A DNA stretch of 60,235 bases, the filler included, from Sphacelaria rigidula (lineage: Eukaryota), in the NCBI GenBank assembly GCA_964200075.2. It is 5 parts of 5 records of this genome, joined end to end, with 100 filler letters (N's around TTAATTAATTAA, not from the genome) between each part and the next. Parts side by side here need not be neighbours in the genome. Positions count along the whole stretch, not along the records: positions 1 to 11,972 come from CAXNAA020004280.1; 4 more parts are not named here. One strand, 5' to 3'. The notes under the pieces were generated by a model. It was not told the origin of the DNA and ran no database searches. It saw only the letters and a program-made list of their open reading frames with translations. The position numbers were made by a program, and so were the translations under genes. Of this stretch, positions 1 to 60,235 are shown piece by piece (the stretch's first letter is position 1; the number at the start of each line of letters is the position of its first letter).

Positions 1-1068
1 CGGCGAGCGGATCGTCACGGACCCGCTGGTGGTCTCGGTGCCCTCGCCGCTCAGGATCGTCACCGACCCGCCCGTGCCGGCCGTGGCCGCAGTGGACGCT
101 CCGGCCGTCACTTGCACCAGACCGCCCTGGCCCGTGTCGCCGGTGCCGACTGTGAAGCTGAGCAAGCCGCCCGAGCCGCCCAGGGCGGCCCCGCTTCCCA
201 CCATGATGTCTCCGCTGTCTCCCACCGTCGTGGACCCAGAGCTGAAAGTCATGGTTCCGCTGTTTCCGGACGTACCGGCGGCGGGAGACGTGATGGTGAC
301 CGTGCCGCTGTTGCCGCTCGTTACCGCTCCGCTTGTCACCGCCACAATCCCGCCTTTCGTGCTGCCACTGCCGGCCACCATCGTCAAGTCGCCGCCCGTG
401 ACCGCCGAGCTCAACCCCGCCATTATACTCACGTCGCCTCCCTCATCCGCCACACCGGCCCCGGCCGCTATGCTCACGGCCCCACCCACCGTCGCTCCCA
501 GTCCCGCCGTCACCGTCACCGACCCCCCGGACGCCGTCGTGCCCTCTCCCGCCACCACGTCCAACGCACCACCCGTAGACCCCACACCCGCCGCCATCGC
601 CACCTCGCCTCCGGTGCCTGTGCTTCCCGTCCCGGCCGCCAGCGACACGCCCCCGCCCGTCACGCCCGTACCGCCCGTCAACGTCAACGCGCCGCCCGTC
701 GCCAGGTCGCCCGTGCCCACCGTCACGCTCACGTCGCCGCCCGATCCGGACGTGGCCGCGCCGCTGCCGATCTGGACCATGCCAGTGTCACCGGAGCTGC
801 TGGTGCCCGAGCTGAACACCAACACGCCGCTCACGCCGTCCGTGCCGGCGTTCGGCGAGCGGATCGTCACGGACCCGCTGGTGGTCTCGGTGCCCTCGCC
901 GCTCAGGATCGTCACCGACCCGCCCGTGCCGGCCGTGGCCGCAGTGGACGCTCCGGCCGTCACCTGCACCAGACCGCCCTGGCCCGTGTCGCCGGTGCCG
1001 ACTGTCAAGCTGAGCAAGCCGCCCGAGCCACCAAGGGCGGCCCCGCTTCCGATCATGATGTCTCCGCT
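1..1068. repeat. 852-bp (284-codon) intragenic tandem duplication, GC-rich
   Basis: Positions 1-~216 recur nearly identically at 853-~1068 (cggcgagcggatcgtcacggacccgctggtggtctcggtgccctcgccgctcagg...). Confidence 0.9.
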
Positions 1069-4000
1069 ATCACCTGCGCTAGCTGTTCCCGAACTGAAGG
1101 TCATGATCCCGCTCGTTCCGCTCAACCCGGCGTTCATGGATCGAATGATGACCTCTCCCGAACTTGTGGCGGTTCCTTCTCCACTGGCAATATAGACAAC
1201 ACCACCTGTTCCTGCGGTACTTTCGCCGGCAAAAAGTTGTAGTCGACCGCCTGATCCGCTATCTCCACTGCCGACGGTGACACTAACCATCCCTCCGCGG
1301 CCACTAGTGCTGTCACCTGACCCAATCAGAACCTCTCCACTGTTACCGAAGCTGCTTGTTCCCGAGCTAAATGACAACTGCCCGCTGATCCCAGAATCTC
1401 CTGCGTTCGCTGACTGAACTATAACAGATCCACTACTCGTTGCGTGACCCTCACCACTAAAGATGATAACATCTCCACCGGTCATCACAGTACTGCTTCC
1501 AGCGTACACCTCTACGACACCACCAGATCCGCTGCTACCCTCGCCTACGATAAGGCTGATCTTGCCGCCACGTCCCCCCGCACTCGACCCCGTCCCAACA
1601 AGGATGGCACCACTGTTTCCGTCGCTACTTGTTCCAGAGCTAAACTCGAGAAGGCCACTAACTCCACTAGCACCGGCGTTTGAAGTTTGAACCAATACAG
1701 ACCCGCTCGATGTGTACTGACTGTAGCCGGTGGTAATAGAAATATCGCCTCCAGTCAGACCAGTGGTGGTTTTTGTGTCCCCGGCGTGGAGAACAACATC
1801 ACCGCCCGCTCCACTCGTACCTGTCCCTACTGTTAGTTCAATATCTCCTCCTCGTCCACCGGTGGCTTTTCCGGTCACGATTGTGACCGTACCGGTGTTG
1901 CCGTTGCTGCTGGTGCCGGTGCTGAACGTCATGATTCCGCTCACGCCGGCCGCGCCTGCGTTTGATGATCTTATGTGCACCGCCCCACTTGTGCTTGCCG
2001 ACGAGTACCCAGACTGGATCAAGATATCGCCACCTGTGACATCTGCGCTTGAGCCTGCTAAAATATTCACTGAACCACCGGCCTCTGATTCAGAAAGCCC
2101 CACTTCGATGTTCACGCTTCCGCTCTGACCTCCGATGGACGTGCCCGTTTGGATAAGGATCTCTCCTGAACTACCGGAGCTTGATGTGCCTGTGGTGAAA
2201 AGAAGCATGCCGCTGCGCCCATTGTGGCCCGCATTAACGGTCCGAACGACAACGTCACCGCTTGTTGTTGCAGAACCAACGCCACTTTCGATTGTTATCT
2301 CTCCACCCGTTGCAGCTGTGCTCTCCCCTGCCCGTACCAGGATCTGTCCGCCTGCGCCACTCCCACCACTGCCGATGATAAGGCTTATCATTCCCCCACG
2401 CCCATCGTTTGCACTGCCAGATTCAATATTGATCGCTCCACTGTTTCCGTCGGTGCTTTCACCAGATCCAAAGCTGAGGCTACCGCTCGCTCCTTCGCGG
2501 CCTGCGTCCGCAGTTTGAACTATGATATTTCCACTCGATGTCTCGACTCCGTGCCCGCTGAAGATGAGGACCGACCCTCCACTTGCAGCGGCGCCCTCAC
2601 CCCCTTCGACGAACACATCACCACCGGCGCCAGCTATGGGGTTCGTGCCCTTACCTGCAGATACGAGCACGGACCCCCCAGTCCGCTCCAGGTCCGACGT
2701 CGCACCTGCAAGCATATGGATGCCGCCACCATCACCGCTTGCCCCGGAACCGACCGCAAGACTTATAGTACCCCCGCGACCTGATGTAGCGTTGGAGGTG
2801 CTTATCAACACCTCTCCGGTATCTCCTCGACTTGAGGTTCCCGTTGTCAGAGATATGAATCCACTGGCTCCGACCAAACCGGAGTTTGCCGTTTGAATCA
2901 GGACTGAACCGCTGCTGCTCCACTCACTGCTCCCGCTCTCCAGTGCAATACTGCCGCCGGTGAACATGTAGGTATCACCTGCATGCAGCGACAACTGTCC
3001 TCCTGGTCCACTGTCACCGATGCCAACGGAAATGTTTATTGCCCCACCGCTTCCGCCCTTTGCTTGACCAGTCACAATGTTAATTGATCCGGAACTTCCC
3101 GACCCAGATTCACCAGAACGCAAAGAAAGGGGTCCGCTCGCACCGGCCGCACCGCCATTGAGAGTTCGAAGCACGACAGCTCCACTGGTGGTGCCGACTC
3201 CTTCCCCACTCAATACCGTTACGGAACCTCCGGTACCACCAACGGCGATGCCCGCTGTCACGGTAACGTTGCCTCCACCGCCTTTTTCTCTGCTGGTTCC
3301 AGCTCCGGCCCTTATTGAGATTGACCCTCCGTCGCTTCGATCAGCGCTTGTGTTTCCGGCCTTCAACGTGAGTGAGCCTCCAAATCCACTTGCGCTGCTC
3401 CCCACGGCCAGCGCAATGCTCCCGCTTGAACCAAGAGTAGCGTCTCCAGTGGCCAGATCAATAGCTCCAGTGTTGCCTGATTGGCTGGAACCTGTGCGAA
3501 TATCTGCATCCCCACTGGATCCATGGAGGTTCTGTGCATCCGCTGTCCATAAAGCCACACGACCACTACTTTTTCCGTTTAGCAAGTCACTGCCGCTCCC
3601 AGAAGAGAGAGTTATACTACCACCATCACCTCCTTGCGAGGAACCTGCTGAGATCTCCACGTTGCCACCGGCCCCAACTCTACCTGTGCTGTCTCCAGCC
3701 CTGAAGACCAGTGCCCCCCCTGTCCCTGACGCATCGCCGCCACCCGCAGGGAATGCATTCCCCGCAGTGATTTCAATAGAACCTGCTGCTTCGTTCGGAT
3801 TTCGCTGCTTGCCAGCTGACAAACTCATGTCTAGGGGGGACATAGTCAAGACCGCAGAGCCTATCTCTTCGTCTCCTACACGAAGGTGAATATTACCAGC
3901 CTCCCCGCCGTGCTCCGATCGGCCGGTCGCGAGAGTGATCGACCCGCTGTCACCGTACGACGCCGTACCAGTCGAAATACTGATAGCACCACTGGCACCC

Positions 4001-7000
4001 ACAGGATCAGCGTTGGCGTAGAACCCCCCAGCTTCCGTCGCGATCGCGATATCGCCGCTTCGCTCCCCAGAGTTCGGCCCAAACCCGAAGTGCTTGTGCT
4101 GCGACTGTAGCGCAGAGATCAAGTCAAGTGTGAGCCCGGCCTTGTCCACTTGCATGAAGTCGTTTATCTTGAAGTTCTTGTCCGGTAGTTCGAACTCCGA
4201 AATAGTTTCCACGTGCTCCGGAAATACCTCCGCAAGCTGCTGTGCGATCACGCCACGAACACGTGGGTTGCCGTCCAGGTTGCGGACTTGGCGCCATTCT
4301 TCCGTGTACGTGTACTCCATCATTTCGACTGCCATGAACCGTTGCAGAATGTCATTACCGTCTACACTGACGACGTCTTGCTTTATACGCTCGTCGGAGG
4401 AGTACTGCACAGTTGTAACCTGCATTGGGATGCTTGAAATCACACGGGGCTCGCCCTCTTCAAACTCCTGGAGACGGAAATCGTATGAGGTCGGGTCATC
4501 CGCCTGGCTACTCGGCGGATGACTAACACTGAAGCCAATGACATTGTTCGTCGTCGTTTCGCCGGCCGGTACCGCAAGATAGATTCCTCCTTCAATGCCA
4601 CTTGTGACTCTTACGTTACTATCCGACGTCATTACGCGTGTTTCCTTCAAGGATGATTGAATCTCGACCGTACCGTTGGTGCTTTCGCCGGTCCCAGGCC
4701 TGACGACCACACGACCGCCGATACCATCAGCAGCTGAACCTGCCGAAACTGTAACGTTCCCACCAGCTTCCTGCTTGTTCAACCCACGACGATCCCGTGC
4801 TGATCCACCTACTGAATTACCGCCAAAAATGTCCACCCCTCCACCCGAACCCGACGTACCTCGCCCAGCCTTGATTGCGACAGCGCCACCAGCACCGCTG
4901 ACACCATGCCTTTCGTCCCCCGCACCGATGCCAGCGGCGATGGTAACCTTACCACCCTTTCCGTGAGATGCATGGCCTGCCTGAAGTCCAATTTCTCCAC
5001 CGGCAGTTCGAAACCCGTCGGTATCACCGGCGGTGATATTGATGTGGCCACCGTCTGCGACTCCCGACGCACCTACGTGTGCATCTATGCTGCCTCCGCT
5101 CCGTGCCTTACTTGTAAGCAGCAAAAGAGATCCCGCTGCACCACCGACGGATTCACCAGTTTCGAGACGGATGCCACCGCTTCGCCCAGTCGTACCGCTG
5201 TTCGCCGTGCGAAGGTGCACATCGCCACTGGACCCGTGCCAACTTTGTCCTGACTGAACAAATACCGAGCCGCCCATGGTACCGTGCATACTCTCAGCGA
5301 CACCAGCAGTGAAGTTAATGTTTCCTCCTTGTCCTGCTGTGCCAGCGCCAACTGCGATACTGACGCTTCCGCCGGAGCCAGAGTATGATCGTCCCGTACT
5401 CAACTTGAGCTCCCCTGACTCCCCGCGGGTAGCATTCCCAGTGGATACTGTAATAGAGCCGCTTGCGCCCGCTCGACCTGCTCCTCGTGTAAGGATGTGC
5501 ATTGCGCCACTTGTTGATTCCTGACTCGTCCCTGTTGCAATCAAAACAGACCCACCCCTGCCTCTGACTGCGCCTCCCCCTCGGGCAACCACCCCTCCAC
5601 CTGAATCCGCCGAGTGCCCACCTCCAGCCTCGCCGCCTTCGATACTGATTCCTCCTCCTCGCCCGCCACCAGTAGAATGTCGATTGGTTCCTGCTCCAGC
5701 AGCTAACCTCAAATAGCCACCACTACCCAGGCGCGCATTCGACTCACCTGCAGTCACGTTTACCGCCCCACCCTGGAGCGCGGATCCTCGGCCTACCGTG
5801 ATGTTCACAGCACCTCCACTACCCCCAGCAGTTGCCGCACCGGTGCCTATAAATAGAGACCCAGAATCACCGGCAGCCGACAATCCCGTGGACAGTGCCA
5901 GGTCGCCACTAACGCCACTTGGTCCAGAGTCTGCCGTGAGGATTGTGACTTGCCCACTGGAAGAGATTTCACCAGCGCCCGATTGAAAGAGTAGGGAGCC
6001 TCCACTGGCAGCCGCAGCTGAGCCTGCGGTAATTTCGATGCTGCCGCCTTGATCGTTTCTCGAGTCCGAACCACTGGCTCGTCCGGCATCCAAAAAGATA
6101 GAGCCACCATCTCCTCCACCACCTTGGCTACTACCTCTCGCTGAACTTAGCCCATCTCCAGCCGCCATCAGAACGTCCCCCCCTCGGCGTCCTCTGGCAG
6201 TAGAGTCGCCGGCTCGCATCATGATAGCGCCCCCGTTGTGATCTGTACCAGCTCCAACAAAAAGCTCAATGTTTCCTCCAGACCCGCCCTGGGCAGCGCC
6301 TGTGGCGATGCCTATATCACCAGAAGAACCATCGGGACTGAGGCCGGTAGAAAACGCGAGTCGCCCGCTATCTCCATGGCGCCCAGCGCTTGCAGTTTTC
6401 AGGAGCAGAGCGCCACTGGTCGACCCATAGGAGTACCCAGTTCGAATAGAAACCTCACCGCCTGTGTTCCCATACGTATCTCCGGCAATGAGGCTGATAT
6501 CACCCCCAACGCCAGAGTCCCCAGTTCCCACGTAAACCTGAAAACTACCTCCACGCCCCTTCCGGGAAGCACCGGTCTGAAGGCTTAGTGTCCCCGAGTC
6601 ACCTCGACTAGAGGTTCCCGTGTAAAGGGAAATGTCGCCACTAGTGCCGGTCTCGCCAGCATTTGCGGTGGATACATGCACGACGCCGCTTGAAGTGTGT
6701 TCTCCATAGCCGCTCCGAAGTTGAAATGTCCCACCTCTGCCTTGGCGGGAAAATCCTCCGGCTATCTCAACGCCTCCGCCTTCGTCGCCCAGTGCACCTC
6801 CTTGTGCAGCTCCCCCAAATATCTGAACACGCCCACCGTTGCCCCCGTTGTAGCGATCCCGGCTGCTACCTTCACCGGCGGCAATGAGCACATCGCCGCC
6901 TTCCGCCTCCGGAGCCGTAGCTTCTCCCGCCGCCAGGATCACATCCCCTCCATCGCCAGTAGAACCAGATCCCACAGCAACAACGACATCGCCGCTAGCC

Positions 7001-10000
7001 CCGTCCTCGGCGTTTCCGGTAATCAACTGGACACTGCCACTGCTGCCCCGACTTGCAGTTCCTGTGGACAGAACTATTTCTCCGCTAACGCCAGCAACGC
7101 CCGCGTTGGGAGTACGGATGACAACCATTCCGCTGGAAGTGTAACTGCTGTATCCGCTCATGACTGTCACATAACCCCCGGAGGCCTTGTCAAATGTGTT
7201 ACCTGCTGTAAGGCCCATATTTCCACCGGAGCCATTATTCCCATCACCCACGGAAACGTCAATGCTTCCACCGCTTCCGACCTCTGCATTTCCAGTTGAA
7301 AGAGAAATCGTGCCGCTTGAACCATAGCTGGTGGTGCCGCTTCGGATAGATATACCTCCGCTGAAGCCTTGAGTGCCAGCATTTCCGGTGTCAATTGCGA
7401 TGGACCCGCTGGTTGTCATTGTACTCAACCCTGATTTTATCAACACATCTCCACCGCTACCGGTGAAAGATCTTCCACCCTCCAATGTCACACGCCCTCC
7501 GTCGTCAGCAGTGCCCTGGCCTTTAGCCACTCCGCCGACGACGCTCACTTCGCCCCCGTTGCCACCGTCAATCTGATGAGGACTCGCGCCTTCTCCACCT
7601 CCTATCAGCACACGGCCGCCCGATCCGCCAACCGAACTCGTTCTCCCAGCGGATACCTCTATGTCGCCTCCATTCCCGTAGTCACCCTCTCCAACAGCCA
7701 GGAGAATGGTGCCACCGGCACCAGCAGTAGCTGCTCCGGTGCGGATAAAGACTGAGCCAGACGTGGTCGCAAGAGACTCGCCGGTGGAAATGGATACGTC
7801 GCCACTTACACCATCTGACCCGGAAGGCGACGTCGAGATCGCCACCGGACCACTTGATCCCGCGCTGCTGGCACCAGATTGGACGTTGATTCCACCCCCC
7901 CGGCCGGCTATGGAATCGCCGCCGACGATCTCCACGGTACCACCACGATCCAGTACTGACGTTCCCTTCGAGCCCCCACCCTGAATCATCACGTGGCCTC
8001 CATCTCCGCCATCGCCCTCATCTGCACTCGAACCCTTGCCAGCTGTGAGAAAGATGTTGCCTCCCCGGGCACCCACGGCCGCTGTGTCACCAGAGTAGAG
8101 ATAGAGATCGCCGCCATCGCCAGAACCGCCGGCTCCAACGATTATTCCCACGGGGCCCCCTGCGCCATCCACGGCATTCCCCGAGCCAAGTAGTACTGTT
8201 CCGGAATCTCCACTGCTGGATGTTCCGGTTGAGACAACGATAGATCCGCTTGCCGCAGCTCTTGCGGCATCTGTAGTTGTAATGCGCACGGCTCCACTTG
8301 TGAATAGATCGCTTGAACCGCTACGGAGTTCGACGTCACCGCCGATGCCTGCCATGCTCTTGCCGCCTACAACAGAAACTGTACCACCGACACCATCGAC
8401 AGCGGATCCCCCAGTAAGAACAACACTACCGCCGTTCCCAATGTCGCCTCCTTCCAGTGTCCCTGCGGCGCTTCCTCCGCTAATAGACACTGCTCCACCG
8501 ACGCCGCCATCTGTGCTAAGTCCATTACCGGCACCAAGCATGACAGCGCCGCCAACACCGTTGACGGCGCTTGTGTTTCCGGCAAAAAACTCGATGTCTC
8601 CGCCGGCGCCGACAATATCGGCTCCACCAATGCTAAACACGATGTCTCCTGCATCGCCATCCGTCGATGATCCGGTCTGGAACTCAATATCGCCGGCACT
8701 ACCGTTAATAGCCTGCCCAGTGCTCAGGACTATTGACCCGGAGACACCGCTTGGGCCTGCATCCACTGTCTGAATGACAACGTCGCCGCTAGAGCTTAAG
8801 GTTCCGGCACCGCTGGAGAGAAGAACGCCCCCCCCGGTTTGATGGCTGCTATCGCCGGCAGTGATGATCACCCACCCTCCCACGCCAGAGTCTCCACTTC
8901 CAACGGACACTCGAACATCTCCACCACCGCCACCCGTTGCATCCCCGGACCGGAGCAGGATATCTCCTGTGCTTCCCGCTGATGATGTTCCTGTCAGCAA
9001 ATTTATCATACCACTGACACCTGATGTGCCGGCATTTGCGGTAGCGACAGTGGCTCCCCCGCTTGAAGAGAGTCTACCTACTCCAGTAGAAAGTAGTAGA
9101 GCACCGCCTGTACCCGCTGCAGCGGGGCCACCCGTCAACATAATCACGCCTCCTATGTTACTTGCGCTATTTCCGAGCGCTTCACCCCCCGAAATTTCTA
9201 CCGTTCCGCCCAATCCACCTGCGTACGAGGTAGCATCCGTTCCTGCACCCGCTGTGATGTGCACATTTCCCCCATGTGCACTGGGTGCTATCGAGCTTCC
9301 CGCCAATAGGTCGATGGAGCCCCCCTCGCCGCTGTCTCCAGACCCCACAGCGAGCGTGATTTGGCCAGCTTTACCGCCATCAGCGGAGCTGGTGATGAGT
9401 GAAATCGAGCCAGAGTCAGCAGCACTAGAAGAGCCTGTCTTCAACACCATGTCACCACTGTAACCCGCCCTCCCGCTGTTGGCAGTTTGCAGATACAGTC
9501 CGCCGCTGGAACCATCTACGGCGTATCCAGAGTTCACCCGAACACTTCCGCCGCGAGAACCGATCTCGGTTGCTTCGCCAGCCGCAAGGGTAATGTCGGA
9601 ACCTTCTCCAACACCTGTTACACCGACGATCAAACTCACCAACCCTGCTTGTCCGTTCGCTGCGTCACCGGTGCCGAGAAGTAGCGTCCCCGTGCTGTTT
9701 GTCAGAGAATCACCCGAGAAAACAGTGACATCACCGCTCGCCGCTTCATCGCTACCAGCGCCTGATCGGATCTGAACATGCCCTGAGGAACGTCCGGCAC
9801 TCGACCCACTCGATAGAAATATCCCGCCTCCAACTCCGCGCTCACTGCCGCCCCCTGTAAGGTTGACACCACCACCTTCGCCCTCCACTGAGGTACCACC
9901 CGTCATGCGTACGCTGCCACCGCCACCTATGTCTCCACCAAAGGCCTCAAGACCCGTACCGGATCCTCCAACGATCGAGACATTTCCACCGCTTCCTCCG

Positions 10001-10232
10001 AGAGGGTTGGTTCCGTCCCCGGCAAACACAAAAATTTCGCCGCCCGCCTCATTTGCGTTATCAGAATTTCCAGATAGCATGCTGGCGTCACCACCCGAGA
10101 GTAGTCGGAATGACGTTTGATTGAGCAAAAGAGAAAAACTTGCTCCGGTCTCTGTCACTCCGGAAGCGGACAACTCACCTCCACCAAACCGGGGATCGGC
10201 TTCTACGATGAGGTTTCCAACGACTCGGTTTT
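1..10232 (-). CDS. Giant exon (~3,410 codons, runs off the contig end): Gly/Ser/Thr/Ala-rich ~15-aa GGxVxIxxG repeats with an internal S74 domain
   Basis: Acceptor AG is at 10233-10234. Codons occupy positions 3k-2..3k on the + numbering. Spot translations near 10200, 4700-3700 and 1200-1 are all open and in the same frame. Confidence 0.88.
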
Positions 10233-11804
10233 CTAGAGCAACAAGTGACGCACGCGACGACGACGACAACCAGTAGTTACATCATTTTGAAGAAAAACTA
10301 CTTGTAGACGGTGGATAGGCGCTTACAAATTGGCGGTACAATGTATTGGATCGCCACGTCGACAGGTGAAGCTCTAGGTACTCGAGAGGAACAAACACAG
10401 TCGAGGACAAAGAGTAAACACAGCTGAAAGAAGAAAAGAAGCCATGGAAAGAGTTCAAACACGCGAAGGACACGACTTCATAACGACACGCACGTAGCTA
10501 AAGATATGCAGCTTGTCGAAGAGTGTAGTTTGATCCTACCTGGACCCGAGAAGCCCATAAGACAACAGACAAGACGCTACCATACGAGGGTGGCGTCACT
10601 AGGGTCCAACCGATAACTTCTGCAATCTCAAACAGTCGACATTTGATAAGGCAGCCGATCCATTGATACCGAAGCTGTGATGTCTCGAAAAGTCTTCTTC
10701 AACAACCGTGGCGCACAACACATTTTATTCGTCACCATAACGCTGACTTTCTCGACCGACACGCTTGCTTCGAGATCATAGATGAGATGGAGTTGAGGTA
10801 TACGAAATCCCAAGAGAATATGAGCTCTCACCTCCGACAAAAGACGTGGGACAGGGAAGGTCGAACACGGTTCCGCGGCAGTCTATGCTGAAAATCTCCG
10901 AGACTGTCATGCACGTGCTCTCGGACGCGCACCACGCACAATCTTCATCTTCTGCGCAGGTTGAACATTCGGGGTACTCACTGCACCGTGGGGGTCCTGA
11001 AAGCCATGCGTGTGAAACAAATCCGATACGCATGTACAAAAAGGAATCCGGATGAGGAGGCGTGAGAAGGTGAGATACGACGCAACGAGATTGTCAGGGA
11101 GACGTTCAGCCGTTTCGTATAAGGAAATTCTGTTTGCGGTAAAGGGGGGCATTGATGGTCACAGCTAGTAGGTGGTGCGTGCTTGCTTGGATGCGGGCAA
11201 CGCGACGGCAGTGGAACTGGTGACTGGGTGGGGGTTTGGTGGGCTGAAAGTGTGTGGGAATCTGTGCCTTATTTTTCCACAAGATGTGTATCCCACCAAC
11301 ATGGATGACCACGAACGGCAATCACCGAATCGGGAGCGGGTGGGGGGGAGAAGCAAGCATCAAATGCACCGGTAACATTGAACGAGCTATGTCCGTTCGT
11401 GCTAATCTGGACTTTTGAAAACTGCACGTACGTGCAGTTGTTGACAACATTTGTCGTCCCCGGATGTCCCTCGAGGACTTGCTACTCTAGATATTTGTTT
11501 ATGTTCACCATGCACACTCCACAACTTAAATACATTCGTCGTAGTAGCAGCGCCTTGGCTGTGGCGTCCGTGATGCTGTTTATGCACTTGTGTAAGTCAT
11601 GCATAACCTCCCGCCATGATTATGTGGTAATAGTGAAAGAATGTTAAAATCGCACCTGGGCACACGTCAGCTGCGGTAATCCAGGTTGGGCATGGCGACC
11701 CATCCGATGGCCCAAGCGAGCTACCGTCAGTGCATTGTAGCGTGGACAAACAGTAACCACACCCTTCTACTCCGATGCAGCTGGTACAGTTCGCCACATC
11801 AGTC
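1..11804 (-). CDS. Giant (>3,500 aa, truncated at both ends) PSI-domain / Gly-rich repeat / Peptidase S74 (ICA) fibre-like protein; exons 11656-11804, 10832-10996, <1-10232
   Basis: Manual splicing: ttgcag|G ACT GAT GTG..TGC CCA G|gtgcga; tttcag|GA CCC CCA..GTC GGA G|gtgaga; ctctag|AA AAC CGA GTC. Phases match and give ..ADVCPGPPRCSEY..PTSFVGENRVVGNLIVEADPRFGGG... All Pro-rich + strand shadow ORFs from 29 to 10120 share one frame, and the track lists no minus ORF in the matching frame, consistent with no stop over 10.2 kb. Translated stretches are repeats such as GTGGSVTILSGEGTETTSGSVTIRSPNAGTDGVSGVLVFSSG. Confidence 0.9.
4090..4398 (-). other. Peptidase S74 / intramolecular chaperone autoprocessing (ICA) domain within the giant protein
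   Basis: Translation: SDERIKQDVVSVDGNDILQRFMAVEMMEYTYTEEWRQVRNLDGNPRVRGVIAQQLAEVFPEHVETISEFELPDKNFKINDFMQVDKAGLTLDLISALQSQH. It has the S-D-x-R-x-K dyad motif (Ser codon 4396-4398, Lys codon 4381-4383), a Y-x-Y motif, GVIAQ..FPE.V and a C-terminal amphipathic helix. Confidence 0.9.
10832..10996 (-). CDS. Exon encoding PSI (plexin-repeat) domain 2 of the giant protein
   Basis: GPPRCSEYPECSTCAEDEDCAWCASESTCMTVSEIFSIDCRGTVFDLPCP has the C..CxxC..CxWC..C PSI pattern. The exon is 165 bp, symmetrical phase 1-1, with canonical splice sites. Confidence 0.85.
11656..11804 (-). CDS. Exon encoding PSI (plexin-repeat) domain 1 of the giant protein
   Basis: TDVANCTSCIGVEGCGYCLSTLQCTDGSSLGPSDGSPCPTWITAADVCP has the CxxC..CGYC..C..GP..C..W..CP pattern and canonical AG/GT boundaries. 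Confidence 0.85.
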
Positions 11805-11897
11805 CTGCAACGGCAGCGAAGAAAGCGTCATCGCGGACGGCAGGTATTAAGTCCGAGGTTTGCTCCAAACGCTAGTTATCTCAAGCAACTGGATTCT

Positions 11898-11972
11898 GAG
11901 CAATGCTACGGTAGGGGTGCACTTTTTCCGCGAAATTTTGTCTGGTTCAGAGGCTCCTAACGATTCTAGACG
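11898..11972. mobile_element. Truncated copy of the GAG-terminus MITE family, in an intron of the giant gene
   Basis: Starts GAGCAATGCTACGGTAGGGGTGCAC, the same TIR as the full copies; cut by the contig end. Confidence 0.8.
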
Positions 11973-12072
11973 NNNNNNNNNNNNNNNNNNNNNNNNNNNN
12001 NNNNNNNNNNNNNNNNTTAATTAATTAANNNNNNNNNNNNNNNNNNNNNNNNNNNNNNNNNNNNNNNNNNNN
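11973..12072. other. Artificial contig spacer (N44-TTAATTAATTAA-N44)
   Basis: 100-nt spacer carrying a six-frame-stop linker; the same design occurs at four places. Confidence 0.97.
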
Positions 12073-39200: not shown

Positions 39201-39996
39201 TGCAGGTGGGCTCATTCGGGGCGAAGACCGTATATTGGCTGCACGTTGATTTTTTTATTCTTTCGGTTGTGGTACGTGGACTAGCCCGCTAAGAATCCAG
39301 CCCTGGCCACAAGGTAGGCGTACTCAAGGTAGATGGACGGAATCACTCGCTGGTGAATTCGAAAAGGAAGGAAAAGCAAGTAAAAAAGAGCGACGTTGAA
39401 AAACCACTCGTGAAGCGCCGTGAACCCGGGTGCCTGGAGGTGTTACAGCACGAACTCTTCGAACCCTCTACCCCCACAGCTCTCAGCATCAGAGTCGTAT
39501 TGTTGCAATATGGGAAATGTAACCAGCACGAAGTCAATCACGCCTGTGAGCCCCGCCGTCTAGAACTGGGGTCGACTGATGTAACCTCAAAGGAACAACC
39601 GGAAACCGTGCCAACATCGCGTGATCGGAACAGATGAAATCTGTGAAAAAGGTATGGTTGCACACATTGAACTGATCGAAATCATGAGCTACCTCAATAT
39701 TACGTCGTATTTGTCGACTGTTCTGGACCATGATCTAACTTATTTGGCCCATTTTCCCATATTTGCTCCTTACGGCACTGGACGCCTAGCATGTGGAATA
39801 GCGCACAGAAAAGGGTTTTGGCTCCTCGGACCCTCCTGTCGCGTAGTTTGTGTTTTTGGAAAACAGATTCGAGGGTTCTCTTCGATTAGTTATTTTAGGT
39901 AGCTCGTGGACTAGCTGTCCGATATGTAAACCCATTTACTTCATGTAGGTTATCGTAATGTTGGAACTTTCGGCGAGAAAAACACAACAGCGTTTT

Positions 39997-40275
39997 CGTG
40001 AGATTGAGTGTAGAGCGTGGATTGAGGGCGGGTTTTCTCATTCGCTTCAACTTGACCATTTTTCCATTCCGCGTGTTCTTTTCTTTGCTTGTAACACTGG
40101 TGTGTGCTTATAGCTACACGTCGATATCTCACTCGGGGATATTAAGGGCTTCAGTCGCAAGCTACTACAGAAAGCGTATCGGGCCTCGTGGAGGGTCACT
40201 TCGGAACTGAAACTATTCATTAATAAATTGACCGCTTCTCACTCTTAATCGTACCCTCTACTCTCAATCTCACGC
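39997..40275. mobile_element. Second copy of the ~280-bp MITE
   Basis: cgtgagattgagtgtagag...ctctactctcaatctcacg. Confidence 0.7.
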
Positions 40276-41386
40276 AAAAACGTTACATGTGTGTTCGCTC
40301 TTGTTTTGTATATGTCGGAGGTGGTGAATCTGAAGAAGAAAGCATGTACACGGCAAGGTTTTGGGTCGTCACCCACAGCATGCTGCACAGCACTGTTCAC
40401 CAGACGCCCTGTGCCACAACGCATGTCTACGTGAAAGCAATTTCGATCTTATCCACTGCATGCGCCCTTTGTGTCTGTAAGTAGCAAACAAAAAAGTTTT
40501 TTGTAGTGTCAATGTATGTGTGTTACGTTTCACAACTCGTTCTCCCAGAGGGTACTTGTTGTGCTTCTCATCCGGGTCAGGCATTGGTCGGAATTCGCGC
40601 CGCGCTCTAGACAAAGGATGAGCCAAGCAACGCACTGCAATGGCATCTGAGGAACCCTGGCGGTAATGTCCCGCCACATGATCGTGATCGCCTACTCAGA
40701 TACTTCCCCCGGGTGTTGCAAATGCCTGACGTACTTTTCACGAATAGGTTGGCGGGTTGAACCTGAAGGCCGTACACTACGGTACCAGCCAATCGAGCTG
40801 CGGGAGCCTGTTTCAGCTTAGCTGCGGCACTGTGGAAGGAAACATGTTCATGACCTTACAGTTCGCGGAGCCAGTGGTATCGCGAACGATGGCACAGGCG
40901 TATCTGCAAAGCGTCGCGCAGTGTCTGCGCGCAGGCTGCGGCATCCCGCCAAAGGCAGAGTAGACGTCATGAGAGAAGACTCTCACGCTTCATTGTGGCT
41001 CCATTGTGTGGGTAACACTGTCTGCTCCGCGCGCTCCTTTCTCGAAATTCCGTGCATGACCACGACCCAGATCAAGTGAGAATCCGAGACGCACGGGAGA
41101 GATACGGGAAGAAAATAGGATGCAAAAGTGGAATGTACGTGAGGATAGGGAAATAGCGGAAAGGACATGAACAGACACTTTCTACGATAGTCCCCTCCCC
41201 AAAGCCAGCCCTATATTCGGGGGGTTGAGGTTCCCCATTCTCGTTCGCGTGCTCGTGGCATATGTGAGCCTCTTGATTGATGTAAATTCTTTTGTGTGTG
41301 TGTGTCGTGTGTTGTCATCACATCTACTCGGAGCGCCAGTATTCACCTTTCGGTATACTCCCTCTGTTCCCGAACATGAGTCCGAT

Positions 41387-41644
41387 GAGTGATACTACGG
41401 TAGGGGTACAGAAATAATTTCTGAGGTTAAAATTGTTAGGTGCCCCTCATCTCATCCAAAACACGACTTGTGAAAATGTGCGAGAGTACGCGAGGATTAC
41501 TATTCCAATGTGCTGTGGATATCCCGAATTAATCTGCAAACGGGGATGCCCTGGCACTTATTCATGTGCGTCTAGAATCGTTAGGAGCCCCTGAACCAGA
41601 CGAAATTTCGCGAAAAAAGTGCACCCCCTACCGTAGCATTGCTC
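41387..41644. mobile_element. Same MITE family, 4-bp TSD cgat
   Basis: cgat|gagtgatactacggtagggg...gcaccccctaccgtagcattgctc|cgat. Confidence 0.82.
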
Positions 41645-42170
41645 CGATTTAAACAAAACGCACAAAAAATCAGCGTGGCGATCTTTCTTTGACGTCGAGG
41701 TCGATTCCCACCTCGAACACATTGATTGTTGGGGAAAGCATTTTTTTCCCATTTTTTTTGCCTTCACGTTGTTTTTCGCTTGAAAGGCCCCAATTTTCGG
41801 CACCCTGTAGTATTTCCTCCAGTCAGAAGGGAAAATGTTTTTTTTCCCTCATAGTATTCCCTCAAAAAAAAAGTTGGAAAAAAACTTTTCCTCGATGCGT
41901 ACGGGAGAAAAAATGACACGCTAGTTTCCTCTACTCACCAGATATTTAGAAGATCTGTCACGGGGGAAAACAAGCCATGGAAGGGGATGAGAACTGATCG
42001 TGCCCTGTTTTTGGCCACTTCTTCAACTGCCCTACCTGTCCGAGCACGATGAAAAAAAATGGCGCAAAAATATCTCTTCTAACGCCCCCAAGTGTGAAAC
42101 CGGACTTATTTCTGGAAAATCCAAATCGGACTTATATTCCGGAACACAGGGAGTATATAATAGGCGCATC

Positions 42171-42458
42171 AGCCGGGGTCCGGTCAAATGAGAGGAAGGC
42201 CAACATGAGAATTTTCGCTTCTTTTATTGTAGTACTCACCCTTCCTTCTGCGGTGCTTGCCTTTTATTTTTCATCGCGAGAGGGGTTCAGCGGTCCTTTC
42301 CACTCGTCGATCGTGAAGTCAGATTTCGTGTACCCACGGCATGATCGCTCTCCACTACTGTTGGACATGGTATGAGAAAAAATCCCAGAACGTGTAACTT
42401 CACCGAGATTCGAACTCACGACACAACCATCAGATGGACTTGAGGTTAGTCACCAGGG
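42171..42458 (-). mobile_element. tRNA-derived SINE copy
   Basis: Same body (ccttccttctgcggtgcttgcc..gagaggggttcagcggtc..gagaaaaaatcccaga) plus a B box. Confidence 0.7.
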
Positions 42459-43015
42459 CAACCGGCTGTGACTTGTGCCCCTCGAAAATACTCCTTCACG
42501 TACAATATCACAAAATGAGTGTCGGCAGATCGTTGTTCATGCAGCGACAGTGGCAACATAATTTTTTGTAGGGAACGGTCCGAGATGGTGTATCCGCAGC
42601 CGTCTCACGACCTGAGCTCCACAGGCCGTGCACTGACGCATACCATGCGCACTGTGTGTGTGTGTAGGCATCGGAACGTCCTAGCGAGAGTATTCTCTCC
42701 TTGGTACTCAAGCGTACCCTTCATCTAGGAAAACGCACAGCAGCTTTCATGCAGATCGGATGTCCTGGCGAATAGCATGGACTCGTTGCGCATGATGGGG
42801 GGGATGAAAAGCTCCGCTTGCTCAGCTTCATCCAAGATTACAGTCAATGAACGAAGCACCTCCTTGATCGACGCAGTCCATGTACGTCAAGGGCGGGCAA
42901 TCCTCGCGTCTGTCGCATGCCTCCCTAGATCATGCGCAAGCTTTCAGCACCAGTTGAGTTTCCATTTAATTCAAAATCAGGCAACACCGACGGAACACAT
43001 TCGAAATACATGTAT

Positions 43016-46000
43016 CTACATCTTGACCTCCTTCAGCAACCAGAATCCTGCCACGTCATCTGCGTCAGCCTCTGACTTCACCGCTAGAAAGTGAAATCCT
43101 CCCAATGCTTGCTTGGCCTCCTCAAAGCTTTGTGCTGTGCCGAAGGTCCAGGTTGGGAGTGAAAGAGGCAGGCAACGGACGGACAAGTTTTGAGGCAATA
43201 CACTCTCTTCGATAACGTCTGTCTTCGGTCGAAACCGTCGCGACTTCTGGTGACGGCAGCTGTCTACCAGGGCTGACGTACACATGAGCAGCTGTGCGGA
43301 AACAGCCAAAACATCTCTTTTAGACTGGGAAAATCAATCTTATTCACAGCAAAATGGTCAGTTTTCGAACTCGGTAGGAGCCGTTGGTCAGACATACGAA
43401 TGAGCTCAGTCTCGTCACGCTTGGTTGATTGATGGTCGTATATGAATTGATACGTCACGAATCCAAATGTAGTCACGAGATATCCACCCAGGCTGAGGAG
43501 ACGTATTGTAAGGAAAGGGAGAAGAGGAGATGAAAAAGAAGGACGCCAAGCTATGATCTAGTCTAGGTTTCCAGATGAAAAAAAAACCCGACAGGCCCCT
43601 GCCGAATGATTTCATTCTGGTGAGGAGGAAAGGAAGAAGCAGCGCAGAGGGCAGAGTGAGAAGAAGGGGAAAATAAATAAAGGAGTGCATGAAAAATTAA
43701 AACGCCAAGCTACAATTCAGCCCCGGTCCCGAGATGGAAAAAACGTCAGGCCCCTGCCGTGTGTCTTAATTTTGGTGGGGAAACTGTACAAAAAACAAAA
43801 CAAAAAGTAAGGACGCTTGCCGAAACACCTTCCAAGGTCACCTTCTCTCAACATGCTGGGGTTCGAGAAATCTCATCTCGAAAGAAACCTGTGAGAATCA
43901 TGCAGGGAATTCGACTTCAAAGAGCCATTCGCTCTGCGGACGCGTGCTGCACGACCAAACAGGGCAAGAAGAGACAGAAGATATACCGGCAGCTACAGGC
44001 TGGTTCACGCTCATCACCCAAAATCGTGTAATCAGCAAATGCCTTCCGCAATACCTCCCCACTAGTCGCATACATGATATCATACCGATCACCATGGACA
44101 GCTGAAGAGCGTGACATAGCCGGACTGTGTTTGAGGCCATACTGGTAGCGCTAAGGGCGAAAACGCTCCTCGACCAACCAGCGCCCTTCCAAATGTTGTG
44201 AGATCGAAATTACGAATTCCAAGCCCGATTTTACCCTATCTCTACATGATTCAAGTCGTCGTAACCGCCATCAGCTCGGGAATGTATCGGGAAAAAACAT
44301 ATTCGAGAACGGTTACTACGGGGTCGAACTATACACGAAACCGTGACGTTCCGATGATGTGGGGGTATTGGCGTCATCTGATTTCCACTGATAATCCGCA
44401 GGAAGGACCCAGGGAGCCTCGTGACGGTTTCCCTTATATCTGTTGTCGAAAAGCTCAGCTTGGTCTCAAAACTTGGCAGTTCCGTGAGTATTGATGCTCC
44501 AAATGGAGAAAAAAAAGGTAAGCTCGACAATATTTCATATTTCGACGCCTCTCCGTTCTATACCGACTTCCGGGGGTCCCAGTACAAAGACCCCCCGGAA
44601 GGCGGTGAATAATACCTCAAAAGAGTGAATAAAATGACGCGTCCTGGGATAGCCCAAAGAACACATGTTCGAAGTTTGGTCGACGAACTCGAAGACTCAT
44701 ACACTTCTTGGGCCTTGATGTGTAACTCACCCCAAAAAGACGTTTTGATACTGAAACCAAGTAGTAAGGAGTTTGCACGTTCCGAGCTCACGCCCTCGCA
44801 CAAACGCGCAAAACTTCACGCCGTTATTAAGGGTCAGACCCTGGAACTTTGCACAAATGTGTTATGGATCGGTCGGTCATTCCGCAAGTTTTGATGAACG
44901 AGTGTTTTCAACTTACTGACTTTCTTACCGTTTTTTCAGGGGTCTGACGGGATCCAACTCGTTTTTCGTGAGCAGTCTCCTTTCTGGCATCCCAGAAAAG
45001 CGGCACTGCGATTTTTTTTTTCCGTTTTTTTCGCGGATGAGCTGTCGCCGCATAACCCAAGGAAGTGCTCCACATTTTCCCGTGGCCAAACTCGAAAAAC
45101 TGATGCTTGATTCTTCTTGTTCACGTCAAACAAGGCCAGAAAACGCCATTTTCATACTAAAATCAAGTAGTTTGCGGTTTCACCGTGGCACGGAAAATTT
45201 CATCGCACAAACGTGTAACTTTCACGCCGTTTTCAGGAGCTAGACCCTGAAATTTTGCACAAATGTGCTCTGTCGTCCTTGCGCGAGTTTGGATGAACGA
45301 GGTTTTTTCATTCATTACTTCTTTTTTTTCCGGGGTCCGACGGGATCCAAATTTCCCCGAAAACCTGGGACCTCGGAGAAACGGTGAAGTCAGTCAAGAA
45401 GTTGAAAAAAAAACGACCTTCGAAAGTTGCATAATGACCCACAGCACAATTGTGCAAAATTTCAGGGTCTAACCCTTGAAAACGGCGTGAAGTTTTGCCG
45501 ATGGGTGTTTCTGCTGGATAAGCGTGAACCTGCCTGTACCATGAAAAGGTTCTCCGGGGCGCGTGCTGGCGAAGGCCATACATGGGAGAGAAAAGTGCTA
45601 TTTCACTTCGGCTAAGGAAAACTCATTTCCAACGAGTGCTTTGAATCGTTTTAACCCTGAGACAGCGACCCCCCCGCAGGTGAACTGAGATGGACTATGC
45701 CACATTTGCGGTTCAGAACTGCTCTATTCTCGATACACAAAACGCATTTTTTCACAAACATGTGGATGTTGGGCTCATATATAGAAAACAGTCCCGGAGA
45801 ACCCCTGACTGGTTTTGACGCTGCAGTTTATTGCGTGCAGAGCCAGTATTTGTGCTATATGTATTCGCTGGATAAAACGGCAAGATACAGTCAGCGTGCC
45901 ATCGCTCTCCGTTGAACGCAACCTACAGAATGCTGCTGATGTCTACGCTCAGTACTCCAAAACACTACATTGTGAAGCTATGCTGGCATTACATAAGGGG

Positions 46001-47960
46001 CCAGACACGCGGCATCGATCACGGGCAGAGTGAAAAGTTCGCTATTTGTGCCCATGGTATATGTGGTTGAATTGTTCTGACCGAAATGAGAAATACGGCT
46101 AGACAGCGAAGTAATCCACCTGTAGGAGAACAAAGTGACGGTTTGATAGCCGTGATTGGTCAGAGTGGTCACTCCGCTCCTCTCCGGCCTCGGTCCTGGC
46201 TTACAATTTTCCGTGGGAAACTTCCGAGGGCAGGTCGAGCAGAGTATGTACTTTCGAGTACTCGAGTAAAATACTCGAGTATTTACTCAACTCAAAATTT
46301 TGAGTAGATCGAGTACGACCTCAAATATTCTACTCAAATATTGAGTAAGCACTCGCAGTAATACTTGAGTATAGAGTTTCACTTGGGTATAACCTCAATA
46401 CTCTCCTCAAAATTTTGAGGAGATCGAGTACGATCTCCAATACTCGACCCAAATATTGAGTAAGCATTCTCAGTAATACTTGAGTAGAGAGTATCACTCG
46501 AGTATGACCCCAATACTATACTCAATTTTTGAGTAGGTCGAGTACGGCCTCACATACTATACTCAATTTTCGAGTAGATCAAGTGCGGCCTCATATGCTT
46601 TACTCAAATTTTGGGTAGATCGTTTACTACTTCCAATACACCACTCAAATATTGAGTAAGCACTCTCAGTGATACTAGAGTATAGAGTATCACTTGGGTA
46701 TGGTGAGTATTTGTGACCGTCGGCGACTTCGTGACGTCACTTCACAGACTATGTTGAATACATGGGCGAGCGATGGCCATCAATCAGATGGGTAGCATTA
46801 CGTTACAGGCTACAAGGAGTATGAGCGAATGATGGCCATAACAAAAATGAAAGAGCGTGCAGGTGAATGAACAGTTCAAGACTTCGACGGCCCAATACTG
46901 CCATATGATTTTTACGCTTTCCAGTACCCCCGCTAGTCTACACGGTACAATCCGAACGCCCTTCGACAACACCCCATTATTCGTTCTACCCTAGTTTTGT
47001 ACCATTTGGTTCTGATCCAAATGCTTTCTCGAATATACTGTACCCCAATGTTTGCTGAAGTTTGATCTTGAATTAGCACTGATAATGGGTGGGCAACTCT
47101 AGGAATACGTTGGTATTTCCTCTACCCGAGTTTGAGTATATCTTGCGTACGAACTTGAATACTGAAGTTCAAGTTATATGTTTTCGGTACATCGGGTCCG
47201 GCCTCAGATACTCTACCCAACTTTCGGGTAGATTGGGTATGGCCGCAAATACTCTACTCAAATTTTGAGTAGATTATGTCCTCAAATACTCCACTCAAAT
47301 TTTGAGTAGGGCGAGTATGGCCTCAAATACTCTTCTCAAGTTTTGATTAGGCCGAGTACGGCCTCGAATACTCTACTCAAATTTTGAGGAGATCGAGTGC
47401 GGCCTCGAATACTCTACTCAAATTTTGAGGAGATCGAGCACGACCTCAAATACTCGACTCAAATATTAAGTAAGCACCCTCAGTAACACTTGAGTATAGA
47501 GTATCACTCGAGTATGGCCTCAACTACTCACCTCAAAATTTGAATACTAAAAGTATGACTCTTCGAAAATACTGAGTATTGGGTATACTCCACTCGACCT
47601 GCCCTTGGAAACAAGCATGGTCGACTTGGTGAATTTTTCGGCTTTTTTGCGAACAGGCCGCCACCCCCCTGTCAAAAACCACCCTCTCGTCCCCTGCAAA
47701 CCCCGGGATGTCCCTGGATTATCAGCCTGTGACACTGTTCCGAGGAGACGCTCGCTGTCTGAGGATTGACACTAATCAGATTTTGCGTCGAGCTTCGATA
47801 TCATAGGTACACCCTCTCGACTCAGGAAAAGGCCAAGAATTTGGCCACCTATGCGTACAAGCTACGTACCTTCTTTGCGCTGGTCACCCGACACCCTTGC
47901 AACGAGGTACTGGATGGTCATTCCGCACTCCAGTACTAGCTCCCGCTGCTGCAGGTCAGC
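43016..47960 (-). CDS. TAB2: Tab2/ATAB2-family (DUF1092) plastid RNA-binding protein, last two exons (47870-47960, 43016-43134); 5' part lies off the contig
   Basis: Spliced (AAA GAA G|gtacgt ... gcacag|CA CAA): ADLQQRELVLECGMTIQYLVARVSGDQRKEAQSFEEAKQALGGFHFLAVKSEADADDVAGFWLLKEVKM*. This matches the Tab2 C-terminal signature EA..FE.AK...G.HFLA.....GFWLL. Confidence 0.85.
46225..47607. mobile_element. Non-autonomous TIR element (hAT-like) with internal ~42-bp palindromic tandem arrays, inside the Tab2 intron
   Basis: Ends cgagggcaggtcgagcagagtat / atactccactcgacctgcccttg. The flanks gaaacttc / gaaacaag may be a decayed 8-bp TSD. Arrays of tactcaaattttgagtagatcgagtacg lie at 46250-46700 and 47120-47590. 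Confidence 0.6.
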
Positions 47961-48029
47961 CTTTTAGGTCACCGATTTAGATACGTCGAGCGAGGTAAAA
48001 TTGCGCCTGTGAAAGGTGGTCTTGCCTCT

Positions 48030-48080
48030 ATTATTACTATTATTACTATTATCACTATTATTATCACTATTATTCATCAC

Positions 48081-48171
<91 letters not shown>
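48030..48171. repeat. (ATT)n microsatellite at the contig end
   Basis: Direct inspection. Confidence 0.95.
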
Positions 48172-48271
48172 NNNNNNNNNNNNNNNNNNNNNNNNNNNNN
48201 NNNNNNNNNNNNNNNTTAATTAATTAANNNNNNNNNNNNNNNNNNNNNNNNNNNNNNNNNNNNNNNNNNNN
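48172..48271. other. Artificial contig spacer
   Basis: 100-nt N/TTAATTAATTAA/N linker. Confidence 0.97.
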
Positions 48272-48453
48272 ATTCGTTTTTTTTGCTGCTTGATGGCTCT
48301 CTTCCCCTCTCCCCCTCCCCCCGGTAGGGGGGGGGGGGGGGGGGGGGGGGAGGTGCAGTCCTTGTTCCGAATGGATCATGGCCACACCGCATGGTCCGCT
48401 GCCCAAAATCATCTGCGTACAGCAGCAACTGCTTTGTGCCATCAAAAACTCAC

Positions 48454-51390
48454 CTCCTCCTTCTTCTCCTCGACGTGCTTGTAAACCGTGTTCACCGTGG
48501 TCCAGCCCACAGGAACAGGGCGACCATCGGGTCCCGGAGGAATTCGATGAGTACGTGGCGCCTGGTCATGATCCATCGACGGAGTCAGTACGCAGCGAGG
48601 CGTGTTGCCAGCGGAGCGATTTCGAGTTTTTTTCTCGCTAAAAATTAAAGCGTTCGTTGCCCGGACACGCGGTAATAGCCGGTACGAAACAAGTTTGCAC
48701 GACGCAGGCTACAACAGTGCAACAGATGTATCAACGCAAAAGACGCTAAGCAGTTCAACTCGGATAATATTCAACAACAGCCGCCGCGCTCCAATAGACT
48801 CCAACTGGCACATGTTCCAGTCGGTAAGGCCGGAAGGTTAGGGCCGAAGCTCATCAGAGTATGGCGGCGCGTGTCCTGCGCCCAGTTGACAGGGGGATTT
48901 AGTGGGTTCGACCCCACACTGCTGAGCAAAGCATTCCGAACGCTCGAGAAGCCTACCCCACATGATTGCCGCGAGGCGATCTAGCCGAGCCTCTGGGTAA
49001 TCGGCACACGAACCCGCTCATGGGGTAAGTGTTGGGTGAGGTTTCCTGCCTCCTTCAAGGAAAAAAAAAATGAAAGGTTGAGGGTTCAAATCGCGACAGA
49101 TGCGCTTTTTTTGTAGAAACTTACCTGATTTTCCAAAATTGAAGGCGTGAGGACGTGAGCAGCGAAGAAAAATGGACGCAAGTCGACGCGGTGGGGAAGT
49201 GCTAATAGTCATGATCCAATCCGACATAAACGAAATGTTAGGTCATGTGCCGGGGAGGAGAGGGATGGGTTGATCCCTTGACACTGCAGACTTGTCCCAA
49301 GGAAGCCTGAGGGGATGAAAAGTGCGGTGGACGCAAAATGATATCAACATCGACATCAAAAACATTATCAGCAGCACCACCATTATTATCATCATCGTCA
49401 TTAAACGATGACAAAGACGACAATATGAATGTGGCACGCAGGACAAGCAAGCAAGCACCGGTCAGTTCTGTGACCCACATTTCACACTTGTCTACGGCAT
49501 GCCCACCTGATGACCACCGCATTGCGACAGGAGAGACAGATCCAGCCCGAAACTCTCTAACCACGACACAGCCTGGATAGAGCCGCGAAGATGACACGGC
49601 ACGGACACACGGCACAGTGTGGGAGATGAGAAACCAGCGAATCACTACACGAAAATCGAAGAAAGAGAGTAGTGCCGTAGGGCTGACTCCTGACACGATG
49701 GGAAAAAAAACTCGAATAGATTGTCGAGGCATATTGACTCGGGAGGCCTTATCATTATTTCTTCATGTGAGAGAACGCAGGTGACGGCGTAAAATAGCGA
49801 TGGAGTGTTCTACCTTTATCGGTCGTTCTTGTGCGGGTTGCTTTGTTGTTGCTCCTTATCATTTGGCCGCAATTTTTGGGTCTCTTCTTGTTTTATTTTG
49901 ATAATTTTTTGGAGCCTCCGAAGAAGCCGACAATGAGCGCTTTTATCTCACGTAGGGAATAGTGGTAGTGGCGGTACTGGAAAGGCGAACGTACGCCTGC
50001 GACCACGGGTTCGAGAGATTGGGTTAAAATGCGGGAAACGAATAAACAACAATGAAAATAAATAATGCTCACATAGAGTCTCGTCAAGGAGTATGGAGAC
50101 TTCGGTTGTAGTGCTGCATCCAACAACGGGTAACTGTGCATGTTGTGTACGGATATTTTGGTAGGGTACAAGGCCGACGCACCTCAATGGTCACAGTCGT
50201 ACACCGCAAAGGCTACTTCGGGTCGATTTACTTGGTTCATCATGACCATGATGAAATAGTTATCAGGAAGTTGGTCTCCGTCGTTGAATCCGTGAGAACT
50301 ATTGAAAAAAAAAACGATGCTAGTCGACGGGCTACAGGGCTGCTGATGCAATACTCGAAATCTCCTTGTCAGGGAGGCAGGATCCAAGGGAGATAACGGT
50401 TGATGCCCCCTTGAAAGTACAACGAGCAAAGAAAAGAAAATGAAGAACTACGACAGCGAGGACGGAGTAGTTTGCTCTCGTATTGAACTTCATTTTCACC
50501 TCCATGTCTGGGCAAGCAGAGTACTCTGCACTCCATCAAAAGCATCCCGCTTGGTTGTGGAAGTGATCATCTCCAACGACACAAAACAGTTGGTGGCGTG
50601 GTCATATAAGCGCGCCCGCCGCAGCAAATGGAAAAAACAAGACCTTTTAACGTCTCCTCTCGAGATATATATTTTTAATTCGCTGCGCACGGTAGTGCAC
50701 ATGCTCCTTCAGCTCAGAGGAAAAAGGGTTTATATACATATTATTTTTTACGGGAACGATGAGATAACACAGCATATAATGTCTACATAACGCCACCACA
50801 CTTAGTCCTCGCACTGTATATAAGCAGAAAGCCTTACCTCTGCACTCCCACGCACGATTATGTCGACCAGTTCGGGCGAACTGCGTCCACCGCCGGATTT
50901 GACGACGTCTGCGGCGAACGCCTCATACGAATCAGAGGCGCCAGTGAGCGCCTGGGCGGGTGTCAACGCTCCGTTGATACCTGCGGCGAATCATAAATCC
51001 AGACAAACACCGCGAAACCCCCGGAAATATCTCACGGGGCGAATGAAAATGAAGTTGTGTGACGGTGAGCGCCTGTGAGGCAGTAACATTGCACCACTAG
51101 GCATGTCACAATACTGACCGTGCCAACACAAGGCAGCACAGCGTAGCATAGCGCAGCGCAGCGCAGCGCAGCACAGCACAGAATACCAAAACCAGTAGGG
51201 AAGCATGACACAAGAAGGCAACATGAAATAACGAAACACGCGCGTACACACCAGATGTCGCCTTCGCAGAATTGCCGCCGATCCTCTTCCCCTTCTCCAG
51301 CAGAAACACCTCAGCCCCGGCGCGAGAGGCCTCGATAGAAGCTGCGAGTCCGGCCAACCCTCCGCCCACGACCACCACGGGCAACTTTTG
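48454..51390 (-). CDS. Soluble fumarate reductase-type FAD flavoprotein (FAD_binding_2; Frd1/Osm1/flavocytochrome c-like), partial; exons 51252-51390, 50838-50980, 49507-49572, 48454-48561
   Basis: Phase-consistent GT-AG exons give QKLPVVVVGGGLAGLAASIEASRAGAEVFLLEKGKRIGGNSAKATSGINGALTPAQ..DSYEAFAADVVKSGGG..SAEAVSWLESFGLDLSLLSQCGGHQAPRTHRIPPGPDGRPVPVGWTTV. Motifs present: Rossmann GxGxxG, GGNSAKATSGING and GGH..PRTHR. Confidence 0.92.
48830..49036 (+). repeat. Dispersed ~200-bp repeat (SINE-like, B-box GGTTCGACCC); inverted copy at ~53637-53835
   Basis: gaagctcatcagagta..gggttcgaccccca..ctagccgagcct..cacgaacccgctc matches the reverse complement of 53640-53835. Confidence 0.6.
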
Positions 51391-52962
51391 CTACCCCGTA
51401 CAAGAGACAAGGCGAGAGACAACAACCAAAAAGGGAAAAAACGAGCTCACTATTTTGAAATAAATTTTCGACGTGATGGTTTTCCCAGCGTTCTGGATAA
51501 ACTGATGTTTTCTCGTGGTGTAGTAAAACACCGCGGTCTATGGCTCAACGAGAGGGCACGTCGGTTGGAAGACGGGGAGGGCGATCGATGCCTTGGGTGA
51601 CTACAAGACATGCCCGGCTACTACCACGCAGTCGTCATCAGTTGAGTGCCACCAGGGGTGCACGAATCAACTTGATCTCTGCGGGACAAACGATGTCCTG
51701 CTCGCACTGGACGTTAGCGTACTTTCGTGGGTGCTTTATTTCGAGGGGAAGGGGGGGGGGGAGGGGCAATATTTGACCAATCACATCATCGGGGAATACC
51801 GACCGGGCTACGGGAATCCTGGTCGGTACCCCCATCAGTTGGTACAGACAGGAACGGCACCACACACGAACATATTAGGCAGGATATACTCGTCTACGTT
51901 GCAGGTGCCAAACGCGCTGCCCACCCATGAATACAATCTGCCGCCGCGCCATAACTCGCAACCGCTTCCCCTCTCGGCAGGTCTTGGGGGGAGAACTGAA
52001 CGAAGCTCTCAGTCCGACATCATGTAGAGATGTTTCATGTCCAATTGGGTTGTGCTGAACGCAGCGACGACCATTTTGATACGAAGAAGCATCACCCTGG
52101 AGAAAATGGGCCACAGCAGCAGCTACATGCATTACTCAGAGCTCTAGCTACAGCCAAATCACTGACTGCAGACTTGAAATGGAGAGTGTTACACAATAGC
52201 AGTTTGGCGCCTCGCTTCCGGAGGGCTCATGGGTGGGAGCTCGTGCCCGGAAAGTATGGCCCAAAATAGCTGAGCCACAATCTACACCCACGGCCTTTTT
52301 TGTTTCACCCTGTGTAAGGGTGCACATTCATTTTTTTCTGCGCAGGGTTCTTTTTCACCTGAGGCCGTGCTGCAGGGGCTGGCCATTTCTAGGTATATTT
52401 CGTTGTTCGTTTTTTTTCTTATTTCATTATTTGTACACACAGGAGTATTACACACGGAAAACGAAGCTGTATTTCCGCGCGAGCAGGATTAGTACGCTGG
52501 GGCACAAAAAAGCGGAGGCCTAGATACCAACGCTTGAAATGCGAATCTTTTCCTCCTTGCCAAAATAGACACATCCTTGAAATATCTTCGTCGCGGTGGC
52601 GCACGCACTGAAGAACTATTTCACCGTAGACGCTTCCAGAATTTCCACTGGGCAACTTATGTGGTTTGACTGTTGAAGAAGGTATATTTTCCTCATTGTA
52701 TGGGTTATACGGCACCACTCAGCGGTACCTATTTCCACTAGATGAGTTATACTACTTAACCGGTGTAACTCATCAATTGTCCAACGTCTGAACGATTACC
52801 GAAGTATGACCAGATATGGCATTCAGTTTAGAAACATTGCCAAAATGTTGTCGGATTCTGTATTCGGTTCAGACCAACCGTACGAACATTGTCAGATAAT
52901 CGATTCTTCTGGAACATGGGGTCCTATAGAACAAATACCTACAACGCACATATATATTTTTG

Positions 52963-53625
52963 TCCTTGAGGCCGCTCCTTAGGCCAACTCTTATGGGAGC
53001 ATTTGGAATTTTATCTTGCAGTAACTTTAAACGACTTTTTTCTTTCTTCTTTGCCGTAGTCGTGTATTTTGTGCCCGTTCACCATGATGACAAAGGAAAA
53101 AAAAAACTCTTACGAAATTGTTGCAAATTAAAAATTCCAAACGCTCCCATAAGAGTTGGCCTTATAACAGACAAGAATAAAGATCTGGAAAAGTGCATTT
53201 TTTTAGCTTTAACGTCGTTTTACGCATCACAAGAGAGTTAGGCGGAGTTTGACACCTTGGAATGACTCGCTCTACTAGTTGAGGCGGTTCCAGGATATCT
53301 TCCCGTTTTCCGGTGGCCGCAGTTTTCATTTTGGCCAAACAAGAATTTTCGTCCAAGAACGGTAAAAAACAGTCAAATTTAGAAAAAATCGCCTAGACTA
53401 TGTTTTACCGTTCTTGGACGAAAAATTCTTGTTTGGTCGACATAAAAACTGCGGCCACCGGAAAACGGAAAGATATCCTGGAACCGCCTCAACTAGTAGA
53501 GCAAGTCACTCCAAGGTGTCAAACTCCGCCTTACTCTCTTGTGGGTCGTAAAACGACATAAAAGCTAAAAAAAGGCACTCTTCCAGATTTTTACTGTTGT
53601 CTGTTATAAGGAGCGGACTCAAGGA
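52963..53625. mobile_element. Foldback MITE (~220-bp arms) carrying a nested insertion in its left arm
   Basis: 53165-53367 is the near-perfect inverse of 53403-53607. The outer ends tccttgaggccgctcctta / taaggagcggactcaagga complete the arms once the nested element is removed. Confidence 0.8.
52982..53161. mobile_element. PIF/Harbinger (Tourist-like) MITE, 180 bp, TTA TSD
   Basis: tta|ggccaactcttatgggagcatttggaatttt...aaaattccaaacgctcccataagagttggcc|tta. Confidence 0.8.
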
Positions 53626-54499
53626 GGAAGAAAATTTACCCGACACTTGCCCCACGAGCGGGTTCGCGTGCCGACCACCCGAAGGCTCGGCTAGAGCGCC
53701 TCACGGTGGTCATGTGGGTTAGGCGCCTCGAACGTTCGAAAAGTACTGCTCAAGGCAGTATGGGGGGTCGAACCCGCTGAAACTCCCTGTCAACTTAGGG
53801 CGGTGCACGCGCCGCCCTACTCTTATGAGCTTCGACCCTCGGACAGCACTTGTTCTCTTCTGTCGGACGAATGAAATAGTTGTTCTGAGGAAGACACAAC
53901 GCCTCCATGAAAACAGGGGGGTCTGAGTCCATCGGGTCGTTACCACTCACAACCATGTCATCCGTGTCGTAGTCGATCCAGTACAGTCAGTAAAGTGCAG
54001 AGTACACTACAGAGTACACTACAGTACCGTGCAGTCATACTGGGCGAGTGGAGAGTACCAGGAGAGACGACCGTGCTACCACCGCATGTGGGGTATGACA
54101 ACATACACGAAGGTTTGACAAGTCGTACCCTACGGGCGAGCCGCTCTTAACGTTCTCGCAGCAGACAGACGCCTACAAGAACCGAACCTACTTGCCCAAA
54201 CTCGGACACAGACTGCGAGTGTACACGTACCATTCTCCAAAAAAACTTATCTTCTGACTGATTTAGCATCTGAGGCCGTCTTATCAAACTTTTTCCGACT
54301 CGAAGACATGCAGTCGAATCGAACTGGTCGTTACGAGGTCGAATCAGATACGTCCACGGCATTTATATTCCTAGATGGCTTCAAGTCCATTTTTATAATT
54401 AGTTGCGCGCGACGGGCAGGGTCAAAAACAGAAAAGCTTAGCTTTCTCGAGCGAAACGAGCGGCGGAATGAACGAAGCGGCACGTAACTCCCATGTTGC

Positions 54500-55650
54500 A
54501 GACCATCGTGCCAGGTACTACCCTTTCACAGAGGTAGGCAAAACCCAAATGGCTCATTCGCAGCTATTGAATACGTAGTCAACCTTGCGGCACAGATCGC
54601 GGACCGAGCGCAGGGATACACACACTGCAGTCACGGGAAACCGACATCACCACTTTTTTGGCATGTGTTTCTTCTCATTGGCGAAAACTTGGGCATCTAA
54701 TTTTGTGGCAGGGTCCACCGACGGAGTTGCGTGTCGGGGTGGGCGATCGAATTGCCAACGCGCTCAGGGACAGTCGAGGCGGTGCGAAACTGCACATGGT
54801 TCAAATCTGCTTCGCATCCTCTTGTATGTAGAGAGTCAGAAAGCTGCGTTGTCCGTCAAATCTGCTGTATGTCGCGTTGCCCGCTTATTTTCCACATCGC
54901 GGCTGCATGCTGAGCGAAACACACGCACTGTAATGCGTGAGAGGACCGCGTGCTTAGAGGACCGCATCAGAATTTAAACATCCCTATGGTTAGGGATAGG
55001 GTTAGTGTTGGGGTTGGGGTCAGGTGCGTGGGACCTGCAGGGACTGACCCGATTGGTTTCGAAAAACGTCGATCCTGGGGTATTTCGGACTACGGCGCGG
55101 TCCTCTGAGCACGCGGTCCTCTCACGCATTACACGCACTATCTGCACAACATAGTACAGTAGTAGTACAGGCCGCCACATGTGTACAGTCTGCACTGTCT
55201 GTGCTGTACTATATATAGGTGAAGAAGTGCGCATGTTGCAGACAACCCTGCCAGGCACCACCCTTTCACAGAATTAAGCAAAACCCGAATGATTCATTCG
55301 CAGCTAAGTATCCAACCCTGCGTGCGGCATAGATCACGAACTCAGCACAGGGATATATACTGCAGCGCTGATAGGAAACCGACACCACCACACTTTTATA
55401 ATGTGTTTCTTCTTGTTGGCGAAAACTTGGGCATCTAATTTTGTGGCAGGGTCCACCGACGGAGTTGTGTGTCGGGGTGGGCGATCGAATTGCCAACGCG
55501 CTCAGGGACAGTCGAGGCGGTGCAAAGCTGCCCGTGGTTCAAATCTGCTTCCTGCATGCAGAGAGTCAGAAAGCTGTGGTGTCTGACAAATCTGCTGTGT
55601 GTCGCTTGCCCGCTTATTTTCCACATCTCGCCCGCATGCTGTGCGAAACA
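54500..55650. repeat. Diverged direct duplication of ~400 bp (54500-54920 vs 55235-55650)
   Basis: Shared core ttggcgaaaacttgggcatctaattttgtggcagggtccaccgacggagttg..gtcggggtgggcgatcgaattgccaacgcgctcagggacagtcgaggcggtgc. Confidence 0.85.
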
Positions 55651-58600
55651 AACACCATCTGGACAACAGTACAGTACAGGCCGCCACAGTTATACAGTCT
55701 GTACTGTCTGCTCTGTACTGTCCAGTGGGTCTATTGAATAGAAGTAAAGAAGCACCGCTTCACGGTTTTCGCTTCGCCTTTTCGATTCAAAGCGTGCAAA
55801 TTCGCTCGGACCCAAACCTAACAAAGCGAAGTGAATCAGTTCCGCCGCACGAACTCGTTCGAGTCGGAGAAAATTTGATAAGACACCGCCTGAGGGTCGT
55901 AAAAGGGCCATTGACGCCTAGCATTGCAAAACTTGAAATATCCCCGGCATAGTTAGGGCGTATTTGGAACAGAAAACCTTGGGCCAAGTCGCCTCCAAAA
56001 ATCATGTGCAAAAAATTATTAGGCGATTTGCACCCTATGGCTGGCGGCTGCGATACCAACCCCTCCCCTTCTTGAGTCACTTATAGAAGGATAATTTTCT
56101 TCCCCAGATGGTCGAAGGGTTGACCCTTTTATTGCCGGAGGTTTCCATTCGTTGATCGGCATCATCAAGCCTTTCTGAACTTTCTGAAAATCGTTTGGGC
56201 TACTCAGAAATCAGTTTGCTCGCATAGGAACACGGAGAGGCGGCGCATTGTGGTCATCGTTTCATCACATCATATCAAACCACATCTTCGTAAGTGCCAA
56301 GAGACGCTCATCTGTAGCGGTAGTCACTTCCTGCAGTTCGCACGACACCTCCAGAAAGAGAGCATAGTTTCTGCCAGCCACGCTGTACCGTGTCTACAAA
56401 ATTATTCAAAAGGAGCTGCCTCTACGGTGCAGTGGAACAAAGGCCCAGCGTGCTCCGCTTCAGCGCGGCCACGTTCCGAACCAGTGAGGCTGCGCCGCAT
56501 TTTCCTCACGGTCAATGATTTTTCTCGTACTGTACGGTGTGCAGTCTCGATAGGACCCGAAGTGATCGTTATATGCGTGAATTAAGTGATTTTTCAAAGT
56601 AGTTTCCGGGTTACACCGAGACATGGCCTTAGCACCTATTAACCCCTGCACCACTAGGGTACACGATCTGTTGAATGGGCAAAATTTCACCATTTTTTCA
56701 AGTGTGAATGGTGCTGATTCAACATATCACCTACCCTAGCGGTCAAAGGGCCAATCACAGGGGCAAATCGCCAAATATATATTTTGATTCGATACATGAC
56801 TTCTGCTACGATCCAACTGCAGACAGCACTCCCTACCTCAAAGTTTTTCACTCGGTGATGACGAGATACACTGCGCCCGATGCAGCGGCCGGTAGACCAG
56901 GGCGTGGTTCGCAATGGGTCTTTCGATCGCGTGCTTGGTTTTGTGTCGATCGATCGTTATGAACTGAAGAAGCGTTGTTTCTTTTCGACAAATGCGTCAC
57001 TGTCAAACACTATTTTTTGAAAATTGAACAGGGAAACACTTTCACGCAGATGGCAAATGCTCGCCCAATATCCACCTACACCACTGATGAAGGGTGCTCT
57101 GTAATGCGGTAAACTATGCACACGTCTCAAAAGTGTCAGATGTTGGGGGTGAGTGTCTGTAGGTGCCGGGGGATGCGTTGAAATGTCGAGCACACGTTTT
57201 CAACGGTGGCACATCATAACCGTCGAACTTTCGTCTCATTGTTATCATACAACAGTTATTGTGCGTGGCCACCTCGCTCGAAACAGCTCAGACGATCGTT
57301 TTGGGTCGTTTTGGCAGAAACCTCAATACGAGGAAAGTTAAATGAAGAAATTAGGAACATTAATGACGTGGACCTATCAGATTGGATCTTCTCAATTCTG
57401 CCGTTCATTCTCGCCGACCAAAAATGTCATGAGCCACACCATCAAGGAAAGTAGAGAAGACCGGGACACCATTTTAGGCGAAACCAGGATGAAGGACAGG
57501 TCCGCTGGATCACTCTGAGCTGCGCTAGGCACGATTGTGCGTACCTTGTTTGTTTGCGTCATTTTTGGCAGTACACGTGTAGAAAGGGAGCAACACTGCG
57601 TGATATCTGCAAAAACAAGAGAAATCAAGCCTAAGGCGAGGTTGTTTGCACCATAGAATCAACCACCTTTTGCTGACCACATTTCCTCGAAGTGACCTGT
57701 CTTTTTGAGTGAGCGTAGAAAGTTCTTCGTGAAGTCAAACGTAGCGTAAGACATGGTGATGACATATGGTCTGTAAGGGATATCTAAATCTTCAGATGGG
57801 ATTGTGATGGACGGACGGCCTAAGTGCTACACGCCCAGCTTCGTGAGCCCTATTCGATTCATGGCGCGATCCCGCCCACCTCAACGCTCAGAGCCTCTTG
57901 TCAGGTCTGTTCGCCGGGAAAAATCAAGGAACCGGAACAGAAGCTTGCCAGAACCTTTCGCCACAAACAAACAGGCAAACCCGAAAAGCGCTTGGAGCGA
58001 CAGCATCAAGTCACCTCGAACCGAGGCATCTCGTGGCGGGCGCGGGGACGCTACACCTTTACCGTACGGTACTGTCTTCCGCCGGAACGACGACGGACAC
58101 GACCTTCATCTCGGGTAATGAGGCTCCGACGTTCATTGCTCCGACGTTCATTTGTTCGGAACCTCCAACTGCCACGCCGCTGACAGCTGTAAAAGTGGAA
58201 ACATATCGTCAATATTTTCCCAGCTCACACGACCTCTCCGAAGTGCACAGTGTCCAGGGCACAGTCCGGACTTACTTTTCCAAAAAATCGATGCGGAAAA
58301 ACTTGATCGGGGGGGGGGGGTGATGTAGTCCGTACGCTAGGGCATGCAGTTGAAGAACAACCTCGTGCTGTTTCGTCGTGTTCTCGAGGTACCTCGAGAT
58401 TTTGAACGCAACAGCCAAGACGTAAAATACATCAGACGGCATATACTAAATACTATTGCTCACGGAAGCTTAACTATCTCCTCACTCACATTGTCTTGTA
58501 CACACTGGCCGCCCGTCGAAGCTGCTTGGGCGGCACTGGACAGAGCGCCTCCTGTCATGAGCATCAGCGCCGTCAACCGCCCCGCGCACCTCATAACCCT

Positions 58601-60235
58601 CATCTGTTTCCTCCTATCTTCCACTGGGTGCAATAATTACTCTGCCCAAGAGATTCGGCCAGGACGTTCACCGAATGCGAAGAGCCAGTTATAGGAGCCA
58701 GTTGCAAGTTCGGTACTGTCCTCTGCTGTGTCTGTGTGCATCGACACAGCAGTCAATAAAGCCAGCCCCGCACAACGATGAACACATGGAAGTTGACACT
58801 TCAGACCCGCGGTCATTTTTCTTCTCCTGAAGAGGCAAAACCCCAATCTTTGACAGAGAGTAACATGATTGAACGCATGCTATGCCTCTGACTGCAATAA
58901 AATTTTGTAGAAAGTAAATTATTTAGAGAGTAGATGCAATATTTACCTCGGCCCTCCCACGCTAAAATTCGATTCAGTCGCGTTTTTCGATCCAGAAAAT
59001 ACAAGAACTCCCGGCCGAACGAATAGATAATGACATATTGCATTATACTTTCGAATTCCTGTTCCCAAGTGCTACAGGCTATGAGTGTCACATGCCGATT
59101 GAGAAGAAGCTGTCTCAGCAGTATGGCCACTTCCGAGGAGCGTACAAGCGGAACGCTGGAGGCCTGCTTTAACGATAAACGCAGGCACAAGTGCTTGCTG
59201 GGACACAAGGCGCGGACCTTCGACTTCCAGGTGAAGGCTACGAAACATGGATCATGCAGCACCGACGTTCATAATTCAAAATTTGAGAAAACTTCGTCGA
59301 TGGCAGGATCAGTGGGACGCTGATCGCCGAATGCCTCTGGTGCGTAGTTACTGACCATCATTCGCGGACTTTCGTCATATTCGCGCACCTCTTACGGTTG
59401 AACGTCATGAGTTGTGTGTGATTGCAGTATCACGTGGGAAAAGCACCTGAAAAAATTCCGATCAAGAACCATCCAGAATCGTCCCAAAAGTTTGAATTTT
59501 CAAAATCATCGCGCTGGTCCTTGTCAAAAGTATTGCGAAGTCAGTCATGGTCCATGATCATCCACGTAATCGGTACAGCACCTCTACGAGTATGTGCAGT
59601 GAGGTTGAAAACCCTCTGTGTCCAACAGCAATAATCCCTCACACCCCTCCAACAGCCGCTAAACATGCCCGTTTTGCCAACGCTATTAATCCTCGCGCGG
59701 GATAAACTGTCACAGCCATCGTGGTCGACATGAGGGATAAATGGCAAATTGAGCACGGGGGTACCTATCGCCTCGTTTATAAATATAGATCGCTCTGCTT
59801 CGCATCACACTTCCAATTTTCCTATCCTTTCTCACATTGAAATGGAATGGAAAAGGGACAGAAGAGACAGACGCCCTCAATCAAGAAAAGCAAGAACGGC
59901 ATACAAGCAGAAGAAGGGACGGAAAGAAAGTAAGGGCCATAGATTGACGATGACAATTCTTTCGCGCATCGCACCACGCAAATTCCAGACATTATCGTTC
60001 TAGCCCGAGTGACGTCCTTCCACGTGCGCAAGGCTGCGCAGGAAGGCGGAGCTGAGACCGGAGTCGTCGCCCGGCAAGTCCCCACTAGGTTCTCTCAATC
60101 TATCCCTGGCCACTACTTGTAGATCCGTCTTGACGTACACGTACAACACGTGCCTCCCGGAATGCCAGTGGGCATCGAACGAGGCAAACGCGCTAGTGCC
60201 ACCCCCAGTAGTGCAATCGTACTTGAGCCATTTCC

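What the first reader, a model, noticed from the sequence alone, without database searches (positions are those of the whole stretch)
1..11804. Giant eukaryotic phage-fibre-like protein: PSI head, thousands of residues of Gly-rich beta repeats and a self-cleaving S74 chaperone
Seen: a spliced minus-strand gene, missed by the ORF track, encoding over 3,500 aa. Its order is PSI-PSI, linker, ~1,850 aa of ~15-aa GGxVxIxxG repeats, a short unique spacer, an S74/ICA domain, then over 1,350 aa more repeats. N-glycosylation sequons occur (NCT, NQT, NVS, NGT). Established: Peptidase S74 domains act as trimerisation chaperones that fold triple-beta-helical phage tail spikes/fibres and then cut themselves off; PSI domains are disulfide-bonded extracellular modules. 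Inference: this is a secreted or surface homotrimeric beta-helical filament with a PSI tip, matured by autoproteolysis (possible adhesin, wall/mucilage fibre or flagellar-hair filament). From memory, similar Gly-rich stramenopile proteins carry vague labels such as 'polymorphic outer membrane protein'. I know of no functional description of this architecture, but cannot verify that here.
Basis: partly seen in the sequence, partly recalled or inferred. Interest (0 to 1): 0.88.

Follow-up and report, generated by a model that had tools for sequence, protein, structure and literature searches.

The report
Giant algal self-cleaving fibre protein
A genome piece that looks like a brown alga's holds part of a giant, probably secreted protein: two small cysteine-rich modules, then hundreds of 15-residue glycine-rich repeats, interrupted by a phage-type domain that normally joins three chains and then cuts itself.

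Summary
A minus-strand frame of 3,427 codons (1-10281) has no stop. With two upstream spliced exons it gives at least 3,515 residues, and the gene is cut at both ends by the limits of an 11.97-kb piece of the window. Pfam finds Peptidase_S74 at residues 1962-2024 with an intact Ser-Asp-x3-Lys site. It also finds PSI in the second upstream exon. Both repeat blocks have a strong 15-residue period.

The splice model and the order PSI-PSI-linker-repeats-S74-repeats recur in Ectocarpus gene models and in four metagenome loci. In two of those loci a signal-peptide-like first exon precedes the PSI modules. Named relatives are brown algae, Tribonema and Phytophthora.

Relatives carry one to three internal S74 modules, some without the serine, and their genes tile loci of more than 20 kb. 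Only the S74 part resembles phage fibres. The repeats match no Pfam, PHROG, PDB or phage sequence.

Best reading (0.55): a secreted trimeric fibre precursor, registered and cut at internal chaperone modules. The trimer and the fold of the repeats are untested, because the trimer job never ran and the monomer model of the repeats was poor. My searches found no paper on this family. I call it a new variant of a known kind.

The parts
11656..11804 (-). Exon A: first PSI-like cysteine module (TDVANCTSCIGVEGCGYCLSTLQC...CPTWI...CP). It starts at an acceptor (ttgcag|G) with no start codon, so at least one more 5' exon lies beyond the piece end at 11972.
   Evidence: Sequence read. No Pfam hit at E<=10. 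82% identity over 44 aa to Ectocarpus sp. 8 P0166. 50% identity, E=4e-11, to the first Cys module of L014.
10997..11655 (-). Intron 1 (GT...AG), 659 nt, GC 0.495
   Evidence: The A-B join is seen in gene model P0166.
10832..10996 (-). Exon B: PSI (plexin repeat) domain
   Evidence: Pfam PF01437 at E=3e-6, 27.9 bits against a cut-off of 23.1. 85-91% identity to ORFs from public assemblies and 88% to Ectocarpus sp. 8. 44% identity, E=4e-15, to L014.
10233..10831 (-). Intron 2 (GT...AG), 599 nt, GC 0.467
   Evidence: The B-C join is seen in P0169.
10051..10232 (-). Start of the giant exon: conserved linker NRVVGNLIVEADPRFGGGEL... between the PSI head and the repeats
   Evidence: Translation. 40% identity, E=1e-11, to P0169. 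63% identity over 24 aa, E=2e-7, to L037.
4678..10050 (-). N-terminal repeat block, about 1,790 residues (P0001 78-1868) of 15-residue units with consensus G-x-[GS]-G-x-[VIL]-x-[ILV]-x-[ST]-G-x-[SGA]-x-x
   Evidence: lag-15 z=12.2. No Pfam, PHROG or PDB match.
4399..4677 (-). Unique neck before the cleavage site (P0001 1869-1961), conserved across the family (...IGFSVS...YDFRLQ...PMQVTTVQYS)
   Evidence: AlphaFold2 places short strands here at pLDDT 56-82.
4078..4398 (-). ICA / Peptidase_S74 domain (P0001 1962-2068). The predicted nucleophile is Ser1962 (codon 4396-4398) and the base is Lys1967 (codon 4381-4383). The predicted cut lies between Ser1961 and Ser1962.
   Evidence: Pfam E=3.1e-11. 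YSSDERIK verified. MYRF ICA 7dc3 matches at E=3.1e-6 with the single sequence and 1.3e-16 with the family profile. Nine PHROG tail-fibre families match, best 1.8e-16. In the AlphaFold2 monomer the blocks of module residues 101-200 (about P0001 1960-2059) have pLDDT 89-95.
1..4065 (-). C-terminal repeat block, at least 1,355 residues (P0001 2073-3427). It uses the same 15-residue unit, organised in 91-residue super-repeats of six units, and runs off the window.
   Evidence: lag-15 z=15.5.
1..1132 (-). Segmental duplication inside the C block: 1-280 and 853-1132 are 90% identical (spacing 852 nt = 284 codons)
   Evidence: Tandem Repeats Finder reports nothing at score>=100, so the other repeats are old at the DNA level.

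Best explanation
This is part of a cellular stramenopile gene, most likely from a brown alga, for a giant secreted fibre precursor. The steps below are inferred unless marked as shown.

1. The chain enters the secretory pathway through a signal peptide on a missing 5' exon.
2. Three chains come into register at the internal ICA (Peptidase_S74) module.
3. As in phage fibres and in MYRF, the module helps the roughly 1,900 residues of glycine-rich beta repeats on its N-terminal side to trimerise and fold.
4. Once trimeric, the Ser1962/Lys1967 dyad cuts the chain before Ser1962.
5. The cut frees a long fibre tipped by two disulfide-bonded PSI modules from a second piece, which starts with the ICA trimer and continues as at least 1,355 more repeat residues.
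6. Further ICA modules probably follow beyond the window, as they do in relatives. The gene would then be a string of fibre segments, each with its own C-terminal registration module.
7. Modules that have lost the serine would stay as uncut trimer clamps.

Shown here: the architecture, the intact catalytic motif, the conservation and the cellular context. Inferred: secretion, trimerisation, cleavage, the fold of the repeats and the site of action.
For: GENE AND DOMAINS.
- The frame is open for 3,427 codons, with chance about 1e-59.
- Peptidase_S74 scores above Pfam's cut-off and carries S-D-x3-K. Passages of PMC3742443 name S578, D579 and K583 as conserved catalytic residues. They state that cleavage follows trimerisation, that both MYRF fragments stay oligomeric, and that the ICA chaperones the fold on its N-terminal side.
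- The AlphaFold2 monomer of the module is confident in the ICA core: blocks of module residues 101-200 have pLDDT 89-95 and the overall mean is 76.6.

SECRETION.
- PSI is present above the Pfam cut-off.
- Relatives L014 and L016 have a first exon, MSRKFFILLSLLHF.. / MRRTFFFLLSLLHF.., spliced in frame into the PSI exon (read by eye).

CONSERVATION.
- The order PSI-PSI-linker-repeats-S74 recurs in 4 of 45 fetched loci: L005, L014, L016 and L037. It also recurs in Ectocarpus models.
- The family has 281 cluster representatives at E<=1e-3.
- Repeats follow the S74 domain in the family consensus and in most rows long enough to show it.
- Relatives have 2-3 modules per protein. These modules group by position in a tree of 67 modules.
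- The serine is kept in 59 of 67 modules and was lost at least 5 times, while the lysine is kept by the way the motif was defined.
- The 15-residue period is the top lag in 9 of 12 relatives.

CELLULAR ORIGIN.
- The gene has introns, and exon GC of 0.58-0.59 stands against intron GC of 0.47-0.50.
- Neighbouring genes in relatives are an aminotransferase and a cyclic-nucleotide phosphodiesterase.
Against: - No signal peptide, start codon, anchor or true C-terminus is in the window. No true C-terminus was seen in any relative either, because every frame end I examined is followed by more Gly-rich exons.
- Trimerisation and cleavage were not tested by any tool here.
- The AlphaFold2 monomer of a repeat block was poor, with mean pLDDT 50.4 and no secondary structure, from only 7 paralogous rows. 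The repeats could therefore be flexible rather than a rigid fibre.
- Each 15-residue unit has only one phi-x-phi pair, which does not fix a fold.
- Sequons are not enriched.
- There is no expression evidence for this locus.
- The signal-peptide reading in L014 and L016 is by eye, without a predictor.
Confidence: 0.55

Rival explanations
1. A flexible or monomeric glycine/serine-rich matrix polyprotein. The repeats would be a loose or single-chain beta-solenoid material such as mucilage, wall or an adhesive. The S74 modules would serve mainly as built-in proteases or local trimer knots that cut the precursor into pieces, not as chaperones of a rigid triple fibre.
For: - The AlphaFold2 monomer of the repeats gave no confident fold.
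- The composition is 24% Gly and 15% Ser.
- The repeats match no known fibre family.
- Eight of 67 modules lack the serine, so cleavage is not always needed.
Against: - The strict G / phi-x-phi / G register is kept over thousands of residues and across distant relatives. That points to ordered beta structure.
- In every studied case the ICA acts on a trimer (passages of PMC3742443).
- The poor monomer model came from a 7-row alignment of paralogous segments, and an obligate trimer would also give such a result.
Confidence: 0.2
2. A MYRF-like tethered-release device. The part after the ICA would be anchored in a membrane, in the wall or on a flagellum, and self-cleavage would release the PSI-tipped N-terminal trimer from that anchor.
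For: - The ICA is internal, as in MYRF.
- The closest solved structure by sequence is the MYRF ICA, 7dc3, at E=1.3e-16 with the family profile. Phage structures score 0.019-0.055.
Against: - No transmembrane segment or anchor was seen. The window and all relatives end in more repeats.
- No NDT80 or other MYRF domain is present in the window or in 149 relatives.
- MYRF relatives do not rank above a bacterial-type protein among the hits. The PDB ranking may therefore only reflect what has been solved.
Confidence: 0.12
3. A viral fibre gene lodged in the genome, from an integrated phaeovirus, another giant virus or a polinton-like virus, rather than a host gene.
For: - S74 domains are common at the C-termini of fibre proteins of polinton-like viruses, and one occurs in a Heterosigma virus protein (passages of PMC12220804 and PMC13659346).
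- The 10-kb exon has higher GC than its surroundings.
Against: - The gene has spliced PSI exons.
- The extra GC lies in codon positions 1 and 2, as expected for Gly codons; GC3 is 0.54.
- Neighbours in relatives are cellular genes.
- IMG/VR gave 0 loci with the single module, 3 loci at 29-31% identity with the profile, and none for the repeats.
- The PLV paper says ochrophyte PLVs lack S74.
Confidence: 0.05
4. Non-functional repeat DNA or a decaying gene whose long open frame is a by-product of composition.
For: There is no expression data. The gene is incomplete in the window. Long antisense frames also exist.
Against: - The chance of the open frame is about 1e-59.
- Domains score above Pfam cut-offs.
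- Brown-algal proteins are 75-91% identical, and the architecture is conserved across GC 0.44-0.68.
Confidence: 0.03

Closest known systems
C-terminal intramolecular chaperone (ICA / Peptidase_S74) of phage tailspikes and tail fibres, e.g. K1F endosialidase
   Same: The domain family is the same: Pfam E=3.1e-11 and nine PHROG tail-fibre families, best 1.8e-16. The Ser-Asp-x3-Lys site is the same. The expected role is also the same: registering three chains and folding what lies on the N-terminal side.
   Different: - In phages the domain ends the protein. All nine PHROG matches lie at the profiles' C-terminal ends, and the domain is discarded.
- Here it is internal, followed by at least 1,355 residues, and repeated up to three times in relatives.
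- The host here is a cellular eukaryote.
- The shaft repeats match no phage sequence.
MYRF (myelin regulatory factor) ICA domain, PDB 7dc3
   Same: It is an internal ICA in a eukaryotic protein, and cleavage yields two oligomeric fragments (passages of PMC3742443). It is the best solved-structure match by sequence.
   Different: This gene has no NDT80 DNA-binding domain, no MYRF C-terminal domains and no transmembrane segment that I saw. It is probably extracellular, and its flanks are giant repeat blocks.
Fibre proteins of polinton-like viruses and algal giant viruses with a terminal S74 domain
   Same: They are large modular proteins, up to 3.9 k residues, found in protist-associated elements (passage of PMC12220804). 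A Heterosigma virus protein combines S74 with a FhaB-like domain (passage of PMC13659346).
   Different: In those proteins S74 is single and C-terminal, joined to laminin-G, collagen or adenovirus-fibre domains. This gene is spliced, sits among cellular genes in relatives, has a PSI head, and has internal modules.
Giant bacterial surface fibres ending in an S74 chaperone
   Same: It is a cellular, non-viral protein of several thousand residues that combines repeats with an S74 domain.
   Different: That protein is bacterial and membrane-anchored, with one terminal chaperone. I did not check that note.

Membership tests
Peptidase_S74 / ICA domain | Profile match above the curated cut-off | tested here: met
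   PF13884 at 43.8 bits against a cut-off of 22, E=3.1e-11, covering profile positions 1-57 of 58.
Peptidase_S74 / ICA domain | Catalytic Ser, the adjacent Asp, and Lys five residues after the Ser (MYRF S578, D579, K583; passages of PMC3742443) | tested here: met
   S1962, D1963 and K1967 lie in YSSDERIK. They align to the same positions of 7dc3.
Peptidase_S74 / ICA domain | Conserved Gly of the G-V-I-A-Q stretch (MYRF G626 in PMC3742443; placing it in this stretch is my inference) | tested here: met
   The window's RGVIAQ aligns to TGVIAQ of 7dc3. R150, G151 and Q155 are invariant in the 29-row family alignment.
Peptidase_S74 / ICA domain | Homotrimerisation followed by self-cleavage | not testable with these tools
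   Complex prediction never accepted the three-copy job, and cleavage needs a bench test.
Phage-type tail fibre or tailspike (whole protein) | The chaperone is the C-terminal end of the protein, and the shaft is related to phage shafts | tested here: not met
   At least 1,355 residues follow the ICA. The repeats give 0 PHROG hits and 0 of 50,697 phage records.
PSI (plexin repeat) domain | Profile match above the curated cut-off | tested here: met
   Exon B scores 27.9 bits against a cut-off of 23.1.
PSI (plexin repeat) domain | The second copy (exon A) is also a PSI | tested here: inconclusive
   There is no Pfam hit at E<=10. The Cys spacing is similar, and BLASTP gives E=7e-4 to the second PSI of P0166.
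MYRF family | NDT80/PhoG DNA-binding domain before the ICA, and a transmembrane segment after it | tested here: not met
   Pfam finds only S74 in the 3,427 residues, and finds no NDT80 in 149 relatives.
   Six repeat segments gave no relevant Pfam family at E<=10. The only row was a chance GAF_3 hit at E=0.28.
Trimeric beta-helical or beta-spiral fibre shaft | The repeats fold as an interwoven homotrimer | tested here: inconclusive
   Only a monomer model could be made, with mean pLDDT 50.4 and no secondary structure.
Integrated viral gene | Intronless gene among viral genes, with close viral relatives | tested here: not met
   The gene has two introns. Neighbours in relatives are cellular. 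IMG/VR matches reach at most 31% identity, and only in the ICA.

The most novel reading that the evidence does not exclude
Stramenopiles make a class of giant 'poly-fibre' precursors, over 6,000 residues long, that has not been studied. Several glycine-rich shafts of a new fold are strung together. Each is registered by its own internal ICA module, and the string is then cut, or left clamped where the serine is lost, into PSI-tipped trimeric filaments. These filaments would form a major extracellular structure such as the fine filaments of flagellar hairs, spore adhesive or wall fibres. In this reading the ICA is an old cellular tool in eukaryotes rather than a one-off phage gift to MYRF.
Probability: 0.25. 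Interest if true: 0.85.

Novelty: new variant of a known kind. Interest (0 to 1): 0.62.

Why it matters
ICA domains have been studied in two settings: as throw-away C-terminal chaperones of phage fibres, and as the release switch of the animal transcription factor MYRF. This gene shows a third use. The modules are internal, often multiple and sometimes uncleavable, and they sit inside giant repeat proteins of brown algae, a xanthophyte, an oomycete and many unnamed marine organisms.

If the repeats are trimeric shafts, the gene suggests how a cell could fold and register fibres thousands of residues long, segment by segment. It would also point to an unidentified extracellular filament in an ecologically important group. 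The repeat unit matches no described family, so its fold would be new information. The family also bears on where the eukaryotic ICA came from.

Tried and rejected
STRUCTURE.
- The three-copy job on the S74 module (complex prediction) was never accepted. No verdict on binding exists.

GENOME AND CONTEXT.
- No whole genome is held for the window.
- The records behind the metagenome loci cannot be searched. I therefore could not extend either end of the gene or reach the C-terminus of a relative.
The single repeat segment found nothing.

REJECTED IDEAS.
- Enrichment of N-glycosylation sites: 18 observed against 23.9 expected.
- Recent tandem amplification: TRF found nothing, and there is only one 280-nt duplicate.
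- A special kinship with MYRF: no MYRF-type protein among the 149 best relatives.
- Other copies in the window: none outside 1-10300.
- TM-like stretches in six short homologues looked like read-through tails, not anchors.

LITERATURE. Ten searches were run.
- S74, PF13884 or 'chaperone of endosialidase' occur in 67 papers, of which 40 were listed. Those listed concern phages, contractile injection systems, MYRF, giant viruses and polinton-like viruses.
- No paper pairs 'endosialidase' with Ectocarpus or brown-algal genes.
- The only paper pairing it with Phytophthora is the PLV paper.
- PITG_01491 occurs in no paper.
- Searches were badly framed, because min_terms=2 let unrelated papers dominate.
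- The Phaeoexplorer preprint (passages only) mentions mastigoneme proteins and a 'flagellar titin' but no S74.
Full report
WHAT THE WINDOW IS. The 60,235-base window is five pieces of about 11.97 kb joined by N...TTAATTAATTAA...N linkers, with N runs at 11973-12072, 24040-24139, 36107-36206 and 48172-48271. Only 1-11972 is therefore real context for the finding. No whole genome is held. The other four pieces contain no further copy of the gene, no Rfam match and no tRNA.

THE OBSERVATION. The minus strand is open from 10281 to 1, which is 3,427 codons without a stop, and the frame runs off the window. From its base composition the chance of this is about 1e-59. Pfam finds Peptidase_S74 at residues 1962-2024 (E=3.1e-11, 43.8 bits, cut-off 22) and nothing else in the frame. 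NCBIfam finds nothing.

Two short minus-strand exons lie upstream. Exon B (10996-10832) is a PSI domain above Pfam's cut-off. Exon A (11804-11656) has the same cysteine pattern but no Pfam hit even at E<=10.

I read the splice sites by eye. Exon A begins at ttgcag|G. Intron 1 is 11655-10997 and intron 2 is 10831-10233, both GT...AG and both in frame. Together the exons give 3,515 codons. There is no start codon, so at least one 5' exon lies beyond 11972. Exon GC is 0.58-0.59 against 0.47-0.50 in the introns.

THE REPEATS. The protein is 24% Gly and 15% Ser, and the spliced giant exon contains no cysteine. Identity at lag 15 stands 12.2 standard deviations above shuffles in the N block and 15.5 in the C block. 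There are 212 G-x-phi-x-phi anchors, and 111 of 211 spacings are exactly 15. The unit is G-x-[GS]-G-x-[VIL]-x-[ILV]-x-[ST]-G-x-[SGA]-x-x. In the C block six units form a 91-residue super-repeat.

At the DNA level the repeats are old. TRF reports nothing, and there is only one duplicate pair, 1-280 and 853-1132 at 90% identity. Sequons are present but fewer than chance predicts, 18 against 23.9 +/- 4.2, so they say nothing about glycosylation.

INDEPENDENT SUPPORT FOR THE GENE MODEL. A search with exon B returned eight proteins.
- P0166, a partial protein of Ectocarpus sp. 8, joins an exon-A-like module (82% identical) directly to an exon-B-like PSI.
- P0169 joins the PSI directly to NKVVGNMVVQPDPAFGGGEF, the counterpart of the first residues of the giant exon.
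- I fetched 45 loci and scanned them all. Four of them, L005, L014, L016 and L037, carry two PSI-type modules just upstream of the repeats.
- In L014 and L016 the modules and the repeats share one continuous frame. In L005 the frame holding both modules runs on through the linker into the first Gly-rich units, and the bulk of the repeats follows in later frames.
- Exons A and B align in order to L014 at E=4e-11 and 4e-15.
- The linker aligns to L037 at E=2e-7.

WHO HAS IT. The named relatives are stramenopiles.
- In the S74 region, partial proteins of Hapterophycus canaliculatus, Ectocarpus sp. 12 and Scytosiphon promiscuus are 75-78% identical, and Tribonema minus is 45% identical.
- P0013 is Phytophthora infestans PITG_01491, labelled 'Peptidase S74 domain-containing protein'.
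- The source of the window is therefore most likely a brown alga close to the Ectocarpales.
- The every-protein search found 281 cluster representatives at E<=1e-3, with 133 at 1e-10 and 46 at 1e-30.
- Of 149 members scanned with Pfam, 116 carry S74 and no other domain recurs.
- One member is labelled as an archaeal MAG protein. I suspect a binning error.

THE FAMILY'S ANATOMY. Repeats follow the S74 domain in the family consensus and in most rows long enough to show it, so an internal chaperone is the rule here.
- Relatives have several modules. P0002 has three (SSD, TSD, AAD), P0004 has three (SSD, TAD, PDD) and P0005 has two (SSD, AAD).
- I analysed 29 of the 42 metagenome loci. They include frames of 2,804 residues with two modules (L022, L026, L027, L028), 5,059 residues open at both ends with two modules (L029), and more than 3,000 residues before the first module (L011, L037).
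- In a tree of 67 distinct modules, the modules of P0002, P0004, P0005 and P0007 group by position. The serine is present in 59 and was lost at least five times. I left row L045 out of that tree as a very long branch.
- In L022, L021 and L025, and in the further loci, Gly-rich plus-strand frames tile the whole locus, up to 20.8 kb. Every frame end I examined is followed by more Gly-rich exons.
- These genes therefore exceed 6,000 codons, and no true C-terminus has been seen.
- The roughly 15-residue period is the top hydrophobic lag in 9 of 12 relatives.

SECRETION. PSI modules are known as disulfide-bonded extracellular modules; this rests on established knowledge and was not tested here. In L014 and L016 an ATG-initiated first exon (MSRKFFILLSLLHFGEDLLVFSADQ... 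and MRRTFFFLLSLLHFSEDLLVFSADQ...) ends at a GTAAGT donor and splices in frame into the PSI exon. It looks like a signal peptide, but I judged that by eye because no predictor was available.

CELLULAR OR VIRAL. The evidence points to a cellular gene.
- The gene is spliced.
- Neighbours in relatives are an aminotransferase (L005) and a cyclic-nucleotide phosphodiesterase (L016).
- IMG/VR gave no locus for the single module, three loci at 29-31% identity for the profile and none for the repeats.
- In L001 the match lies near the C-terminal end of its frame, as in ordinary viral fibres.
- The polinton-like-virus paper states that S74 fibre genes are widespread in PLVs except in those of ochrophytes, parabasalids and amoebozoans (passage).

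WHAT IS PHAGE-LIKE AND WHAT IS NOT. The S74 part matches nine PHROG tail-fibre families, always at the profiles' C-terminal ends, best 1.8e-16. It also matches 12 of 50,697 phage records at 26-31% identity, only over module residues 95-216. The repeats match no PHROG, no phage record, no Pfam family even at E<=10 and no solved structure.

Among solved structures the family profile hits the MYRF ICA 7dc3 at 1.3e-16 and phage ICA structures only at 0.019-0.055. The window's own module hits 7dc3 at 3.1e-6, with the catalytic positions aligned. I do not read this as kinship with MYRF. No MYRF-type protein is among the 149 best relatives, while a bacterial-type protein with a terminal S74 appears at 2e-8.

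STRUCTURE.
- The AlphaFold2 monomer of the module (29-row alignment) has mean pLDDT 76.6. The ten-residue blocks from module residue 101 to 200 (about P0001 1960-2059) score 89-95. The model shows helices, a hairpin and a long C-terminal helix, with short strands in the neck.
- The monomer of a 367-residue repeat block (7 paralogous rows) is poor, with mean pLDDT 50.4 and no secondary structure. This neither shows disorder nor excludes a trimer.

HOW IT MOST LIKELY WORKS. Passages of Li, Park and Marcotte 2013 (PMC3742443) make four points.
- The Ser/Lys dyad is positioned only after folding and trimerisation.
- The ICA chaperones the fold that lies on its N-terminal side.
- In MYRF both fragments remain oligomers.
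- S578, D579 and K583 are conserved.

The window has S1962, D1963 and K1967. My reading is a secreted precursor whose chains are registered at the ICA. The upstream ~1,900-residue shaft then trimerises, and the chain is cut before Ser1962. This yields a PSI-tipped fibre and an ICA-headed downstream segment. More modules probably follow beyond the window, and serine-less modules in relatives act as uncut clamps. Where the product sits (wall, adhesive or flagellar hairs) is unknown. The Phaeoexplorer preprint (passages only) mentions mastigoneme proteins and a 'flagellar titin'. I could not link either to this gene, and its supplements were closed.

NOVELTY. The ten literature searches are listed under Tried and rejected. 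They found S74 domains discussed for phages, injection systems, MYRF, giant viruses and polinton-like viruses, and nothing on this cellular stramenopile family. Database entries exist but carry only automatic labels. I rate it a new variant of a known kind: the chaperone is known, while its internal, repeated use in giant PSI-tipped repeat proteins of eukaryotes, and the repeat unit itself, are undescribed.

Noticed in passing
window 11973-12072, 24040-24139, 36107-36206, 48172-48271; also 34658-34667: The window is five ~11.97-kb pieces joined by N runs around TTAATTAATTAA, so neighbouring pieces need not be adjacent in the genome. A separate 10-N gap lies inside the third piece.
   Followed up: yes
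window 30035-30826 (-): A 263-residue open frame has a weak chromodomain match (E=0.0032, below Pfam's cut-off). It may be the tail of a chromovirus-type retrotransposon integrase.
   Followed up: partly
window 16564-17469 (+): A 301-residue Ala/Ser-rich open frame ends in a run of Cys and Arg codons. It has no Pfam match and is probably low-complexity DNA rather than a gene.
   Followed up: partly
window 1-1242 (+) and other plus-strand frames opposite the giant exon: Long antisense open frames (up to 413 codons) lie opposite the Gly-rich frame. The same proline-rich antisense frames appear opposite the relatives' genes. They look like a by-product of GGN-rich coding.
   Followed up: partly
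P0002, P0004, P0005, P0007 (homologues): In multi-module relatives the first module keeps the serine, while later ones often carry Ala or Asp at that position. Modules group by position in the tree, so the array is older than the split of these proteins.
   Followed up: yes
L014 754-911; L016 2932-3089: A signal-peptide-like first exon is spliced in frame (GTAAGT...AG) into the PSI exon of two related metagenome loci. This is the only N-terminus of the family seen here.
   Followed up: partly
P0018 (homologue): A family member is deposited as 'MAG: tail fiber domain-containing protein [archaeon]' on a 3-kb contig. It is likely a eukaryotic contig binned into an archaeal MAG.
   Followed up: no
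L022, L021, L025 (whole loci, up to 20.8 kb): Gly-rich exons of one gene tile the whole fetched locus, with short gaps that look like introns. The implied proteins exceed 6,000 residues.
   Followed up: partly

Follow-up and report, generated by a model that had tools for sequence, protein, structure and literature searches.

Why does a giant Gly/Ser-rich repeat protein of the brown alga Sphacelaria rigidula carry, in its interior rather than at its end, an ICA (Peptidase_S74) domain resembling that of MYRF? The window, the whole 60,235-nucleotide stretch of DNA that was analysed, consists of five separate contigs divided by N spacers with a short palindromic linker (11973-12072, 24040-24139, 36107-36206, and 48172-48271). 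The locus itself is confined to window positions 1-11972, which are contig C4280 of the 244-Mb assembly. Elsewhere in the window (13428-37176), five ORFs of at least 150 aa, from the 20 listed, gave no Pfam match at an E value of 0.01.

A single stop-free frame of 3,427 codons runs along the minus strand from 10281 to 1, where it leaves the contig. All motifs quoted in an earlier note on this DNA were located in that frame, namely VQYS (4410-4399), SDERIK (4398-4381), GVIAQQLAEVFPEHV (4254-4210), INDFMQVDK (4167-4141), and LDLISALQ (4128-4105), and the linked motif SD.R.K ... G[VIL][IV]AQ[EQ] occurs once across the six frames of the window. Pfam, an AF2 model, and fold searches identify an ICA domain at 4090-4398 (minus strand, aa 1962-2064), the last part of which is a short helix (4143-4090). 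PF13884 matched aa 1962-2024 with 43.8 bits (cut-off, 22; E value, 3.1e-11) as the only Pfam domain of the 3,427-aa frame, and a PDB sequence search with a 153-aa segment returned MYRF (7dc3) as its sole match (E value, 1.4e-6). The dyad is intact. The catalytic Ser (aa 1962; 4396-4398) opens the domain and aligns to the mutated Ser of 7dc3, and the catalytic Lys (aa 1967; 4381-4383) stands at i+5. The cut is predicted directly before the Ser, in line with the ICA cleavage mechanism given in the available text of PMC8326128 and PMC3828593. The frame continues for at least 1,360 residues past the domain, so that this ICA does not occupy the C-terminal position of phage-type ICAs. The earlier description of an intact, internal, MYRF-like ICA with Ser and Lys five residues apart and a predicted cut site was thus borne out.

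Structural modelling pointed the same way. With 95 sequences, AF2 gave a model at pLDDT 80, for which Foldseek retrieved 7dc3 (E value, 5e-8; rmsd, 2.1) and endoNF 3gw6 (E value, 4.6e-4); the top four entries in the fold match were 7dc3, 3gw6, 3gud, and 4uw8. VIA assigned 7dc3 a Z of 10.2 (rmsd, 4.7; 140 aligned residues, stalk included) and the phage ICAs 5.9 to 6.0. A three-copy model scored 0.89 against 0.00 for the best of three controls, with at least 96% contact agreement between runs and a pLDDT of 81, although it may be a memory of 7dc3. Of the solved pairs, 21 of 30 attained the trimer mark, compared with 0 of 23 single chains (17 of 29 and 0 of 30, respectively, for eukaryotes); among eukaryotic complexes without an older solved relative, one of seven did so. 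In the modelled trimer, Lys1967 of one chain touches Tyr1990 and Tyr1992 of the next, as described for MYRF in the accessible part of PMC8326128, and the downstream repeats contact neighbouring chains at offsets of 15 to 16, as would be expected of a triple beta-helix in which each repeat supplies one strand. The final helix is confined to aa 2047-2064 (model residues 198-215), about 18 residues. A MYRF-like fold and trimer are therefore what the models predict for the domain. For the repeats alone, a single-sequence AF2 monomer (pLDDT, 43) was too poor for a fold search, a PDB sequence search gave one low-complexity match only, and an Atlas search scored under the recognition mark.

The remaining gene anatomy is consistent with a fibre. 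Exon A (11656-11804, minus strand), bounded by a TGCAG acceptor and a GT donor and fitting exon B in phase, encodes a PSI-like cysteine domain; its Cys spacing was judged by eye, and alone it gave no Pfam match at an E value of 0.1. Exon B (10832-10996, minus strand; AG/GT ends in phase) encodes a PSI domain matching PF01437 (27.2 bits; cut-off, 23.1; E value, 4.9e-6). Both splice in phase into a giant exon starting at 10232, a start placed by eye against a metagenome orthologue, L009. This supports the PSI-tipped N-terminal fibre that had been proposed for the locus, and its predicted length of over 2,000 aa agrees with the 2,049 codons counted from exon A to the catalytic Ser. Because PSI domains are of the disulphide type, the product is probably secreted; no signal peptide is seen because at least one earlier exon, with the start codon and presumably a signal peptide, falls outside the contig. 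The contig end itself (11898-11972), within the intron before exon A, is taken up by an element repeated at very high copy number. The giant exon opens with about 1,850 aa of Cys-free, Gly/Ser-rich repeats (4672-10232, minus strand), their period of 15 residues given by composition and an autocorrelation peak. A beta-rich stalk (4399-4671, minus strand) follows and ends in the P1 Ser (4399-4401); the model aligns to 7dc3 from model residue 65 (aa 1914), and pLDDT in the stalk is mostly 80 to 90. Beyond the ICA the period of 15 resumes (1133-4089, minus strand), as judged from composition and the interchain contacts of the trimer model. Gly/Ser/Thr-rich, Cys-free repeats thus flank the domain on both sides, with a Ser plus Thr content of 22 to 30%.

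At the contig end, the frame enters the first copies of an 852-bp (284-aa) super-repeat (1-1132, minus strand) and runs off the contig. The same super-repeat fills three further contigs from end to end: C1975, as one frame of 4,987 aa; C11596, with 2,767 aa; and C11563, with 385 and 2,540 aa separated by one frame change near base 1,100 (L047:1050-1160), which is either an assembly error or a real break. Genome searches turned up a single ICA locus of this family, a single N-terminal start, and no more than four contigs bearing the repeat. In two protein searches and one DNA search of the genome, no contig led out of the super-repeat and no C-terminus appeared, and hmmsearch of the three repeat contigs found no ICA. 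A weak match in C10520 was judged to lie outside the super-repeat array. Because the frame of the window runs into super-repeats that fill three more contigs, the precursor probably comprises about 14,000 aa or more, gaps and C-terminus excluded, and the four contigs, although unbridged, would belong to one gene. The earlier figure of more than 1,460 aa for the C-terminal part agrees with the 1,466 residues within the window, but these end with the contig, and the real part is probably nearer 12,000 aa. Three more intron-split S74 genes occur in the genome: L003 (C18885), in which the dyad is intact and the C-terminus is a long coiled-coil-like tail; L004/L006 (C21923), whose dyad, also intact, comes after tail-fibre-like Thr-rich repeats; and L005 (C167). 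These look like ordinary C-terminal ICAs, unlike the ICA of the window.

The assembled locus holds one ICA, and the earlier note predicted a single cut. However, the actual gene probably carries two tandem copies of an 804-bp (268-codon) unit of stalk, ICA, and linker (3916-4719, minus strand). Run X1 has contigs that extend over introns, and the assembly may derive from it; in this run, the piece 3921-4594 had a depth of 113 compared with 64, 73, and 67 for its neighbours (1.7-fold), with no other letters, although the depth of read contigs is not a copy number. One X1 contig joins 4719 back to 3916, a distance of 804 bases, in phase and connecting aa 1855 and 2122. This evidence comes from one run at 90% likeness and one joining contig, the intervening letters are not known, and joints at lower likeness can be foreign. 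Relatives show the same arrangement. P0010 (Ectocarpus sp.) starts in post-ICA-like sequence and passes through a linker of about 40 aa into a pre-ICA segment and ICA, and P0005 (Hapterophycus) and P0009 (Scytosiphon) run from the ICA into the start of another unit; all three contain the junction seen in the window, with P0010 and P0005 agreeing on roughly where it falls. Among multi-ICA proteins, P0002 and P0003 have three ICAs each and P0004 has two. Two units at the locus, both with the dyad, are therefore very probable, and because the unit is probably a collapsed tandem duplicate, two cuts and three pieces would replace the single cut.

A first homologue search, restricted to long proteins, yielded one protein. 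A search with the 267-aa unit gave 305 cluster representatives at an E value of 0.001, of which the best 150 were taken. Named sources among the 21 homologues looked up were Hapterophycus, Scytosiphon, Ectocarpus, Tribonema, Phaeothamnion, two Phytophthora, and Aphanomyces; the Phytophthora infestans relative is PITG_01491 (P0013). The metagenome locus L009 has the same layout: its single, intron-split ICA is preceded by at least 2,698 aa and followed by at least 1,887 aa. The family is widespread in brown algae and oomycetes, yet it stays hidden: short-read assemblies break or collapse the gene, and databases hold fragments only. One member, P0111 (RYE85057.1), is labelled as a Methanosarcinales MAG and sits on a 3.5-kb contig, probably a misbinned eukaryotic one.

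The earlier note had made the predicted cleavage depend on conservation of the dyad in relatives. The matches listed contained 159 domain matches, the window included, of which 122 cover both catalytic sites and 37 do not. Both Ser and Lys are kept in 96 of these 122 (one in a doubtful register), while 12 have Lys only, 14 have neither, and none has Ser only; Ala stands in place of Ser in 20 of the 26 Ser-less domains. Lys is lost only where Ser is lost (14/26 versus 0/96 of the listed domains). A Fisher test of this coupling (p 1e-11) was set aside, as it ignores kinship, in favour of a tree-based test, after which the coupling was not significant (three starred independent pairs; median p, 1). 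On a tree of 98 of 100 family rows (two dropped for a gap or register), Ser changes about 10 times and Lys three times, always within Ser-less rows. In P0002, P0003, and P0004 the dyad is intact in the first unit, and the last unit always lacks the Ser. Other cutting-site residues are widely kept among the listed domains, with Tyr1990 in 118/137, Tyr1992 in 125/135, Arg1965 in 119/124, Gln2014 in 126/136, and Phe2042 in 121/129, as mapped by hand to MYRF from the available text of PMC8326128. P1 is Pro in 50 of the 122 listed domains, and Ser at the window locus.

The reading that we favour, and which we regard on balance as probable, is an ICA-seeded triple beta-helix fibre cut before the Ser by each intact unit. 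One nuclear brown-algal gene would encode a precursor that is secreted and has a length of about 14,000 aa or more. In order, it would consist of two PSI domains, a stretch of 15-residue repeats of about 1,850 aa, a tandem pair of stalk-ICA units, and about 12,000 aa of repeats. Three chains would meet at the ICAs, where a triple beta-helix would be seeded and zip outwards both ways, one strand per repeat, to a total of about 0.45 µm at a rise of 4.8 Å per repeat. Once trimeric, Lys1967 would activate Ser1962, and the bond before the Ser would be cut in each unit, yielding three products: a front fibre tipped by the PSI domains and at least 2,050 aa long (about 60 nm), a small middle piece (about 300 aa), and a rear fibre that is capped by an ICA and about 12,000 aa long (about 380 nm). 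At the 9.6 Å per repeat of TLP-12, the fibre lengths would be twice these. The downstream beta-helix would have to replace the far half of the coiled coil of MYRF. The product would most likely be an O-glycosylated extracellular fibril. With a seed inside the chain, a 14,000-residue trimer could begin folding long before the end of its synthesis, and natural Ser-to-Ala dead ICA copies may set the number of pieces.

Three alternatives concern the gene itself. The repeat-only contigs could be one or more separate genes and the precursor much shorter than 14,000 aa, given that none of C1975, C11563, and C11596 is linked to the window by a bridging contig and that the sole exact end overlap, 95 bases between C1975 and C11563, is of a type that recurs inside the array. 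Yet the super-repeat starts within the frame of the window, all three contigs are wholly repeat, and no second start or second ICA of this family was found in the genome, and we consider separate genes improbable. Similarly, the locus could hold one ICA and give a two-piece product, with a stray copy or a different organism accounting for the surplus depth and for the joint. The single copy in the assembly, the single ICA of L009, and the noted limits of contig depth and low-likeness joints fit that account, but the piece breaks, the 1.7-fold depth, and the in-phase 804-base back-joint agree with one another, and three named brown-algal proteins pass from post-ICA sequence into another unit; a single ICA thus appears a poor prospect. 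An endogenous viral fibre gene would be in keeping with the ICA-bearing fibres common in viruses and with the integrated giant viruses present in brown algae. It is hardly credible here, in view of the spliceosomal-type introns and PSI exons, the named relatives across photosynthetic stramenopiles and oomycetes, and the lack of an encoded relative in any of 10 candidate stretches in viral_contigs.

The main structural doubt about cleavage arises because the helix ends at aa 2064, while mutation of L692 or R695, in the far half of the long coiled coil of MYRF, blocks cleavage according to the available text of PMC8326128. Since 26 of the 122 listed domains lack the Ser, which was replaced about 10 separate times on the tree, the fibre does not depend on being cut, and the ICAs might serve only as trimerisation and folding nodes, with the chain uncut or cut without its pieces parting. 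The Ser-less last units of P0002, P0003, and P0004 and the shortness of the final helix fit this as well. This account is nonetheless unlikely, as 96 of the 122 listed domains have both residues and none has Ser without Lys, the first unit is intact in all three multi-ICA proteins, and the trimer model reproduces the geometry of the site.

As for the role, the fibre could be the thin terminal (or lateral) filament of a tubular flagellar hair, the cut yielding a short and a long filament. Hairy-flagellate stages occur in the groups of all eight named eukaryotic sources, and the predicted fibre lengths are of the right order for hair filaments. The known MAS proteins localise to the shaft, as far as the available sources describe them, and terminal filaments exist in Fucus and Ochromonas (PMC2108286 and PMC2107633, accessible parts). 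Against this, PITG_01491 stays below 1 CPM in seven of seven P. infestans mycelium and tuber samples with no late rise, unlike MAS1, whose values in the same table climb from 2 to 30 CPM and from 1 to 47 CPM; that table covers mycelium and tuber samples and no zoospore stage, and PITG_01491 may be a paralogue. Nor did it appear in the available rows of flagellar-gene supplements, and the accessible P. parasitica zoospore membrane proteome tables carry no S74 label. Supplementary rows were drawn from the available parts of PMC5322657, PMC3471859, PMC5635513, and PMC5999078. A hair filament is for these reasons rated as possible but rather unlikely. PITG_01490, PITG_01491, and PITG_01492 co-vary across samples and may be pieces of one mis-annotated giant gene. 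PITG_01491 showed no change on mating. For the window locus, three presumed RNA runs yielded only short, scattered pieces, which count neither for nor against its expression. A broader proposal, which we hold to be decidedly doubtful, is that stramenopiles share one giant precursor, ICA-seeded in the secretory pathway and cut into a short PSI-tipped and a long filament that form the terminal filaments of the flagellar hair, with lengths set by repeat number and piece count by the tandem ICAs that keep their Ser. The gene is a concrete candidate for thin filaments on stramenopile cells that are so far without an identified protein.

The closest known counterpart by sequence and fold is MYRF/MrfA. 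It shares the internal ICA, the Ser-x4-Lys dyad, the upstream beta stalk, the Tyr pair, and the I.xF..V.K segment (7dc3; available parts of PMC8326128, PMC3742443, and PMC3828593), and the MYRF cutting-hole residues, mapped by hand, are present in the window ICA as Tyr1990, Tyr1992, Ile2012, Gln2014, Phe2042, and Val2045. A family profile found 7dc3 at 2.2e-17 and the next ICA at 6.1e-5. MYRF differs in having an Ndt80 DNA-binding domain, which Pfam did not find in the algal frame, and a four-heptad coiled coil (PF13887), whereas the algal helix is about half that length and gave no PF13887 match. P1 is Pro in MYRF and Thr in endoNF, as given in the available text of PMC3828593, but Ser in the alga. 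The fibre repeats on both sides of the ICA and the probable tandem units set the alga apart from MYRF, and MYRF is cytosolic, whereas the algal protein is probably lumenal. In MYRF a transmembrane anchor follows the ICA; the algal C-terminus lies outside the assembled sequence. The phylogeny against MYRF, bacterial, and phage domains that the earlier note had called for used 33 of 134 rows and 115 columns (LG+G4; bootstrap not settled), with a further tree of 125 rows. It recovered the family as its own group (12/13 rows; support, 81/97) but PVC-bacterial and phage rows shared an open fork with MYRF, which was represented by one row only. The AU test gave p 0.174 for the family with MYRF and p 0.275 for MYRF with PVC. 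Because of that fork, "MYRF-type" is to be read as likeness rather than as shown descent. The C-terminal ICAs of Verrucomicrobiota and Planctomycetota (L010-L014 and L056-L063) form a tight clade and lie nearest MYRF by tree path, without support.

Tail-fibre ICAs of phages and bacteria (K1F endosialidase 3gw6, GA-1 gp12 3gud, and T5 L-fibre 4uw8; PF13884) have the dyad and fold in common with the algal domain, and their role as a folding aid for a triple beta-helix fibre is like the one proposed here. They are C-terminal and discarded, whereas the algal ICA is internal. Bacterial and phage matches were 27 to 40% identical with a C-terminal ICA; in 30 of 34 outgroup domains at most 79 residues follow the match, while at least 60 follow it in 66 of 100 family domains, many of which are fragments. 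The mastigoneme proteins MAS1-3/OCM are likewise stramenopile extracellular filament proteins with Cys-rich domains, but the available descriptions give them as EGF-like, about 64 kDa, shaft-located, and without ICA or Gly-rich fibre, unlike the algal protein, in whose sequenced parts Pfam found no EGF-like domain. Further background came from the available parts of PMC3742440, PMC13109109, 10.64898/2026.09.11.750887, and PMC12223298.

The nearest precedent in design is the TLP-12 glycofibril, which the accessible text of 10.1101/2025.09.30.679562 ties to candidate Amoebophrya proteins, such as A0A8J1ZHD7, that are about 20,000 aa long and carry their ICA at the C-terminus. Because these candidates came first, a structural eukaryotic ICA is not new. 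The earlier proposal of a structural rather than transcription-factor use is supported. No description of the internal, tandem, stramenopile form was found in the literature covered, from which subscription journals were mostly absent. According to the same text, both systems combine giant Gly/Ser-rich repeats with an ICA, a proposed triple beta-helix, and Ser/Thr residues that carry O-glycans in TLP-12 and may do so here. Compared by description, the Amoebophrya proteins have a GSxxS dodecapeptide, alveolate hosts, and a C-terminal ICA, whereas the algal protein has a period of 15, an internal and probably tandem ICA, and PSI domains in front. GSxxS occurs five times in 1,855 aa and 11 times in 1,357 aa of the alga, and not at all in 3,333 aa of C1975. 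The algal gene would thus represent a third use of the ICA, which phages discard at the chain end, which in MYRF frees a transcription factor, and which here would lie inside a giant fibre.
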